Below are positions 1 through 64,000 of a stretch of 64,000 nt of DNA, piece after piece; positions within the stretch are counted from its first letter, which is position 1, and each line of letters opens with the position of its first letter. Source of the DNA: a virus (lineage: Duplodnaviria; Heunggongvirae; Uroviricota; Caudoviricetes); IMG/VR virus record IMGVR_UViG_3300020426_000391. One strand, 5' to 3'. A program made the translations under genes and the position numbers. The notes under the pieces were generated by a model. The model ran no database searches and had not been told where the DNA came from. It saw only the letters and a list, made by a program, of their open reading frames with translations.

Positions 1-1455
1 GTTCGAGCAGGTGCTGTTCCACGCGCCGAAGCCGCCTTCGACCCAGCTGTAGGAGCACGCCGAGTAGTCCGCCACTGTCTGCGTGGTCGGGGGCTTGGTC
101 GCGGGGTTGCACTCGCTGTTGGCGACGGTCGTGCCGTCCGAACGGCGGCAGGTGACCGTCTGGTTCTGCGTCTCGCTCGCGGTGCACGAGGGACCCGGAT
201 CCTGGAAGCCGCCCTGGACCCACGCGTAGGAGCAGGACGAATAGTCCTCGACCGTGCGGCTGGTGGCCAGCTTGGGCTTCGTGCAGAAGCTGTCGGCGAC
301 GTCGCGGCCGTCGCTGCTGCGGCAGGTGACGGTGCGGCTCTGGGCCTCGTTCGCCGAGCACGACGCACCCGGATCCCGCCAGGCGCCTGGCACCCAGTCG
401 TAGGTGCACGAATCGTAGACCGGCTTCGTCTCGCTGACGTCGGGCTTGGCACCGTCGTCCTCGAGGCAGCGAGCTGCCATGTCGTTCGTCACGGTTCCGT
501 CGCTGCGCAGGCAGTTCACCGTGCGCGTGCGGTTGGCGGTCGAGGAGCACTGCGAGTCCCATGCCCCCCACGTCTGCGGATCCCAGGAGTAGTCGCAGCC
601 CGAGAAGTCCTCGACACTCTGGGTTGCGGCCGGCCGCTCCGCTGCATCGCACTTGGTGTCCGCCTCGACATTGTCGTCGAGATCGCGGCGGCACCAGACG
701 GCGCGGGTCTGCGTCTCGTTCGCGGTGCAGCTGTCACCCGGATCGGTGAAGTCCTCCTCGGCGTCCCAGCTGTACGAACACGAGGAATAGTCCTCACGCA
801 CGTCGATCGTCGTCGGCTTGCTGCCGGCATCGCACTGTCCGTCGGCGACCTGGACCTTGTCGAGATCGCGTTCGCAGAACACGTCGCGGGTCCACTCCTC
901 GGTGGCTGTGCAGTTCTGGCCCGGGTCGGCGAAGGGATCGCTCGAGTTCCACGAATAGGTGCAGGTCGAGTGATCGACGACCGTCCGTTCCGTCGTGGGC
1001 TTGGTCCCGCTACAGAGGGCGTCGGCGACCTTCACGTCATCGTAGGAACGCCGGCACTCCACGGTGCGCTGCTGCGCCTCTGCGTTCGAACAGGAGGGAC
1101 CCGGATCCTGCCACTGGCCTTGGTACCAGTCGTAGGAGCAGCCCGTGTCGATGAAGGACTGCTTCGAATCCTCGGGCTTGGGCCCCACGTCGCGGCAGTA
1201 GGAATCACCGACCGGGCGCTCGTTCACGACGCACTGGACGTCACGGCGCTCCTCGTAGGGACCGCAGGCGTTCTGCGGCTGGACCACGTTGCCGTTGGTG
1301 TCGTAGATGAGGAAGGGACTGACCCGCCACTCCGCGCCCTTGGTCGGGACGATGAGGGGCCGCCGCATGACGACCTCCTGGGCACTCGCGGCCATCGGTA
1401 TCGTGGCCGTCATCACGGCGCAGGCCGCACTCGCAAGCAGAATGGCACGTCTCAT
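1..1455 (-). CDS. secreted Cys-rich tandem-repeat protein; start codon near 1455, C-terminus runs off the window edge
   Basis: My own minus-strand translation: MRRAILLASAACAVMTATIPMAASAQE signal peptide, then at least 7 repeats of about 60 aa, each with 4 Cys and the core C-x-Y-x-W...W-x-DPG-x-C-[ST]-A-x-E-x-Q-x-R-x-V-x-C-R. The ORF has no stop before position 1, so it is missing from the ORF track. Confidence 0.6.
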   Translation of the reverse strand, partial: MRRAILLASAACAVMTATIPMAASAQEVVMRRPLIVPTKGAEWRVSPFLIYDTNGNVVQPQNACGPYEERRDVQCVVNERPVGDSYCRDVGPKPEDSKQSFIDTGCSYDWYQGQWQDPGPSCSNAEAQQRTVECRRSYDDVKVADALCSGTKPTTERTVVDHSTCTYSWNSSDPFADPGQNCTATEEWTRDVFCERDLDKVQVADGQCDAGSKPTTIDVREDYSSCSYSWDAEEDFTDPGDSCTANETQTRAVWCRRDLDDNVEADTKCDAAERPAATQSVEDFSGCDYSWDPQTWGAWDSQCSSTANRTRTVNCLRSDGTVTNDMAARCLEDDGAKPDVSETKPVYDSCTYDWVPGAWRDPGASCSANEAQSRTVTCRSSDGRDVADSFCTKPKLATSRTVEDYSSCSYAWVQGGFQDPGPSCTASETQNQTVTCRRSDGTTVANSECNPATKPPTTQTVADYSACSYSWVEGGFGAWNSTCSN

Positions 1456-1548
1456 GGTCAGCACTCTCGTCCGAATAGAATCACTCTGTGCAGAGCATAG
1501 AGGATTTTCAGGATGAGAGAAGAGGAAAAAGGCCACACATCCGGTATG

Positions 1549-1956
1549 TTACGCGCAAGAACCGCACCTGATCTGATCAAGGGTCAGATATTTTTCTCGC
1601 GATTCAATGACATCCGCCATACTGCGGTAGCGGAAGCCGAGGGCCTTTTCGGTGCGATCGACACGCTCCACGTCCTGCCTCGCTTTCAGGATGATGTCCC
1701 CTTCGCCGGTATGGATCCAGGAGTCGACATAGCTTTCGCGCCATATGCGCGCATGGAGGCAGGCGAGCGCCAGTGCGTCCTTCGTGTCCCCGTCCATGGC
1801 GGGCTGGTCGTCGGCGAGGCGGAGCAGCAGGGATCGGTGCGCTTCGATGGTCTTCCGGGTCTCTTCCTCTATGGAGGGATCGTCGAACGCTTCCCTGTCA
1901 CTGATCGCGTCCATGACGATCGAGCGGAGGATGCGGCGCGGAGGCATCTTGGCCAT
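1549..1956 (-). CDS. hypothetical protein (about 135 aa)
   Basis: C-terminal part of track ORF 1549..2655. Internal ATG (MAKMPPRRILRS...) sits 3 nt after the stop of the upstream FtsK-like gene; codon usage is coherent. Confidence 0.45.
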   Translation of the reverse strand: MAKMPPRRILRSIVMDAISDREAFDDPSIEEETRKTIEAHRSLLLRLADDQPAMDGDTKDALALACLHARIWRESYVDSWIHTGEGDIILKARQDVERVDRTEKALGFRYRSMADVIESREKYLTLDQIRCGSCA

Positions 1957-1958
1957 GG

Positions 1959-3290
1959 TCAGGCCGCTCCCCGCATCTGAACGACGTTCCCGTCCTCCGC
2001 TTCGTCTGATACCGGGCAGTCTTCGGAGATGGCCTCCGCCATGAGCTGCGCGTCCCACGGATCCATGTAGCTGGACTGTGCGAACTGGGCTCCCCCGGGA
2101 ACTCCGCCGATGATCGCCAGCATGTGCCCGGCTCCCATGAGGTCCTCTGCGCCGGCCTCGTCTATGACGAGGTTGGAATTGACCTTCGAGGACACCCGCA
2201 GGCAGATCTTGTTGGCGATGTTCGCCTTGATCTTGCCGGGGATCGTGATCTTGTCCGGACGCTGCGTCACGAGGATCAGGTGGATGCCGCAGGCCCGGCC
2301 CTTCGCCGCGAGCCTGGCGATCAGGCTTCCGGTGTCCTTGCGGTAGTCGTCGTCGATCATGTAGTCCGCCAACTCGTCGTGGACGACGTAGAGGCGCGGC
2401 ATGACCCGGGCATCGTGCTCCTGGAAGGAGACTTCCTGCACGGGGCCGTCGGTGGCGACCTTCACCTTCACCTGGACCTTGTCGATCTCTCCGCTGCGCA
2501 CGCGCTCGTTGAACGTGTCGAGATCGCGGGCGCGCGCCCCGCCGAGCAGGGCGTATCGACGCTCCATCTCGGCGACAAGGTCGACGTATCGCTGACTGGA
2601 CTCGTCCATCTCGGTGACGATCCCGCCTTCGAGGTGAGGAAGGCTCTCGAGCCACTGGTAGTCGACGCCGGCCTTCGGGTCGATCAGGTGGATGCGCGCC
2701 ATCTCCGGGGAGTTGGTGGCGCAGATGTCCATGATCAGATTGGCCGCGAGCACGCCCTTGCCGCCGCCCGATTCACCGGCGATGAGGGTGTGCGGCCCCG
2801 AGACCGGCTGCCCGCCGAAGGGGTGGGCGAGGTTGAGGTAGAGGAGTTCACCGCTGTCCTCGCGCTCTCCGACCACGAAGCTGGTGTTGTAGTAGGGCGC
2901 GGTTTCCGCGAGCTCACGGCGCTGCCACAACAGACCCGTCTCGGTCACGTGGCGGCTGTCGCGCTTGACCATGACCGCGATGTATCCCTTGCCCGGACGC
3001 ACCGCGAGGATGTCGAGACCCCATGTGGTGTAGAGATAGCTGCGCTTCTTCTCGATGCGATCGACCGAGATGTTGTCGTTGCCCTTGAAGAGCACGAGTG
3101 CGGCATTGGGCGTCAGCCGGATCGACTTGATGTCGGCCTTCATGTGGTAGGAGCGGAGAGCCTCCTTGAGGGTCTCGGCGGTGTCCGAGAGCCACGCGTC
3201 GGCATTCGCCATCTCGCCGCCGTCGTGATAGTCAGCGAGAAGGGCCGGGACGCTCTTGTGGAAGGTTCCGGTCTGCGCGATCTTGGTCAT
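1959..3290 (-). CDS. FtsK/SpoIIIE-family P-loop ATPase (single ATPase domain, no TM segments)
   Basis: Walker A GESGGGKG, Walker B LYVVHDELAD, and HLILVTQRP typical of FtsK/HerA-like translocases. The N-terminal 170 aa are an unknown domain. Confidence 0.7.
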   Translation of the reverse strand: MTKIAQTGTFHKSVPALLADYHDGGEMANADAWLSDTAETLKEALRSYHMKADIKSIRLTPNAALVLFKGNDNISVDRIEKKRSYLYTTWGLDILAVRPGKGYIAVMVKRDSRHVTETGLLWQRRELAETAPYYNTSFVVGEREDSGELLYLNLAHPFGGQPVSGPHTLIAGESGGGKGVLAANLIMDICATNSPEMARIHLIDPKAGVDYQWLESLPHLEGGIVTEMDESSQRYVDLVAEMERRYALLGGARARDLDTFNERVRSGEIDKVQVKVKVATDGPVQEVSFQEHDARVMPRLYVVHDELADYMIDDDYRKDTGSLIARLAAKGRACGIHLILVTQRPDKITIPGKIKANIANKICLRVSSKVNSNLVIDEAGAEDLMGAGHMLAIIGGVPGGAQFAQSSYMDPWDAQLMAEAISEDCPVSDEAEDGNVVQMRGAA

Positions 3291-3377
3291 TGTCGTTTTC
3301 CCTTGCGATCAGTCATTCGCATGCGCACCCACGCATGGGTTCAGGTGGCGACCGAAGGGCCGCCACCTGTGTTGTGT

Positions 3378-4097
3378 TCAGAGCTTTCCGATGATCTCGG
3401 ATGCGTATTGCGGCGCCGCGAAGGAGGTGCCCGTAGCGAGAGTCGGCTGACCGTCGCGGTCGATGGTGGGCACATCCTCGCCGACGCGCCATACCATGCG
3501 TTCGCGCAGACGGCCGTTCATCCGGGCGCTGAATTCCGAAGGGCGACCTTCCGCGTCCAGCGACGAGACGATGTAGACGTTGGCATCCGCCTCCTTGAGG
3601 ATCATGCCGCCCAGCGCCACGCCGCCCTGATTGCCCGCGGCGAGAACCACGGCGATACCCTTGTTGGCGGCCTCGATGAAGAGGTCACGCGTCTCGCTGT
3701 GCATCCGTCCGCTGAGCGATGCCTGGATCACATCGACGTCCATGTCGATGGCCATGCGCAGCGCGCGTCGGATGGCGCGTTCGTCGACCTCGCAGATGTC
3801 GCCGCGGCAGCGGTTCTTGTCGACGCGCATGCCGATGAAGCGCACGTTCGGTCCGGTCCGCTCGGCGATGATGTTCGCGACCATCGTTCCGTGCGAGGAG
3901 CGCATCTCCTCGCGGGGGTCCTCAGGATCGTAGAGGTCGTAGTTGCCGTCGACGCGGCCCGTGAGCGCACCGACCTCGGTGATGCCCGTATCCAGGACGG
4001 CGACGGTGATCGTGTTCCTGGTCTCCTGCGCGCTGATCTGCGTCGGCATTGCCAGCAGGGCCGCGATCGCGATGATGATCTTCTTCATTTTTTCCAT
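3378..4097 (-). CDS. secreted subtilisin-like serine peptidase (S8 family), minimal 239 aa form
   Basis: Signal peptide MEKMKKIIIAIAALLAMPTQISA. Catalytic triad motifs VAVLDTGI (Asp), HGTMVA (His), GTSFAAP (Ser). Confidence 0.8.
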   Translation of the reverse strand: MEKMKKIIIAIAALLAMPTQISAQETRNTITVAVLDTGITEVGALTGRVDGNYDLYDPEDPREEMRSSHGTMVANIIAERTGPNVRFIGMRVDKNRCRGDICEVDERAIRRALRMAIDMDVDVIQASLSGRMHSETRDLFIEAANKGIAVVLAAGNQGGVALGGMILKEADANVYIVSSLDAEGRPSEFSARMNGRLRERMVWRVGEDVPTIDRDGQPTLATGTSFAAPQYASEIIGKL

Positions 4098-4172
4098 CCT
4101 TGCAGATTATCTGCCCTAATCGCTCCTCGGAGCATTTTCGGAAAGTCGTTTTCCACCGGCGGGTGTGGATGC

Positions 4173-4202
4173 AAAAAAAGGGCCGCCCGTCATGGGCGGC
4201 CC
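4173..4202 (-). terminator. rho-independent terminator downstream of tRNA-Arg (minus strand)
   Basis: GC hairpin gggccgcccgtcatgggcggccc preceded on the plus strand by a7, which is a T-run on the minus strand. Followed by the conserved GCATCC motif. Confidence 0.6.
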
Positions 4203-4213
4203 TTCTCTGCGTC

Positions 4214-4290
4214 TGGTGCGCTCGACAGGATTCGAACCTGTGGCCCCCGGATTAGGAATCCGATGCTCTATCCAGCTGAGCTACGAGCGC
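4214..4290 (-). tRNA. tRNA-Arg (anticodon CCU), copy 1, CCA encoded
   Basis: Reverse complement folds as a cloverleaf: GCGCUCGUAGCUCAGCUGGAUAGAGCAUCGGAUUCCUAAUCCGGGGGCCACAGGUUCGAAUCCUGUCGAGCGCACCA. Anticodon loop is UUCCUAA. Confidence 0.85.
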
Positions 4291-4320
4291 ATGGGAGATT
4301 TTCCTCTCCCTATCTGGTAT

Positions 4321-4518
4321 TCATCTCTCCACGGACTGACAATCGTATGCCGATTCCTCGTGGTATTGTCCCTCGTCAGTCCTGATGGTGAGCATGGCTC
4401 CTCCGTCGAGGTCGCGCCGGATATTGGTGACCGTTCCTTCGATGGCCTCATCGTTCCGGTCGACCCGCACGCGACTTCCGCAGTGGAAGTCGGTCTCGTC
4501 GAAGTCGATCATGATCAT
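4321..4518 (-). CDS. hypothetical small protein
   Basis: Track ORF 4321..4563; likely start at the internal MIMIDFDETDF just after the upstream stop. Confidence 0.4.
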   Translation of the reverse strand: MIMIDFDETDFHCGSRVRVDRNDEAIEGTVTNIRRDLDGGAMLTIRTDEGQYHEESAYDCQSVER

Positions 4519-4522
4519 CCTT

Positions 4523-4825
4523 TCAGGATTGCGTTTCCTCTTCCTCGTGGATCTCGACATCATACATGAACATGTTGATGATCCAGTCCGCTCCCTCGGG
4601 GTTGTGCATCTCCGCCGCGGTTAGCATGAGACAGGGGAATCGTTCGGGATCCTCGTCCCAGAGCTTCTGGTTCGGGATCGGTCTATCGTTGCCCTGCCAG
4701 GCGTAGCTGCGGCCCTTGAGGCTCTCTTGGTATTCGTCGAGTTCCTCGCGGTTCCGGAAGAGGACCGGGTTGCGGTAGCCGCCGATGGTGGCGGCGATGC
4801 GGGCGTCGTTGTCGAGGTATTGCAT
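4523..4825 (-). CDS. hypothetical protein
   Basis: Track ORF 4523..4867; plausible start MQYLDNDARI. Confidence 0.4.
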   Translation of the reverse strand: MQYLDNDARIAATIGGYRNPVLFRNREELDEYQESLKGRSYAWQGNDRPIPNQKLWDEDPERFPCLMLTAAEMHNPEGADWIINMFMYDVEIHEEEETQS

Positions 4826-4962
4826 GTGCGTATTCCTTGGTGCGGCCTCATCGGCCGTAGATCTCAAGGCACGCGGATCTTTCTGCTTCAGTCCACGTGC
4901 CGCTCAGGCGGGGGTGCGGCTGAAGCCATTTAGTCGAGAATTCATTTTTCCATCCTTCATGA

Positions 4963-5916
4963 TCAGGCTGCCTTCCTTCGGCTGGCCAGGTCGATGACCT
5001 CGAATTCATTGGTCTCGCGCAGGGGGTTCTCAGGCTCGTCCACGTGCCCCTTGGGGTCGATGTGGATGATCACTTCCGTATCGGGGAATTCCTTGGCGAG
5101 GTCCGCCTCGATGTTGTCAATGATGTCGTGTGCCTCGCCGACGGTCACGTCGTCCGGCATGTCGACGTGGAACTGAGCGAAGTGCGTCGAACCGCTGGTG
5201 CGGGTGCGCAGATCGTGCAGGTTGGAAACCTCGTGGTGCTGGGCCACGATCAGGATCAGCTTCTCGCGGCGTTCCTCGTCCCATTCTCGGTCCATGAGAT
5301 GGTCGATGGCCTCGCTCGCGGTGTGCCAGGCTCCGTTGGCGAGCCATGCGGCGATGGCCAAGCCGCAGAGGGGGTCGATCCAGGTCACGTTGGTGAACGC
5401 CTGCGCGCCCATGGCGACGATGACCGACAGGTTGAGCAGGAGATCGCTCTTGTAGTGCATGGCGTCCGCCTTGATGGCGATCGAGCCGGTTCGCATGACG
5501 ACGAAGCTCTGGTATCCGATGAGCGCGAGCGTGAGGGCGATGGCGATTCCCGAGGCGATGATCGCCGGTCCTGTCGCGATATGCCCCGACGTAGGTGATG
5601 CGAGCTCCAGCATTGCCGAATAGGCGATGAGCAGGGCGGCGGCGCCGACGAGTGCCATCTGCGCGGCGGCACCGAGGGCCTCTGCCTTGCCGTGTCCGAA
5701 TCGGTGATCCTCGTCGGCCGGCTTGGCAGCGTAGGCGACGGCGATGAAGACCATCACCGAAGCGGCGAGGTCCAGGCCCGTGTCCGACAGACTGGCGAGC
5801 ATGGCGGTCGAGCCGCTGGCGAAGGCTGCCCATCCCTTGACCGCGAGAAGCGCGAGGGCGGTGCAGACCGAAGCGATGGCGGCGGAGCGGGTCAGTGCCG
5901 AACGTTCCGTTGTCAT
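4963..5916 (-). CDS. cation diffusion facilitator (CDF) family divalent-metal efflux transporter
   Basis: Six hydrophobic helices, HYKSDLLLN and H/D metal-site motifs, and a C-terminal cytoplasmic domain typical of CzcD/FieF. Confidence 0.8.
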   Translation of the reverse strand: MTTERSALTRSAAIASVCTALALLAVKGWAAFASGSTAMLASLSDTGLDLAASVMVFIAVAYAAKPADEDHRFGHGKAEALGAAAQMALVGAAALLIAYSAMLELASPTSGHIATGPAIIASGIAIALTLALIGYQSFVVMRTGSIAIKADAMHYKSDLLLNLSVIVAMGAQAFTNVTWIDPLCGLAIAAWLANGAWHTASEAIDHLMDREWDEERREKLILIVAQHHEVSNLHDLRTRTSGSTHFAQFHVDMPDDVTVGEAHDIIDNIEADLAKEFPDTEVIIHIDPKGHVDEPENPLRETNEFEVIDLASRRKAA

Positions 5917-6038
5917 GGCTTTTTCCTTTCGAAATTCATGTTGTGCAGCACTCTCCCCATGGAGAGATCCCCGCTCCGTGTTCGTATGGTCGCATTTTCA
6001 GGATGGGATGGGAACATGCCGCGTGCATGCGGCATGCC

Positions 6039-6230
6039 TCAGGCGGAGATGTCCGTCACCTCGATGCTCTCGATCATCCCGCCGCGGGCGCCGTAGGCAT
6101 CGAGGACCGTCATGCGGTCCCCGAGCATGTCCTCAGCCGCCTTCTTCATGGCAGCGGGATCGCCCTGCAGGTCCTCGTCCATCTCGAGATCGAGGACGAC
6201 CTTGGTCTCGACGCGATACTTGACCTTCAT
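6039..6230 (-). CDS. hypothetical small protein (63 aa), last gene of the nucleotidyltransferase operon
   Basis: Track ORF, 13 nt downstream of the NTase stop. Confidence 0.4.
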   Translation of the reverse strand: MKVKYRVETKVVLDLEMDEDLQGDPAAMKKAAEDMLGDRMTVLDAYGARGGMIESIEVTDISA

Positions 6231-6243
6231 GTCCGTTCTCCTG

Positions 6244-7233
6244 TCAGGCTGCGATCTGTGAGAGGTGGCGGGGGAGGACGATCTCCGAGATCATCTTCTC
6301 GATCTCTTCATCTTCCGGCTTGGGCGGTAGCACGCTGTCGATCCGGTCGAGTTCGTCGACGAGGCCCTCGAGAAGGGGCTGGATCTCCGGATAGGCGAAC
6401 TTGCCGAGCTTGATGGCGAGCAGTTCCTCGGCATCGGGACGCGGAAAGGTGATGCTGCCCGTGAGCATGAGCTCGTGCGCCTGACGCGCGACGCGCACCG
6501 CGTGGCTGACGGCCTTCCAGTCGACCCCGTTGCTATCCTTGGCCTTGCGCGCCCGGTCACCGTAGTTCTTCCAGACGGCGCCGTAGATCTTGGAGGCCTC
6601 CTCCAGGTCGTTGCGCATCGAGACCTTGCGGTCGCAGCACTCGATGTGGAGCATGTCCGGCGTATGTCCCGAGGAGAGGACGATCATGTTCGCCATCTCG
6701 ACGCGCTCGGTGAACGCGCGGAGATCGTCCTCGATCACCTCCAGCCGGGTCTTGGGGCCGTGCTTCTCCTTGGCTTCGGCCAGAAGGACGACGAGCTTCT
6801 CGACCGCTTCCATGCGGCTGCCCTTGACGCCGTATTTCGCGGCCTGCTGCTTGCAGTATCCGACGAAGCCCTTGCAATCCGCATTGAGCAGTGTGCGTGC
6901 CTCGGCGCGCAGTGTCTCCCATTCCGGTGCGGCCTCGACGATGCAGTCGTCGGGAGCGAACAGGATCTCGGTCGCGACGCCGTCGCCCAGCGCCAGCATG
7001 CGGCAGAACTTCTCCACCGAGTAGGACTGGTGGTCCACGGCGTCACCTGTGTTCTTGCCGGCCGCGTTCTTCGCCTTGATCGATTCGTCGAACACGTTCT
7101 CGGGACGCTGGAGGAGGATGCCCCTGCCGCTGGGAAGATGGACACCCTTGTAATCCTCGTCCGAAGATGGCGTGCTCGTGCCGTACAGGTGCGAACCGTG
7201 AACGGTGGTGACGAGCTTTCGGAGCGGCTTCAT
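6244..7233 (-). CDS. Pol-beta superfamily nucleotidyltransferase (about 330 aa) with a C-terminal helical domain
   Basis: hG[GS]-x10-D-x-[DE] motif VHGSHLYGTSTPSSDEDY; further acidic residues at GDAVDH and FAPDDC. Likely start MKPLRKL at residue 32 of track ORF 6244..7326, directly after the upstream stop. Confidence 0.6.
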   Translation of the reverse strand: MKPLRKLVTTVHGSHLYGTSTPSSDEDYKGVHLPSGRGILLQRPENVFDESIKAKNAAGKNTGDAVDHQSYSVEKFCRMLALGDGVATEILFAPDDCIVEAAPEWETLRAEARTLLNADCKGFVGYCKQQAAKYGVKGSRMEAVEKLVVLLAEAKEKHGPKTRLEVIEDDLRAFTERVEMANMIVLSSGHTPDMLHIECCDRKVSMRNDLEEASKIYGAVWKNYGDRARKAKDSNGVDWKAVSHAVRVARQAHELMLTGSITFPRPDAEELLAIKLGKFAYPEIQPLLEGLVDELDRIDSVLPPKPEDEEIEKMISEIVLPRHLSQIAA

Positions 7234-7460
7234 ACGTAGACCCTGCGTGCTTCGCGTGCCGCGTGCTCGGCGCGTGCACGGGCCATGGTGGCCGACGCGC
7301 TCTCGGCTCGTTTCTTCAGCGCGCACGAGACGTGCTGCGTGAAGATGGCGGTGTAGTCCGAAGGCTTGCCGCCGAACTTGCGAGCTCGTTCCGCGGCCGA
7401 GGGGACGAGCTTGATGGGCTTGCTGCAGATCGTGCAGTGACCCTTGGGCGTCTTGCTCAT
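7230..7460 (-). CDS. hypothetical small basic protein, possibly Zn-binding (C-x2-C ... H-x3-C)
   Basis: Internal start MSKTPKGHCTICSKPIKLVP... in track ORF 7230..7706. Its stop overlaps the NTase start. Confidence 0.45.
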   Translation of the reverse strand: MSKTPKGHCTICSKPIKLVPSAAERARKFGGKPSDYTAIFTQHVSCALKKRAESASATMARARAEHAAREARRVYV

Positions 7461-7687
7461 TTTCCGTCCTTTCCGATGTCTTTCCAGAACGGCTGCCATC
7501 CGGAGCTGGTCTCCAGCAGCTGTTCGATCTCGTAGGCGTAGGCCGCCTGGGCTCCGAGGAGCCTCTGCCGCCTGATGAAGCGCCATCTCGGTGTCTTCTC
7601 GCGGCTGCGCTCGATCTCGTCGCGATGCTTCTCGAGGCGCGAGAGGATGACGCTCACGGGAAGCAGATGGTCGACCGGTGCTTCCAT
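7457..7687 (-). CDS. hypothetical small protein (77 aa)
   Basis: Internal start MEAPVDHLLPV... with upstream GGAAAGGGA RBS-like sequence. Overlaps the downstream gene by 4 nt. Confidence 0.45.
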   Translation of the reverse strand: MEAPVDHLLPVSVILSRLEKHRDEIERSREKTPRWRFIRRQRLLGAQAAYAYEIEQLLETSSGWQPFWKDIGKDGK

Positions 7688-7928
7688 GGCTGGTCCCTTT
7701 CCGCATTCTCGGGCATTGTGGCGATGATAGGATGGGTCACCCGCCATCTCGGCCTGCATTTCCGCTTGCGGTCGGCTGCAGGCTCCGGTGAACGAGTGAC
7801 CCCCGTAGCCGCATCCCCCGTCTCGCCCTGCTGTGCAGGGTCCGACGAAGGGATGCGCCCGAGCGAACGCCCCTCATGTCTCGCCCTGCAGTGCAGGGTC
7901 CGAAGAAGGGCGCGCTGTTCGTGTTGCG

Positions 7929-8333
7929 TTATCCGACCGTGGTGTAGACCGGTATGGAGAGCTGGTGCACGACGCAGAACTCGCCGCGATCCTCTGCGGC
8001 CGTAACCGTCGCATCCTTGTCCGGGACGTTGGGGCAGTAGACCGGCTGGTCCTCCTCGCCCTCGCATCCCATGAGGACGAGGTATTCGGTGTTGATGTCG
8101 ACCGGCTCGTCCGCGAAGTCCTCGATCATCGAGAAGTCCTCGATGTCGTCTTCGAGGATCGGCTGGAGGAGGTACTTGCCCTCCAGATCCATCTCGGCGA
8201 GCTTCGCCATGACCGCGCCTGCGGCGGCGAGGGTCAGGACCTCGAAGCTGGCGAAGTCGACGGGGCAGGTTCCATCGCCCTGGATGTTGTTACCGTTCTC
8301 GTCCGCGAGCTGGTATCCGATCAACTTGGCCAT
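7929..8333 (-). CDS. hypothetical acidic protein
   Basis: Track ORF with coherent GC3-rich codon usage. Confidence 0.45.
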   Translation of the reverse strand: MAKLIGYQLADENGNNIQGDGTCPVDFASFEVLTLAAAGAVMAKLAEMDLEGKYLLQPILEDDIEDFSMIEDFADEPVDINTEYLVLMGCEGEEDQPVYCPNVPDKDATVTAAEDRGEFCVVHQLSIPVYTTVG

Positions 8334-8486
8334 CTTGTATCTCCGTTGCTTGATGAGGATTACCCCGCACGCTTCGTGCGGGCAGGGCCGATGGCGGACG
8401 ACACGTAGCCGTGGCCCGTCGGATGCCGCGCGCCCATCGCGTGCGGGGTTTCCTTTTCCTCCCCTCCCGGGGATTCACATGTTCGC

Positions 8487-8765
8487 TTAGCTCATTAGCC
8501 TTCTTGCGAAGGCAGCCGCCTGCGACATCGTCTCCTGGTCGAGATCGAGCCCGTCGCAGGCCTTCTGTATCATGGTCTCCGCATCGCTGTGGAAGCGTGG
8601 GGACTGGCGGGTCTCTGTCCGCGTCTGGTTGCTCGTATTTCCGATGGTGCTTCCCGTTCGGGCGGAGCCGAGGGTGAGCGTTCTGCGTGTCCTCTCGCTC
8701 ATGCGCGAGACGTCCACGTCTTGGCATTCTCTATCATGATGTTCCCTGTGGTCTTGATCGCTCAT
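8487..8765 (-). CDS. hypothetical protein
   Basis: Track ORF 8487..8816; likely start MSDQDHREHH. Confidence 0.35.
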   Translation of the reverse strand: MSDQDHREHHDRECQDVDVSRMSERTRRTLTLGSARTGSTIGNTSNQTRTETRQSPRFHSDAETMIQKACDGLDLDQETMSQAAAFARRLMS

Positions 8766-8840
8766 CCGGCGATCGGAAGGATTACAGCAGGATGGACCTT
8801 CGGGTTCAAGGTCCATCCTGATTTTTCCACTGCGCGTTCC

Positions 8841-9545
8841 TCAGGCCACGCTGCGGCGGTCTGCGCCATTGGGCTTGAGCGCGCGGCCCATGTGCCGGCG
8901 CACGGCCGTCTCGGTCCAGTCGCCCGGAATGCCGGACCGCCTGGCCAGCATGGCGGAGAGCCTCTCGACCCTTCCGTCCTCGGTTCCCGTGCCCGTCCAC
9001 TCCGCAGTGGTCTGGACATCGGATTCGCTGATCAGCATGGACATCGCGAGACGCATGATCGCGGCCTCCGCGATAGGCCGGAAATTGATGTCCGATCCCT
9101 TGTCGTGCCTGATGACACGACCGACGTCGTAGGTGATCTGGCCCTGTTCGTCCCTCTCGCGCCCGTCCGGCAGGGTCAACACGACCATGCGGACGCCTTC
9201 GATGGTATGACCGCGCGCCGGCTCCATCGCCGAATGCGCGAGTGCGAGCGCGATGAGTGCGCGGCCCTCGACCGAATCGGGATCGGCGTCGATCAGGATC
9301 ATGGCGTCGCGTGCGGCGGTGCCGGTGTCGACCAGGATGACCCCGGGATGACCGGAGTCGCTGACTTCGGATGCATAGGCCGCTATGCCCTCGCCGTTAT
9401 CGAGATGCCGGATCGCGGTATCCACCGTGATGATCTCCGCACCGGAAAGGATGGCGAGACGCCTCGCGTCCACGGGCTTGTCGTCCCGGTAGGCGCGCCT
9501 CTTCAGGCGATCCGATTCGAGCAGGAGGTCGCTGAGCATGATCAT
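8841..9545 (-). CDS. hypothetical protein (234 aa)
   Basis: Track ORF. Confidence 0.45.
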   Translation of the reverse strand: MIMLSDLLLESDRLKRRAYRDDKPVDARRLAILSGAEIITVDTAIRHLDNGEGIAAYASEVSDSGHPGVILVDTGTAARDAMILIDADPDSVEGRALIALALAHSAMEPARGHTIEGVRMVVLTLPDGRERDEQGQITYDVGRVIRHDKGSDINFRPIAEAAIMRLAMSMLISESDVQTTAEWTGTGTEDGRVERLSAMLARRSGIPGDWTETAVRRHMGRALKPNGADRRSVA

Positions 9546-9598
9546 TGCGGGAGTTTCCTTGCTGGTTGTGAGGATTGTGAGGAGAGGTGATCGGATCG

Positions 9599-9964
9599 TC
9601 AGTCCATGTTGAAGCGACTCGCGTCCACGACCTGTCCTCGTCCGAAGCTGATGATCTCGGCGGTGACCCTGCGGTCCTTGCTGATCGTGTCGGCGAGCCT
9701 TTCGAGGGTCGAGAACATCTCGGCCTGGTCCGCGAAGCGGCGATAGGCGATGTCCTCCTCGAGCAGTTGCTCGGTGACTTCCTCACCGAGCGGGTCGAAC
9801 AGGGAGTAGCGGCTGCTGCTGCCGGTGTTCTGGCTCATGATGACGGTGATGATCTCATCGGTGCCCTGACTGACGGTCTGGGCGAGTTCGAGGATGCTCG
9901 AGGGCATGATGTCGGTCATTCGGGGTCCTTTTCCGTTTTCTTTCATCTCTGTTCCGATGGTCAT
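9599..9964 (-). CDS. hypothetical protein
   Basis: Track ORF; stop 4 nt past the start of the downstream gene. Confidence 0.4.
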   Translation of the reverse strand: MTIGTEMKENGKGPRMTDIMPSSILELAQTVSQGTDEIITVIMSQNTGSSSRYSLFDPLGEEVTEQLLEEDIAYRRFADQAEMFSTLERLADTISKDRRVTAEIISFGRGQVVDASRFNMD

Positions 9965-10467
9965 CCCATCATGTGGTCCAGTATCCCTGGCGCCGGAGCC
10001 TCGGGGCCTTCGATCCTCTCGCGTGCCTGGTCCCAGGTCATTCGCTCCTCGCGATGGTCGAGATGGTAGCTGACCCGGTCCTCCTCATGGACGAGGCTGT
10101 AGACCGCGCGGTCGCGATGGAACGGCAGATCGACGGCGCCGCCGAGGAGCAGGACATCATCGTTCATCTGCGCCCTGTGCGTCTCGATGAGCGCCTTGGG
10201 GAACGAGCCGTAGAGGGTCACGACGCTCTCGGTGATGTCCCACTTGGCCGACGGACCGGAGGTTCCGTTGAGATTGATCCTGCGTCCGTCGGGTCCGTCG
10301 TTCTGGAAGTGCAGTTTCCCGAAGACGTCGAAATCCATCGGAACTCTGATGCCGCCGCAGCGCACGCTCTCGATGATGCCCTTGAAGGTCTCGTATTGCG
10401 ATGGTGACTCGTTCCTGCCGCGCTGGAGGATGTAGGCGGCGAAATCGCCGACGAGTATGGTGCGCAT
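9961..10467 (-). CDS. hypothetical protein (about 169 aa)
   Basis: Track ORF 9961..10530; start moved to MRTILVGDF to clear the upstream stop at 10479. Confidence 0.4.
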   Translation of the reverse strand: MRTILVGDFAAYILQRGRNESPSQYETFKGIIESVRCGGIRVPMDFDVFGKLHFQNDGPDGRRINLNGTSGPSAKWDITESVVTLYGSFPKALIETHRAQMNDDVLLLGGAVDLPFHRDRAVYSLVHEEDRVSYHLDHREERMTWDQARERIEGPEAPAPGILDHMMG

Positions 10468-10478
10468 GGGGATGCCTC

Positions 10479-10793
10479 CTATTCGGACCGCATGGCCAGA
10501 TAGTGGTCGATATCCTTGATCTCTCCCCACGAGGCGTCTTCCTGGTAGGCCTTCACCCGATGGTGGAATGTCGCAAGATCGTCCTTGTGGATGCGGATCC
10601 GGTGGTAGTCCCCGCCCTTCTCGTCGAGATGCTTCCAGCGCAGGCCCTCTCCGAGATCGGGGCTCCTGAGGATGCCGCGCGCATAGTGACTGGCATACTG
10701 GTTCTGCCCCAGACGCCGATCCTCGTTGAAGGGGACGTAGCCGTCCTCGTCCGCCTTCCTGAGGTAGGGTTCCATCCAGTCCACCGCGCTCAT
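10479..10793 (-). CDS. hypothetical protein (about 105 aa)
   Basis: Internal start MSAVDWMEPYL. ATGA overlap with the upstream gene ending at 10790. Confidence 0.4.
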   Translation of the reverse strand: MSAVDWMEPYLRKADEDGYVPFNEDRRLGQNQYASHYARGILRSPDLGEGLRWKHLDEKGGDYHRIRIHKDDLATFHHRVKAYQEDASWGEIKDIDHYLAMRSE

Positions 10794-11242
10794 CGCGTCA
10801 TCGCCTTCATGGCGTCGATGCTGCCGCCGCGCTGGGCCGACCGTGCGATCATGATCATGGCGTGGCGATCTCGGCTCACGTCGTCGGCCACCAGGCCGCC
10901 CGATGGGTAGGCACCGATGAGATCGACTGCGGCCCGCATCCGCGCGGCCTCCTCCCAGACGTTGCGCTCCTTGGCGTCGTCCTGCAGGATCGTGATCCGC
11001 GAAGGTGTCGCGGTCAGGTCGCCGTCCTCGTCCACGTCGCACACGATGGTGACCTTCCCCTCGTGGTTCCATGCCCGGTCGAGCGCTTCGTTGATGACGT
11101 CATCGCTGTCGTCCTCGTTCTCGCCCGTGATGATGAGCTGGGCCGTGTAGGCGAAGGGTCGCGATGCGTGGATCTCCGCGTAGCGGATGCCGCATTTCGC
11201 TCCGGTGTGGCGGAGCCATCCGGTGATGGTCGCTTTCGTCAT
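10790..11242 (-). CDS. hypothetical acidic protein (150 aa)
   Basis: Track ORF. Confidence 0.45.
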   Translation of the reverse strand: MTKATITGWLRHTGAKCGIRYAEIHASRPFAYTAQLIITGENEDDSDDVINEALDRAWNHEGKVTIVCDVDEDGDLTATPSRITILQDDAKERNVWEEAARMRAAVDLIGAYPSGGLVADDVSRDRHAMIMIARSAQRGGSIDAMKAMTR

Positions 11243-11526
11243 TCTTCTTCTTCCTCGTCCTGTCCCAGTCGCTCGATCTTCTCGAGGATCGGGATCATGT
11301 CGATCGCACGGCCCTCCATCTGCACCTTGACGGTGTGATAGAGGATGCCGCGTTCCATGCTGATGTTGTCCTGCAGGCCGTTGCGCCTGATGTCCTCCCG
11401 AAGTCTGGCTGCGACCTCGGAGGCTCCGCAGAAGCGGAGTATCTCGACGGGCACGGTTATGCGTGCCCGCTGCTCGGGCTTCTCGAGTATCATGGCCTTC
11501 GTGGTCGCCAGATTGTATCGTGCCAT
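11239..11526 (-). CDS. hypothetical protein (about 95 aa)
   Basis: Internal start MARYNLATTK in track ORF 11239..11898. Confidence 0.35.
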   Translation of the reverse strand: MARYNLATTKAMILEKPEQRARITVPVEILRFCGASEVAARLREDIRRNGLQDNISMERGILYHTVKVQMEGRAIDMIPILEKIERLGQDEEEEE

Positions 11527-11549
11527 GGGTTTTCCTTTCCCTGATGGGA

Positions 11550-12500
11550 TCACGCGGCGATGGCGTAGTGCCTCATGCCGTTCGTCTTCCATTCCCGGGT
11601 CTGCCGGTGGCGTCCGGTGTCGCTGTAGAGCGCGCGCAGACGTTCCATCTGGTGGCGCAGGTGACTGATCTTCTCGTTGAGCGCTTCGAGTTCCTCGCGA
11701 TCGGTGAGGCGGTCCTCGACATCGTCGTTCCTGCGCTTGAGGCGTTCGGCGACGCGGTTCCGCGCTTCCAGGTAGCTGTCGAGGCTCCGCTTGGCGTAGT
11801 CGGCGCCATCCGCAACGTGGATGCGGTGCTTGGGAAAGCTGCGCACGAAGCAGTCGATGATGTGCTCCAGCCGGTTGCGCGGCAGCCGGAAGAGCCACCG
11901 GTTGCCGCTGCGCTTCGTGTTCTGGACCTGCTGCACGAGAAGGCGGCGGCCGGCGGCGAAGGAGAAGCCGATCGTCATGACGTGCTCGCCCTTCCAGTGG
12001 ACGAGGAAGCCGAAGACGCCGTCGAGATAGGTGCGCGAATGTTCGGAATAACCGTAGTCGTTACGGCCCGTCGTCTGGTCGAGCGTGATCTCGAACTCGT
12101 CGCTTCCCAGGTCGAAGGATGCGAGGCCTTCCATGGCGGAGACGATGTCGTTCCATGCACCGCGGTCGTATCCCCAACGCCAGGTGGAGCTGTCGATCTT
12201 GCGGATGATGCGCAGGACCGGATCCTTCTCCAGTTCGCGTTCCACGTCCGAGGGGAGCGAGTTCTTGGGGAAGAGCATGGTCTTCGCGGTCTTGCCGGTA
12301 TCGAGCCTCCTGAAGGCTTCGATCGGGAGGTGATGAGCCAGTTCCTCGATGTCGTCAGTGTCGTAGTAGTCGAGCATGTACCTACGGAATTTATCACCGA
12401 AGATGCCCATGGCGTCGAACGAGCGGACGGGCTTGCGGTTCTGGTGCACGGGGACGCGGGTGAGGCCGACGTCGAGTGTGCTCAGCGGTGTGCCCTTCAT
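11550..12500 (-). CDS. hypothetical protein (316 aa)
   Basis: Track ORF. Confidence 0.5.
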   Translation of the reverse strand: MKGTPLSTLDVGLTRVPVHQNRKPVRSFDAMGIFGDKFRRYMLDYYDTDDIEELAHHLPIEAFRRLDTGKTAKTMLFPKNSLPSDVERELEKDPVLRIIRKIDSSTWRWGYDRGAWNDIVSAMEGLASFDLGSDEFEITLDQTTGRNDYGYSEHSRTYLDGVFGFLVHWKGEHVMTIGFSFAAGRRLLVQQVQNTKRSGNRWLFRLPRNRLEHIIDCFVRSFPKHRIHVADGADYAKRSLDSYLEARNRVAERLKRRNDDVEDRLTDREELEALNEKISHLRHQMERLRALYSDTGRHRQTREWKTNGMRHYAIAA

Positions 12501-12604
12501 TTTCCATCTCCTTCGAACTGTTCATTCGGACGCACAGTCCCGAAAAGGGGCATTCCCGGTTTTCAGGATGGACCTTCCTTAATGATTCGTTACCATTCGC
12601 CTTC

Positions 12605-12868
12605 ATGAGACGCCGCAGCCTTGTCCTGACCACCGAATCCGCCCGTCACCCCTTCCGGGCATCCCTTCCTCCGCATGTGTTCGTGGTGCCGAAGGTGGAG
12701 GCGGAAGTCGAGGCCGCGATGACGAGGAACGACGGACTGCGGTCCGCCCGTGCGATCGCGCTGCAGGCGTCGGAACGCCGCGCGGAGATTATCGGGGACA
12801 TCAAGGCCGTGTCGATCATCTGCTGCTTCGGCCTGCTCATGGCCTGGATGCAGCCCCCGGGATTCTGA
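12605..12868 (+). CDS. possible small plus-strand protein (about 87 aa) in an otherwise minus-strand region
   Basis: Internal start MRRRSLVLTTE... in plus ORF 12476..12868, inside a 425-bp gap between minus genes. Followed by hairpin gcggcccgccggaaggcgggccgc. Confidence 0.25.
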   Translation: MRRRSLVLTTESARHPFRASLPPHVFVVPKVEAEVEAAMTRNDGLRSARAIALQASERRAEIIGDIKAVSIICCFGLLMAWMQPPGF

Positions 12869-12926
12869 TCGGGCTCTCCTGACGGGAGGCCTTGCGGCCC
12901 GCCGGAAGGCGGGCCGCATTTCCCAT

Positions 12927-13466
12927 CTACAGCATTCCCAGCATGCCCTTGGCGCGCGGCTTGCCGCCGCCGAGCTGCTCCCGCAGCTTCATCAGCAGCT
13001 GGCCCAGCACGTTCGCGCCGCGATACGTGCCATCGCCCTGGGGCTTCGCGCCCCAGAAGGCGTCACGCATGCTCAGCTCCACGATCTCGCGATCGTCGGT
13101 GCTCAGCAGCTCGTCGACGAACCGGCGGTTGGTCGACTTCAGCAGCAGCGCCTGCCACATCAGCTCCACATTCACCTCCAGCCAGTCGGCGCGGCTCTCG
13201 TCCACGCGCGCATGTGCGACCTGCTTGGCGAGGAAGCCGTTGCCCGCCAGGCGGATCTCTTCCTGCAGCGCCGGCAGGTGCGGGAAGCGCTGGGCCTGGT
13301 ACCACGCTTCCGAGCTCGTCCAGCGCAGGCCCGTCGCCGGGTCGACGAACGGCGCGCCGCCGGCCATATTCCCCAATATCCCCAAGGGGTCGCGGGCCTT
13401 GCAGAATACCGCGGCACGGCCGTCCTTGCTCCAAAGGCGGCTCTTATCGCTCTCAAACTCTACCAT
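12927..13466 (-). CDS. NADAR (DUF1768, YbiA-like) domain protein
   Basis: Matches YbiA/NADAR conserved blocks: W-T-S-S-E-A-W-Y-Q-A-Q-R-F, and DAFWGAKPQGDGTYRGANVLGQLLMKLREQL. Start MVEFESDK. Confidence 0.75.
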   Translation of the reverse strand: MVEFESDKSRLWSKDGRAAVFCKARDPLGILGNMAGGAPFVDPATGLRWTSSEAWYQAQRFPHLPALQEEIRLAGNGFLAKQVAHARVDESRADWLEVNVELMWQALLLKSTNRRFVDELLSTDDREIVELSMRDAFWGAKPQGDGTYRGANVLGQLLMKLREQLGGGKPRAKGMLGML

Positions 13467-13581
13467 TTTCCATCCTCCTGATCTTGGCAGGAGCACATCA
13501 TCTTGAGAATCTTCAACGTGGGTTGAAGACTGTCCGGAGAGTTTTGTGGGAACGCGTTTCTGTTGGAATATGTGTTGTCGC

Positions 13582-13863
13582 CTACAACGGAAGCGCATCC
13601 AGTGACGGGTAGGAGGTCTTGCGCTCGATCGGCGAGCGATAGGCAGGTTCCGACACGACCTCCTGCGTGAGGCTGTAGACCGACCGGCTGGTGCCGAGCC
13701 CCGTGGCGCGGTGGATGTAGCCTTCCTTCACCATGGAGATGAGACAATCGGAGATCTCGGTCTCGTCGCATTCGAAGGCGGCAGCGAATTCCGAATCGCT
13801 TCCGCGGATGGCTCCGTGGGCGACAAGGGCGGTGAGGATGTCATCGCGCAGGATGGTTCGCAT
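13582..13863 (-). CDS. hypothetical small protein, possibly winged-helix DNA-binding
   Basis: Start MRTILRDDILTALVAHGAIRGSDSEFAAAFECDETEISDCLISMVKEGYIHR resembles a wHTH recognition unit. Confidence 0.35.
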   Translation of the reverse strand: MRTILRDDILTALVAHGAIRGSDSEFAAAFECDETEISDCLISMVKEGYIHRATGLGTSRSVYSLTQEVVSEPAYRSPIERKTSYPSLDALPL

Positions 13864-13921
13864 CGTGATACTCCCGTGTAGTTGCGGCATTCTCCCACAT
13901 CCATTTGAGGATGGGAAGCGT

Positions 13922-14083
13922 TCAGGCGCTGAGCAGCGCGCCCTTGGTCAGCGCCGCGCTGGGATTGCTCCCGTCGTCGTCAGGGCCGTTGTCGTTCATG
14001 GCGTTGTCGTTGCGGGCCAGGCGGATAAGCTTGCGTGCTGCGGCCCGGCTGTCGGCGACGATCCGGTTGCTGAAGGTGCCCAT
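13922..14083 (-). CDS. possible small protein (53 aa), below the track size cut-off
   Basis: My translation: MGTFSNRIVADSRAAARKLIRLARNDNAMNDNGPDDDGSNPSAALTKGALLSA. Starts just downstream of a terminator and promoter-like gap. Confidence 0.25.
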   Translation of the reverse strand: MGTFSNRIVADSRAAARKLIRLARNDNAMNDNGPDDDGSNPSAALTKGALLSA

Positions 14084-14142
14084 GGGATTTTCCTTTCACT
14101 ATGAGGACTTCGGCCATCCTCGTCCGACCCGGATGCGGATGC

Positions 14143-14168
14143 AAAAAAGGGGCGGCCTATACCGCCCC
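14143..14168 (-). terminator. rho-independent terminator (minus strand)
   Basis: Hairpin ggggcggcctataccgcccc with a6 upstream on the plus strand. Followed on the minus strand by GCATCCGCATCC. Confidence 0.55.
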
Positions 14169-14612
14169 TTCCTGCTTCGGATGGAACACCGCCCATGGCG
14201 TGTCGTTCGTCCTGACGATGTCCAGTATCTCTGCGTCCGGGTCCCAGTAGGGCTCCATGATGCCCATCTCTCCGATGATGTCCCCCAGGCTGCGTCCGGG
14301 CATCGAGGCGATCACCGTCGACGGTAGCCTGTGACCGAGGTCGATGTGGTGCTCGACGGGCGCGCTGGAGGAGAGGCTGATCTCCCTGACGCGGGTCCGC
14401 CCCACGAAGAAGAGGATCTCGTATCCCGTCAGACCGGTCCTGAGGCCGCTGTACCATGGTTCGATCTTCGATATCGTGAAGGGCGATTCGGTGAACTCCA
14501 GCTCCTCCTGGATCCTCTCGAGGAGCCCGGTGCGGATGCGTATCCGCTCCTTGAGGTTTTCCGGCGAGCACACCCGCTGCGTCAGATGAAGGACGACGGG
14601 TCCGAACCTCAT
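14157..14612 (-). CDS. hypothetical protein, paralog A1 (151 aa)
   Basis: Shares RFGP..L, GRSLGDI.G and WDPD..I blocks with 14865..15344. Confidence 0.5.
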   Translation of the reverse strand: MRFGPVVLHLTQRVCSPENLKERIRIRTGLLERIQEELEFTESPFTISKIEPWYSGLRTGLTGYEILFFVGRTRVREISLSSSAPVEHHIDLGHRLPSTVIASMPGRSLGDIIGEMGIMEPYWDPDAEILDIVRTNDTPWAVFHPKQEGAV

Positions 14613-14872
14613 GGAGCCAGTTCCGAGGGAACCAGCCAGCGACCGCTCTCATGGCGCGTCGGCATGCCGGATGCTCTGCGTTGACCGAGATCCTCGAGCC
14701 ATGTGTGCATCCAAGGATTGGGAGCGTAGCGGAAGGCGCGCGGCATCCGGTCGGGCTCGACGCCGTTGTGCTCGGCGACGATCGCGCACCCGGCCTCGCT
14801 CAGTGGGTGATCTGCAGCGGCCGCGGTGAAGCCCACGGCGCGGAATTCCTCCGGGGTCGGGACGTCAGGCAT
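14609..14872 (-). CDS. possible small protein (87 aa) between paralogs A1 and A2
   Basis: Track ORF bridging the two paralogs with ATGA-type overlaps. Confidence 0.3.
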   Translation of the reverse strand: MPDVPTPEEFRAVGFTAAAADHPLSEAGCAIVAEHNGVEPDRMPRAFRYAPNPWMHTWLEDLGQRRASGMPTRHESGRWLVPSELAP

Positions 14873-15344
14873 GGACGGATCCTCCGAGATAGTGGTTGAT
14901 CGACCAGGAGGGCACCCGCACGACCATGTGCGATGAGCCCTTGATGGTTGCTATGCCGGTGATCCGCTCATCCGGATCCCAGACACCGGTCATCCTCTCG
15001 AGGCCCGAGACGATGTCACCGAGGCTGCGTCCGATGGTGCCTTGAAGGACCGCTTCGGGAAATTCCGAGCGGATGAGGTGGCGGCTGGAATGATCGTCGA
15101 CCTGTTCGTAGAAGACCGTGTCCTTGACGAGCAGTCCGATCTGGTATCCCACATGCCCCATGTCGACGTCCACCAGTGGGTCGGCATTGAGATAGAGGAA
15201 GTCACATGGAGCACTCTTGAGGTTGACTTCGCCCGCATACTGCGGATTCTTCAGGAAGCGCCGCATGTGGTTCGTGCGCTCCACCGGATCGTCACTGGCC
15301 GCTTCGACGACCTTCAGGAGTGCGGGGCCGAATCTCCCCTTCAT
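14865..15344 (-). CDS. hypothetical protein, paralog A2 (about 159 aa)
   Basis: Internal start MKGRFGPALL; shared blocks with A1. Confidence 0.5.
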   Translation of the reverse strand: MKGRFGPALLKVVEAASDDPVERTNHMRRFLKNPQYAGEVNLKSAPCDFLYLNADPLVDVDMGHVGYQIGLLVKDTVFYEQVDDHSSRHLIRSEFPEAVLQGTIGRSLGDIVSGLERMTGVWDPDERITGIATIKGSSHMVVRVPSWSINHYLGGSVHA

Positions 15345-16354
15345 GCGATCTCTCCGAGGAGCTCGTCGATGGCGAGCACCCATGCATCCACGTCGGAGGC
15401 GTAGCGCCCGAGGTTCATGGGCGGGTTGAGTTCGATGGGAACGACCTTGCCGGTGTTCCTGTCGATGCACAGATCGAGGCTGTAGGCGAGGGCCCTGCCG
15501 TTCTCCGCGGCGAACTCCTTGCCGAAGGCTTCGGCGAACTCGCGATAGGCATCGAGCACGTCACGCGCGGTGACGACGCCCGTCCTGTTGCGCACCGGCT
15601 CCATCTTGGGATCGAAGACGTCCCAGTTGTCGAGCGGCGTGAAGGCCTCGACGCATCCCGCTCCGGTCACCGGGCGGTCGCCGACCATGAACATCCGGTA
15701 TTCATGGGTCGGCTCGATGACGCCCTGGACGCTGAAGTAGGGCGCGGTGTTGCCCTCGTACTGGATGGTGGACCACATGATGCCCTCGTCCTGGGCGCAG
15801 ATCTGCTCCCATGCGTCCTTGCCGGCCTCGATGGAGTAGCGCTGCGCCATCTCCTTCTTGATCGTCTTGATGAAGATCTCGCCCGCCTGCGGAACGATGC
15901 GCCGGATCGCTTCGGACACGGCCTGGCCGTCCGGTCGGACCAGTTCCATCTGACGTCCGGCGTGCTTGCGGAAGGTCTCGGAGGAGGCGTGCTTGCCGAT
16001 CGCGTCGAGCGCCTTCGTGCTCTGCAGCGGGAGCGAGAAGTCGATGCCCGTCGTGTGGTCGCTCCCCCGGATTCCCGAATGGAAGAAGGCGGGCTCGCCC
16101 TCGCCCGAGACGAGCGTGTCGGCGGATGAGCTGATCCAGACCGCGGGAGTGGATCCCATGATCTCGTGCTCGACCCCCAGCCGCGCGAAGGACTCGATGA
16201 AGCAGGCGTTCTCGACCCAGTCCTCCTTGTCACGTTCCTCGGGTCTGGAGTCCGGGAAGGCCGCGAGCCATGCGGCCGTGATCGCCGGTGCGTACTGCTC
16301 GGCACCGATCGGGTGGCTGTCGCGTCCCAGAGGGCGCATCAGATGCTTGGCCAT
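15341..16354 (-). CDS. ATP-grasp-like enzyme (about 337 aa)
   Basis: C-terminal GKVVPIELNPPMNLGRYASD resembles the ATP-grasp E-x-N loop. Start MAKHLMRPLG. Confidence 0.45.
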   Translation of the reverse strand: MAKHLMRPLGRDSHPIGAEQYAPAITAAWLAAFPDSRPEERDKEDWVENACFIESFARLGVEHEIMGSTPAVWISSSADTLVSGEGEPAFFHSGIRGSDHTTGIDFSLPLQSTKALDAIGKHASSETFRKHAGRQMELVRPDGQAVSEAIRRIVPQAGEIFIKTIKKEMAQRYSIEAGKDAWEQICAQDEGIMWSTIQYEGNTAPYFSVQGVIEPTHEYRMFMVGDRPVTGAGCVEAFTPLDNWDVFDPKMEPVRNRTGVVTARDVLDAYREFAEAFGKEFAAENGRALAYSLDLCIDRNTGKVVPIELNPPMNLGRYASDVDAWVLAIDELLGEIA

Positions 16355-16380
16355 GGGCCTTTTCCTTTCTCGTGGAATTC

Positions 16381-17175
16381 TCAGAGCGCGTTGTGGATCA
16401 CGACGTGCTTGTTGGGCTGCCGGTCGGCGCCGAAGGTGACGCTGACGGTGAGATCGTCCTTCTCGGCCTGCTCGATCTCGTCGATCCATTCGTCCCCGAA
16501 GGCGATGAACTCGCACATAGGGGCGATGTTCTTGCCGCCGTAGGAGGTCATGCGCCGGAACGAGACGATGGCGTAGCCCTTGCCAGTCTTGGCGACGCCC
16601 CGCCGCGTGATGCGCGGCTTGCCGGTGGCGCCCACAGGAAGGTCCTCGCGGCTCACCCTCGTGAAGCCCTGCTCCATGTCGCTGCGTGCGCTCTTCACCG
16701 AATTGTAGAGGTCATTGATATCCTTCTCGGTGAGTGGCGGTTCGGCCCGTGCATGCTGCCACATGCTCTCGCCGGCGGTCTCCATGAAGCTCGCGAACGC
16801 ATCGTTCCATGCGGCACTGAAATCGGGCTGCGGCTCGTAGGGGCGCGAGGTTCCGCCCTGTTGCTCCCAAGGATCGCGTGACCGGCCCGGTGTCGATGCA
16901 CTCTGCAGGCTGCCGGATTCCACGATGTCTCCCCAACTCGTCTTCAGCGCCGCGATCTCGCGACTGACGGCGACGATCATGCGGTCGCCCGTCTTGGTCT
17001 GGAGATGTTCGAGGACCCATTGCTGGGGCGTTCCGGTGAGGTGCCTGATCGCGCCCTTGCGGATGATGTCGACGATCATGAGCCCGGTCTTGCGCTCGAT
17101 GAGGTTGACGGCCGACTGGCGCTCGTTCTCGTGGTCGGAACGCAGCCGTTCGGCGATGCCGCGGATTATGCTCAT
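16381..17175 (-). CDS. hypothetical protein, paralog B1 (264 aa)
   Basis: N-terminus MSIIRGIAERLRSDHENERQSAVNLIERKTG parallels that of 17244..17861. Confidence 0.5.
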   Translation of the reverse strand: MSIIRGIAERLRSDHENERQSAVNLIERKTGLMIVDIIRKGAIRHLTGTPQQWVLEHLQTKTGDRMIVAVSREIAALKTSWGDIVESGSLQSASTPGRSRDPWEQQGGTSRPYEPQPDFSAAWNDAFASFMETAGESMWQHARAEPPLTEKDINDLYNSVKSARSDMEQGFTRVSREDLPVGATGKPRITRRGVAKTGKGYAIVSFRRMTSYGGKNIAPMCEFIAFGDEWIDEIEQAEKDDLTVSVTFGADRQPNKHVVIHNAL

Positions 17176-17226
17176 GTTCTTTTCCTCTCAGGGAAGGTGT
17201 ATCGCCTGCCCTGCGTCTGTGGATGC

Positions 17227-17259
17227 AAAAAAAGGCGGCCCGGTCAGACCGTAACCGCC
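17227..17259 (-). terminator. rho-independent terminator (minus strand)
   Basis: a7 then hairpin ggcggcccggtcagaccgtaaccgcc; GCATCC motif on the minus strand. Confidence 0.5.
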
Positions 17260-17861
17260 TCTATGTGTTCGTGTCTCACGCCCGGGTCACGCAGTGCTAT
17301 CGTGATCGGTCTTTCATCGTTGGCTGACCGGCGCACCCTCGCGGCGGCATCGCCGCGAGCGACGAACGGGACGAGTGGTCTGAAGGACCTGTCCTGGTGA
17401 TCCGCCTCCAGCATGTAGAAGACGACCGTCTTCCTCCCTTCGTTGTCCATGCCGGGCTCCCAGAGGTTGGGGATTCCCGTGATCTCGTCCGGCATGGCAT
17501 CCCGGCGGACGCCTTCCAGACCCGGCCGCTTGGCGGCCGGATGATCGCATCCGGTGCGCAGGTGCTCGATTCGTTCGGCGATGCCGAGGGAATCGCCCTT
17601 GGCGATGACGTTCTGCCAACTGACTCCGTTTCGTCTCAGGATCACCTCGAGAGCCTGTATCATGACATCGCCGCTATAGGTCTCCATGAGATGCAGTGCG
17701 ATAGCCCTCTCCTCGTGTCCGAGGCTTCGCCGCAGGCCTCGCCGGATGAGTTCGTCGACGTGCTTGCCGGTCTCTCGCTCTATCAGTCGCACTGCGGAGC
17801 GTCTCTCGTTCTCGGTGTCCGCACGCATCAGTTCGGAGAGGGCGGAAAGTCTGCGATCCAT
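17244..17861 (-). CDS. hypothetical protein, paralog B2 (205 aa)
   Basis: N-terminus MDRRLSALSELMRADTENERRSAVRLIERETG. Confidence 0.5.
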   Translation of the reverse strand: MDRRLSALSELMRADTENERRSAVRLIERETGKHVDELIRRGLRRSLGHEERAIALHLMETYSGDVMIQALEVILRRNGVSWQNVIAKGDSLGIAERIEHLRTGCDHPAAKRPGLEGVRRDAMPDEITGIPNLWEPGMDNEGRKTVVFYMLEADHQDRSFRPLVPFVARGDAAARVRRSANDERPITIALRDPGVRHEHIEAVTV

Positions 17862-17886
17862 TTTTTCCTCCCGTCTGTCGATCTCG

Positions 17887-18426
17887 TCAGGCCGCCGATC
17901 TCATCGCCAGTCCATGCGCCATGTAGGTGCTCTGGGACCAGGAAAGATCCCTTTTCAGCTTCGGGATGTAGATCGCATGCTCTCCCACGCTTCCCATCTC
18001 CTTTACCGGGAAGTCGGGAAGCCCCTCGGCCTGCATGACCTCGGAGAGGTTCATTTTCCCCTCTCGTGTCATCGTCATATGCCTCTGTCTCGTGGTTTCG
18101 GGCACGATGAGCGTCAGACCTCCTTCGGGGTCCAGCGTCCAACCATCGGCATGTGTCAGGATCATCCTCACCTGGCTCCTGACACCGATGCTGATATCGT
18201 CGCCTTCGTCCGTGACCCGTGTGCTCGCTTTCACGATGGCCTCGTATCTTCCATCCCGGATCACATGGACGGTCGATGTCTCGATATTGTCGATCTCCTC
18301 GTTGGGCGTGCACATGGTGAGGAGATTCTGAACCGATGCGATGAAGCGTTCTGTCTCGTCGCGGCCCGACTTGGCCGCGTAGCGCATCAGGATCCAGCGG
18401 GAGATCGCATCGGTCCTGACCGTCAT
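17887..18426 (-). CDS. hypothetical protein
   Basis: Internal start MTVRTDAISRW; ATGA overlap with the upstream gene. Confidence 0.4.
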   Translation of the reverse strand: MTVRTDAISRWILMRYAAKSGRDETERFIASVQNLLTMCTPNEEIDNIETSTVHVIRDGRYEAIVKASTRVTDEGDDISIGVRSQVRMILTHADGWTLDPEGGLTLIVPETTRQRHMTMTREGKMNLSEVMQAEGLPDFPVKEMGSVGEHAIYIPKLKRDLSWSQSTYMAHGLAMRSAA

Positions 18427-18890
18427 GCCGGCTCCCTGCGTGCCTCGATGGAGGCCTTCAATGCGCTCCACGTGATCGATGCATCCCGGTCCCAGTCCTC
18501 GAGATGGAAGACGGTGTAGCCCTCGTCGCGCATGATCTGGTACCCCAGGACGCGTCTCTCCTTCATCGAGCCGATGTCGATGAGCCTCGCGGCCAGCATG
18601 GCGCCCTCGGCGATCTCCGTGTCCCACCGCAGCATCACGGTGTGAGGAAAATGGACCTGTTCCACGAAGACTCGCGTCTCGTCGATCTGGTAGCCGTTGT
18701 AGTGGAGGAAGCCGGTCAGCTCATAGCCGTGAGCGCGGTCGTGCAGATGGACCTTGGTCCTGCCTTCGATGGTGAACATCCTCGGGCGCGCCTCGGTGAT
18801 CGCTGTGTCGATCTCTGCGACGGCTGCATCCCGATCGCCGATGTTCTCGATGATGTGCCGAGCGAGCGGCCCGACCGTGGGGTTCAGCAT
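18423..18890 (-). CDS. hypothetical protein
   Basis: Internal start MLNPTVGPLARH. Confidence 0.4.
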   Translation of the reverse strand: MLNPTVGPLARHIIENIGDRDAAVAEIDTAITEARPRMFTIEGRTKVHLHDRAHGYELTGFLHYNGYQIDETRVFVEQVHFPHTVMLRWDTEIAEGAMLAARLIDIGSMKERRVLGYQIMRDEGYTVFHLEDWDRDASITWSALKASIEARREPA

Positions 18891-19210
18891 ATCTCGATCT
18901 TCTGGAAGGGGTGGCGCAGGCATGCGGCCATGAGGCGTGAGAGCATGAGCGTCGAGGTGAAGATCGTGCCCCACTTGTTCTTCGCGTCGAATTCGGCGCG
19001 CATTGCATCCTCGTCCTTCTCGCACAGCATCTCGCTAAGGCGCTCGAGACCCGCTTCGATGTATTCGGCGGCTTCGGCCCCGGTCATGCCGTAGAGGCCG
19101 TTTATGCCGGCTTCGCGTCCGCTGTCTCCAGGGAGGATCTCCTTGAAGAGCGCGTGGGTGTTGTAGGTGTGGTTGAATTCCTCGTCAGCGATCGAGATGT
19201 CATAGGACAT
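18884..19210 (-). CDS. hypothetical protein (108 aa)
   Basis: Track ORF. Confidence 0.4.
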   Translation of the reverse strand: MSYDISIADEEFNHTYNTHALFKEILPGDSGREAGINGLYGMTGAEAAEYIEAGLERLSEMLCEKDEDAMRAEFDAKNKWGTIFTSTLMLSRLMAACLRHPFQKIEIC

Positions 19211-19220
19211 GGCGGTCTCC

Positions 19221-19766
19221 TCAGGCGCGTTGGTCTTCGGTGTGGACGGTGCCGCCGAAGTTCAGGCGGTTGTAGACCTCCTTCAGCGCATCCAAGCTGA
19301 AGTCGCGGTCGATCGTGATGTATCCCAGAGGCGTGTTGCGGAACCGGCGTTGCTGTGGCAGATCAAGCTCGTCCCAGCTATGCTCATTCTCGGTGCCGAC
19401 GAATATGCGCATGCCTTCTTCCATATAGGCACGCAGAGAGTAGAGCCTATGTTTTCCGTCGAGAAGATTATCCGCCTGAATCGGGTATCTCCCCGTTTCA
19501 GGATCCATCTGTCCTTCATCTGATACGACGATGGTGCCGATGGAGATTCCCAGCCAGACACTCTCCACGAGACGCCTCTTCTGGTCGGTCGTCCAGACGT
19601 CGGGTCGCTGGTATGACGGAATGTAGAAGTGCCCGAGTTGCTCCAGCCCCTGAACCGAGCCTTCGAACATCTTTTCGTATTTTGGTTCGCGTTTCCGCAT
19701 GAGATCTGAAATTGTTCTCGAGCTGGTCGTGCCGCGGATGAGCGGCTGGGGAAGAGTGACGGTCAT
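19221..19766 (-). CDS. DUF262 (ParB/Srx-like nuclease or NTPase domain) protein, short stand-alone form
   Basis: YQRPDVW....RRLVESVWLGISIGTIVV and LLDGKHRL correspond to the DUF262 QR and DGQQR signature blocks. Confidence 0.6.
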   Translation of the reverse strand: MTVTLPQPLIRGTTSSRTISDLMRKREPKYEKMFEGSVQGLEQLGHFYIPSYQRPDVWTTDQKRRLVESVWLGISIGTIVVSDEGQMDPETGRYPIQADNLLDGKHRLYSLRAYMEEGMRIFVGTENEHSWDELDLPQQRRFRNTPLGYITIDRDFSLDALKEVYNRLNFGGTVHTEDQRA

Positions 19767-20083
19767 CGTGTCGTGTCTCCTCGCAGGGTGGCGTAGGCCT
19801 GCTCATCATAGGGCTTGCACGAATACGTGCTCTGGTCCCAGTAATGCGTTCCGCTCCGCAGGAGTTCGGCTGCCTGCCTACCCTTTGCGAGCGTCGGCCA
19901 GGAGCCGATCGGGTGCCATGGACCATGGATGTCGGGCTCGAACCACCAGGGTCCGTTTTCCGCTATCCGTCTCATCCTCATGTCGAAGGCCCAGTGGCCG
20001 TCCTTCTTGCGCTCTGCGCGGATGAATTCTCCGCCGTGGAGGCCTGGCATGGTTCGCCGCATGGCGAGCGAATCGCTTCCCAT
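19763..20083 (-). CDS. hypothetical protein
   Basis: Track ORF overlapping the DUF262 gene by 4 nt. Confidence 0.4.
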   Translation of the reverse strand: MGSDSLAMRRTMPGLHGGEFIRAERKKDGHWAFDMRMRRIAENGPWWFEPDIHGPWHPIGSWPTLAKGRQAAELLRSGTHYWDQSTYSCKPYDEQAYATLRGDTTR

Positions 20084-20142
20084 GTTGGTCTCCTCGTTGG
20101 CATGGGTGGACGAGGGGAAGGTGGTCCTCCCCCTCGTCTGGT

Positions 20143-22587
20143 TCAGAAGCGCAGGTTCCAGCTGCTGACCGCGCGCACGTCACGGCCTTCGACGTCGCTC
20201 GCCGCACCGAAGCGGAAGGCGGAGCGTTCGCCGGTCTTCTCGTAGCCGAAGGTCAGCTGCGGAGCCATCCGGCCGCGCATGTCGACGGTGCGATCCTCGA
20301 AGGTGAGGCCGCGGATGCCGAGATCGTAGCCGTTGCCGACGGTAAAGGTCGCATTGCCCGAGAGCGCGACCAGCCGCTGAGCGACCCCGAAGCTCACGAG
20401 ACCGCCGAGGGCCTCGCGGCTGGCGGTGAGACCGAACCGTCCGCTGGTGATCGTGTCCGCATCGGTGAGCAGCATGTCGTCGGCCAGCTTCAGGCGCGTC
20501 GCGCCCAGGCTCGCATAGCCGTCGAACTGCCAGCGACCGAGGTCGAAGCCGCTCGCGGCCTCGACGAACACCGTGCTCGAGCCGTCACCGAAGCGCATCG
20601 CGCCGGCGCCGACCGGAGTGCCGAAAACCGTGCCGGTCTCGTCGACCAGTCCGAGCTTCAGCGAGGAGGGACCCTGCTGCCACTGGACCGTCAGGCCGTT
20701 GGTGGCGGTGTTCTCCTGGCGTCCGACGTATGCCGAGACCGCGAGGCGTCCCTCGCCCAGCTTGTGGCTCACGCCCATGCTGGTCTGCGCGAGCGGCGAG
20801 TAGGCGAACATCGCGTCCGAGGTTGGCGCGAGGCCCATGACATCGTCCATGACGTTGTCACCGGTGTTGTAACCGGCGGTCACGGTCGTGTCCTCGTTCA
20901 TGCGGAACGCGAAGGCGGCGTTCGACAGGTGGTTCCGGAGCACCGGATCACCGTTCGAGTCGCGGAACTGCGTCTCGAAGGCCGTGTAGCCGATCGAGGC
21001 CGAGGCCTTGGGACTGATGAAGCCGGTGGACCCGGCGTTCGTCTGCGCCTGGACCCGGCGCTGCAGCCAGTTGGCGTTCGCCTGGCCCGGACGGATCACG
21101 AGACCCGAGATGTCGCCATCGTAGTCGCGACCGTAGGCATCGAGGACGGTGACGTCGCTGTAGACCGATTCGATCGAGGACGGACCGTATCCGCCACCGA
21201 AGGCACCGCCCACGACCATCACCGAGTTGTCGATCGAACTCGAGGTCTTGCCGTTCGACAGCATCGGATCGACGGGCGACAGAGCGGCCTTGGCATCGAT
21301 CAGGCCGTGTCCGTAGATCTCGTCGACGCCCGCCTCGCCGATGTCGCGAGCGGTGTTGATGATCACGTTGCCGGCGTCCACGCCGGAGAGCTGCGGCCAC
21401 TTGGACAGGATCATCGCAGCGAGCGCAGTGACCTGCGGTGCGGCCGAACTGGTGCCGCCGAAGCCGACGATTTCGCCGTTCACGTCATGCGTGACGTTGC
21501 TTCCGACCGCAGCGACGCAGCGATCCATCGCCAGGCCGCAGTGGTTGGAGTAGCTCGCGATCTTGTATTCGGTCTGCGACGGCGCGAGAGCCACGACGAA
21601 CAGCAGCGCCTCGGCGTTTGCGTCGGTCATGTCCAGGTAGTTGCCGGGATTGTCCTGCACGTTGTTGCCCGCGCTATTGATCACGAGGCCACCGAATGCG
21701 GCATAGTCAGCCAGCACGTTCTGCATGATGGCCGAGGTCGTGGTCGGATCGCTGCGGCTCAGCGACATGTTCAGCAGCTTGATGTCGTTCGCGATGGCGT
21801 ATTCGATCGCCTCGTTGCTGCGGAAGCCGTACATGCGATTGCCATTCACCATCGCGTCGACCCGCAGCGAGACGAGCGTGACGTCCGGAGCGAGGCCCTG
21901 GACGCCCTGGCCGTCGTTGCGTGCACCGATGATCGCAGCCACCGGAGTGCCGTGGATCGAGGTCCCGTCCCCGCTGTTGGCTCCGCCTTCGCGGGGCTGC
22001 AGCTTGCCGTCGACGACGACGCCGCCGAAGTCGCGACTGAGCTCGCGATCGACCTGGCCTTCGAGCTCCGGAATGGCGTTGATGCCGTCGTCGAGGATGC
22101 CGACGAGGACGCCTTCACCGGTCCAGCCGTTGTCGAGCGCGTAGAGAGCGTTGATGTATTCGGCCGCGGTGTAGTTGCGACGATATTCGGTGTCGTCCTG
22201 GACCGAGCGCTGCGGCTGCTGGTCGCGGGGAGTGATCACGTAGCCCGCGGGCGGGGGCACCGGTGCGCAGTTCGGCTCGCACGACGGAGGCGTCGGAGTG
22301 GGAGTGGGAGTGGGTGCCGGAGTCGGAGTGGGCGTCGGCGTCGGCGTGGGTGCCGGCGTGGGTGCCGGCGTGGGTGCCGGCGTGGGCGTGGGTGCCGGCG
22401 TGGGCGTGGGTGCCGGCGTGGGCGAAGGTGCCGGAGTCGGAGCGGGTGCCGGAGCGGGCGACGGGGTGCCCACCGGAGGAGGGGGCGGAGCGGGAGTCGA
22501 CTGGACACCGCCGCCGCCGCCGCAGGCTGCGAGACTGGCGAGTGCGACCGTGCTGGCGGTCACGCGCAGGATCTGTGAAATCTTCAT
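20143..22587 (-). CDS. S8 subtilase autotransporter lipoprotein (814 aa)
   Basis: Lipobox LAACGG; long Pro/Thr/Ala linker. S8 triad motifs ILDDGI, HGTPVA, GTSSAAP. C-terminal beta-barrel-like region ending in an aromatic residue (WNLRF). Confidence 0.8.
22290..22475. repeat. tandem GC-rich short repeats (ggcgtgggtgcc units) encoding the PT/PA linker of the autotransporter
   Basis: Visible head-to-tail repetition of 6-12 nt units. Confidence 0.7.
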
Positions 22588-22599
22588 ATCGTTTTTCCT

Positions 22600-22733
22600 C
22601 TTGATCTGGAACTATGCAATTCCAGTTTACCTATCGTTAATTTCGGCTTTCCCTTTTGGACTTTTCCGGATGGCGTCCGTAGTTCTCGGATGTTTCCGGG
22701 CGCTCTCGGACTTTTCCGGGCGCATGGAGGAGG
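22600..22733 (-). promoter_or_regulatory. 5' leader of the autotransporter gene carrying three direct repeats CGGAAA(A/C)(G/A)TCC(G/A)A
   Basis: Plus-strand ggacttttccgg twice and ggatgtttccggg once, between tRNA-Met and the autotransporter start. Confidence 0.3.
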
Positions 22734-22809
22734 TGGTAGCCCCGGCAGGATTCGAACCTGCGACCTACCCGTTATGAGCGGGCAGCTCTTACCGCTGAGC
22801 TACGGGGCC
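22734..22809 (-). tRNA. tRNA-Met (anticodon CAU; elongator-type G1-C72), CCA encoded
   Basis: RC GGCCCCGUAGCUCAGCGGUAAGAGCUGCCCGCUCAUAACGGGUAGGUCGCAGGUUCGAAUCCUGCCGGGGCUACCA. A lysidine-modified Ile2 identity cannot be excluded. Confidence 0.8.
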
Positions 22810-22816
22810 GTATTGT

Positions 22817-23023
22817 TCAGGAGTGCTGAGCGAGAAGCAGGTCGGCTGCCTTCCCGCACGCGCGTCGTATTCGTTCTTCCCCGATTTCCGGGTGCATCGT
22901 CATCGTGCGATCGAGGATCGTCTGCGCTCTCGTTCCAGGAACGGCCGCGCGCGCCATCCGCACCACATCGGCGACGACCTCGATGTCATCGATCGTTCTC
23001 GTGGTGGCGGACATGGTCGTCAT
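22817..23023 (-). CDS. hypothetical small protein
   Basis: Track ORF. Confidence 0.35.
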   Translation of the reverse strand: MTTMSATTRTIDDIEVVADVVRMARAAVPGTRAQTILDRTMTMHPEIGEERIRRACGKAADLLLAQHS

Positions 23024-23075
23024 CCCATCCTCATATTGCCTCTTTCCCTTGTCGGGAAGAGGCTTTTTCTCCGTG

Positions 23076-23390
23076 TCATGCGGCGAAGGGCAGGTCCCGG
23101 CCGGTTTCGTTGTCGCGGAACAGGTCCCATTGGAAGCCGCCGTGGATGCGGATGTGCTTCTCGGCCTTCAGGTCCAGATTGTGCCGGAGATGCCGCGTGA
23201 TGTTCTCCTCGCGGATCTCCTCTTTTCTGCGTTCGGCTTCGGCACGCGCCAGCGCATACGAGGAGTGCTCGTCGCTCTCTTCCGTAGTCGCGCGCTGCAT
23301 GGCATCGTGCGCAAGGGTGCGGGCCCGTGTCATGGACTCGCCGCTGGTCACGCAATCCGTTGCTGTGTCCTTCCAGGGCAGATCTGCCAT
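23076..23390 (-). CDS. hypothetical protein
   Basis: Track ORF. Confidence 0.4.
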   Translation of the reverse strand: MADLPWKDTATDCVTSGESMTRARTLAHDAMQRATTEESDEHSSYALARAEAERRKEEIREENITRHLRHNLDLKAEKHIRIHGGFQWDLFRDNETGRDLPFAA

Positions 23391-23420
23391 TTTTCCGTTC
23401 TCCTTTTCGAAAATCGTCTC

Positions 23421-24032
23421 TCAGGCGTCTTTCGAAGATTCTATGAGATCCAGGATGATCCTGTAGATTATGATGTTGTGAGGATCGCTAGCCATGCTCG
23501 TCATAACGTCTTGCACGTCTTCCGGGGTGAACCGGTATTCCTCCGGGACGTAGCTCAGTCGCGGTATTCTCGTTTCCCGGACACGCGGCCCCGTCGTCAT
23601 GGATACGCGCTTGTTCGCGACACGCATGGCGACTTTCGCCGTTCCGCTATGCCCGGGTGAGATCTCGATCGTGGCTCTCGTGGCGATTCCATCTCCCGTC
23701 ATCGTCCGCAGTGCCGTTGAGGGGATGATGCGTGGCTCACGCATGTTCGCTGTCGCGACTCCGATCAGCAGGTCTCCGGCCAGCCCCCTGGCCAACAGTG
23801 CTGCCGATTGCTTTTCCGTGGCGCTGTAGAACCAGATCAGCATGAGGGCGATGGTTGCGAGCACTGTCTGCATGGTATCGAAGAGCGTTGCGGGGATTAA
23901 GGCGGAGGAGAGTATCTGCATCGCGAGGCATATCGTCAGGACGACGCTGACCGCCTGCTGGATCGTCGCGCTCCTGTTCCTGCGCCGGAGCGATGTCCAG
24001 CGCAGGTCGATCATCTCGCTGACGGGGTTCAT
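23421..24032 (-). CDS. hypothetical membrane protein (2 predicted TM helices)
   Basis: Hydrophobic stretches VSVVLTICLAMQILSSALIPATLF and LATIALMLIWFY. Confidence 0.45.
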   Translation of the reverse strand: MNPVSEMIDLRWTSLRRRNRSATIQQAVSVVLTICLAMQILSSALIPATLFDTMQTVLATIALMLIWFYSATEKQSAALLARGLAGDLLIGVATANMREPRIIPSTALRTMTGDGIATRATIEISPGHSGTAKVAMRVANKRVSMTTGPRVRETRIPRLSYVPEEYRFTPEDVQDVMTSMASDPHNIIIYRIILDLIESSKDA

Positions 24033-24646
24033 GTCTCTTCGCTGGTCACAGCCAGCGATCTCACGAGCCGGGCCTGGGTGGTCAGTCCCAGTTTGATGTT
24101 CTGGTAGGCGGCGTATTGTGCAGGGAAGTTGCGGCGCGCGACCTTCATCATCGGGATGATGCGCTCATCTGTGAAGTCCACGTAGGACAGCATCTTCTTC
24201 TGGTTGAACACACCGCCCATGGTGTGCTGGTTCATCAGCCTGTCGACGGGTTTGCCGATCGAGGCTATCGGGCATGCGGCCATCGCCTGATAGAGCATGT
24301 CCTCGTCGCGCTTGTCGCCGTTCTCGTCGATCTTGGTCATGCGCCATGTCGCGTCCGCGATCTGTTCGCCGAACCGTCCCGCGACCTCATGGCGCGATAC
24401 GGGGGTGTCCTCGATCGTATCGTGCAGGAAGGCCACCGCGATCGTGGCCTCCGGGAAGATGAGTCCGGGCAGGGTCGAGATGTGGATTGCGATCTCCGTC
24501 TGGTGCGCGAATTCGGGAGTGACATTGTCCTTTCGCGTGCCCTGGTGATGCTGCCGTGCGAATTCCATGGCTTCCAGTGCGACATTGTATCCACGCCCCT
24601 GCAGCCAGCCGCGCAGGAATACCGTCTGTTTCTGAAACTCGTTCAT
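24029..24646 (-). CDS. HD-domain (p)ppGpp hydrolase-like protein (small alarmone hydrolase, SpoT/Mesh1-type)
   Basis: H...HD motif AFLHDTIEDT with an upstream His (EFAHQTEIAIH). Size about 205 aa. Start MNEFQKQ. Confidence 0.65.
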   Translation of the reverse strand: MNEFQKQTVFLRGWLQGRGYNVALEAMEFARQHHQGTRKDNVTPEFAHQTEIAIHISTLPGLIFPEATIAVAFLHDTIEDTPVSRHEVAGRFGEQIADATWRMTKIDENGDKRDEDMLYQAMAACPIASIGKPVDRLMNQHTMGGVFNQKKMLSYVDFTDERIIPMMKVARRNFPAQYAAYQNIKLGLTTQARLVRSLAVTSEET

Positions 24647-24740
24647 GGCAGGTTTTCCCTTCTCTGATATATCTCTTGCACCCCCTGACACCGAGAGGGT
24701 GACGGGTCGTCCGATTCCCCCTGGGCGGCCCGTCTTCGCG

Positions 24741-25205
24741 TCAGCCTGGCTGTCCGATGCCTACCCTGTAGTAGGGTATGCCTTCCCATTCCTCGGACAG
24801 CGGCTCCTGGAGCTTGCGCGCCATTGCGACCGCCTCGGAGCGATCGCTAGAATGGCAGGTGACGCGCTTCAGGTTCGCGAACCGCGCCGGTTCTTCGAGC
24901 ATGAGGTGGAGGACGCGTTCGACCGCATCATGCCCGGTCGTCGTTCCCGATCCGAGATACCAGTCGAGGGAGAGGCGCTCGAGGCGGCCCGGCTCGAGGG
25001 TCCGCAGCAGTTCCATGAGCGCGGTGACGCTCTTGACCAGCGTCCATCCCTCGGGAGGTGCGCGTTCGTCGTCGAGATAGATCTTCACGCCGCCTTCGGT
25101 CGGAGGGGTTTCGCGCCGGAGGGCTTCCTGTTCAGCTTTGCGGGCGAGGAACTTCGCCGACGGCTTGCGCGGTTTCTTGGGAGGCTTGATCTTGAAGCCG
25201 CTCAT
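24741..25205 (-). CDS. hypothetical protein with a basic N-terminal tail
   Basis: Track ORF; KIYLDDERAPPEGW block is of unknown family. Confidence 0.4.
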   Translation of the reverse strand: MSGFKIKPPKKPRKPSAKFLARKAEQEALRRETPPTEGGVKIYLDDERAPPEGWTLVKSVTALMELLRTLEPGRLERLSLDWYLGSGTTTGHDAVERVLHLMLEEPARFANLKRVTCHSSDRSEAVAMARKLQEPLSEEWEGIPYYRVGIGQPG

Positions 25206-25494
25206 GCTGTCTTTTCCTCTTTCCGTGAATCAGGCATATTGCTCTTCATCAGATCAGGGCATCCTTGCTGACCAGTTGTTTTGCTTATGGTCTAACGGAA
25301 CGGCCTGTGACCATTGCCTGTCTCATCGCTGTAAGGCCAGTTCTTGAGGCAGCCGCCTGTATATCTGGATCCCATCCGGGAGCGATCGAGAATGAGAGCG
25401 TGAAGTGGCATGTGACACAGCTTGGGACGTGAGCCGCTATCATCGTATCCCATGATCATTTATGTGTCCTTCCTCTGGTCGACGGCAGACGCGT

Positions 25495-26919
25495 TCATGC
25501 TGCCTTCTTTTTCTCTTCCGTGACATTCGGAAGACCCGCCCTGTAGGCGGAGATGTGGGCCTTCACGGACCGGAGGATCGAGGCGTGGTGCGGCCGGTCG
25601 ATGCTCTGTCCGATCACTTCTGAGGCGATTGTCGCGCTGACCGCGTTCATGTCGGTCTTCTCGATGCCGAGGAAGCGCTTCAGCTGCTCTTCCGTCGGCC
25701 AGAGGAAGACACCATCCTCCGGTTCGATGACGATCGAATCCTTGGCCATGCGCGCCTGTGACTTGACCGGGGTGGGAATGGAGGTGGACTTGGGCGTGAT
25801 GCGCCGCAGCCGGCCGCATTCCTTGCCGTCGTTGAGCGACTTCGAGTGCGAGACGTCGCGGCACTGGTCGAGATCGTTCTTTACCACCGCCCAGGCATCC
25901 TTCTCGCGGTCCGTGAAGGGCTCTTCGAAGGCGAAGGGCGCATCGAGCTGCGTGAAGACCACGTAGGCCCGGCGCCGTGACGTCCATCCTCCGTAGAGCC
26001 GGGCGTCGCCCACGTGCTCATGGCACGTGTAGCCCCAGCGGCGCAGACGCAAGGAGGCGACCTTGTATGCGGCCGAATCGAGCATGCCGGCGACGTTCTC
26101 GAAGAGCACGACGGGCACGGCCAGGCGCTCGATCACGTTGAGGAGGTCGATGATCATGTCCTCGCTCGATGTCGCCTCCTCGTTGTGGCGCTCCTTCAGC
26201 TTGCCGGCCTTTAGCGGGGAATGGTCGTCGCATTGGGGCGAGGCGTGGAAGAGCATCACCGGGTTGCGTTCCATGGCCCGCTCGATCTCGTCGAGGACCG
26301 CGCTGGTGACGTCCTCGTTGAAGAGGGCATGCAGTGGGCCCGAGTTGGCGAGCGCGCACAGGGCGCCCGTCTCGGTGAGATCGGCCTTGTCGCGCGATTC
26401 CTGCGGTCGCCATTCGAGGACCGCGGAGACCGAGAACCCTTCTTCGCGCAGCGACATGAGATCGACGCCTGAGGTCAGTGCGGCGAAGGTCGACGCCGGA
26501 TCCGCTGTCTGGGCGTTGGCGATCGCTCGTTCGCTCATGGTCCGTAGCGGCGTGACGACCACGCGGCCGCGCTCGAAGCGCACATGGACCCGCGTGCAGT
26601 CGGAAGGGAAGCTCTCGTCGAGCAGCTTCTGCGAGGAGACCTCGAGCTGGGTCTCGAGCGGATTGTTCTTCCGACGCGGATAGCTGCGGGCATAGACCTT
26701 CTTGGTCGGTGCCTGCTCGAACAGGTCGTAGACGCGTTCGATCACCATGCCCTTCCCCTTGCCGAGACTGGTCTCGACGACATCGTCGCCCTTGTTGAAG
26801 TCGAACAGAGTCAGCAGGTTCGAGGAGATGGTGAGGATGCGGCGGCTGCCCTTGTGGCGGAAGGCGAGCTGTTTGGTCGCGATCTCGGGCACGTTCACCT
26901 TGACGAGTGTATCGGTCAC
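25495..26919 (-). CDS. DNA (cytosine-5)-methyltransferase
   Basis: PC motif FHASPQCDD (motif IV) and ENV motif VVLFENVAGM (motif VI). Extra 150-aa N-terminal domain. Confidence 0.75.
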   Translation of the reverse strand: MTDTLVKVNVPEIATKQLAFRHKGSRRILTISSNLLTLFDFNKGDDVVETSLGKGKGMVIERVYDLFEQAPTKKVYARSYPRRKNNPLETQLEVSSQKLLDESFPSDCTRVHVRFERGRVVVTPLRTMSERAIANAQTADPASTFAALTSGVDLMSLREEGFSVSAVLEWRPQESRDKADLTETGALCALANSGPLHALFNEDVTSAVLDEIERAMERNPVMLFHASPQCDDHSPLKAGKLKERHNEEATSSEDMIIDLLNVIERLAVPVVLFENVAGMLDSAAYKVASLRLRRWGYTCHEHVGDARLYGGWTSRRRAYVVFTQLDAPFAFEEPFTDREKDAWAVVKNDLDQCRDVSHSKSLNDGKECGRLRRITPKSTSIPTPVKSQARMAKDSIVIEPEDGVFLWPTEEQLKRFLGIEKTDMNAVSATIASEVIGQSIDRPHHASILRSVKAHISAYRAGLPNVTEEKKKAA

Positions 26920-26944
26920 GGGATTCTCCTTCGAAGGATGTGTG

Positions 26945-27466
26945 TCAGTTGCGGGGCGCTAGGCGCAGGCCGTTGCCCTGCCGGATGATGGGCCGGCCGT
27001 TCACGGCGAGGCAGCCATCGACGAGACCTGCGTGGATGGGGTGGTCATCGAAGGCGGTGTGGGTGTTCCTCGCGGACCCCCATTCGAGCACGAGCTCGTT
27101 CCGGTCCGTCCGGTTGATCTCGACCTCGGTCAGATCGCGATCATGGATCCGATCGTCGAGATGGCGTTTCATCACCCACAGTCCTTCGCCATGTGACATG
27201 ATGCGCGCCGGCCACCAGAGGAGACGGTCCTGTTCGGCGATGTGCACGCCCCGCAGGAGCTCGTTCTCGCCTGCCATGTTCGAGAGGGTCAGCCGGGCGA
27301 TCTCCCAGTGCCGTTCGGCCTGGACGATATACTGGACGTTCCGTTCTCGGTCACGTCTCTGGCCGCGCAGGCGTTCTTCGTATGGGATGTCCCACGCTAT
27401 CAAGCTCGGCCTCCTGCGCTGCGATCCGGGTTCGTATGCTGTCGGTCTCGACTCGTCTCCCGGCAT
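26945..27466 (-). CDS. hypothetical protein
   Basis: Track ORF. Confidence 0.4.
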   Translation of the reverse strand: MPGDESRPTAYEPGSQRRRPSLIAWDIPYEERLRGQRRDRERNVQYIVQAERHWEIARLTLSNMAGENELLRGVHIAEQDRLLWWPARIMSHGEGLWVMKRHLDDRIHDRDLTEVEINRTDRNELVLEWGSARNTHTAFDDHPIHAGLVDGCLAVNGRPIIRQGNGLRLAPRN

Positions 27467-27648
27467 GCCGGTCAGTCTGCGAGTTCTTCTTCGGCGGGCG
27501 TCAGGCCGACCTCGAGATAGGCATCGCCTTCGCTGCCGTCGTCGTTGACCTCGACGAGACTCAGGCCGCCTTCGTCGATCGCCACGTCCGCATCATCGGG
27601 CAGGGTGGAGAGCCAGCGTTCGATTTCCTTCTTCTTCATCATGGTCGT

Positions 27649-27891
27649 TCAATCCTTAGTGTAGATCTCATAGGCCGCGAATTCGTCATCGAATCCGAAT
27701 ACGGTGATGCCGACGCCCTCGAGTGTATCGCCATCGGCGGTATAGCGGGACTTCGCTTCATCGAGCGGAAGATCCATGTAGCATCGCATCACCCCCGTGT
27801 AGCCGATGGCGATCATCAGGTGCTTGTGGTCTCCCTTGATCTCGTCGCACATGACCTGTGTGACGTTTTCGGCGTCTTCGAGGAGCTTCAT
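27649..27891 (-). CDS. hypothetical small protein (about 80 aa)
   Basis: Internal start MKLLEDAENV. Confidence 0.35.
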   Translation of the reverse strand: MKLLEDAENVTQVMCDEIKGDHKHLMIAIGYTGVMRCYMDLPLDEAKSRYTADGDTLEGVGITVFGFDDEFAAYEIYTKD

Positions 27892-28601
27892 TTTCCGTTC
27901 TCCGTGTCTCGGGCGATCATTGCGTTGAGACCCTCCGCCTTGGTCAGCGGGAAGCCTGCGATGCGCAGGTGTGTCTTCATGTCGGTCAGCGATCCGCCCT
28001 CGGGGTAGTCGAATACCTGGAAGGGCGCGACACCGACTTCCACCATGGGCATGTCGCGCGGCTCGTTCCGCAGGAACTGGGCTGTGTCGCGCTTTACCAG
28101 CTCCACGAGCTTCTCCTCGTCGAGGGGGTAGGGTTCGATTTCCTTGCCGCCGGATTCGACGATACGCAGGCGTCCTGCTTCCATGAGCGAGCGCCCTTCT
28201 TCGGACGGATGGACCTCGAAGCCGTCCATCGTCCCGTGGTTGTGGAAGTCCATCATGGACTTCATCCTCGTGACCTCGTCGCCTTTCCATCCCGTCCTGT
28301 TCAGGTCGGTGAAGCTGGCTAGGATCTTGCGTTCGGCGAACCCCGTGTAGCCCTGCATCGAATGGATGGCGCGACCGATGAAGTCGATCACGACGATGCC
28401 GTAGCCGCTCGCCCGGAAGGGCTGGGGGCCGGCGTAGCTGTCATGACGCAGGGTCTCGAGCAGTGTTTCCCGTACCACCCTGTCGTCACCCGACAGGGTG
28501 GTCTCGTTCATGACCATGCGCGGGATGAAGTTGGTCCATCCGTCCACACAGATGGCGTCGCCGTCATTGAAGCGCGTTGCGATGTTGATGCTTCCGCCCA
28601 T
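27888..28601 (-). CDS. hypothetical protein (237 aa)
   Basis: Track ORF. Confidence 0.45.
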   Translation of the reverse strand: MGGSINIATRFNDGDAICVDGWTNFIPRMVMNETTLSGDDRVVRETLLETLRHDSYAGPQPFRASGYGIVVIDFIGRAIHSMQGYTGFAERKILASFTDLNRTGWKGDEVTRMKSMMDFHNHGTMDGFEVHPSEEGRSLMEAGRLRIVESGGKEIEPYPLDEEKLVELVKRDTAQFLRNEPRDMPMVEVGVAPFQVFDYPEGGSLTDMKTHLRIAGFPLTKAEGLNAMIARDTENGK

Positions 28602-28663
28602 GGTCTTCCTCGTGTCGTTTCAGGGACGAGGGCGCCGCGGTCATCCGCGACGCCCTCGTCGGT

Positions 28664-29527
28664 TCACTTGATGTTGACGAGTCCGTTCGCATCGCCGTCC
28701 ATGACGACGGTGTTCGCACCGGTCTCGGCGAACTTCATCAGCGCCTCGTTGTATTGCTGGCGCAGCAGCGAGGGCGTGATGGAGGCGGAGACGGCGCGGT
28801 TGGCTTCGGCTTCGCCCTGGGCACGGGTGACGGCGATCTCGGCTTGCTTCTCGGCGATCTCGAGTTCGACCTCGGTACGCTCCAGGTCCTTCTGCGCCTT
28901 GACCGCGAGCTGGATCGATTCCTCGATCGACTTGTCGGTCGTGACCGCGCGCAGGGCGACCTGCGTGACGGTGAAGGCGCCAGGGCTCAGCGAATCGAGA
29001 CTGCGCTGAAGGCGGATCTTGATCGCGTTCGTCAGTTCGTCGCGCTTCTGGTGGATGGTCAGGCTGTCGATCGTGGAGACGGTGTCGTAGATCGCTTCAC
29101 GTGCCTGACGCATCACGACGCCGTAGCCTGCGAGATAGACGCCTTCCTGCTCGTCATAGCGCGTCTGGCCGAGGAACTCGACATGGAGGTCCGCGACCCG
29201 ACCCGGATTGACCTGGTAGAACACGGAGACGTCGAGGTCCTGCAGCGAGAGGTTGTCGCCGGCCTTGGGCTTGAGGTCGATGAAGTCGATCACGGTCTCG
29301 CGCACGTTGTACTCGTCGACCGAGGTGACGAACGGCAGCTTGGGCACGAAGCCGGCCGTCGATTCCTCGAGGCTCGTCTGGCCCATCGTCTTCTTGACGC
29401 CGACGTTGCCGGTCGAGACGATGCTGAAGCAGCCCATCAGGGCGATCAGGATGACGATCGGGACGACCACCCATTTCACGATGCCGCCGACGCGGATTCG
29501 GGGAGTCTGGTCCATTCGTAATTGCAT
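28664..29527 (-). CDS. SPFH/band-7 (stomatin/prohibitin/HflC-like) membrane protein
   Basis: N-terminal TM anchor, SPFH core, and a C-terminal coiled-coil rich in E/A/Q. Confidence 0.65.
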   Translation of the reverse strand: MQLRMDQTPRIRVGGIVKWVVVPIVILIALMGCFSIVSTGNVGVKKTMGQTSLEESTAGFVPKLPFVTSVDEYNVRETVIDFIDLKPKAGDNLSLQDLDVSVFYQVNPGRVADLHVEFLGQTRYDEQEGVYLAGYGVVMRQAREAIYDTVSTIDSLTIHQKRDELTNAIKIRLQRSLDSLSPGAFTVTQVALRAVTTDKSIEESIQLAVKAQKDLERTEVELEIAEKQAEIAVTRAQGEAEANRAVSASITPSLLRQQYNEALMKFAETGANTVVMDGDANGLVNIK

Positions 29528-29567
29528 GTGTTTTCCTTCCTTTGAACTTGTTCGGGTATTCTTCCGG

Positions 29568-30686
29568 TCAGTCGTCCTGCCCGAATTTCCTGAGGAAGAC
29601 GTCGCAGTGCGTCTTCAGTATCGGTCGCATGAAATTGCCGAGCTTGGTCTGGCGCATGTCCTGTTCGCCGACAGCCCGGATGACGATTCCCTCGCGGATG
29701 TGCTTGGCATCGAGAGTGGTGTCCCCCTCGCGCAGTTCCTCGACCTTTGCCGCGTCGTACATGCCGCGCCACAGCACGGGTGCGGGCTGGATCCCGGCCT
29801 GCATGAGATAGCTGTCGATCTCGGTCTCGTTGAGCCAGCGCTGGCCCACGCGGATGTCGAATCCGCGCACGGATGGCTTGCTCTGGCCGTAGTGAAGCTT
29901 CTTGATGCCCGGCCCGATGGCTTCGGCGAAGAGCTGGACGGTCTGGTCGGCCGCGCGCATATTGTGGACCATCATGCCGAAGCGGCGGATGAGATCGGCG
30001 TTGCGCGCGGCGCGGATGACGGGCACCTTCTCTGAGGCCTCGCACTCGCGGAAGATGAGACCTTGTCGGGCGAGTCCCTTGGTGGCGATCGCGATCTGTC
30101 CGTCACCGTGAGCCCCTTCGACCGGTTCGTCACCGAGCCAGGTCATTTGGAGGCACTCGCCTTCGAGCTTCTCGGTGATGACGACCTCCGAGCCTTCCAG
30201 GAATTCGGGATAGGTCTTGAGTCGGCCGATCTGGTAGTCCACCTTGGCGCGAGCGACGGGCATGGCGATCTTCAGGAGTTCGGGGTCGATCTCCGGAATC
30301 CATTCGGTGATGCCGAAGTGGTCCGAGACGTCGGTGGTATCGGGCAGGTGCGCGAGTTCATCGGGCAGCTTCCACAGCAGCCCTGTCGAGAGCTGGCCGC
30401 GCAGGGTGACCGGCTTGATGACGTCGCCGCCGGGGCCGGAGAGGAGGCCCATCTCGGTTTCCTTCTGGGGATGCAGGCCCCAGAAGCCGTGCTCCTTGAG
30501 GAGATTCTCGGGCAGGCGGCAGCCCTCTGCCACGTAGACGACCCGTTCGCCGACGGCGAACCGCGGGCTGCCGTCGGGCAGGTTGTTGCTCACGGCGTCG
30601 TATCCGAGGACCTTGTAGGCTGTGAGCCGATCGGCCTTGGGGATGTGATGCGTGCCGGTGATGGGAAGAATGCGTGCGGTCGTCAT
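29568..30686 (-). CDS. ATP-dependent RNA ligase-like nucleotidyltransferase (Rnl family)
   Basis: Motif I EKLEG (KxxG), motif III LFAEAIGPG, motif IV REGIVIR (EGhVh), motif V TKLGNFMRPILK. Confidence 0.55.
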   Translation of the reverse strand: MTTARILPITGTHHIPKADRLTAYKVLGYDAVSNNLPDGSPRFAVGERVVYVAEGCRLPENLLKEHGFWGLHPQKETEMGLLSGPGGDVIKPVTLRGQLSTGLLWKLPDELAHLPDTTDVSDHFGITEWIPEIDPELLKIAMPVARAKVDYQIGRLKTYPEFLEGSEVVITEKLEGECLQMTWLGDEPVEGAHGDGQIAIATKGLARQGLIFRECEASEKVPVIRAARNADLIRRFGMMVHNMRAADQTVQLFAEAIGPGIKKLHYGQSKPSVRGFDIRVGQRWLNETEIDSYLMQAGIQPAPVLWRGMYDAAKVEELREGDTTLDAKHIREGIVIRAVGEQDMRQTKLGNFMRPILKTHCDVFLRKFGQDD

Positions 30687-30725
30687 GTTCTGTCTTTTTT
30701 CCGTTCGCTGTGATTGTCGTGGATC

Positions 30726-31265
30726 TCACTTCCACTGGGTGCGCCGCCATCCCTTCCAGCCGCGCGTGTCGGTGCGGCGCGAAAGGTCCCAGTCGGGATT
30801 GCTGCGCTTGCGCTTGAGAGCGATCCGCCGTCCGCAGACGAGGATCTCGCTCAGCTGGCTATCGTGGTCGTCTTGGTGGCGAATTTCCTTCAGACGGCAT
30901 TTTCGCGTCTTCCAGGGTCCGCCCTTGTAGGACCCGGTGCCCGGGATGGGCAGCCCGTGCTCGCGCGCGTGGCGCAGTTCCTTGCAGTAGCGGCTCTCTC
31001 GCCGGCATTCCGGCTCGCGGGGCCAGTCCGCATTGGTGACGATCCGCCCGTGGTCATCACGGGCGATGTAGCGGTTGGTGATGGTGTGGATCTCACCGTC
31101 GATGTCGACGATGCGCTCGACATGCTGACGGTGGAGAGGGAGGTGCAGTCGTCCGGCGAAGGTCCGGCGACGGATGGTGGGAGCGAAACGTCGCGCTTCG
31201 ATCTCGTCGTAGCTGAAGACGGTGCCGTCGATGTCGATGATGTGGATGGGATAGGCGATGTGCAT
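30726..31265 (-). CDS. hypothetical protein with a Cys/His cluster (possible Zn-finger nuclease)
   Basis: CRRESRYCKELRHAREHG. Confidence 0.35.
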   Translation of the reverse strand: MHIAYPIHIIDIDGTVFSYDEIEARRFAPTIRRRTFAGRLHLPLHRQHVERIVDIDGEIHTITNRYIARDDHGRIVTNADWPREPECRRESRYCKELRHAREHGLPIPGTGSYKGGPWKTRKCRLKEIRHQDDHDSQLSEILVCGRRIALKRKRSNPDWDLSRRTDTRGWKGWRRTQWK

Positions 31266-31404
31266 GGATCATGCTCCTTGTTGGTTCATAATCTCATGAT
31301 GATTTTCCTTTCTTCCGATGGTTGCCTGTTCTCGTTTCTCAGAGGAACCAGTTCTTCCTGATGCTCACGGACCAGCCTGTAGCACGGTCGTAGAGTACTG
31401 CGTC

Positions 31405-31725
31405 CTATCCCGTCTTGCCCCAGACGTATCTCTCGCCCTGATAGGGCAGTCCGTAGCGCCATGGACGCTGCAGCAGGATGATGCCCGGATTATAGACGGG
31501 CGGACTCGGCTTCTCCCTGACCCGACTATCCCGCGGATCTATGACGACCCGGCCGTCACCGTCGTAATTCCTGACGGGCACTCCGTCCTTGACGATCTCC
31601 TCGACCGGCCTCCCCTCGTAGCGAACGGTGGGCACCTGACCGTAGGGCTGCGCCTTGACGGAAGGGGCGATGCACATGGCGCAGGAGAGAATGATTCCGA
31701 TGTGTGTCTTCATGGACGCGATCAT
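31405..31725 (-). CDS. small secreted protein
   Basis: Signal peptide MIASMKTHIGIILSCAMCIAPSVKA. Confidence 0.45.
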   Translation of the reverse strand: MIASMKTHIGIILSCAMCIAPSVKAQPYGQVPTVRYEGRPVEEIVKDGVPVRNYDGDGRVVIDPRDSRVREKPSPPVYNPGIILLQRPWRYGLPYQGERYVWGKTG

Positions 31726-31740
31726 GCCCGCTTTCTCATT

Positions 31741-32091
31741 TCATGGACGTGAATCCTCGTCCGGCTGGTCGTCTTCGTTCCGTCTTTCGCGATCCTCATT
31801 GCATTTGCGATGGGCGGCGACGAGGTTCGGAGGGCCGTCGAGCCCTCCGTCCTCGAAGCGGATCACGTGCTCGAACGTGGCGAGCCAGGCAGCGGGTCGC
31901 CTGTCCTCCTCGCCATCGGGGACTTCGCCGAACGATCTCGAGCACCAGTGGCACAGACCATCCTGCTCCTCGATGAGCCGCTCCTTGAGTTCGGGCGGAT
32001 GTCTCAGGCGTATCCGACGCCCCCATGCATCGTATTCGGGTTCGTCCGGTCTCCGCCACTTGCGCTTGGGAGGCGGTCGTGTCGGCTTCAT
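31741..32091 (-). CDS. HNH endonuclease
   Basis: CHWCSR ... FEHVIRFEDGG ... NLVAAHRKCN. Confidence 0.75.
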   Translation of the reverse strand: MKPTRPPPKRKWRRPDEPEYDAWGRRIRLRHPPELKERLIEEQDGLCHWCSRSFGEVPDGEEDRRPAAWLATFEHVIRFEDGGLDGPPNLVAAHRKCNEDRERRNEDDQPDEDSRP

Positions 32092-33014
32092 GCCGCGATG
32101 GGCAGGCCGAAGTCCGATGCCAGATCGGGACGCATGCGCTCGACCTTGGGGAAGACCATGTTGCCGTTCTCGTCGAGGCCGTAATGGCTGACCTCGACCA
32201 CGTAGTGATCCATCATGGTCATGACGGCGTGGCGATCGAAACGCTTGTCGAACGATCCGACGCGACCTGCCTTCACCAGTTTGCCGTTCTCGTCGTAGCG
32301 TTTCACGTCGAGGCTGCCGGCGCCGAGCGAGGGATCGCCCTTGTTGGGGTTCCAGCCGGTGACGATGAGGTCCTCGGTCTGGCGGATCTTGACCTTCCAG
32401 GCCCGGCCGCGCTTGGTGTTGCCGTTGAGGTTGAGCGCGTGCGGCGCGGTACGATCCCAGAAGACCAGGCCTTCCATCTTGCGCCGCTCGATCTCGGCGA
32501 GCATGCCGTCGTAGTCGCGGATGTGCTCGAGATCGTATTCGACCCCCATCGTGGAGATCGGCATGGAATTGTAGACCTGCATGAAGTCCTTCACACGCTG
32601 GAAGCGATCCTCGTAGGGGTTGCAGGCATCACTGCCGTCGAGACGCAGCATGTCGAAGGGCGACACGAAGATCTCTTCGGGGTCATCGTTCAGCGCCCTC
32701 TGGAAGCTGTAGGTGCCCTCCTCGAGCGTATGGGCCTCGACGTCGAACATCCACCCTTGGGGCGCGCTCTTGAAGGCCCATACGACATGTCGCAGCTTGT
32801 CGGTCCAGTCGAGCGTGCCGTTGCGCGAGTAGATGCGGGTGTTCTCGCCGGCGGTGATGACATGAGCGCGGTTGCCGTCGCGCTTGCGCGTCCCGATCAG
32901 CTGGCCGCGCTGCCACATGCGGTTGAATTCTTCCGGTTCGATCGTCTGCACCGGCTTCTGAAGGGCCCAGCCCTGGGGGAAGAGGGTCATTTTTCCACTC
33001 CTGTGTGATTTCAT
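32088..33014 (-). CDS. ATP-dependent DNA ligase, compact phage/viral type (about 300 aa)
   Basis: Motif I TRKRDGNRAH (KxDGxR), motif III FDVEAH, motif IV EGLVFW, motif V AWKVK. Confidence 0.8.
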   Translation of the reverse strand: MKSHRSGKMTLFPQGWALQKPVQTIEPEEFNRMWQRGQLIGTRKRDGNRAHVITAGENTRIYSRNGTLDWTDKLRHVVWAFKSAPQGWMFDVEAHTLEEGTYSFQRALNDDPEEIFVSPFDMLRLDGSDACNPYEDRFQRVKDFMQVYNSMPISTMGVEYDLEHIRDYDGMLAEIERRKMEGLVFWDRTAPHALNLNGNTKRGRAWKVKIRQTEDLIVTGWNPNKGDPSLGAGSLDVKRYDENGKLVKAGRVGSFDKRFDRHAVMTMMDHYVVEVSHYGLDENGNMVFPKVERMRPDLASDFGLPIAA

Positions 33015-33044
33015 CCTGTATGCATGATCTGATGGAACAGGCCG

Positions 33045-33548
33045 TCAGGCCACGCTCTCCACGCCCGCTGCCGTCAGGACGTGCCGCGGCGCTCCTCTGT
33101 TGAGGGCTATCGACACCTTCCCGTCCTTCTCCTCGGCCCTGCTCGTCCACGCTCCGATGAGGTAGGGGTGATCGATGATATCGCTGGCCTTCATGACGAC
33201 GTCCCTGTCCGTGAGCTTCAGACGCAGGGCCTCCGGGACCATCTCCTTGCGTATCAGTATCCCTCCGCGTCCGAAGCTGTAGCCCTCGCCATCGTAGTTG
33301 GCGGCCAGGATCACGGTCCGGGAGGCGATCTTGCGGTAGTGGACCTCGACCGACCGCTTGGGCGACGGCCATTGGCACTTGAAGACCGTCGAGTCGTATT
33401 TCTCGACACGTCCGCACAGCTCATGCATCCTGCGGGCGGTCGTGCCGGTGTTCGTCTCGATCCATTTCAGCAGTTCGGCCATCCCTGCGTCGAGCAGGGG
33501 ATCGCGCATGCTCGCCCGCTGCATTCCCATAGCGACCGTCTGCCTCAT
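33045..33548 (-). CDS. hypothetical protein, paralog C1
   Basis: Shares DPLLD.GM..LL.W.E, IIDHPYL.GA and RHVLT..G.E with 33545..34018. Confidence 0.5.
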   Translation of the reverse strand: MRQTVAMGMQRASMRDPLLDAGMAELLKWIETNTGTTARRMHELCGRVEKYDSTVFKCQWPSPKRSVEVHYRKIASRTVILAANYDGEGYSFGRGGILIRKEMVPEALRLKLTDRDVVMKASDIIDHPYLIGAWTSRAEEKDGKVSIALNRGAPRHVLTAAGVESVA

Positions 33549-34018
33549 GTCATCGCCTCGATGCCCGTGGAAGTGAGGACGTGTCTCGCGGGTTCGCGGT
33601 AGATGGACAGGAGCAGGTTGGTGTTCATCTCTCCGTCGCCCGCCTTTGCCCCCGTGAGATAGGGGTGATCTATGATGGTGCTTGCATCAACGATGCCGTC
33701 TGGATCACATAGGACCGTGAGACTGGTCTGGGTGAGGGCCTTCCTCCCGATCACGAGCAGATCGTTCGTCAACGTCCAACTCTTGCCGTAGATGGTGGCG
33801 ATGAGGATCATCCTGCCCGAAGGATCTTCTGGATCGTCGCGGTGACTGATCTCGATCCAGTCGTCAGCCGACCTTTTCCTCTCATAGACCTTGGCGTTAT
33901 CCCCGGTGGTATCGAGGCATTTCTGATGGATGTCTCTCAGGATGCGCGGTCTGGTCTGTTCCAGCCATCGTAGTAGCGCGACCATGCCGTCATCGAGAAG
34001 CGGGTCGCTCCTCTTCAT
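33545..34018 (-). CDS. hypothetical protein, paralog C2
   Basis: See C1. Confidence 0.5.
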   Translation of the reverse strand: MKRSDPLLDDGMVALLRWLEQTRPRILRDIHQKCLDTTGDNAKVYERKRSADDWIEISHRDDPEDPSGRMILIATIYGKSWTLTNDLLVIGRKALTQTSLTVLCDPDGIVDASTIIDHPYLTGAKAGDGEMNTNLLLSIYREPARHVLTSTGIEAMT

Positions 34019-34536
34019 CGTGTCTCCCCTTCATCGATCTCGATGCAGTGGCGATCCGCATATTCCATGACGCACCTCCTCGTCCGCTCGTCGACCTCGC
34101 TTCCGATGCGTATGCCCGTCAGCTTGCCGTGCAGTTCGCGGATGTCTCCGATGACGAACGCCTCGTCAGGGTCGTCGAGCGATGCCTTCACTGCTCGGGC
34201 ACGCATCTCGGGAAGGCTCTCGACCGCCATGAGGCGGCGCCTGTCATAGGCGTCGGACATCAGGAATATCTCGTGTCCGTCGATGTCGCAGATGTGATTC
34301 GCGAGTCGGGTCCTGTCGACTGTGAAACCGATCCCCTCCCCGCTGTGCGCGTTCCAGTTCTTGCCGGGAATGCCGAAGGAGAGACCGGTCTTGGGGTATA
34401 TCTTGTCGAGACCGCTGATCTCATGGGGGATCCAGTGTCGCACGCGTCCGATCATGGCATCGCGCCTGACATACTGGGAGGCCGCCTTGTGATCCACCCA
34501 CCGTATGAGGTGTGATGAATCGAACGCCTGCATCAT
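34015..34536 (-). CDS. hypothetical protein
   Basis: Internal start MMQAFDSSHLIRW. Confidence 0.4.
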   Translation of the reverse strand: MMQAFDSSHLIRWVDHKAASQYVRRDAMIGRVRHWIPHEISGLDKIYPKTGLSFGIPGKNWNAHSGEGIGFTVDRTRLANHICDIDGHEIFLMSDAYDRRRLMAVESLPEMRARAVKASLDDPDEAFVIGDIRELHGKLTGIRIGSEVDERTRRCVMEYADRHCIEIDEGETR

Positions 34537-34874
34537 GCCTCGAGGATTTCCTGGATCTTGCGCTGCCCCTCGACGTAGGACTGGAAGCTCTCCCTGATCG
34601 GGGTCGCCCATGCCAGCGCATCCTCGCGGTAGGTGGTGTCCGGATCGTGGTATTCCGGAGCGGTCAGACCGGTCTCCTCGAGGATCGTCTCGGCCGCCTT
34701 GCCGATACTGCCGCCGAAGACCTCGTCATAGACCGCGCTCCAGTCCTCGTCGTTCCCCGCCATGTTGAAGGCGACGCCGCAGACCGAATCGAAGGCTGCG
34801 ATCTTCGAGATCGTGTCGAGGCGCTTGAAATCGGGCGTGGCGAGCGCCGAGGTTATGCCCTTGATTGCCGACAT
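34533..34874 (-). CDS. hypothetical protein (113 aa)
   Basis: Track ORF. Confidence 0.4.
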   Translation of the reverse strand: MSAIKGITSALATPDFKRLDTISKIAAFDSVCGVAFNMAGNDEDWSAVYDEVFGGSIGKAAETILEETGLTAPEYHDPDTTYREDALAWATPIRESFQSYVEGQRKIQEILEA

Positions 34875-34896
34875 GGCTTTTCCTTTCGATTGGGAT

Positions 34897-36354
34897 TCAC
34901 AGAAGGCCGAGCTGCTGAGGCCCTTCCTGCTTGCTGGTTGTCTGGGTGGTCTGCTGGACGGCTTCCACCGGTCCTGCTCCTTCGCCCCATCTACCGAGTT
35001 CCACGCCGATTGCCACTCCCAGCGCCCGGAAAGGTGCTGCGACGATCGACTGCCCGAGCATCTCGTGTGCTGTCGTGATGCCGAGACCCTCGATCATCTC
35101 CTCCGGGGTGCCTTTTATGCGGGCGTGCTCCACCGGGGTGAACTGGCGCAGGAGCTTCGGATCGGTGGGGTGACGCAGCTTGGGTTCTGTCGAGCGGATC
35201 TTGGCGTAGCCGCGACCGATTGTGCCGACCTTCGTGTCCTGCGGGCCCAGGATCTGCATCCGGAAGCCCTTGCCTGCTATGCGGTCCCGCGTTTCCTTGT
35301 CCTTCAGGTAGCGCATCTCGGACCACAGACCCGAATCGGGCGGGACGTCCTCGAGGATGTCACCGACGGTGATCTCTCCCTGACCGCCCTTCTCGATGGC
35401 CGAGAGGATGTCGGCCTTCATGCCCCGGCTGGTGGCGAGCAGGGCCATCCGGTGGCGATGTTCCAGGCAGTCGAAGTCTTCGCCCTTGAGGATGACGTGG
35501 ACGACGTCGTACTGCCATTCGCGCAGCTGGTTGCATAGGATCGAGAAGCTCGCGGAATCCGCATACTGGGGCACGTTCTCCACCAGGACTACGGATGGAT
35601 TGGTCGCGGCGACGATGGCGAGGAATCCGACGACGAGATGTCCCGCGACCGGATCGTGCTCGGGCATCGCCAGCTTCTTCTTGGATCGTCCCGCGATCGA
35701 GTGTGCGGTGCAGGGGATGCCTGCCTCGAGGATGTCCACCTCCTCGATTCGTCCGATGGCGTCGCGGTCGAAGGCGAATTCCTGCAGCGGCATGTTGATG
35801 GCGACGGTATCGTCATGCCAGGCAGGATTGCGCGCCGCGCACAGGTCCTGGTATTCCTGGTCGATCTCGACCGAGAAGGCGAGTTCGCTGGTCCTGCCCG
35901 CATGGGCGAGACCCTCGTGGATCGCGTGACTCAGGACACCAAGACCGGTCGAGACCGATCCGGCGCGCAGGGGCAGATGCGCATCGAGACGTGATTTCGT
36001 TCGTTGCTCGCGGCGCTGGCGCCGCGCCTCGACGGCGGAAGGCTCGATCGTCAGCGTTCCCTTGGTGAAGTCGATTCGCAGCGTCTCGATGCCCTCGAAA
36101 CTGCGCAGGATGCCGGCATTGGCGATGTCGATGATGGGATCCTCGTTGCCGCGACGCTTGCGCCGACTGACGGTGCGGTCCCCCTGCGCGTCTAGCGCTA
36201 GGACGATCCTCTGCGCATCGGCGTCGATCGTCATCCGGTAGCGGGACTGCGGAAGGAATCCGGCTGCCTCGAGCTTCCGCCCCTCGATCCAGATGCGTGG
36301 ATTGCCGCGCTTGTCACTGGCGAGCCTGGTGGTGGAGATCGCGTTGGCGTTCAT
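34897..36354 (-). CDS. DNA (cytosine-5)-methyltransferase, second copy of the family
   Basis: PC motif GIPCTAHS and ENV motif VVLVENVPQY. Start MNANAISTTRL at residue 70 of track ORF 34897..36561. Confidence 0.7.
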   Translation of the reverse strand: MNANAISTTRLASDKRGNPRIWIEGRKLEAAGFLPQSRYRMTIDADAQRIVLALDAQGDRTVSRRKRRGNEDPIIDIANAGILRSFEGIETLRIDFTKGTLTIEPSAVEARRQRREQRTKSRLDAHLPLRAGSVSTGLGVLSHAIHEGLAHAGRTSELAFSVEIDQEYQDLCAARNPAWHDDTVAINMPLQEFAFDRDAIGRIEEVDILEAGIPCTAHSIAGRSKKKLAMPEHDPVAGHLVVGFLAIVAATNPSVVLVENVPQYADSASFSILCNQLREWQYDVVHVILKGEDFDCLEHRHRMALLATSRGMKADILSAIEKGGQGEITVGDILEDVPPDSGLWSEMRYLKDKETRDRIAGKGFRMQILGPQDTKVGTIGRGYAKIRSTEPKLRHPTDPKLLRQFTPVEHARIKGTPEEMIEGLGITTAHEMLGQSIVAAPFRALGVAIGVELGRWGEGAGPVEAVQQTTQTTSKQEGPQQLGLL

Positions 36355-36542
36355 CAGAATTCTCCTGGATAGATGGGTGTGTCGCGATTGGGACGTGGCG
36401 TGTCCTCGTAGATCGGGACGACGCGTGGATAGCCGCGGTTCTGCATGGCCTTGCCTCGTCGCACGAGAAAACGGCCCGCTCTCTCGAGAAGGCGTCCGAA
36501 TCGATCGATCATGTCGTGGTTCCTGGTTCTGTGTGCTGTCAT
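36354..36542 (-). CDS. possible small protein (62 aa) translationally coupled to the methyltransferase
   Basis: Track ORF ending in an ATGA overlap with the MTase start. Confidence 0.3.
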   Translation of the reverse strand: MTAHRTRNHDMIDRFGRLLERAGRFLVRRGKAMQNRGYPRVVPIYEDTPRPNRDTPIYPGEF

Positions 36543-36574
36543 GTTCGCCGGCGGTCGTCATGCGACCGCCGGGC

Positions 36575-37054
36575 TCATTGTGTGATGGGGTGCGGGACGG
36601 GCTCGTCGAGCTGCAGGCGCATCCTCCAGTTCGCGCTCCCGCGTCGCCGCAGCGAGACGACGACCCTTTCGGCGAGATGGGGAAGGGCCACGATCTGGTC
36701 GACCGTGCGTCCGGTCACACTGGCCTGTATGCATTCGGGCAGGTCGCGCAGCACGATCTCGGTCTCCCTGATCCTCCAGTCGTCGCTCGTGATCTCCGCA
36801 GAGAACCGGTGGAGATGGAAGTCGTAGGAGATCTGGGTCCGCGTCCCCTTGCCGAAATGATCGGGAAGCCCGTTGAAGAACATGACCTCCTGCGGAGCGT
36901 TGAGTATGCCGTACCTGTTCGGGCGCTTGTTGCCGATCCGGTCGTGCAGCTTCATGGCGAGATCGTGCCATGCGCGTTCGATGCCGATCTCGATCAGCGC
37001 GGCATGGGCATTGGGGAGGGCCGTGATCGGCGTGCCCGGCTTGCGTTTCGGCAT
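36575..37054 (-). CDS. hypothetical protein
   Basis: Track ORF. Confidence 0.45.
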   Translation of the reverse strand: MPKRKPGTPITALPNAHAALIEIGIERAWHDLAMKLHDRIGNKRPNRYGILNAPQEVMFFNGLPDHFGKGTRTQISYDFHLHRFSAEITSDDWRIRETEIVLRDLPECIQASVTGRTVDQIVALPHLAERVVVSLRRRGSANWRMRLQLDEPVPHPITQ

Positions 37055-37070
37055 CGCGTTTTCCTCTCGC

Positions 37071-37643
37071 TCAGGGATTCTCTTCGTCTAGGAGCTTCAC
37101 GTAGGCGATACCGGCATTGCGCCATTCGCCCATGGACCGGGGGATATCCGCAATGGCTCCGTCCCTGTGGCTGCCCGACAGGATCAGGATGGCCCCGTCT
37201 CCGCTCAGATCGATGTCCTCGATGCACCGGCCTTTCAGGTAGTGCAGATCCATGATCTCGGTCGCCGGGAAGGATCCCTCCGTCAGTCTTTCCCGGTATG
37301 CGTGGAGAATGCTCGATGGTGTCCCGATCACGCTGATCGTGTCGTCGTCGATCCTCCACTTGAGCGGTGCGGAGGCCGAGGTAAGGCGTGCATGGAGCCA
37401 GGTCGTCTCCTGTCCCGGGTCCTTTTCGATCCGCCATTCGATCTTGCGCGTCGAGCCGCTGATGGAGCCTACCGCGTTCCTGATGCGGTTATCGATGCCG
37501 GCATGACGCAGATTGTCCATGGCGTTGCTGCAGGTCATCATCGCCTGCCTGGGGGCGCTGGCGGCCTCGATCATGAGGAGATGGTGTGCGGCTCTCGTCA
37601 GTAGCACAGGTCCGCCTCCTCGTGGGTCAGCAGGAGGTTCCAT
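37071..37643 (-). CDS. hypothetical protein (true start probably at an internal Met near 37540-37575)
   Basis: Track ORF; the upstream gene ends at 37598. Confidence 0.4.
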   Translation of the reverse strand: MEPPADPRGGGPVLLTRAAHHLLMIEAASAPRQAMMTCSNAMDNLRHAGIDNRIRNAVGSISGSTRKIEWRIEKDPGQETTWLHARLTSASAPLKWRIDDDTISVIGTPSSILHAYRERLTEGSFPATEIMDLHYLKGRCIEDIDLSGDGAILILSGSHRDGAIADIPRSMGEWRNAGIAYVKLLDEENP

Positions 37644-38080
37644 TCGTGATCGAGCAGGTACAGGGTCGAGCCCGCTCCCGCGTCCACGACCCTGGTGATC
37701 CGGACCCCGTCGAGGAGCTCCATGTCGACGACCTCGCGTGCATCGAAGCCGGCGGATGCCCTAGCCTGGTGCTGCGTGCGTTTCGTCTCCGGCACGCCGT
37801 GTATGGTCATCGAATGGGCATCGATGGCGAGGATGGTCGTGAGGTAGGTCACCGCCAACGTGACCTTGTCCATGTCCGCCTCGAGGAAGAACTGCAGCGT
37901 GGCATCGCCGCAGGGCATGGAATGGATCATGGCGGTGATGGTATCCTCGCTGGAACCATCCAGTTCCTCGTCGATCCTGGCGAGCAGCGTGGCGTCGAGC
38001 TTTCCATCATGCCTGCGGCCGATGTCGAGCATGCGCTTCGTCCCCCGCGTCATTCCGATCTTCATGGATTTTCCCTTCAT
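37598..38080 (-). CDS. hypothetical protein
   Basis: Track ORF. Confidence 0.4.
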   Translation of the reverse strand: MKGKSMKIGMTRGTKRMLDIGRRHDGKLDATLLARIDEELDGSSEDTITAMIHSMPCGDATLQFFLEADMDKVTLAVTYLTTILAIDAHSMTIHGVPETKRTQHQARASAGFDAREVVDMELLDGVRITRVVDAGAGSTLYLLDHEWNLLLTHEEADLCY

Positions 38081-38116
38081 CCGTGTTCCTGCTGTCTCCC
38101 GATCCGTGTCGGGCTC

Positions 38117-38620
38117 TCATTTCGTCCATCCCTCGACGACTGGCAGATCCGTGGCCGGCCTGTCCGCACACGGCGCCAGGTCGAGGATCATCCGATTACT
38201 CATTCCGGTGCGTACTGCGATGACGCTGCGGTTCTCGAGGACGCCGAAGGGGCCGTCCTCTATGACCTTCCGGACATCGAACGGGACCTTCCCCGACAGG
38301 GAGGTGATGATGGTGCTGGGCACTCCGGGGATCGTCACGAGATGGCTCTGGATGGTGATGTTCCCGGAAGGGTCGGTGATCAGCCAGCGCGCATCGAGAG
38401 TGGCGACGCCATCCTCGACCGTGACGGCGTATTCGAGGTCGTATCGACCGGACTTCTCGCGCCTGATCATCCTCGGACCCTTGCGCTGCCCGCTCGCCAT
38501 CTCCCGGGCGACGTGATGGGCGTCGAGCGTGATGCTCTTGCGGGCTCCGTGGTCCTGAGACGTGCTGTGTTCGAGGGCGAGGCGCGCCCAATGGGTTACG
38601 AGGACCTTCACCGGCATCAT
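38117..38620 (-). CDS. hypothetical protein
   Basis: Internal start MMPVKVLVTHW. Confidence 0.4.
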   Translation of the reverse strand: MMPVKVLVTHWARLALEHSTSQDHGARKSITLDAHHVAREMASGQRKGPRMIRREKSGRYDLEYAVTVEDGVATLDARWLITDPSGNITIQSHLVTIPGVPSTIITSLSGKVPFDVRKVIEDGPFGVLENRSVIAVRTGMSNRMILDLAPCADRPATDLPVVEGWTK

Positions 38621-39153
38621 CGGATGGTCTCGGCGGTCTCGGACCACGTGGGCCATTCACGCACCTGTGCGTGCGTCACATAGGCGATCTGCAGCCAGAT
38701 CTTGTCGCGGTCGGCATCGATGTGGCCTTCCGTGATGCTGCGCGCGTCATCCGTCATGAACGAGACGACGTCCTTGACGAGCAAGTCGCCTTCCTTGGCC
38801 TTGGATAGTGTCGAATTCATCTTGGCGTGAGGCATGCCGACGATGGAGATGAGAGCTTCACCGATGTAGGTGGCACCGCCATCGAGCGTGATCTGGCCGC
38901 AGAGGGCCGGCACGCCGTCCTGGAACCTCGCTTCCAGTCGGTATTCGATGCCCGCCTGCTCGTGGACGTAGTTCTTGGCGCCCATTTCCTCGCAGCGATT
39001 GGCGATGGCGTCCTTGATCGCCGAGAAGGCATGCCGCCTGTCCGTAGCGGAGAGGCCCTTCAGGACGGAAAGGACCTTCCGTGCGACTGGCCCGACATGT
39101 GTCGGCGCTCCGGCGTGAGTCGAGGTCCTCTTCACATCCAGTCCCCTGTCCAT
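38617..39153 (-). CDS. hypothetical protein
   Basis: Track ORF. Confidence 0.4.
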   Translation of the reverse strand: MDRGLDVKRTSTHAGAPTHVGPVARKVLSVLKGLSATDRRHAFSAIKDAIANRCEEMGAKNYVHEQAGIEYRLEARFQDGVPALCGQITLDGGATYIGEALISIVGMPHAKMNSTLSKAKEGDLLVKDVVSFMTDDARSITEGHIDADRDKIWLQIAYVTHAQVREWPTWSETAETIR

Positions 39154-39653
39154 GTCCTGAGGCCATCGTGGGTCAGCGCCCCGGCCCTGTTATCGCTTCT
39201 GAGGTCGGACACCAGGAGAGCGAACCAGGGCGGTCCCTCGTCGTATTCGTCGTGATCCTCGTCCGTCTCCACTCCGGTGTAGCGCATGCTCTCCCAAGGA
39301 GCCGTCATGACGGCTCCCACCTGTCCGAGAGTGCTTCCGACCTTGCTCGCGAAATCCATCTTGAACGACTCGGGGATGTCCTTCAGCCAAAGACGGCCGC
39401 TCGACATCTGCCATGCGGAAGTATCCAGATTGAAGAGGAGATCGGCATCGCCGTTCTTCAGGATCATGTTGCAGGAGAGACGGATGTCCCCGATGGCCAC
39501 TTCCGACAGATGGATGATCTTCTGGATGCCTCCCTGATCGCTCGTGAATGCATTGTGGGCTGACCTATGGATCTCCCTCTCGAGACCGGGGAAGCGATCG
39601 CGCGCCATATGGAGCCCGATCGCGCCGAGCAGGGATACGGGGAATGCGTTCAT
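39132..39653 (-). CDS. hypothetical protein
   Basis: Track ORF. Confidence 0.4.
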   Translation of the reverse strand: MNAFPVSLLGAIGLHMARDRFPGLEREIHRSAHNAFTSDQGGIQKIIHLSEVAIGDIRLSCNMILKNGDADLLFNLDTSAWQMSSGRLWLKDIPESFKMDFASKVGSTLGQVGAVMTAPWESMRYTGVETDEDHDEYDEGPPWFALLVSDLRSDNRAGALTHDGLRTWTGDWM

Positions 39654-39993
39654 GTCGGCGCTCCTACGCGAAGATGAGACTGATGGCGCAGCCGGTTACG
39701 ATCAGCGTGCGAAGAGCCTCGACGAGGCGGCCCCTCATGTGATCGCGTGACGTCGTGTCCAATACTGTCTGGATGATGCCCATGTTCGGGTCCTTTTCCT
39801 TCATTCGGATGTCCTCCCGCGTGGAGCGAGAAGAAAAAATTCCTGTCCGTCGTATTTTCCGCTGGACACGGATTCCCATCCTGCATATCATTCGCCGCAT
39901 GTTCACGAAGACCATCCTCTCGCAACGATATTTGCGACTATCGGAATCATCCCTTCAGGGGTGAGGTCTTGACGCGCCTCACCCCGTTAATAC

Positions 39994-40079
39994 GGAGGGT
40001 GGCGCAGGATGGCTGCAAACCGGATTCGAAACCCGGGCCTACCGAAAGGTAGAGAGTTCGACTCTTTCACCTTCCGCCA
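39994..40079 (+). tRNA. tRNA-Ser-like, anticodon CGA, type II with a non-canonical D-arm
   Basis: GGAGGGU acceptor pairs with ACCUUCC-G-CCA. Anticodon arm CCGGA UUCGAAA CCCGG, variable hairpin CUACCGAAAGGUAG, T-arm GAGAG UUCGACU CUUUC. The D region cannot be folded canonically. Confidence 0.45.
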
Positions 40080-40090
40080 GTTCACATGAA

Positions 40091-40126
40091 GGCGTCAGTT
40101 CCCCTCTCGGGATCTGACGCCTTTTT
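40091..40126 (+). terminator. rho-independent terminator inside the tRNA array
   Basis: ggcgtcag...ctgacgcc hairpin followed by TTTTT. Confidence 0.5.
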
Positions 40127-40151
40127 CGTTTCATCGCTTTCAAGGTTCAAC

Positions 40152-40241
40152 GGGTAGTCAAAGCCATACTGGATTTGCGCAACCGGACTGTAAATCCGGT
40201 CCTCGAAAGAGGGGGAGGTTCGATTCCTCGGCTGCCCACCA
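40152..40241 (+). tRNA. tRNA-Tyr-like, anticodon GUA, type II with an aberrant D-arm (possible pseudo-tRNA)
   Basis: Acceptor GGGUAGU/GCUGCCC with two G-U pairs, A73, CCA. Anticodon arm CCGGA CUGUAAA UCCGG, variable hairpin CCUCGAAAGAGG, T-loop UUCGAUU. Confidence 0.4.
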
Positions 40242-40277
40242 AGTTTAGGAGAATGAGTATCGGATGCATGCAATGAC

Positions 40278-40360
40278 GCGAGAGTGGCGGAACCGGTAGA
40301 CGCGCCCGCTTTAAGCCCGGGTGTCCTCGTGGCGTGGGGGTTCGAGTCCCTCCTCTCGCA
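40278..40360 (+). tRNA. tRNA-Leu (anticodon UAA), no CCA encoded
   Basis: GCGAGAG UG GCG GAACCGGUAGA CGC. Anticodon loop UUUAAGC with G37, long variable arm, T-arm GGGGG UUCGAGU CCCUC, acceptor 3' CUCUCGC-A. Confidence 0.7.
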
Positions 40361-40379
40361 TCATTGCCGATAACGGATC

Positions 40380-40465
40380 GCGGAGTTGGCGGAACTGGTA
40401 GACGTCCCTGCTTCAAACCCAGGCGCTCCGGATGGAGCGTGAGAGTTCGAATCTCTCACTCCGCA
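40380..40465 (+). tRNA. tRNA-Leu (anticodon CAA)
   Basis: GCGGAGU UG GCG GAACUGGUAGA CGU. Loop UUCAAAC, variable hairpin GCUCC GGAU GGAGC, T-arm GAGAG UUCGAAU CUCUC. Confidence 0.75.
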
Positions 40466-40492
40466 CCGGTCGTCCTTTCGATTTATGAGATT

Positions 40493-40581
40493 GCCCGATT
40501 GGCGAAGCTGGTAGACGCGCTGGATTCAGGATCCAGTGTCCCGTGAGGGACGTGCAGGTTCGAAGCCTGCATCGGGCACCA
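40493..40581 (+). tRNA. tRNA-Leu (anticodon CAG), CCA encoded
   Basis: GCCCGAU UG GCG AAGCUGGUAGA CGC. Anticodon stem-loop CUGGA UUCAGGA UCCAG, T-arm GCAGG UUCGAAG CCUGC, AUCGGGC-A-CCA. Confidence 0.8.
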
Positions 40582-40599
40582 ATATACAGGACGGTTCAA

Positions 40600-40686
40600 G
40601 CGACCGTGGCGAAGCTGGTAGACGCGCGACGTTGAGGTCGTCGTGGGAGAGATCCCGGGGAGGTTCGAATCCTCTCGGTCGCACCA
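40600..40686 (+). tRNA. tRNA-Leu (anticodon GAG), CCA encoded
   Basis: GCGACCG UG GCG AAGCUGGUAGA CGC. Anticodon stem-loop CGACG UUGAGGU CGUCG, T-arm GGAGG UUCGAAU CCUCU, CGGUCGC-A-CCA. Confidence 0.8.
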
Positions 40687-40696
40687 ACCGTCCTGA

Positions 40697-40770
40697 TGCT
40701 CCTTCGGCTAATGGTAAGCCGCCTGACTCTGAATCAGGAAATCGGGGTTCGACCCCCTGGGGAGCATCCA
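40697..40770 (+). tRNA. tRNA-Gln (anticodon CUG), CCA encoded
   Basis: UGCUCCU UC GGC UAAUGGUAA GCC. Anticodon stem-loop CCUGA CUCUGAA UCAGG, T-arm CGGGG UUCGACC CCCUG, GGGAGCA-U-CCA. U1-A72 is typical of Gln. Confidence 0.75.
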
Positions 40771-40846
40771 GTTTCCGGCCCGCCTTCTCACTGGTGAGCG
40801 GCCGGACGAGCGGTGGGGGTCGCCGGATGGGCGGCCCCCGCTCGGA

Positions 40847-41338
40847 TCAGATCTTCTTCAGGATGGAAGGCATCCGCTGGAGGGGGCCTATCTTCCTCTC
40901 GGAGATGCAGCTGACCTTGCTGACCGGAACCGTCGGGACCTTTCCGCGGCCGATCGTCGTCGGGCATTTGATGCAGCACTTCGGGCGCGACCCCTTGAGC
41001 TTGTCGATCGCTTCATCGACGATTGAGGTCGGAAGGACGGATCCGTCATGAATGGTCTTGCGCTTGTGCGCTTCCATTCGCATGGCGTCCTTGATCTTCT
41101 TGCGTTGTACATCGGTGAGAGCGGTCCGTCCTGCGTCGATGCTGTTATGGACCGCCTTGACCGCGGACGCGGCGACGGACGGCCTGTCCTGCCTGGTCTC
41201 TTCGGTCTTGAGATTGATCTCGCTCCTCACCTGCTCTTGTTGGGATGCATCCTGCGACTGCGCGATCGCCGGAGCGGAGACGCCGGCAAGGGTCAGGGCG
41301 GTGGCGATGGCTAGCTTCTTCATGCTGGTTCCTTTCAT
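40847..41338 (-). CDS. secreted hypothetical protein (163 aa)
   Basis: Signal peptide MKKLAIATALTLAGVSAPAIA; Cys pairs near the C-terminus. Confidence 0.5.
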   Translation of the reverse strand: MKGTSMKKLAIATALTLAGVSAPAIAQSQDASQQEQVRSEINLKTEETRQDRPSVAASAVKAVHNSIDAGRTALTDVQRKKIKDAMRMEAHKRKTIHDGSVLPTSIVDEAIDKLKGSRPKCCIKCPTTIGRGKVPTVPVSKVSCISERKIGPLQRMPSILKKI

Positions 41339-41443
41339 TCCTCGGAGAGAATCGAATTCCTCCCACCGGTCTCTTAGGATCGGTATGATGATACCCCAAG
41401 CACGAACTTTCCGAGTGAATGCAAATGGTTGTAATATGGCCCG

Positions 41444-41896
41444 TTATTTTTTCGATGCAGGGAGAATGACGGTGTCTCCTTCGCGCAGGCCCATCTGCGC
41501 GCTTTTCCCCGCCTCCAACTCCAACACTGCGATAACGGGCCTCTCGGGTGATACGTGCCTGAGGTCGCCCGGCTGCCGATCCGGTGCGACAAGGGATATC
41601 GTTCCGTCTTCCTCGATGAAGATCATGTCGAGAGGAATGAGCGTGTCCTTCATCCAGAACTGCGGGACGCGCGGTGCATCGGAGAGGAAGAGCATCCCGT
41701 CATGCGGGCCGATATCCGGCCTTCCCATGAGACCGGTCGAGATCTCGTGCGGATCGTCCGCGAGCTCGACGGTGAGATCGATGTGACCGGACGGTGTCAC
41801 TACGGCGATATCCACGGAATCGAGTGTATCCTGGCTCTGTGCACAGCATGAGAGAAGGACCGACAGCGCGGTCAGTATGAAGGCCCGTGGAATCAT
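41444..41896 (-). CDS. DUF192 (COG1430) family secreted protein
   Basis: GLMGR ... DGMLFLS ... FWMKDTLIPLDMIFI..DGTI matches the conserved DUF192 blocks. Confidence 0.65.
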   Translation of the reverse strand: MIPRAFILTALSVLLSCCAQSQDTLDSVDIAVVTPSGHIDLTVELADDPHEISTGLMGRPDIGPHDGMLFLSDAPRVPQFWMKDTLIPLDMIFIEEDGTISLVAPDRQPGDLRHVSPERPVIAVLELEAGKSAQMGLREGDTVILPASKK

Positions 41897-41952
41897 GCGC
41901 TATTCTAGGATGCGGGGGCTGGCGAAACAAAGCCGCCGACCCCCGCATGAAG

Positions 41953-43302
41953 TCACTTGTGCGTCTTGTAGGCGACGTGACGATATGTGCTGTAACTGGA
42001 GCACCGAGCCTGACCGTAGAGCCTCGCTTCGATCTGGCTGCACAGGGAAGTGCTATCGCCATTGCGGTAATAGCTCCTCCAGACGAGATTGGGCGTTCCA
42101 TCCCATGTCCGCTGCCAGGCGGTCCCGATGTAGAGGCTCTCATCCTGTGTGAAGGCCATGCCGGGAGCGGTCTCGTATTCGGTCGCATAAAGAGCACCGA
42201 TGCTGGTGATGTTCGCGCCCGACATTCCGTCGGCCTTCCACTTGTCGATCGCCTCGCGGTTCTTGCGGAACCAGTAGGCGATGTAGTCGGCCTTCTCCAG
42301 GACGCTTGCATTGCCCGCGGGAATCGGTCCGGTCCACAGGGGTATGTCCCCCTCGGGCGCGCCTTCGCTCGTGTTGTAGATGGGCTGGGTGTAGACATGC
42401 CAGACATAGTAGTTCGAGTTCGGTAGTCCGGAATCGGCGGCAGTCACGGCTCTTGCCAGATCACCCTTAGCACCGATGCCGGCAGAGCCGTCGAAATCGG
42501 CGATCACGATCGTCGATCCGTCTGGAGCACCATGCATTCTCTGCCATGCCCGCGTGACCCCGATGTAGGATATCTCGGGCCAGGAGGGCGGCATGCTGTA
42601 GAGGAAGCCGGCATCGTAGAGCGACTTGGTCGACGGGAAGGATCCCGAGCCTTCGTCGATCCAGGCATCGGCAGCGGCCTCGACCTGCCGGATGTAGCAT
42701 GCCAGCCACGTCCCGCGAACGTTCATCGCGGCATTTGCTGCCGGCTGGGCGCCGCATATGTCTGGCTGCGTGAAGCGCACGGGAGCCTGCGGACCCGTAT
42801 CCACGGGACCTCCTCCGGTCGCCACCTCTCCTATGCAGCATGGCTCACGGCCTCCGAGCCTTCCGTCCGGGGAGTCGGACCCGTCGCAGCGATAGACACC
42901 GGTCGCGGTGTTCGCCTTGGGAAGGTCGAGCTGTTGCCTCGCCTTGAGGCAGATGTTCAGACTTTCCTCGTGATCCGTGGGGCCGAGCTTGGCTCGTATC
43001 ATGCCGCCGTCGTAGTCGATCGCCCAGCGGTCGACCTCCATCGTCCGTGTCCCGATCGGCTGGTAGTCCAGATAGCCGGCCGATATCAATTCCTGCACCG
43101 GGTCGCCGCTCGTCGGATAGTGACCCTCCTGACGGTAGTAGAGCTCTAGTGCCGCCTCCATCTGTGCACCCTCGCCGACCAGGCGGCCGGCTTCCGCCTC
43201 GATCCGTCCGTTTCCGAAGGCGTCACCACCATAATACAGGATGAAGAGGACCGAGGCAGCTGCCAGCAGGACACCTAGGATGACGAGAGTGATCGTGGTC
43301 AT
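41953..43302 (-). CDS. membrane-anchored extracytoplasmic protein (about 449 aa), Cys-rich
   Basis: N-terminal TM MTTITLVILGVLLAAASVLFILYY, then a large Cys-containing domain. Start adjusted to MTTITLV. Confidence 0.5.
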   Translation of the reverse strand: MTTITLVILGVLLAAASVLFILYYGGDAFGNGRIEAEAGRLVGEGAQMEAALELYYRQEGHYPTSGDPVQELISAGYLDYQPIGTRTMEVDRWAIDYDGGMIRAKLGPTDHEESLNICLKARQQLDLPKANTATGVYRCDGSDSPDGRLGGREPCCIGEVATGGGPVDTGPQAPVRFTQPDICGAQPAANAAMNVRGTWLACYIRQVEAAADAWIDEGSGSFPSTKSLYDAGFLYSMPPSWPEISYIGVTRAWQRMHGAPDGSTIVIADFDGSAGIGAKGDLARAVTAADSGLPNSNYYVWHVYTQPIYNTSEGAPEGDIPLWTGPIPAGNASVLEKADYIAYWFRKNREAIDKWKADGMSGANITSIGALYATEYETAPGMAFTQDESLYIGTAWQRTWDGTPNLVWRSYYRNGDSTSLCSQIEARLYGQARCSSYSTYRHVAYKTHK

Positions 43303-43438
43303 GGCATTTCCGTCGATGGAATAGAAGGATAGCCGTGTTTTTAGGATGAATGGACTTCGTCCCGCAACCACCCGAGGAGGGGTTTATGCTTGCGCATGCG
43401 GAAATGTCCGAAGGCTCTCGTCGGGCGAGTGCGGATGC

Positions 43439-43477
43439 AAAAAAGGGGTGGCATTCCTCTGAATGCCACCCCTTTTG
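43439..43477. terminator. bidirectional rho-independent terminator
   Basis: a6 - ggggtggcattcctctgaatgccacccc - tttt; GCATCC motif on the minus-strand side. Confidence 0.6.
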
Positions 43478-43483
43478 CTGTAT

Positions 43484-43561
43484 TGGCGCGCCCTAGTGGA
43501 CTCGAACCACTGACCTACGGTTTAGAAGACCGTTGCTACTATCCAGCTGAGCTAAGAGCGC
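43484..43561 (-). tRNA. tRNA-Arg (anticodon UCU), CCA encoded
   Basis: RC GCGCUCUUAGCUCAGCUGGAUAGUAGCAACGGUCUUCUAAACCGUAGGUCAGUGGUUCGAGUCCACUAGGGCGCGCCA. Confidence 0.75.
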
Positions 43562-43571
43562 GTTCCGGCCG

Positions 43572-43862
43572 TCATGCGGCCTTGGGAATATCTTTCTCGA
43601 CGACGCCTGTCACGGTCACGGCTTCTCGGCCGGTCCAGCGCATCGTGAGGGTCAGCGCGTCGCCGTCGTTAGCCTGCGCCTCGAGGAGGGCCTTCGCGTT
43701 CTTCCCCTGCGCGATCAGGGAGACCATTCGGCTCTCCTTCTTGAGCTGGACGTTCATCACGCCCTTGGCCATCGGGTTGGCATCCGTCCCGTCCTTCTTG
43801 AGATACTGGATCGTCACCTTGTTGGTGCTCTCGGGGCCCTTCTTGCCCTTGGTGTAACGCAT
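43572..43862 (-). CDS. hypothetical small basic protein (96 aa)
   Basis: Track ORF. Confidence 0.4.
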   Translation of the reverse strand: MRYTKGKKGPESTNKVTIQYLKKDGTDANPMAKGVMNVQLKKESRMVSLIAQGKNAKALLEAQANDGDALTLTMRWTGREAVTVTGVVEKDIPKAA

Positions 43863-43874
43863 GTCTTTTTCCCT

Positions 43875-44051
43875 TCAGACCAGGATGTTCAGTATCTGCC
43901 CGCTACCCCCGGAGATCGGCCGTGTGACGATCGGATCGTCCCTCAGCTTCGCCTGACGGGCCATGCCCTCGTCGATGACCTTCGCGCGTGCACGGCTGAG
44001 CGCCTGCACATTGGCGTACGCCTGGGTGGTATAGTCTCCGAACAGTGCCAT
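43875..44051 (-). CDS. possible small protein (58 aa), below the track cut-off
   Basis: My translation: MALFGDYTTQAYANVQALSRARAKVIDEGMARQAKLRDDPIVTRPISGGSGQILNILV. Confidence 0.25.
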   Translation of the reverse strand: MALFGDYTTQAYANVQALSRARAKVIDEGMARQAKLRDDPIVTRPISGGSGQILNILV

Positions 44052-44075
44052 GACTGATCTCCTGGTGGATGAAGA

Positions 44076-44152
44076 TGGTGCGCTCGACAGGATTCGAACC
44101 TGTGGCCTCCGGATTAGGAATCCGATGCTCTATCCGACTGAGCTACGAGCGC
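44076..44152 (-). tRNA. tRNA-Arg (anticodon CCU), copy 2, CCA encoded
   Basis: Same cloverleaf as copy 1 with 3 substitutions (cctccgg vs cccccgg; ccgactg vs ccagctg). Confidence 0.85.
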
Positions 44153-44185
44153 GTGCGAGAGATTTTTCCTCTCTCGAATTCTGAT

Positions 44186-44446
44186 TCAGGTCCTCGGACC
44201 CCTGTCGGAAGGTCTGAAGTGCGTGGGTCTGTAATGCCGTGGGATCGGCTCTGATCCATGTCGCGTCCACGGCGAGCGCCAGGCCTTCTTGCCCTCGTCG
44301 AAATAGCAATCAGGTACGCGATACTCGTCACGCGGGAGGCCGGAAGCGGATGTGCGCACGATCCACAGGTCCACCCGCGAGGAGCGTCCGTCCCTGGGCG
44401 CCTCGGAGATATCCCGCCAATCGTCGTGCACCGCTTCCTGCGTCAT
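44186..44446 (-). CDS. hypothetical small protein (86 aa)
   Basis: Track ORF. Confidence 0.35.
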   Translation of the reverse strand: MTQEAVHDDWRDISEAPRDGRSSRVDLWIVRTSASGLPRDEYRVPDCYFDEGKKAWRSPWTRHGSEPIPRHYRPTHFRPSDRGPRT

Positions 44447-44467
44447 CGTCCTTCTCGGTTTTTTCGA

Positions 44468-44553
44468 ATGGAGGCCCAGACAGGATTTGAACCTGCGTTC
44501 CTTTCGGAAACCATGGATTTGCAGTCCAGTACCTTACCGCTCGGTCACCGGGC
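44468..44553 (-). tRNA. atypical type II (long variable arm) tRNA with anticodon GCA and discriminator U73, CCA encoded
   Basis: RC GGCCCGG UG ACC GAGCGGUAA GGU A CUGGA CUGCAAA UCCAU GGUUUCCGAAAGGAAC GCAGG UUCAAAU CCUGU CUGGGCC U CCA. Confidence 0.6.
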
Positions 44554-44599
44554 CCCTTCGATGCGACCTTGTAGGATGAGGTCGCGAATTGTCAAATGC

Positions 44600-45250
44600 C
44601 TACCAGCGTTCTCCGCAGATGAACGCCATGTTCCCGGCTTGCGGACGGATCATGAGATTGCGTTCCGCCATGATCTCGAGCCCCCAGGTCTTCTCCTCCA
44701 GGCCGGGAACGCGCTGGACGCGCAGCTTCAGGCCGAGTTCCGGCACCTCGATGATCTCGGTGGGGATGAGCTTGCCCTTGAAGGGGCCATGCTGCCGCCA
44801 TACGACGAACTCCTCGGGCTCGCCCTGCGGTTCGCCGAAGGCCTTCTCGGCCTGCTTGATTGCGCTGTCACGGGACTTCTCGGCAGAGGCGATCCGGTCT
44901 GCCGCCCACTTGGGCAGACGCTTCATACGCCTTTCCTCCAGTTCCGCGGCGTCCAGCCTGGCATCGGGCACGTCCGGTCCTTCGATGTCGAGGTTCTGCG
45001 CGGCGTCTTCGAGAACGGTCTTCAGATCGAATCCGTCGATCGCGTCGATGAGCTCCTCGAGCGCTCCGTGGTCCATGGCCATGATCTGTCCGTTGTCGCC
45101 TTCACGCGCTCCATCGCTCATGTTGTCGAGCGATTCGCCGAGATCGTCGCGGATGCCACGCAGGTCGTCGAGAGCGGCCTCCATGGTCGTTCGCGCTGCC
45201 GCGATCGCTTCGAGAGCCTTCTTCGCCTTCGCGCTGCGCTGCTTGTTCAT
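44600..45250 (-). CDS. hypothetical protein (about 216 aa)
   Basis: Internal start MNKQRSAKAKK; ATGA overlap with the upstream gene. Confidence 0.4.
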   Translation of the reverse strand: MNKQRSAKAKKALEAIAAARTTMEAALDDLRGIRDDLGESLDNMSDGAREGDNGQIMAMDHGALEELIDAIDGFDLKTVLEDAAQNLDIEGPDVPDARLDAAELEERRMKRLPKWAADRIASAEKSRDSAIKQAEKAFGEPQGEPEEFVVWRQHGPFKGKLIPTEIIEVPELGLKLRVQRVPGLEEKTWGLEIMAERNLMIRPQAGNMAFICGERW

Positions 45251-45645
45251 GTCTGCTTCTCCCTGTCCCTCATTCGGGTTCCGCGCGTGATGGCGTTCGA
45301 ATCCGTCTTGCTCATCGGCCCCATGATGGCGCATGTCTGTGTCGGGCCGGCAAAGACCGTCCTGCCCTGGTCCCGCACGATCTCGACGTGGACGCCACGT
45401 TTGCGCGCTCTCTCGACGACCTTGGCCAGATGGTCTTCATCATCTACCTCGATGCATATCTTCGGTTGCCCGTCGGCGAGATACTGGTTGACGAGAAGCG
45501 GCTTGTCGATGGCGAGGCGGACGCCCGCCGAGAAGGCCGCATGTGCTGCCTGGACCTCGGACTTGCCTCTGGTCATCTCGTCGAGGTCGCCGCGGAACGC
45601 GAGCACCATCCTCATTTCCGCGTGGTTCTCCGCTTTCTTGTCCAT
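45247..45645 (-). CDS. peptidyl-tRNA hydrolase, PTH2 family
   Basis: RMVLAFRGDLDEMTRGKSEVQAAHAA, GQPKICIEVDDEDHL and DQGRTVFAGPTQTCAIMGP align block by block with archaeal/eukaryotic Pth2. Confidence 0.7.
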   Translation of the reverse strand: MDKKAENHAEMRMVLAFRGDLDEMTRGKSEVQAAHAAFSAGVRLAIDKPLLVNQYLADGQPKICIEVDDEDHLAKVVERARKRGVHVEIVRDQGRTVFAGPTQTCAIMGPMSKTDSNAITRGTRMRDREKQT

Positions 45646-46091
45646 CAGGCCGCCTGCTTCCGTGCTGCACCCCAGGGCTCGGGTTCGAGATTGTGGACCT
45701 CGACGCCGTAGAGGACGGCCTGGAAGAGCGCGATCCTGTCCTGCTTCCGCAGGAGATTGAAGCGTTTGGCCAGATATGTCGCCGTGAGGAACAGCCGGAA
45801 GAATTCGTCGCTCTGGGTGGTGATGAGGTTTATCTCGCCCTTGCGCCAGGAACGGAAGCCACCGGCGTCGTTTCCCGTGTAGAATTCGGGTGAACCCTCT
45901 TGGCTGAAACCAGCCTCCTGAAGTTTTTCGACTGGAACTTCTCGAACCAGCACCAGCCAGTCTTCGTCGGTATCCGTTGGCGCCGGATCACAGGTCACCC
46001 TGCTGCCGACCGGTTCCGCGTTGGCCAGCACGTCCGCGAGAGCCTCTGCGATCGTCTCGGGCAGCTTGGGGTTGACCGTCTTTTCCATCAC
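45645..46091 (-). CDS. hypothetical protein (148 aa)
   Basis: Track ORF immediately downstream of serS. Confidence 0.4.
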   Translation of the reverse strand: MMEKTVNPKLPETIAEALADVLANAEPVGSRVTCDPAPTDTDEDWLVLVREVPVEKLQEAGFSQEGSPEFYTGNDAGGFRSWRKGEINLITTQSDEFFRLFLTATYLAKRFNLLRKQDRIALFQAVLYGVEVHNLEPEPWGAARKQAA

Positions 46092-46100
46092 CTTCTCCTC

Positions 46101-47366
46101 TCAGCCAATTGCTTCCCTGTTTCCCATGTAGGGTCGCAGGGCCTCGGGGATGGCGACGCGTCCGTCTTCGAGAAGATTGTTCTCGATGATCGCGACAAGA
46201 GCGCGTCCCACGGCGAGCCCGCTCCCGTTGAGGGTGTGCACATGACGCGTCTGGCCGTCCTCTCCACGATAGCGGGCGTTCATGCGCCGCCCCTGGAAGT
46301 CGCCGCACCAGCTGATGCTGGCGATCTCGCGGTAGGCGTTCTGTCCCGGCATCCAGACCTCGATGTCGTAGGTCCGGCGCGCCGCGAATCCCATGTCGCC
46401 TGCACACAGCAGGACGACGCGGTAGGGCAGTTCGAGCCTGTCGAGGATCCGGCAGGCGTCGGCTAGCATCCTGTCGTGTTCCGCCTGCGCGTCCTCTTCG
46501 CGGCAGATCGTCACCAGCTCGACCTTCTCGAACTGGTGCTGCCGGATGTATCCGCGCGTATCCCGGCCGGCGGCGCCTGCCTCGGCGCGGAAGCACTGAG
46601 TCAGCGCCGTCAGTCGCATGGGCCTCTCGAGATCTACGATCTGTTCTCGCACGAGATTGGTGAGGCCCACCTCGGCGGTCGGGATGAGCCACCGGTCATC
46701 GGCGGTCACGAACAGGTCCTCTTCGAACTTCGGGAGTTGCCCGGTGCCTTCGAGGACTTCACGTTTCACCAAGAGCGGGATCGCCGTCTCCTGGTAACCG
46801 GCCTCGTCCGTCTGGATGTCGAGCATGAACTGGCCGAGTGCGCGCTGGAGTCGCGCCATCTGGCCGCGCAGCACTGTGTTGCGTGTGCCGGCGAGGAGCG
46901 TGCCCGCCTCGAAGTCCATGCCGAGTTCGGGGCCGAAGTCGGCATGGTGCCTGCCGGCCTCGCCGGGATCTCCTCGGCGGGCGATCTCGACATTGTCGTT
47001 TTCGTCCGCGCCGTCAGGCACATCCTCGGCCGGAATGTTGGGTAGATTGAGGAGATGTTGGTGCTGCTGTGCGGGGATGTCGTCCTGCTTCAGGTCGTAT
47101 GCGGCGATCCAGTCCTTTGCTTCCGTCACTTCCCCCTTGAGGCGCTCGGCCTTTTCGGTGTCGCCGGCCTTCATCGCCTCGCCGATCTGCCTGCTCTTGG
47201 CGTTGCGCTCGGCGAGGCGCTTCTGCTTCTCAGTCTCGTTGTCACGCAGGGCCCGGTCGAGGACGAGCAGTCGCTTGACCTGCTCTCCGGCGTCGGGAAC
47301 GCCCCGACGCGTCAATCCGTCGACATATGTCTGCGGATCGGCCCGCATTGCCTTGATGTCGTGCAT
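46101..47366 (-). CDS. serS: seryl-tRNA synthetase
   Basis: Full-length class II SerRS, including TGQLPKFEEDLF, CFRAEAGAAGRDTRGYIRQHQFEKVE, GDMGFAARRTYDIEVWMPGQNAYREIAS and HTLNGSGLAVGRALVAIIEN. Near-colinear with E. coli SerS. Confidence 0.95.
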   Translation of the reverse strand: MHDIKAMRADPQTYVDGLTRRGVPDAGEQVKRLLVLDRALRDNETEKQKRLAERNAKSRQIGEAMKAGDTEKAERLKGEVTEAKDWIAAYDLKQDDIPAQQHQHLLNLPNIPAEDVPDGADENDNVEIARRGDPGEAGRHHADFGPELGMDFEAGTLLAGTRNTVLRGQMARLQRALGQFMLDIQTDEAGYQETAIPLLVKREVLEGTGQLPKFEEDLFVTADDRWLIPTAEVGLTNLVREQIVDLERPMRLTALTQCFRAEAGAAGRDTRGYIRQHQFEKVELVTICREEDAQAEHDRMLADACRILDRLELPYRVVLLCAGDMGFAARRTYDIEVWMPGQNAYREIASISWCGDFQGRRMNARYRGEDGQTRHVHTLNGSGLAVGRALVAIIENNLLEDGRVAIPEALRPYMGNREAIG

Positions 47367-47378
47367 GGGATTTTCCTT

Positions 47379-47903
47379 TCAGATTCCCTGTTTCATGGCC
47401 GCCAGGGTCAGTCTGTCGACTCCCACGGCCCAGCCGCATCCGTTCTCGTAGCTTCCGCCGCCGGCGATCTGCTTCTGCGCACCGAGTGCTTCCACCCGGG
47501 CCTCGAAGCCGTTGCGCGAGTAGTAGGAGAGACCGCGCACGGCGTCTCCGTCGATGTCGCATTCGACGCCTGTCGCCTTCAGGGCGCTGACGAGCAGGTC
47601 GCGGCATTCGTCTTCGTAGTAACCGGGCCCTAGGACTTCGATCCCGAACTGGGTGAATTCGCGGTAGCGCCCGGCCTGCGGCCGCTCGTAGCGATAGCAG
47701 CGCTGCTCGTAGAAGACCCGGATCGGCTTCGGGAGCGACTTGCCCCAGCGTTCGCGGTATTCGCGCTGCAGGAGTGCGGTTGCCTCGGGAATGAGCGTGC
47801 AGGGGCGCCCGCCCTTGTCGTCGAAGGTCCACATCTGTCCTTCGATCTCGCGTCCCGACCGGTCGTACCATACGTCCGGTTCGGCGATCGCGGGGAGGAT
47901 CAC
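47379..47903 (-). CDS. HisRS-like class II aaRS catalytic-core fragment (about 174 aa); lacks the insertion and anticodon-binding domains and has a non-ATG (GTG) start
   Basis: Motif 1 region MWTFDDKGGRPCTLIPEATA, motif 2 YRYERPQAGRYREFTQFG, HisA-like RGLSYYSRNGFE, motif 3 GGGSYENGCGWAVGVDRL. The upstream in-frame sequence runs into a TAG without an ATG. Confidence 0.55.
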   Translation of the reverse strand: MILPAIAEPDVWYDRSGREIEGQMWTFDDKGGRPCTLIPEATALLQREYRERWGKSLPKPIRVFYEQRCYRYERPQAGRYREFTQFGIEVLGPGYYEDECRDLLVSALKATGVECDIDGDAVRGLSYYSRNGFEARVEALGAQKQIAGGGSYENGCGWAVGVDRLTLAAMKQGI

Positions 47904-48024
47904 CTCCGAGAAGCCTTCATTGATGAACCGACCTCCGGAGAGAATCGACGGTGCTGCGGAAGACGGCCGCTTCGCGGCCCTGGATGATGCGAGTGCCCTT
48001 GAGCATGATGATGTTCCTTCTGTC

Positions 48025-48246
48025 CTATCGCCTTGCGCCGCGCGCAGGCCTGTATTCGATGCGGCAGCGACTGCCTATCGGCATGATGCACTTGTCGCCG
48101 CTTCCGGTGTTTCCGATGAGGATGGGCTCCTGACCCGCGTCCTCCATGGCCTTGGCCGCCTTGCGGAGATGTTCGAGTGCGGCTTCGAACCGCAGACGTG
48201 CTGCCGTGCCCTTGGGGCCCAGGCGTCCTGCTTCATGGATGTTCAT
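48025..48246 (-). CDS. possible small protein (73 aa)
   Basis: Track ORF; not assignable. Confidence 0.25.
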   Translation of the reverse strand: MNIHEAGRLGPKGTAARLRFEAALEHLRKAAKAMEDAGQEPILIGNTGSGDKCIMPIGSRCRIEYRPARGARR

Positions 48247-48476
48247 GAGTCTGTCTCCAGGAATGTGCCGCGTTCGTGATAGCGGACGCCGGCATTGCCC
48301 TGCATGCGGATCTCGCCGCGGTCCATGGGGCCGGTCCAGCCGGATACCACCGGCTCGATGCCGAGTGCATTTAGAGCGAGGGTACAGCGGTCGACCTCGG
48401 CCATGGCGGCCTCGAATTTCGCGCGGGCTTCCGCGACGCGCGGATCCCGTGCAGACTTGTCTTCGATATCGAACAT
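48243..48476 (-). CDS. possible small protein (about 77 aa) downstream of tRNA-Gly
   Basis: C-terminal part of track ORF 48243..48674 (the N-terminal part overlaps the tRNA). Start MFDIEDKSARD. Confidence 0.3.
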   Translation of the reverse strand: MFDIEDKSARDPRVAEARAKFEAAMAEVDRCTLALNALGIEPVVSGWTGPMDRGEIRMQGNAGVRYHERGTFLETDS

Positions 48477-48494
48477 TCTCTTGTCCTTGTGAGT

Positions 48495-48568
48495 TGGAGC
48501 GGACGACCGGATTCGAACCGGCATTCTCAGCTTGGAAGGCTGATGCTCTACCATTGAACTACGTCCGC
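48495..48568 (-). tRNA. tRNA-Gly (anticodon UCC), CCA encoded
   Basis: RC GCGGACGUAGUUCAAUGGUAGAGCAUCAGCCUUCCAAGCUGAGAAUGCCGGUUCGAAUCCGGUCGUCCGCUCCA. Confidence 0.85.
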
Positions 48569-48655
48569 CTCTGGCCCTTCCGTCATCGGAAAGGCCCATT
48601 GGTCTCTTGGAAGGGCGTTTTTCCCTTCTCGGATATTTCTTGTCTCTCCGCCCCC

Positions 48656-49201
48656 TCAGGGGCGCTTTCCCCATCCGTGGAGGATGTTCTCGATCTCCTC
48701 GCGAGGGCTTTCCTGGAGGATGATCTCGATGCTGTTGTTGGCGCCGTTCCCGGCGATCGTGTGATGAGACATCGCAAGGCCTTCGAAGTAGGGGACATCC
48801 ACCACTTCGCGGATCGGCCTGCCATCGGTGATCTGACCCGTGAGGCTCTCCGGCACGTCGTCCAGGCGCACGAGTTCGCTCTGCGCGCTCATCTTCCTGC
48901 AGGAGACGCGTCCCTGGAGTATCATTCTGCGTTCGAAATCGCCCTCCTCGAGTTCCATGAACGTGAGCGAGAGTGATAGCGTGAATCCGTCTTCACCGGA
49001 TCCCCGGAGGACCTGGAGCTTGACCCAGTCCTGGTCCGCTTCGGCGATCTGCTCGCTGGCGTTGTTGATGGCGCGCACCAGGCTCGTGCGGTGCTCTACG
49101 GGAAGTCCCTTCATGATGGCACGGGCGAGATGATCGGTGAGGATGGGGATGTAGTTGTCGTTGCCTTCCGGAAGACCGATGTCGTAGGCGATCATTCCCA
49201 T
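48656..49201 (-). CDS. hypothetical protein, paralog D1
   Basis: MGMIAYDIGLPEG ... VVDVPYFEGL parallels D2. Confidence 0.45.
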   Translation of the reverse strand: MGMIAYDIGLPEGNDNYIPILTDHLARAIMKGLPVEHRTSLVRAINNASEQIAEADQDWVKLQVLRGSGEDGFTLSLSLTFMELEEGDFERRMILQGRVSCRKMSAQSELVRLDDVPESLTGQITDGRPIREVVDVPYFEGLAMSHHTIAGNGANNSIEIILQESPREEIENILHGWGKRP

Positions 49202-49725
49202 CCCTCCATGACATCCTGCCAGACGAGCGGCTCCCACCTCCCGAGAGAGGCGAGGAGATTGTTCTCCGTGATCTTGGTCGTTTCGATGACGCGCCCCTCG
49301 AACAGAGGGAAGTCGACTATCTCGGTGATGGCCTGTCCTTCGATGCCTCTTGCGATGAGAGCCTCCGGAAGACCGGAGAACAGCACGCTGTTGGCGCTGA
49401 TCATAACGCCGGCCGAATACATCTCGACTGTTCCCTCGATGAGGGCCCCGTCGAGGTTCCCGTGCTCATCCTCGGTGTCGCGTATGGTGCATTCGATCGA
49501 CATGCCCTCACCATCGTCTGCGGCAAGGATTCGGATGGGGGCGTTCGAGCCGTTTCCATACTGGTCGTTGCACCGGTCGTAGGCGAGGCAGATGCCGCGT
49601 ATCACGCTTGGCACGAGCTCATCAGGGATCCGATCGAAGAGCATCCTGGCGACGGCGTCGATCTTGAGCAGCTCCCAGTCCGGTTCTAGTTCCTTGGGAG
49701 GGCCGATGTCGTAGGTCATGCCCAT
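49192..49725 (-). CDS. hypothetical protein, paralog D2
   Basis: MGMTYDIGPPKE ... IVDFPLFEGR. Confidence 0.45.
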   Translation of the reverse strand: MGMTYDIGPPKELEPDWELLKIDAVARMLFDRIPDELVPSVIRGICLAYDRCNDQYGNGSNAPIRILAADDGEGMSIECTIRDTEDEHGNLDGALIEGTVEMYSAGVMISANSVLFSGLPEALIARGIEGQAITEIVDFPLFEGRVIETTKITENNLLASLGRWEPLVWQDVMEGWE

Positions 49726-49753
49726 GTTCCGTTTTTTCCTTCGGTGTTCTTCG

Positions 49754-50278
49754 TCAGAATGGCTCTGCGATATGAGGAAGACCGGCGACGCTCGGCGACG
49801 TGCTCAGTCTCAGACGGGTGATCTCGCCCGCGATCTGGATGCCTTCGATGTGCCGTTCCCCGAGAATGTCGATATCCACATGTTCCTTCAGGAGGCCTCC
49901 GATCGCGATACCATTGCTCCAGGTCAGGGGCATTCCCATCAGGGTTAGTCCCGCCTCGTGGATGACCCATCCCCTGTCCTTGTCCTCGATCTCTCCCGTC
50001 AGCCTGTATGTCCCGCTGGGCTCGTCTCCATGGAGGAGAAGCGTCACACGCCTTCCCGATTGCCAGCCGCGCGCGATCGTCTCGAGCGTCTGCCAGCAGT
50101 GCCGAGTGGCGAGGTCCTCGTATTTCAAGCGTATCGTCCTCACCAGCGTGGCCCTGTCCTCGATCGCTATGCGTGACATTATCTCGGAGGCGACGCGCAT
50201 GGTCCTGTAGATGCTCTCGTCGAAGGGGCGGACGGGTTCGGCGCCTATGTCGAGGCCGTCGCGGATGCTAGATGGCAT
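49754..50278 (-). CDS. hypothetical protein
   Basis: Internal start MPSSIRDGLDIG. Confidence 0.4.
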   Translation of the reverse strand: MPSSIRDGLDIGAEPVRPFDESIYRTMRVASEIMSRIAIEDRATLVRTIRLKYEDLATRHCWQTLETIARGWQSGRRVTLLLHGDEPSGTYRLTGEIEDKDRGWVIHEAGLTLMGMPLTWSNGIAIGGLLKEHVDIDILGERHIEGIQIAGEITRLRLSTSPSVAGLPHIAEPF

Positions 50279-50555
50279 CCCGTGGACTCCCTGTCGGAGG
50301 AGCGTCTCGCTGGTCTCCGCCCTCCTCGATCGGCTCACCGTCCTCGTCGACATCGTAGAAGAATCCCGGCTGGACATGGTCCTCTGCCATGTTTGGCCGG
50401 TCTTCCGGACATGGTTCATCTCCCTCTTGCGATGACCCCCCGGTATCGGGCTCCTGTGATGCGCGGCCGTATGTCGGGGTTTCCAGACATCGCGTGGACT
50501 GGCAGGCCGAGAGCGCCAGCGGAAGGATGATGACGGAGATCTCGAGACCCTTCAT
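50268..50555 (-). CDS. small lipoprotein (about 95 aa)
   Basis: MKGLEISVIILPLALSAC lipobox-like; acidic mature part. Confidence 0.4.
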   Translation of the reverse strand: MKGLEISVIILPLALSACQSTRCLETPTYGRASQEPDTGGSSQEGDEPCPEDRPNMAEDHVQPGFFYDVDEDGEPIEEGGDQRDAPPTGSPRDAI

Positions 50556-50989
50556 GGCGTCTGTCCTTGTTCCTGATTGGCAGTTGGGGAATTCAATTCG
50601 TCCAGTTCGAGGAGCGTCTGTTCCGCGGGTGTGAGTTCGGGATTCAGGGATCCGCCCGAGCGCTTGACGTCGATGCTCTGCACGCAGTCCGTGCTTCTCG
50701 ATCCGATCATCCATTCCCGGGATATGGTGAACTGCTCCATCGTCCACGGACCTCCGCGCTCGTGGTACCAGTCCATCATGTCCGCGTATGCTCTCATCGC
50801 ATTCTCGAATGGAACGCGCTGTTCCTGCAGCGCGTCGCCGATCTCGGCCAGCCTGCGTCCCATGGGCGCCAGGGGCATCAGGGGTTCCTCATCGGCATCA
50901 CGTTCCAGGAGTCTCCCCGGATCGCTCGAGGCCAGATCTCTATCCGATTGCCTGATCCGGATGATCGTCCGCTCTTCGAGCCCGATCAT
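50552..50989 (-). CDS. hypothetical protein (start uncertain)
   Basis: Track ORF; overlaps the upstream ORF by about 50 nt, so the true start is probably internal. Confidence 0.35.
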   Translation of the reverse strand: MIGLEERTIIRIRQSDRDLASSDPGRLLERDADEEPLMPLAPMGRRLAEIGDALQEQRVPFENAMRAYADMMDWYHERGGPWTMEQFTISREWMIGSRSTDCVQSIDVKRSGGSLNPELTPAEQTLLELDELNSPTANQEQGQTP

Positions 50990-51395
50990 CCGGATCAGGC
51001 TCGATGTACGGAGGTAGTCCGAGCGTTCCGACGGGATCGTCGGATATGCGCTGCCTGAGCGTCTGCGGCAGATGCCCTTCTATGATGATGTCGCCTTCGC
51101 GGTATCCCCATTCGCGTCCTTCGATCACGAGATCGATGAGAACGGTCTGCGAACCGTCATCGATGCCCCTGCTGCGGAGCTCGATTCCGGTCCATCCGCC
51201 TCCGAACCCGCCATTGTCGAGGTCCGTGAGCTGGAGGGGCAGGAAGTTCCGTACGCTCACCGGGGACGAGCCACCGCGCCACATGTCCTGCAATCCGACA
51301 TGGAGCTGAGCCTGAAATATCTGCACTCCGACGGGATGCAGGCGTGTCAGGACTTTCCACGCCATCTCGGTGGCGCGATATCGGACCTTATTCAT
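50940..51395 (-). CDS. hypothetical protein
   Basis: Track ORF. Confidence 0.4.
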   Translation of the reverse strand: MNKVRYRATEMAWKVLTRLHPVGVQIFQAQLHVGLQDMWRGGSSPVSVRNFLPLQLTDLDNGGFGGGWTGIELRSRGIDDGSQTVLIDLVIEGREWGYREGDIIIEGHLPQTLRQRISDDPVGTLGLPPYIEPDPDDRARRADDHPDQAIG

Positions 51396-51781
51396 TCGAA
51401 GTCCTTGGTCCTCCCCGCCACGCCGAGTTCGTCGACGATGGCCTGTTCGCTGTCATCGCGCTGGTTGGGCTGGAAGTAGTATTTGGCGTTGTTGCGACAG
51501 AGGTGGCTGAACATGGTCTCGCGTTTCTCGATCTCCCGGTCGTCCGCTCCCATGGGGTTGCTTCCGTCATAGCAGAGCGAGATCTTGACCAGGTCGCCCT
51601 TGTCACGTGAACTGGGCGCCAGGACGTCCTTGATGACATCGATCTCGAAGCGCTGGAGATCGGCCTCATCGGCCGGATATGCCGCATCGATCTCGGCGTC
51701 GTAGAACTCCTGCGAGTTTCCGTCGGCGTCTTCGCCCTCGTAGGTGAGGATGACGTTCGCATTCGCCTTGAAACGGTTCAT
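51392..51781 (-). CDS. hypothetical acidic protein (about 129 aa)
   Basis: Internal start MNRFKANANV. Confidence 0.4.
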   Translation of the reverse strand: MNRFKANANVILTYEGEDADGNSQEFYDAEIDAAYPADEADLQRFEIDVIKDVLAPSSRDKGDLVKISLCYDGSNPMGADDREIEKRETMFSHLCRNNAKYYFQPNQRDDSEQAIVDELGVAGRTKDFE

Positions 51782-51932
51782 TGTGTTCTCCTTCAGATGA
51801 TGACAATCGACATGATGATGGCGAGCACCAGTCCGGCCAGCAGTCCGTCGAAACCCTGCTTGGCTCGACGGGCCGTTCCGTATCGGGCTCGGTGATAGGA
51901 TCTGCGGTAGGCGTTTCTGCAGGTCCTGTAGC

Positions 51933-52169
51933 TCATGCTTCCACCCCGATGAGGCCGAGCATCGTGATGCCTTGATCCGTGAGCCAGGCCTCGTGTCCCG
52001 ATCCGTTCCGCGATGGTTCGGGTTCAAGGACCAGACCTTCGCTTTCGAGCTCCAGGAGTACGGTCTCGTCATCGTGGACCGCATAGGGGCCACTGGGCCT
52101 GTCCCTTCTGACGTCCTCGAGGCAGCGTAGCGCCTGGGTTCCGATCTGATCGGGATCGAGATGCGTCAT
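51933..52169 (-). CDS. hypothetical small protein
   Basis: Track ORF. Confidence 0.35.
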   Translation of the reverse strand: MTHLDPDQIGTQALRCLEDVRRDRPSGPYAVHDDETVLLELESEGLVLEPEPSRNGSGHEAWLTDQGITMLGLIGVEA

Positions 52170-52314
52170 TTTTTTCCTCCTTCACGGATGCCTTTCCTCC
52201 TTCGTGAAACTGGCGGATTTGCAGCTCGTCGTAATTTCAGGATAGAATTCGGAAATGGATGGTTGATTCTACAAATGACCGGTCTCTTCCGGTCCTTACG
52301 GGGAAGCGAGTAAC
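52170..52314. promoter_or_regulatory. divergent intergenic region, relatively AT-rich, likely carrying promoters for the plus-strand receiver gene and the minus-strand gene block
   Basis: The only divergent gap in the window. Local AT enrichment: aatttcaggatagaattcggaaatggatggttgattctacaaatga. Confidence 0.35.
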
Positions 52315-52680
52315 ATGAGCGGACGAGGTATCCTGATAGTCGAGGACGAAGTCCTCATCTCGATGAGTCTCGAGGACGCTCTGCATGACTGGGGGTACGA
52401 TGTGGTCGGCATCGCCCCCACGCTTGACGCGGCCTTCGGGAAGCTCTCATCGACTTCCTTCTGCGCTGCCATCCTCGATATAAATCTCGGTCGCGATCTG
52501 GTATGGCCGTTCGCCCGTGCCCTCATGGGCAGGGGGATAGGCTTCACGTTCCTGAGTTCCGATTGCGAGCGCGACGACTTTCCGTCCGATCTCGCTGGTG
52601 CTCACCGCATGTGCAAGCCCTTCGAGGAACGCCATCTGCAGGTGGTAATGAGGTCTCTCGTCCTTCCTCGTTGCGCCTGA
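52315..52680 (+). CDS. single-domain response regulator (CheY-like receiver)
   Basis: ILIVEDE acidic pocket, phospho-acceptor Asp in AAILDINLG, conserved Lys in CKPF. Confidence 0.8.
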   Translation: MSGRGILIVEDEVLISMSLEDALHDWGYDVVGIAPTLDAAFGKLSSTSFCAAILDINLGRDLVWPFARALMGRGIGFTFLSSDCERDDFPSDLAGAHRMCKPFEERHLQVVMRSLVLPRCA

Positions 52681-53712
52681 TCAGCCGATCGCCCGCGAGT
52701 TGATCCCGAACTGGCAGAGCAGTCCGGTCTCCAGCCATTCCAGCATGAAGTCGACTCCGGAGTTTGAGCTCATCCGCTTCATCAGCTGATGCCCGCTGCC
52801 GCTGTCTCCCGGGACTATCGGCACACCCGAATCCTCGCTCCATGTGAAGGTGAGAATGCCCTCCTTCTCCTGGCATTCGATCCTGACCGTTCCCTGGTCC
52901 TCGGAGAGGGCTCCGTATTTGAGGGCATTGGTCGAGAGTTCGCCGAAGATGAGGGCCATGGTCGCCAGGGCCTGTGGCCCTACGGTCGCCTCCGGCATCC
53001 CGGAGATAGTCACCTGCCTGCTTCTGCCCGTGGCCGCCAGGATGGACTGGATGGCCTCGTTCAATTCCACCGGCTGGTTGTCCCGTGCCGAGAGGATGTC
53101 CTGTGAGGTCGAGAGGCTCATCATCCGTCGGTTGAAGGATTCCATGAAGCCCTTGGTGTCATTGTGATCTCTGGCGGTCATGGCGGCCAGAGATCTGATC
53201 GCGGTGATCTGGTTCTTCAGGCGATGCCGCATCTCCCGTGAGATGAGGTCCCGCTCCTCCGCGGTGTTCCTCGCCTCCTCGAGCATGGCCTGGGACTGCA
53301 TCTGCTCGTTCCGGATGCGCGTTATGTCGCGTGACACGGCGAGGGCGCCGCTGACGCCCTTCTCGTCTTCGATGCTGGTCACGGTCACATCCCACCATGC
53401 ATCCTGACCGTTGCGCGGTCGATACGCCTCGAAGCGGTGCCGCCTCCCGTCGAGCGCCTCCTCGAGTCCGATCTGGACACTGGTCCGCGCCGTCTCGGGC
53501 CATTGCATGACCCAGCCTTCGTCCGTCTCCTCCTGGTCTCCGCAAGGGTTAGCATCGGAGGAGTTGGTGGCGATGACCCGCCCGTCCATGCCGATGATCT
53601 CCACGCAGTCACTGCTGCGCATCAGGGCTTCTTCTATTCTGTTCATTCTTTTCCGTCCGGATTCACTTGCTTTATGGATAACCAGCGTCGGGTCGTTCTG
53701 CAATCGTGTCAT
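52681..53712 (-). CDS. PAS-domain HWE-family sensor histidine kinase
   Basis: H-box HRLKNQ (HRxKN) typical of HWE/HisKA_2 kinases, ATPase block ELSTNALKYGA, N-terminal PAS-like region. Convergent with the receiver gene. Confidence 0.75.
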   Translation of the reverse strand: MTRLQNDPTLVIHKASESGRKRMNRIEEALMRSSDCVEIIGMDGRVIATNSSDANPCGDQEETDEGWVMQWPETARTSVQIGLEEALDGRRHRFEAYRPRNGQDAWWDVTVTSIEDEKGVSGALAVSRDITRIRNEQMQSQAMLEEARNTAEERDLISREMRHRLKNQITAIRSLAAMTARDHNDTKGFMESFNRRMMSLSTSQDILSARDNQPVELNEAIQSILAATGRSRQVTISGMPEATVGPQALATMALIFGELSTNALKYGALSEDQGTVRIECQEKEGILTFTWSEDSGVPIVPGDSGSGHQLMKRMSSNSGVDFMLEWLETGLLCQFGINSRAIG

Positions 53713-54626
53713 CTTTCGAATTTAACCTGGACGTGCTTTCCCATCCATGTCGTGCCGCGATTGCACTTCGATATCCTCAGACCTTCGAAGGGTCTGATCC
53801 GACCTCCTCGACCATCCGTCATGTTGACGGCGAACATCTCCTCGGCGTCACCTCCCATGTCGATGCCCTGCTGCAGGACGATCGGCAGCTTGGCGAGCTT
53901 GACCATCAGCCAGCCGTTCTGGAAGTAGATGCTCTCGTTCAGGTATCCGACGGCGGACATCCGGGATTGCCCGCGTCCCTCGATGCCGAGGACGGGTGGG
54001 TGGATGGAACCGGCCTCGCCCGTCCGGTTCGTGCTGTGGAAGACCAGACGATGTCGCATGATGGCGTCGATCACATCTTCACGAACGTCTTCCGGGATCG
54101 TTGAGAGTATCTTCTCCGCGACCGGATCTGCCTTCACGGGGTCCAAGGCGCGGACAGGTCGTCCGGGATCGTCGACGATGGGGCAGGAAGCGAGGTCCTG
54201 CAGGCTTATCTTGCGTTCGGCGTCGGAAACGGGAGGCTTCAGCGATTCCGGCCAGCAGGTGAATCCCTTGTCGTTGTTGACATAGGTGAGCTTGACGAAG
54301 GGAGGGGTCTTGCGCCCCTTGTTCGGGAGCATCAGGCGGAAGGTGAAGTCCCCGCCGCTCTGCGGGCAGATACCGCATGGATCCGCGAACCTGATCCTGG
54401 CCCACCCGGGCGCATGGGAGAGGTCGTCGGTGTGCTCCATGACGCCTTCGAGATATCGGCGCAGGAGATCGAGGAGTATCCATCGCATCCCGTTTCCGAG
54501 ACGCGGCCACAGCATGGCGAACTTGGGTTCCGCGATGAGTGGCAGATCGGAGGCGAAGCCGAGGACCGTTCTCGACTGCCGGATCGTCCAGCCATGGGCC
54601 CTTATGGCCTCTTCGACGGGGATCAT
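53709..54626 (-). CDS. hypothetical protein (about 305 aa)
   Basis: Internal start MIPVEEAIRAHGW. Confidence 0.45.
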   Translation of the reverse strand: MIPVEEAIRAHGWTIRQSRTVLGFASDLPLIAEPKFAMLWPRLGNGMRWILLDLLRRYLEGVMEHTDDLSHAPGWARIRFADPCGICPQSGGDFTFRLMLPNKGRKTPPFVKLTYVNNDKGFTCWPESLKPPVSDAERKISLQDLASCPIVDDPGRPVRALDPVKADPVAEKILSTIPEDVREDVIDAIMRHRLVFHSTNRTGEAGSIHPPVLGIEGRGQSRMSAVGYLNESIYFQNGWLMVKLAKLPIVLQQGIDMGGDAEEMFAVNMTDGRGGRIRPFEGLRISKCNRGTTWMGKHVQVKFER

Positions 54627-54910
54627 GGGCAGGCCTCTATCTCCACCTGCTTCCCGTCCGTGAGATCGATCACGATGATACCGTCCCTTGCGGCGATGCT
54701 GCTGATCCCCTTCCATCCGATGACGAACTCGTCGGCGATCTCGACTCCGTTGTCGTCCATCAGGAACTCCTCGCGACGTGCCGGGAGCATCTCGCCGTCC
54801 GGCCCCTTCACTATGGTCTGGGATGGCCTGCCGTCATCGGCCTGGCCGGCGATGGAGTAGAGGTGCTCCAGCGCCGACAGGAAGGCGTTCTTCATGGTCA
54901 TGATGCTCAT
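54623..54910 (-). CDS. hypothetical small protein
   Basis: Track ORF. Confidence 0.35.
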   Translation of the reverse strand: MSIMTMKNAFLSALEHLYSIAGQADDGRPSQTIVKGPDGEMLPARREEFLMDDNGVEIADEFVIGWKGISSIAARDGIIVIDLTDGKQVEIEACP

Positions 54911-54988
54911 TGGATGTCCTTGTCGCAGATGCGGAGAAGGCGGCCGTGGCCGCCTTCTCGTGATTGATGGTCGTGTGTGGAGGAGGGC

Positions 54989-55966
54989 TCATCCGTATCC
55001 GTGATGCTGCTGTCCCATGACCTGATAGGCTGCCCGATTCATCTTCAGCCTGGCCTTGGCGATCACCCCTCCTGTCTCCTGTCCTTCGACGGCCAGACCG
55101 TCATCTCCGTATTCGATTCGACGAGGGTTTCTCTCCAGGAGGAGGTCGCGTTCTCTGCCCTCGCTATGCCACCTGAGCTTCTTTCCGTCCATGGTCTCGA
55201 ATTCCATGAATCTCATGTCGGGGCGAGACCTGTGTCCCTTTCCGATGCTCTGGACGTTTCTTCCGGAATGATGAACGGTAGGGCCCATGATCCCGTTCGT
55301 GTCGTTGTATCCGAGCAGCTGGAGACCCTTGACCTGGTCTCCTTCCTTCATGCCCTGATCGCTCATGTCGTAGCGCTCGTAGAGTCCCTTCATCTCTCCT
55401 GGGCGATACTTGACCATGTGATCCATGCTCCGGTGGTAGGAGGGAGCCGGATACTTCATCTCGGGGTTGTTCTCCTTCCAGGCCGGCACCTCGACGTAGA
55501 GTCCTTCCTTGTCACACTTGATGAACTGGTGGGCCCTGCCTTCCTTGTCGAAGTGGACGCCTTCAGGATGATCGGTGAGACCTGCATCACGTTCTGGTCC
55601 TTCCGCATGCCAGTTGACCCGGCGCGGATTGTTCCGATCGAGCTTCGCGAAGGAGCGGATACCGGAGTGGATCCTGCCCTCGTTGTCGAGAGTCGAATCC
55701 TTCCAGCTGACGACTCTGTCACCCGGCTTCAGTCCGCCGTCGCGCATATCTAGGGACTTTCCGACCTTGGCGACGTGGCCCGGCCGATGCCTGGTCCCGT
55801 TCGCCTCGACGTAGAGACCCTCCTCGTCCCTTTCGACGACGTAGGAATTAAGGAGTGCGCGGTTGTGCCTGGGATGCTGCTTGCGCGCCTCGGCCTTTTC
55901 GGCTTCGAGGGCCCGTCTGGCCTCTGATGGAGGTGCTGCCATGTCGTTCATCGGAAGGTCCGCCAT
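54989..55966 (-). CDS. hypothetical protein with internal repeats (KEGLYVE-type)
   Basis: Repeated EEGLYVEANG / KEGLYVEVPA blocks. Start MADLPMNDM. Confidence 0.45.
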   Translation of the reverse strand: MADLPMNDMAAPPSEARRALEAEKAEARKQHPRHNRALLNSYVVERDEEGLYVEANGTRHRPGHVAKVGKSLDMRDGGLKPGDRVVSWKDSTLDNEGRIHSGIRSFAKLDRNNPRRVNWHAEGPERDAGLTDHPEGVHFDKEGRAHQFIKCDKEGLYVEVPAWKENNPEMKYPAPSYHRSMDHMVKYRPGEMKGLYERYDMSDQGMKEGDQVKGLQLLGYNDTNGIMGPTVHHSGRNVQSIGKGHRSRPDMRFMEFETMDGKKLRWHSEGRERDLLLERNPRRIEYGDDGLAVEGQETGGVIAKARLKMNRAAYQVMGQQHHGYG

Positions 55967-56033
55967 ATGAAGGTGTGGATCGTTCCGAATTGTGCACCTT
56001 GCCCTTGTTGGGGTCAATGCATTTGAGGATGGA

Positions 56034-56540
56034 TCAGGCGGCCATCGAAAGCGGGATGGCCAGGGTGGCCGGAATGCCGGCACTGATTCGCAGGTGCTCG
56101 ATCGTTCCGGTGACGACGAGCATTCCCGGTCTGGCGATGACGCCGACGGGTTCGTCGATGCCTATCCAGCGGCACTGGTCGCAGGCGTCGGCATCGACGC
56201 AGATGTCGATCTCGGTGAATGCGATGTGTCCGGTCTCGGTCAGGAAATCGCCCAGATCACGATGTCCGTCATCGGGATGGAATACACCCGCATGGCTGGA
56301 CTTGACCCCGGTCACACGACCCCATGAGCCTGTCTCGGGGTCCTCGAGTTCGAGCGTATAACCGTTGTGGGGATCGATTCCTCTTGCCTCCAGTGCCGCG
56401 AGAAGACGCTGGAAGAGCCCCGGCTTGAGATAGCGCCCGGGATCCCCGATCTGGTATCTGTTGTCCTGCTTGACAGGATGCACGGCGATGCCTCCGCTTG
56501 CCAGACTGGCATTGTCCCTCATTCGGTCCGGATTTGCCAT
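56034..56540 (-). CDS. hypothetical protein
   Basis: Internal start MANPDRMRDN. Confidence 0.35.
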   Translation of the reverse strand: MANPDRMRDNASLASGGIAVHPVKQDNRYQIGDPGRYLKPGLFQRLLAALEARGIDPHNGYTLELEDPETGSWGRVTGVKSSHAGVFHPDDGHRDLGDFLTETGHIAFTEIDICVDADACDQCRWIGIDEPVGVIARPGMLVVTGTIEHLRISAGIPATLAIPLSMAA

Positions 56541-56572
56541 CCTGATTTTCCCTTCCTCTGGATCATTCGCCC

Positions 56573-57334
56573 TCACCCATGGCGATGACGCTCCATCGCT
56601 AGGTCCTGGAAGTCGCTCCATGTCGCTATCCACCATGGATCCTCGCCGGCGGGTGGCTCCTCGATCGGGACGAGATCACCCCAGACGGTCAGCCTCGTCG
56701 TTCCTTCGTTCGGTCGGTCGACTGCGGAGGAGATGAGCAGATCAGCGATGTCAGCCGGACAGTCCATCACCTCGGCGAGAGATCGTCCGACGATCCCGGT
56801 CCTCGTGGTGTCGGTCATGGGCTGGACATCGAGACTCGAGTAGGTTCCGCGCGCACGGATCTTCAGACCGTTTCCGAACCGCAGCATCTTTACCTCGAGA
56901 TGGAGACCCGTCTTTTCTCCGAGGAGATGTTCCTCCCTTTCTTCGGGTCTCCATGCCGGGCTCCGGGATTCCTTGACGATCTCCTCGGGGCTGTAGGAAC
57001 TCCTGTCGATCGCGAACCCGACGAGCGGGTGGACGCCTGTCGCCCAGAGCGGTGGCGGCCCCTGGAAGCGGTCATGGGCGTGCTGCAGTGCCAAGTGTGC
57101 GCGTGCCAGAACGCCGAGGATGTGCTCGATCCGATCGATCTCCATCGCGCAGTCCTCGTCCAGGTGTTCCGGACCGGGGCTCATCGTGAGAGGCCACAGT
57201 GGAAGACGCGGAGTCTCCACATGGATGTTCACGTGCGCTATGCGGTTCTCGATCGTCGCGAACGACGGGTCGAGACCGACTTCGTCGCAGACCCTTTTTG
57301 CCGTGGCATCGAGGATCGTCTGTATTTCCTTCAT
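56573..57334 (-). CDS. hypothetical protein (about 253 aa)
   Basis: Internal start MKEIQTILDAT, just downstream of a terminator. Confidence 0.45.
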   Translation of the reverse strand: MKEIQTILDATAKRVCDEVGLDPSFATIENRIAHVNIHVETPRLPLWPLTMSPGPEHLDEDCAMEIDRIEHILGVLARAHLALQHAHDRFQGPPPLWATGVHPLVGFAIDRSSYSPEEIVKESRSPAWRPEEREEHLLGEKTGLHLEVKMLRFGNGLKIRARGTYSSLDVQPMTDTTRTGIVGRSLAEVMDCPADIADLLISSAVDRPNEGTTRLTVWGDLVPIEEPPAGEDPWWIATWSDFQDLAMERHRHG

Positions 57335-57358
57335 GCGATGCTCCTCCGGATGCGGACC

Positions 57359-57385
57359 AAAAAAAAGCGAGCCACATCGGCTCGC
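57359..57385 (-). terminator. rho-independent terminator (minus strand)
   Basis: a8 then hairpin gcgagccacatcggctcgc; GCATCC motif on the minus strand. Confidence 0.55.
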
Positions 57386-57405
57386 AGGTCTCGTGTTTTT
57401 CCTTC

Positions 57406-58242
57406 TCAGGACCCGGTGTCGGTATTGATGCCCGCACTGGTCATGACGCGTGCCATCAGTTCGAACGCCTCCTCCATGTCGATGGTGGGGCTGCGGATGC
57501 TGAGTTCCGTGCTTTCCCGTGAGAGGACATGTCCCGTGATGATCGCTTCCACTTCGTCGAATCCCGGAATGGAGATGAGCTGGTGCAGGGGACCGTTCTT
57601 CTTGGATGTGAGGACCGTCTCCGGGATGCGCCTGTTCACCCGTAGTCGGTCGTTGGTCATCCGACCGACATCTCCGAGCCTGAACTCGGGGATCAGGATG
57701 CGCTTCCCCGGAAGTCGGAACTCCTCGTGAGGCCTGTCGGCCCCCCGCCATCTGAGCTTCTCGTCGTTCTTCCGGTGTTTCCAGCCGCGTGGAGTTATCG
57801 TTGCGGCACAGCGTCTGCTCACTGGATACCCGAGATGATCCCTTACGCTCTTCCAGCCGGCACTTCCGTCTTCCGCCCTGTAGGTCGCGATGAGTGCGGC
57901 CGAAGTCGCATGGATGGTGAGATTCCTCCGCTCTTCGATGACGCTGGCTGCTGCCGCCTCGAAGCTGGTCATGGCCAACTCCAAGGCCTTTTCTGCATCA
58001 TTTCCGTCGAACGGGATGTTGCCGAAGTCGAGATCGACGTCGATTCGGGAGAGATCCCTGATGAGCCGAATCGTGAGTCCCTTGGCTATGCGGTCACCGT
58101 GATCCCAGCACTGGGTCCAGATGGTCTCCACGTCGAGTCCCATGTGGGCCGGAGGGAGGCACCGATCGGCGGCCTTTCTCACTGCATCCTCGGCGAAGGA
58201 GGGATCGAAGGGAGGCTCGAACTCCCCCTCCTCCTCAGCCAT
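57406..58242 (-). CDS. hypothetical protein (278 aa)
   Basis: Track ORF. Confidence 0.45.
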   Translation of the reverse strand: MAEEEGEFEPPFDPSFAEDAVRKAADRCLPPAHMGLDVETIWTQCWDHGDRIAKGLTIRLIRDLSRIDVDLDFGNIPFDGNDAEKALELAMTSFEAAAASVIEERRNLTIHATSAALIATYRAEDGSAGWKSVRDHLGYPVSRRCAATITPRGWKHRKNDEKLRWRGADRPHEEFRLPGKRILIPEFRLGDVGRMTNDRLRVNRRIPETVLTSKKNGPLHQLISIPGFDEVEAIITGHVLSRESTELSIRSPTIDMEEAFELMARVMTSAGINTDTGS

Positions 58243-58621
58243 TCGTCGTCAGCCTCTCGATGAGGGCCTTCTTCTTCGCGTCGGTCTGTCCGTTGCGCTT
58301 CCACAGCTTCTTGACGCTTCGCGAGATCTTCATCTCCTGCCAGGTGCTCTTGGAGAGGGATCGCCCGTTCGCCCTCAGGCTGCCGTAGCTTGCGGCCTTG
58401 AAGACGTCGTCTGCCGCCTCGATGGAGCTGTCGCACTCGACGGTGAAGGAATCGGGGTTGTCACGGACTCGTTCGAGATAGATCCTCACCAGTTCGGTAT
58501 CCTCGGGATATCTGCGGCGATGGATGAGGTTCCCGATGGTGAGCGGGAGGACGATCACCGGCAGCACGAAGACCAGGATGATCAGACCGAGGAAGGCGAT
58601 CAGCTCGAGGATGATGTTCAT
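58235..58621 (-). CDS. small membrane-anchored protein
   Basis: MNIILELIAFLGLIILVFVLPVIVLPL TM segment. Confidence 0.45.
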   Translation of the reverse strand: MNIILELIAFLGLIILVFVLPVIVLPLTIGNLIHRRRYPEDTELVRIYLERVRDNPDSFTVECDSSIEAADDVFKAASYGSLRANGRSLSKSTWQEMKISRSVKKLWKRNGQTDAKKKALIERLTTNG

Positions 58622-59493
58622 TTGCGTTTTTCCTTCGTTATGCGGTCGTTTTCCGTCCACCGGTCGATGTCGATGAAGGCGGCCTCCCCGCGTTTATAGG
58701 AGGCGATGTCGATCCAACTCCGGTTCCCCCATGTCAGCGGCTCCTTCAGGATCGTGTGGCCATGGAAGACGTGATCGATGTTCTCCACGATGTCCGAGGG
58801 GCGGGGCCGTGACCTGCTTGCGTGTTCGTGCTTGATGCGTCGGATCTCATCGCGCTCCCACATGGCGTCGCTGGCGATGAAGCCGTCCGGACCCTGCTCC
58901 TGCAGAATGCCGGTGAACGGGTTCCAGTCGAGCCTGCCGTGGATGCGTCGCACCTCACCATGGACGATACCGATCCTGTTGCCGGCGGGAGTTGTGATGG
59001 TGAGCGCTATGGGTGCCCCGCAGACGGCGGCGACGATTCTGCGCCCGCGCCGGTCCATGAGGAGGTTGCCGTCCGCATCCCTGTCGTCATCATCCCCGTC
59101 TCCGTCCTGCGGGAGATGATCGAGGATCCAGCTGCCGCCGTTCCTTATGAGATCGACCGGACTGATGCCTCCGTTCCTGGGACGCACGGCATCCTCGAGC
59201 ATCTGCTCGTGATTGCCCTTGACGAAGACGAGGTTGTCCGTATGCCGATCGATGAACTTGGCGACCTTCGTCGTGTGATCTCCTCGGTCCAGCCAGTCCC
59301 CGAGACCGATCATGCGATCTCCGGCCTCGTGATCGTAGTCGACCTTTTTCATGGCACGCCGGATCGGATCGATGTTCCCGTGGACGTCTCCGAACACGAA
59401 GATCCTCCGTGCGGATCCGTAGTCCAGTTCGATATGGGCGGACTGCTGCTCGAACGTGGCCGCGGCGTATGCGGGCTCGTCCTTGTTGTTCAT
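58618..59493 (-). CDS. metallophosphoesterase (PPP-family Ser/Thr phosphatase, lambda-phosphatase-like)
   Basis: GDVHG, GDWLDRG and GNHE motifs. Confidence 0.8.
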   Translation of the reverse strand: MNNKDEPAYAAATFEQQSAHIELDYGSARRIFVFGDVHGNIDPIRRAMKKVDYDHEAGDRMIGLGDWLDRGDHTTKVAKFIDRHTDNLVFVKGNHEQMLEDAVRPRNGGISPVDLIRNGGSWILDHLPQDGDGDDDDRDADGNLLMDRRGRRIVAAVCGAPIALTITTPAGNRIGIVHGEVRRIHGRLDWNPFTGILQEQGPDGFIASDAMWERDEIRRIKHEHASRSRPRPSDIVENIDHVFHGHTILKEPLTWGNRSWIDIASYKRGEAAFIDIDRWTENDRITKEKRK

Positions 59494-59506
59494 TGCTCTT
59501 TTCCTG

Positions 59507-60361
59507 TCACATGGTCATCCATGAATCATCGAAGCCGTCGGGCGCCTCCGCCATTGCCTCCTCGCTCGGATGCAGGGTCATGCTCAGAACCGTCTCTCCA
59601 TCATGATCGATGATGCGTCGGACACTCTGGATGAGGACATCCTCGTTTCCCTCGATGAACGGCGCATCGACCACCTCACCGATCCTCCTTCCCGGAAGTG
59701 CCAGCGTCACCGCTTCGGGCAGTGGCCGCTTGATCTCCAGTCTCACCGTGCGATCGGTCTGGTTCGAGAACAGCTTCACATCGCGCGACGCGTTCTGGAT
59801 CCCGGCGCACACCGCGTATCCGTCTATGAAATACCATTCGCCGACATCGACGCCCTTCGGCGGGTGAAGCGTATTCATGTATGCCGCTTCACCTTGTATC
59901 GAGAGATCGCATCCCTCCTTTTCGAGCCATCTCTTCGTGACCGAGTGGATCGTATGCGTCCAGGGGTCTCTCTCGCAGGTTCCCCGGTGCGATAGCATGG
60001 CACGATATCGACGCGTCGCACGGATGGACCGCTCGACATAGGATCTGAAGAGATGTTCGCCCTCGAATGCGTCACGTGGCTGCTGGATCTCGCTATGCCT
60101 GTCGGCCCTCCTGCGAAGGAGTTCCTTGAGATTGACGGTCTCCTTGGGTTCGATGTTAGTCGGCGTCGAAAGGACTAGCGTGACGTTCTTGCGGCATTCG
60201 TTGGATGGCGCGCTGCGCACGAGTGTCACGGATGATTCGTTGGTCCTCTCGATTGAGATGTCATGATGCTCGAGTCCGGCATCACGGAATCGCCGGGATA
60301 TCTCGGCGTCGAGATCGGTGGCGAAGTCGCCCGTGCGGCGATCTGCTTCCTGGATCTTCAT
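59507..60361 (-). CDS. hypothetical protein (about 284 aa)
   Basis: Internal start MKIQEADRRTG. Confidence 0.4.
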   Translation of the reverse strand: MKIQEADRRTGDFATDLDAEISRRFRDAGLEHHDISIERTNESSVTLVRSAPSNECRKNVTLVLSTPTNIEPKETVNLKELLRRRADRHSEIQQPRDAFEGEHLFRSYVERSIRATRRYRAMLSHRGTCERDPWTHTIHSVTKRWLEKEGCDLSIQGEAAYMNTLHPPKGVDVGEWYFIDGYAVCAGIQNASRDVKLFSNQTDRTVRLEIKRPLPEAVTLALPGRRIGEVVDAPFIEGNEDVLIQSVRRIIDHDGETVLSMTLHPSEEAMAEAPDGFDDSWMTM

Positions 60362-61458
60362 CGTCTTTTCCACCACTCCTTCCTGGCAGGAACCGCCTCG
60401 TATCTCCGCTCGGGCCAGAGAAGCGCTGTAAGATCCCCGCCGAACACGCATCCGGTGTCGATGGCGATGACGTTGTTCAATTCGCGTGGGGCGTCGTGGA
60501 CCACATGACCATGCACGACGGTGGCCTCACCCGTGTATTCCTCCGCCCAGTCGATCGAGAGCGGGTATCCATCCGCATCGACGCCGCCGCATTCGGATGG
60601 CTTTCCGTAGAGGGCGAAGCTGTGCGCTCCCCCTGTCATGCGGCCTTGATACTCCTCATCGATGCCGGCATGGGCGACGACGAGACGCCCACCGTCCAGA
60701 AGATAGTGTGCTTCTGCAGAGAGCATCCATGCTCCCCAGTCCGCACGCTCCTCATGAGTCATGCCAGCGAACTCGTCGATGGTCGGCTGTTGTCCCGGAC
60801 CGACCTTGACATCCCTGCCGTTCAACCATTTCCCGATCTTGGCGTCGTGGTTGCCGAGGACACGCAGACCTCCTTGCTCCTCCAGGCGGCGAGCCATTCG
60901 CATGACGGCCAGATTCATGGGTCCGCGATCGACCAGGTCCCCGAGCAGGACGGTCCTCCGCCCGCTCTCGTGCTTGCGGATGGAGGTGTGGAACTCGTCA
61001 GGACCGCCTTGCTCCCATCCGCTCTCCATGTAGCCCAGCCTCTCGAGGAGATCCCCGAATTCCAGCGCGCATCCATGGATGTCACCGATCAGGTCGAAAG
61101 GTCCCTCGTCGCTGCGCCTGTCGAGAGCCATCGGCGCGAAGCGACAGGGAAGATCGATCCGTTCGGCGCATGCCTCCCACTTGTCTTCCAGGACATACGG
61201 GACGAAGCCCTTCTTGCGCGCGCGCGATGCTATCGCCTTGACGGTCTTCTCGTATGGCAGTGCCATCGTGACCATGAGACGCGGATTGGAATCCAGGAGT
61301 TCTCCCAGCTTCACCAGCGACTCATCGGGTCTCTGTGCGTCCCATTCGTAGATCACCGGCTCGCCCCAGAGAGACATTGCCTTCAGGACCTCTGCGCGGT
61401 TTCCGTCGGGGAGTGTCGACATGACGACCGATCGTTCACAAGGCGTGGTGGTCGTCAT
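60358..61458 (-). CDS. metallophosphoesterase with an N-terminal extra domain
   Basis: GDIHGC, GDLVDRGP and GNHD motifs. Start taken at MTTTTPCERS to clear the upstream gene. Confidence 0.7.
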   Translation of the reverse strand: MTTTTPCERSVVMSTLPDGNRAEVLKAMSLWGEPVIYEWDAQRPDESLVKLGELLDSNPRLMVTMALPYEKTVKAIASRARKKGFVPYVLEDKWEACAERIDLPCRFAPMALDRRSDEGPFDLIGDIHGCALEFGDLLERLGYMESGWEQGGPDEFHTSIRKHESGRRTVLLGDLVDRGPMNLAVMRMARRLEEQGGLRVLGNHDAKIGKWLNGRDVKVGPGQQPTIDEFAGMTHEERADWGAWMLSAEAHYLLDGGRLVVAHAGIDEEYQGRMTGGAHSFALYGKPSECGGVDADGYPLSIDWAEEYTGEATVVHGHVVHDAPRELNNVIAIDTGCVFGGDLTALLWPERRYEAVPARKEWWKRR

Positions 61459-61471
61459 GGATTTTTCCCTT

Positions 61472-61705
61472 CTAATGCTTGGTCGATACTCCTGTCCCGT
61501 CACGGGAGGAATCATCGAAGAGGTCCTCGACACTCTGGCCGAGGACCCTCGATATTCTCATTGCACTGCGCAGCTTCGGAAGCCCGGCTCCGCGTTCTAT
61601 CGTGTTTATGGCCTGACGCGACAATCCCACCTTGTCACCGAGCGCTCCCTGGGAGAGACCGGCATCCTGCCGCGCCTGGATCATGAGGGTCCGTGTCTCG
61701 CCCAT
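61472..61705 (-). CDS. XRE-family HTH transcriptional regulator
   Basis: LSQGALGDKVGLSRQAINTIERG helix-turn-helix. Confidence 0.8.
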   Translation of the reverse strand: MGETRTLMIQARQDAGLSQGALGDKVGLSRQAINTIERGAGLPKLRSAMRISRVLGQSVEDLFDDSSRDGTGVSTKH

Positions 61706-61712
61706 TTCGGCG

Positions 61713-61964
61713 TCAGGCCGCCTTGGCGACAGGGATCCGAATCTTGGCGAGAATCACGTCCGACAGGTCCGCTACGCCTTCGAGACCGGCGAACTCGCCG
61801 CAGTTGACGATGACGTCATGCTCGTCCTCGACGCCGGCCACCATCGAATACAGACCCAGCGAGTCGATATCCATGTCCTCGAACCTGGTCGCTCCGTCCA
61901 GCGGGCACCGGGTGCCTTGTTCCCGAAGATGCCGATGGATGCTCTCGATTACCGCTTCCTTCAT
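61713..61964 (-). CDS. acyl/peptidyl carrier protein-like (phosphopantetheine attachment site)
   Basis: DSLGLYSMV matches the DSL serine motif of PP-binding domains. Confidence 0.55.
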   Translation of the reverse strand: MKEAVIESIHRHLREQGTRCPLDGATRFEDMDIDSLGLYSMVAGVEDEHDVIVNCGEFAGLEGVADLSDVILAKIRIPVAKAA

Positions 61965-62033
61965 GTTCCCCTCCTGCTTGCCTTGTGGGAGCGATGTTTG
62001 TGCATCAGAAGCAAGTGGTTGTCGAGACTGTTT

Positions 62034-62492
62034 TCAGGATGGATTAAGATTGTCCACCGTTGGGCGGGACCGCATGAGGATGTCGATGGCGCTGTCCGCA
62101 TCGTCTGCCGTGATGCCGACATCCGGATCGATGGCTATCCGGTCGTGATGCGGAAGCGCGAAGTCGTCGTCTATGACGACATGTCGGCTTATGTGATTCG
62201 CGGCCATGTGGGCGTCTATTTCTTGTCCGCGGACGGGAAGGTCCGGATCGAGGTCGTCACCCCTGATGAAGGGGGTCCGGTCCGGACAGGATCGGGTGAT
62301 GAACCCTTGGAGACCGAGATCGGAGAGCAGGTGGAGGACGTCGTCGCTTATGCGCCGTTGTGAGCTCACCACGATCATGCAACCGGTGGCTCTGCATATG
62401 TCGGCGACGTATGACGCCCTGCGCCTGACGTCGGGGTCGTCGTTTCCGTCTCCCGGTAGGATGAGGACGCCGTCTATGTCGAGATAGATCAT
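62034..62492 (-). CDS. HAD-superfamily hydrolase-like protein (about 152 aa)
   Basis: Motif I MIYLDIDGVL (DxDG[TV]). Start at residue 128 of track ORF 62034..62873. Confidence 0.5.
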   Translation of the reverse strand: MIYLDIDGVLILPGDGNDDPDVRRRASYVADICRATGCMIVVSSQRRISDDVLHLLSDLGLQGFITRSCPDRTPFIRGDDLDPDLPVRGQEIDAHMAANHISRHVVIDDDFALPHHDRIAIDPDVGITADDADSAIDILMRSRPTVDNLNPS

Positions 62493-62515
62493 GGTCCTTT
62501 TTCCCTTCTGTTCGT

Positions 62516-62722
62516 TCAGTTGCCGGCGGCGTGCTCCTCGCGATGCTTGCGGATGGAGCGTTCTTCGCCTTCCGACATTATCTCCCCGACCTTGTGCATG
62601 GACTGGTCGATCACCCATCGCGCGGTCTCGCTGAAGAGGGCCAGGACCGCGAAGATCATGAATATGAAGGCGAGCATGATCGCGCAGAGCGACATCATGC
62701 AGACATCCTTGAGTTGTTTCAT
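62516..62722 (-). CDS. small membrane protein (about 68 aa)
   Basis: MKQLKDVCMMSLCAIMLAFIFMIFAVLALF. Confidence 0.4.
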   Translation of the reverse strand: MKQLKDVCMMSLCAIMLAFIFMIFAVLALFSETARWVIDQSMHKVGEIMSEGEERSIRKHREEHAAGN

Positions 62723-62781
62723 GTTCCTGTTCTCCTTGGCTGGATGATAGTAGTCTTGGTCGAGGAGCACCATCCTGAAAA

Positions 62782-63750
62782 TCAGGATACGGGATATCGC
62801 GTGCCGAAGCAGAGACGGGTCTCGTCGTCACCCCGGTTCGTCTCGAGGAAGATCGTAGAGATCTCGTTTCCACGTCCGTCCCTGTTTCTCTCGTTGCGCA
62901 TTATCCCGCGCACCCTGAGTCCCCACCCGTGGAGACGCGTGTCATTCACGACCTGCTCCAGACTCTTTCCGGTGAGACTGAGGACGGTGGATTCGGGAAT
63001 GGCCGGTATATTGAGCTTCAGGACCGACCCCTCGATGCTGTAGCGCGAGTTGAAGCGGCAGTTGCTGGTGATCCTGATACCCTCGTAGCACCTGCTCGAA
63101 CCGATCTCGGTCTTCGCGATGGCGGAGTATGTCTGCTTGTCGTCATATTCCCAGTGGGCAGTTCCTGAGATCATGTCCTGGCCTGGCTCCGAGAGACGCT
63201 CATGTCCCTTTCGGATGAACGTAAGGGCACTTCCTGCGGGCATGCGGCGTTCGGCGAGAGCCGCTGCGATCTCGTCCCTGACCGCGTCGGCGGTGGACAT
63301 GTCCTCGCCCTTGCCCTTCATCCCCTCGAGCGCGAGGACCCATGCCGTGAATCCGTCCGTCTCGATGATCTCCCCGCAGACGCAGCGTCGGAGTTCCTTC
63401 TCGTATCGGGCGGCGATACCGTCATGCCATGGGTGATACCCTTCGTCCACGCCGGGAAGCCTGAAGCACTGGGATATCTCCCATAGGGATTCCCGTGGTC
63501 TCTCGTAGTCGATTCGCAGAGGATGGACGATGTCGTCGTCGAGCTTGAGGACGTTATGACCGTTCTCGATGTCCATGGTGAAGAAGGGGACGACCGCGAG
63601 GATGCCGTTCTGGTGGAGGACCTCGAAGGGATCCTCGATGTCCTCGTGCTTCTCGACGTATCTCTGGAGTGCGCGGGCCTTCCTGTCCAGATCCGTGAGA
63701 ACGTCCATGCGCGCGACTATCTGGTCACGCGTGCCGACTGATGGGCGCAT
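62782..63750 (-). CDS. hypothetical protein (about 322 aa)
   Basis: Internal start MRPSVGTRDQIV. Confidence 0.45.
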   Translation of the reverse strand: MRPSVGTRDQIVARMDVLTDLDRKARALQRYVEKHEDIEDPFEVLHQNGILAVVPFFTMDIENGHNVLKLDDDIVHPLRIDYERPRESLWEISQCFRLPGVDEGYHPWHDGIAARYEKELRRCVCGEIIETDGFTAWVLALEGMKGKGEDMSTADAVRDEIAAALAERRMPAGSALTFIRKGHERLSEPGQDMISGTAHWEYDDKQTYSAIAKTEIGSSRCYEGIRITSNCRFNSRYSIEGSVLKLNIPAIPESTVLSLTGKSLEQVVNDTRLHGWGLRVRGIMRNERNRDGRGNEISTIFLETNRGDDETRLCFGTRYPVS

Positions 63751-63810
63751 GGCTGTCTCCTTTTTGGGATGGAGCGTTGAAGCGGGCGTTGCGACGCCCG
63801 GATGGATCAG

Positions 63811-64000
63811 ACCTCGGCTTTGCCGCGGCCCTGGTAATGTGGGCGAGTGGCTGCGACGGGCTGGTAGATGTCGGGATCGGCCCCGGGCTCCCAGGGGAAG
63901 CGATGCCCGCAATCGGCATAGACGATCTGCAGCCACGTGGGTGGCGTCCCCCATTGACAGCTCAGGACCTGCGTGGCCACGAAGCTGGCGAAGGCGTCGT
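63811..64000 (-). CDS. C-terminal fragment of a protein whose gene continues beyond the window
   Basis: My translation: ...DAFASFVATQVLSCQWGTPPTWLQIVYADCGHRFPWEPGADPDIYQPVAATRPHYQGRGKAEV, stop near 63811. Confidence 0.4.

Follow-up and report, generated by a model that had tools for sequence, protein, structure and literature searches.

To our knowledge, few bacterial chromosomal genes besides prfB, the gene for RF2, use programmed +1 frameshifting. The prfB site reads AGG GGG UAU CUU UGA, in the same register as the site described here; hungry-codon +1 frameshifting is reportedly known from the work of Gallant and from Ty1 (CUU_AGG_C), and Curran and Yarus are said to have described sense-codon variants of the RF2 site. 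Such hungry-codon cases are experimental or, in yeast retrotransposons, dependent on a rare tRNA. The shift site of prfB is CUU_U, with UUU in a minority of genes, UGA is codon 26 in E. coli, and the 5' Shine-Dalgarno (SD) stimulator is GG_GGG or GG_AGG (PMC5009743). According to the same source, a CUU tRNA in the P site slips by +1 more readily when the next sense codon is decoded slowly, and the natural extent of hungry-codon frameshifting is unclear (PMC5009743).

Histidyl-tRNA synthetase (HisRS, TIGR00442 / PF13393; structures 1KMM from E. coli and 1ADJ/4RDX from T. thermophilus) is a class II enzyme of ~420 aa. Its paralog HisZ is about 300-400 aa long, has no anticodon-binding domain, retains the insertion region, acts with the partner HisG and is without adenylation activity (PMC9437257); it is the only entry for HisRS in a 2022 review of aminoacyl-tRNA synthetase (aaRS) paralogs. 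Engineered HisRS urzymes are minimal active-site constructs reported to activate histidine (Li, Weinreb, Francklyn, Carter 2011; PMC3060492); they are laboratory excerpts of 119-145 aa that keep motifs 1 and 2, lack the insertion and anticodon-binding domains, and were made with or without an N-terminal extension and motif 3. Here we describe a natural HisRS-like gene, mini-HisRS, in a 64-kb stretch of phage DNA (the window), whose predicted expression involves a +1 frameshift at a histidine codon. No description of a frameshifted mini-HisRS was found in the literature searched: the Atkins 2016 recoding review has no mention of 'histidyl', and all that GeneTack 2013 offers is a +1 cluster under the generic name 'tRNA synthetase', which it assigns to phase variation.

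Locus layout and the two-frame gene

The mini-HisRS gene, reconstructed across both frames, occupies 48006..47379 of the minus strand and has a conceptual product of 208 aa. It is followed on the same strand by serS (46101..47366, 421 aa). A preliminary description of this DNA had placed the HisRS-like gene 13 nt after serS; the adjacency is real, but with both genes running on the minus strand it is the HisRS-like gene that precedes serS, and the intergenic gap is 12 nt (47378..47367). Further along the minus strand are a 147-aa conserved phage protein (45645..46088; phrog_15166 at 1.8e-30; gene call from locus L137) and a PTH2-type peptidyl-tRNA hydrolase (45247..45645; Pfam PF01981 at 1.4e-22), homologs of which also occur near the mini-HisRS gene in L006-8, L011 and L037. 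ARAGORN detected 12 tRNAs within the 64-kb window, among them tRNA-Gly(UCC) (48495..48568, minus strand), the closest one upstream of mini-HisRS, and tRNA-Cys, tRNA-Arg and tRNA-Arg downstream (44554..43484); no tRNA-His was detected in the window. A megablast search of positions 44000-50000 against GenBank phages gave no match, and neither did an exact 51-mer search of IMG/VR. The same DNA was, however, recovered by way of the SerRS protein on marine metagenome contigs, one of 227,742 bp, which together with the tRNAs bears out the suspected huge-phage context. Loci L137-L139 represent the window locus, and three independent marine assemblies contain identical sequence, so the frame break described below is not an assembly error. 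Mini-HisRS, SerRS, the 147-aa protein and PTH2 form a cluster of genes that supports translation in a marine huge phage.

As had been proposed, serS is complete. Its product matches both Pfam Seryl_tRNA_N and tRNA-synt_2b, having the N-terminal coiled coil as well as the class II core, scores 442.6 bits against NCBIfam serS TIGR00414 (cut-off 301.65) over the full profile (1-418/418), and matches phrog_16140 at 4.8e-139; it is a canonical full-length bacterial-type enzyme. It is 46-47% identical to the SerRS of Brevundimonas jumbo phages (vB_BpoS-Kabachok, Papperlapapp), which are likewise full-length and bacterial-type and belong to phages of >340 kb, and by comparison with these it shows no unusual feature and is one more member. 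A conserved pairing of serS with mini-HisRS was considered and rejected, as tblastn of the SerRS against 56 related loci matched L005 only; the two genes adjoin only in the window phage (L137-L139 being the same DNA) and in this relative.

The HisRS-like gene was recognized initially as a 174-aa, GTG-initiated ORF (47379..47903, minus strand; ORF list), and the motifs claimed for it are indeed present: it carries YRYERPQAGRYREF and GGGSYENGCGWAVGVDRL and matches Pfam tRNA-synt_His at 4.6e-14. This ORF lies within a longer open body, ORF2 (47379..47924, minus strand), which begins INEGFSEVILP, ends AAMKQGI before its stop, contains the motif 1 strand, motif 2, HisA, HisB and motif 3, and has Pfam, NCBIfam and PDB matches. 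The N-terminal part of HisRS, i.e., the RGTR motif and the motif-1 helix (27 codons), is encoded one frame behind the 174-aa ORF. It forms ORF1 (47917..48006, minus strand, zero frame; MLKGTRIIQGREAAVFRSTVDSLRRSVHQ followed by a stop), which starts at the ATG at 48006 and terminates at TGA 47919..47917, and was assigned by its homology to the N-termini of HisRS and of the unshifted homologs P0003, P0012 and P0057. ORF1 is 29 codons long in the window, and metagenome gene callers report it as a 29-aa ORF; codons 1-27 enter the product, and the bulk of that product is in the +1 frame, an arrangement kept in about 100 genes. A putative ribosome binding site, AAGGAA (48014..48019, minus strand), was read from the sequence 7 nt 5' of the true ATG, and the ATG and the region 5' of it are kept in L004 and L005. 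The preliminary description had noted that the 174-aa ORF starts at GTG with no in-frame ATG upstream; this is literally correct, but what was drawn from it fails, as the N-terminus lies in the other frame with its ATG at 48006.

Comparison of substitution rates showed that dN/dS of ORF1 is 0.12-0.59 in its own frame, whereas for the same bases read in the other frame dN exceeds dS; for the ORF2 body, dN/dS is 0.02-0.13. Each ORF is therefore under purifying selection only in its own frame.

The proposed shift cassette and its distribution

At the junction of the two frames, the window reads CGG-AGG-UCG-GUU-CAU, i.e., an SD-like element (CGGAGG, 47932..47937, minus strand), a 3-nt spacer (TCG), a GUU codon and a His codon, with CAA and TGA next in the zero frame. 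The proposed shift site, GTT CAT (47923..47928, minus strand), is the junction motif common to relatives: NTT-CAY was present in every shifted gene examined (27 phage loci and 62 bacterial loci), and the consensus of the site is [C/A]GG-[A/G]GN-NNN-[CTT|GTT|TTT]-CA[T/C]. Bacterial loci use CTT in 55 cases, GTT in 6 and TTT in one, from Ca. Pseudomonas adelgestsugas; phage loci use CTT or GTT and the next base is always C (GTT C in the window). All sites place a His codon, either CAT or CAC, in the A site. Since the site detectors demanded [VLIF]-His or NTTCAY, part of the invariance at those bases comes from ascertainment; on visual inspection, however, the motif was present at every shifted locus looked at, L109 alone being unclear. 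CAY may also be constrained in part by a need for Ile or Thr in the +1 frame. Positions -9 to -5 are C-G-G-A-G in 70-82 of 92 distinct sites, the SD-like element being weak at L006, L017 and L021. Unshifted homologs have CGT or other codons in its place, none of them SD-like, and carry V, C, L or T, never F, where shifted genes have TTC. In L012 and L018 the frame-B stop directly abuts TTC, confining the shift to the NTT-CAY codons. Transcriptional slippage was rejected, there being no homopolymer at the shift site.

The cassette is not fixed to one place in the protein. It falls at codon ~25 in the majority of genes, at codon ~16 in L033, L037 and L042, and at codon ~72 in L045, where it sits within the CLIPEATA core motif; these three positions occur in separate parts of the tree, and every reconstructed product is colinear with unshifted homologs. 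The resemblance to prfB is close, with a short ORF1 of ~25 codons ahead of the bulk of the product in the +1 frame, CUU or, less often, UUU as the shift codon, an SD-like GGAGG or GGGGG exactly 3 nt 5' and an A-site codon whose decoding depends, as would also apply to mini-HisRS, on the gene's own product. However, the UGA at codon 26 of prfB is replaced in mini-HisRS by a sense codon, His CAY, at codon 28, GUU is also used as a shift codon, the product is aaRS-like, the cassette has been gained at three or more gene positions, and the zero-frame stop follows, in most genes, 0-3 codons on. Re-pairing of GUU onto UUC involves a first-position mismatch and would be expected to be weaker than that of CUU.

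A database search returned 1914 matches at E<=0.001, and the best 120 of these 1914 are all 137-269 aa long. Relatives are encoded at 51 IMG/VR loci and in at least 552 stretches of GTDB genomes, numbers well in excess of chance, and reconstructed family genes encode 196-236 aa. The same frame break occurs in the window, L004, L005, Sinorhizobium phage Phosso, about 25 IMG/VR loci and 62 of 80 bacterial genome loci. In all, about 100 distinct shifted genes were found in phages and bacteria, with GC contents of 37-64%, one of them in the reduced endosymbiont genome of Ca. Pseudomonas adelgestsugas. The family extends over huge phages and the chromosomes of Pseudomonas, Burkholderiaceae, Chromobacterium, Rhodospirillales and Myxococcota. 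Bacterial chromosomal copies coexist with a normal hisS. Clustering of flanking ORFs at 70 bacterial loci revealed no neighbor conserved across genera; no cluster was common to >20 of the 70, and the recurrent ones were antisense ORFs or Pseudomonas-specific neighbors. No PHROGs family matched mini-HisRS.

Phage copies sit in tRNA arrays. The nearest tRNA is tRNA-His at 14 of 42 phage loci, where tRNA-His makes up 6% of tRNAs (P=8e-8), and the tRNAHis genes adjoining mini-HisRS encode G-1 and C73.

Catalytic core and family assignment

Structure prediction of the 208-aa fusion with AF2 gave a confident model (pLDDT 94.4, pTM 0.90), and the Foldseek comparison that had been suggested for this gene placed it nearer HisRS (1adj, TMq 0.91; 4rdx, TMq 0.90) than HisZ (TMq 0.80-0.86, 15-17% identity). 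The profile scores fall in the same order, with 147 bits against NCBIfam hisS (TIGR00442) and 78.6 bits against hisZ (TIGR00443), each below its equivalog or family cut-off (286.75 and 271.65, respectively). Like HisRS, mini-HisRS has the class II core with motifs 1, 2 and 3, seven antiparallel strands (1adj/4rdx and family alignments, AF2 and Foldseek), HisA (RGLxYY), HisB (GGGxY) and all histidine, ATP and acceptor-end residues, with TM scores of 0.86-0.91 over the whole mini protein. Unlike HisRS, it lacks the ~90-aa insertion domain, an 11-residue loop ahead of motif 3 and, at the C-terminus, the whole class IIa anticodon-binding domain, has 208 aa rather than ~420, scores below the hisS equivalog cut-off and is predicted to be expressed by frameshifting. 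The domain losses had been suspected beforehand and are confirmed here: the protein aligns to T. thermophilus (Tt) HisRS residues 61-155 and 245-315 only, so that both domains are absent, the insertion domain being lost between motif 2 and HisA; the Foldseek alignment takes up 316 columns for a 208-aa query; and the protein ends about 10 residues past motif 3 without a match to PF03129.

What remains is strongly conserved. The invariant or near-invariant positions correspond to E. coli HisRS E83, T85, R113, E115, R116, Q118, R121, R123, Q127, E131, R259, Y263/264, Y288 and R311, and in family alignments A2 and A3 RGL.YY, GGG.Y, E74, T76, Q119, E123, R157, Y161/162 and Y186 are invariant. The adenylation residues (the motif 2 Arg, the R259 equivalent and the motif 3 Arg) are invariant in the family. 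The acceptor-end contacts of TtHisRS (E114, R115, Q117, R120, R122) are conserved, and so are the residues of the motif-2 loop by which C74 to A76 are held. Sequence and model together support the view that mini-HisRS is a minimal class II core with a HisA/HisB histidine pocket. The idea of a minimised class II core, raised in the preliminary description, is supported; the substrate, which had been called unknown, was judged too pessimistically, considering the histidine pocket, the ATP arginines, the acceptor-end motif-2 loop and the proximity of tRNA-His. HisRS urzymes resemble mini-HisRS in having motifs 1 and 2 and in lacking the same two domains, but mini-HisRS is natural, selected, about 208 aa long and keeps the HisA/HisB strands. 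The catalytic-domain fragment of E. coli HisRS falls far short of full-length HisRS in efficiency, and loss of the insertion and anticodon-binding domains would be expected to weaken tRNA binding. Single mutants in insertion-domain contacts retain at least half of wild-type activity (PMC4357726).

Proposed mechanism, alternatives and implications

We consider it fairly probable, from sequence conservation and by analogy with prfB, that mini-HisRS is a HisRS core made by a programmed +1 shift at a His codon, that it charges tRNAHis, and that charged tRNAHis feeds back on its synthesis. Translation would start at the ATG at 48006 and read 27 codons, bringing GUU into the P site and CAU (His) into the A site with the SD-like GGAGG 3 nt behind. 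The peptidyl-tRNA could then leave GUU, or CUU in most relatives, and re-pair with UUC, after which reading in the +1 frame would run to the end of the enzyme; normal decoding of CAU would instead lead to termination two codons later and a 29-aa peptide. By analogy, slippage would be in competition with the arrival of His-tRNAHis in the A site, so that a shortage of charged tRNAHis would raise the share of ribosomes making the enzyme and an ample supply would lower it. The logic would be that of RF2 autoregulation, a His codon standing where prfB has UGA. The frameshift design thus probably senses charged histidine tRNA, and frameshifting and enzyme synthesis most likely increase when His-tRNAHis is scarce. 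What sets mini-HisRS apart from described hungry-codon cases is that the hungry codon specifies the amino acid of the very synthetase-like enzyme that the gene encodes, a relation that implies feedback. As to function, the conserved residues suggest that mini-HisRS may activate histidine and charge tRNAHis via the acceptor-stem G-1:C73 alone. Phage copies would have as their partner the canonical tRNAHis that the phage itself encodes. The HisRS/tRNAHis pair of alphaproteobacteria is divergent, the tRNAHis being without G-1, and in phages of these bacteria mini-HisRS and its tRNAHis could act as an orthogonal pair.

Alternatively, the frameshift and the enzyme may be real but the product may not charge tRNAHis, passing histidine to another acceptor, for which SerRS-like amino acid:carrier-protein ligases provide precedent, or acting as a HisZ-like regulator that binds histidine or ATP. 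We regard this as unlikely, although several observations point to it: Pseudomonas body ORFs are labeled by NCBI with the HisZ-type name 'ATP phosphoribosyltransferase regulatory subunit', matches to hisZ models have E 4e-22, neither the insertion domain nor the anticodon-binding domain is left, carrier bacteria already own hisS, and the position of Tt Glu64, reported to be essential for aminoacylation and transfer to tRNA (PMC4357726), is an invariant Gln in the family. Against it, hisS scores exceed those of hisZ (147 vs 78.6 bits) and the fold is nearer HisRS; every adenylation residue is invariant in mini-HisRS, yet HisZ has no such activity (PMC9437257); the motif-2 loop residues for C74 to A76 are conserved; and phage genes lie in tRNA arrays, by preference beside tRNA-His. 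General ORF clustering at the 70 bacterial loci revealed no recurrent hisG or carrier-protein gene among the flanking ORFs, and a His sensing codon is most sensible if the product restores His-tRNAHis.

That no frameshift occurs is, in our judgment, quite improbable. An ancestral 1-nt insertion would in that case have left ORF1 as a leader or separate peptide, with the body translated by internal or coupled re-initiation, perhaps modulated by stalling at the His codon. Gene callers do assign the body a start codon (GTG in the window, various codons elsewhere), the zero-frame stop lies 0-3 codons past the His codon in most genes and hence near a possible restart, and GGAG stands 7-8 nt 5' of an ATC or ATT and could in principle be the ribosome binding site of a non-canonical start. 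But no frame-B start codon is conserved: among 102 genes the best position is shared by at most 16%, 35 of the 102 have no ATG, GTG or TTG in the stretch that runs from the last frame-B stop to codon +12, and the GTG of the window is GTA in L005. Moreover, ORF1 retains HisRS N-terminal sequence under purifying selection and packs as helix 11-28 of the single-chain AF2 model, and the cassette occupies three places in the protein, of which the split inside CLIPEATA in L045 would cut the catalytic domain. A decaying hisS or hisZ pseudogene, as the preliminary description had entertained, or a sequencing or assembly error, would fit the half-length of the protein and a frame break near the 5' end, but we hold it to be extremely improbable given the body dN/dS of 0.02-0.13, the invariant catalytic residues, an architecture shared by about 100 distinct genes across GC 37-64% in phages and bacteria, the identical sequence in three independent assemblies and the lack of a homopolymer at the site. 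No second disruption was seen in any of the approximately 100 shifted genes, and an intact ~400-aa hisS or hisZ, which the pseudogene reading led one to expect, was not found in any relative, the reconstructed family being uniformly close to 200-215 aa; the frameshift is present, yet conserved and under selection.

A programmed shift at the His codon, if true, would have several consequences. The candidate reuses the architecture of prfB with a sense codon and would make physiological hungry-codon frameshifting directly testable. Mini-HisRS would be the first known case of an aaRS-family gene that regulates itself through recoding at the codon for its own amino acid, and a ~200-aa class II core without both accessory domains would be a working synthetase in nature. 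Such a natural HisRS core parallels the urzymes that model ancestral synthetases and could show how much of the G-1:C73 identity the core reads. At present, hundreds of bacterial genes are annotated as truncated and without their N-terminus, under the name 'ATP phosphoribosyltransferase regulatory subunit' or 'histidyl-tRNA synthetase'. In our estimate the chances are evenly balanced that this widespread, half-size, urzyme-like HisRS is made only when ribosomes pause at a His codon and is thus a natural hungry-codon sensor. The tRNA arrays of huge phages would then be linked to a dedicated, feedback-controlled charging enzyme, which in alphaproteobacterial hosts, whose tRNAHis is without G-1, could act as part of an orthogonal tRNA/synthetase pair, and cell or phage would gain extra histidine-charging capacity exactly as His-tRNAHis runs low.

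Two synthetase genes in a probable huge phage

According to the ORF listing and the raw sequence, the HisRS-like ORF (GTG start, 174 aa) occupies 47903..47379 and serS (ATG start, 421 aa) occupies 47366..46101, both on the minus strand. Therefore, the HisRS-like gene lies 5' of serS in transcription order, separated from it by 12 nt; the preliminary description had correctly made the two genes neighbors, but had placed serS first and the spacing at 13 nt. That the SerRS is complete, as also described there, agrees with the presence of Pfam Seryl_tRNA_N and a class II core and with the NCBIfam serS model, which scored 442.6 bits (cut-off 301.65) with its entire profile covered. Judged by these profiles, the 421-aa protein is a canonical, ordinary SerRS. 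It matches phrog_16140 of PHROGs and is 47% identical to the full-length SerRS of Brevundimonas jumbo phages, such enzymes being already known in jumbo phages. A second family, phrog_4806 ("histidyl tRNA synthetase," a 190-position profile), matched the SerRS weakly (6e-10) and the HisRS-like protein not at all, and the PHROGs search returned no family for the latter. Adjacency of the two genes was seen only in this phage (L137-L139 are identical DNA) and in the relative L005.

Downstream on the same strand are genes for a phrog_15166-family phage protein, a PTH2 peptidyl-tRNA hydrolase (45247-45645, minus), and a DUF7239 protein; PTH2 is also close to the HisRS-like gene in L006-8, L011, and L037. 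The window further encodes an FtsK-like ATPase, a subtilase, two C5 methylases, an RNA ligase (PF09414; 29568-30686, minus), and a PAS plus HWE-type histidine kinase (52681-53712, minus). Its 12 tRNA genes include no tRNA-His; six of them form a compact array (Tyr, four Leu isoacceptors, Gln) at 40152-40770 on the plus strand, opposite the synthetase cluster. Together, the RNA ligase, PTH2, two synthetase genes and 12 tRNAs have the look of a toolkit for tRNA repair and rescue. Independent assemblies of marine metagenomes contain the window's DNA with 100% identity over 5.3 kb, one of the contigs being 227,742 bp long. The window's GC content is 0.60-0.65. HWE kinases are typical of alphaproteobacteria, and this gene is the only hint of a host within the window; the closest cultured relative of the HisRS-like gene is in the 469-kb Sinorhizobium phage Phosso (55% identity). 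The likely source is a huge phage whose host is probably a marine alphaproteobacterium.

A family of compact HisRS cores

The 174-aa ORF matches Pfam tRNA-synt_His and contains the motif strings quoted in the preliminary description. Pairwise comparison with solved HisRS structures showed that it covers T. thermophilus residues ~45-155 and 245-315 and retains motif 2, HisA, HisB, and motif 3; since the alignment skips 155-245 and stops at ~315, the reported loss of the insertion and anticodon-binding domains is upheld. When an out-of-frame N-terminal segment is joined to this ORF, a 208-aa protein results (mini-HisRS; 48006..47379, minus), which AlphaFold2 modeled with a pLDDT of 94.4 and a pTM of 0.90. 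Foldseek placed the model on HisRS (1adj and 4rdx, TMq 0.91 and 0.90, E 1e-17), with HisZ a poorer match, and NCBIfam gave 147 bits for hisS and 78.6 bits for hisZ, both short of the cut-off, since the protein lacks half of each model. Mini-HisRS is like HisRS in fold and chemistry but differs in domain architecture and in falling below the model cut-off, and it is not HisZ, although NCBI gives Pseudomonas ORFs that name. It resembles engineered HisRS urzymes (PMC3060492).

A protein search yielded 1914 matches at E<=0.001, and the best 120 of these are all 137-269 aa (E 1e-105 to 1e-53), several of them on contigs of 215-545 kb. The IMG/VR scan found 51 loci, many of which sit on 250-608-kb contigs, and GTDB, scanned with a single genome for each species, contributed at least 552 relatives. 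Carriers in the latter include Pseudomonas (the fluorescens, syringae, and corrugata groups and the reduced endosymbiont Ca. P. adelgestsugas), Paraburkholderia, Burkholderia, Trinickia, Chromobacterium, Collimonas, Rhodospirillaceae, Azospirillum, Thalassospira, Myxococcota, and Vicinamibacterales; no conserved neighbor gene was found at the bacterial chromosomal copies. When 22 and 50 members were aligned, the columns without variation coincided exactly with the HisRS active site, i.e., the equivalents of E83, T85, R113, Q118, R121, R123, Q127, E131, R259, Y263/264, Y288, and R311, with those of E115 and R116 at least 90% conserved (E. coli/T. thermophilus numbering, assigned by alignment to HisRS structures).

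A frame break and its cassette

Upstream of the GTG, the frame of the ORF (frame B) runs on as ...FINEGFSEVILP, and comparison of the translation with longer homologs shows this stretch to be homologous to relatives. The true N-terminus, MLKGTRIIQGREAAVFRSTVDSLRRSV, comprises the HisRS RGTR motif and the motif-1 helix and is offset by one base (frame A), beginning at ATG 48006 behind the RBS AAGGAA. No gap interrupts the alignment across the junction in the close relatives L004 (93% aa identity) and L005 (88%), so both share the frame break. The same split arrangement was found in Phosso, in all 28 of the 51 IMG/VR loci whose tblastn match begins at query residue 19-31, and in 62 of 80 bacterial loci, the other 18 being unshifted, cut by a contig end, ordinary archaeal HisRS, a detector miss (L065), or unclear (L109). 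Public records name the bacterial homologs "ATP phosphoribosyltransferase regulatory subunit" (NCBI) or "histidyl-tRNA synthetase" (JGI) and annotate them as 170-190-aa ORFs with arbitrary starts, leaving the out-of-frame N-terminal 27 codons unannotated (e.g., 3028-3540 of L104, Pseudomonas fluorescens CP185740; the cluster includes WP_017136957.1, WP_026013702.1, and others).

All shifted genes carry [C/A]GG-[A/G]GN-NNN-[C/G/T]TT-CA[T/C] at the junction (CGGAGGUCGGUUCAUCAAUGA in the window, CGGAGCUAUCUUCAUCGA in Pseudomonas), the window site being CGG AGG TCG GTT CAT CAA TGA (47937..47917, minus). Phages use CTT or GTT as the shift codon; the 62 bacterial loci use CTT (55), GTT (6), or TTT (1), and their His codon is CAT (56) or CAC (6). 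C-G-G-A-G, which the site detector did not impose, occupies -9 to -5 in 70-82 of 92 distinct sites; unshifted homologs lack this SD-like element and encode the conserved Arg there by CGT or other codons. Since these homologs have V/C/L/T, and not F, at the position of the TTC in shifted genes, this TTC seems to belong to a slippery NTT-C and not to be a Phe codon. A frame-B stop directly abuts the TTC in L012 and L018, and in most genes the zero-frame stop comes 0-3 codons past CAY, which confines any frame change to NTT-CAY. The cassette occurs at three protein positions, codon ~25 in the majority, ~16 in L033, L037, and L042, and ~72 in L045 (8190-8225 of IMGVR_UViG_3300036766_000988; CAG GTG TGT CTT CAT CCC TGA, inside the conserved CLIPEATA core motif), and at each the reconstruction gives a product that is colinear with unshifted relatives and retains the dipeptide [L/V][I/T]. 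A rough NJ tree puts the codon-16 group and the codon-25 clade in different halves and nests three unshifted genes within the latter.

The preliminary description had weighed a degraded HisRS or HisZ paralog against a purposely minimised class II core. Nei-Gojobori estimates for 14 pairs gave omega values of 0.12-0.59 for the N-terminal segment in frame A (dN>dS in frame B) and 0.02-0.13 for the body in frame B (dN>>dS in frame A). These dN/dS values, each segment being read in its own frame, rule out a pseudogene computationally; moreover, no 400-aa version appeared among relatives in the protein search, IMG/VR, or GTDB, and the active-site columns are invariant, so that degradation is not upheld. 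A sequencing error is likewise ruled out computationally by the identical DNA in independent assemblies. The body might instead be initiated separately, as the window's GTG would allow; that codon is GTA in L005, no frame-B ATG/GTG/TTG is conserved among 102 distinct genes (any one position, <=16%), and 35 of the 102 have none from the last frame-B stop to codon +12, which makes separate initiation unlikely. These comparisons show that the cassette is conserved and recurs independently and that both frames are under selection.

Proposed control and partner tRNAs

In prfB (RF2), a short ORF1 ends at UGA (codon 26 in E. coli), the shift codon is CUU, with a minority of UUU, and an SD-like GG_GGG or GG_AGG stimulator lies 5' of the site (PMC5009743). 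Mini-HisRS genes share the short ORF1, the CUU shift codon, the 5' stimulator, a main product read in the +1 frame, and, in the A site, a codon whose decoding would depend on the gene's own product; they differ solely in that this codon is His and not UGA. On sequence grounds, the expression signal is a prfB-type cassette. Curran and Yarus reportedly measured aa-tRNA selection rates by placing sense codons in variants of the RF2 site. By the hungry-codon principle, a +1 slip at CUU and decoding in the A site compete with each other; scarce His-tRNAHis would make the ribosome pause at CAY, and the pause would favor a +1 slip at the shift codon, yielding more enzyme. We infer the slippage, its efficiency, and its response to histidine, and by analogy with prfB negative feedback by His-tRNAHis would be the simplest reading. 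Our literature search, which did not extend to subscription-only papers, turned up no account of a mini-HisRS or of this family's frameshift.

The phage genes are embedded in tRNA arrays. The nearest tRNA is tRNA-His in 14 of 42 phage loci, where tRNA-His makes up 6% of tRNAs (P=8e-8; 1e-6 with duplicates removed), often within 12-60 nt. These neighbors encode G-1 and C73, the canonical bacterial tRNAHis identity set. Since tRNAHis identity comes mainly from the acceptor-stem G-1:C73, HisRS is among the synthetases likeliest to tolerate loss of the anticodon-binding domain. In the T. thermophilus HisRS-tRNAHis structure, motif-2 loop residues Glu114, Arg115, Gln117, Arg120, and Arg122 grip the acceptor end, and single mutants of insertion-domain contacts keep half to full activity (PMC4357726). 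Equivalents of all five residues are conserved in the family; Glu64, described as essential (PMC4357726), is replaced by an invariant Gln, a caution. The predicted product is probably a histidine-activating, HisRS-like enzyme.

Some of these phages also have CTA-anticodon tRNAs labeled tRNA-Pyl by ARAGORN (L015 12379-12535; L021 292-446; L022 13795-13882; L047 15139-15291); as probable amber suppressors, these tRNAs suggest that the huge phages concerned recode TAG. In the same tRNA arrays, ARAGORN further reported tRNA-like genes whose anticodon loops are odd, with 4 nt or 2 nt (L011 3462-3544, "aagg"; L012 4551-4626, "ctta," and 4789-4863; L016 6185-6257), which could be frameshift-suppressor-like tRNAs or prediction artefacts.

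Five phage loci carry a second tRNAHis without G-1, with a G1-U72 pair and A73 or U73 (tRNA-His genes: L015 6991-7066 versus 8549-8623; L020 8704-8776 versus 8546-8621; L022 7287-7360 versus 8585-8660; L024 7264-7339 versus 6351-6425; L030 7387-7462). This second kind is reportedly the type of an alphaproteobacterial clade (Wang 2007, Yuan 2011). The two kinds give a hint of host range and of an orthogonal tRNA/synthetase pair; the E. coli HisRS/tRNAHis pair is described as orthogonal in Caulobacter (PMC3875453). In hosts of this type, Phosso's host Sinorhizobium among them, the canonical tRNAHis of a phage would depend on a HisRS of canonical type, which mini-HisRS could supply.
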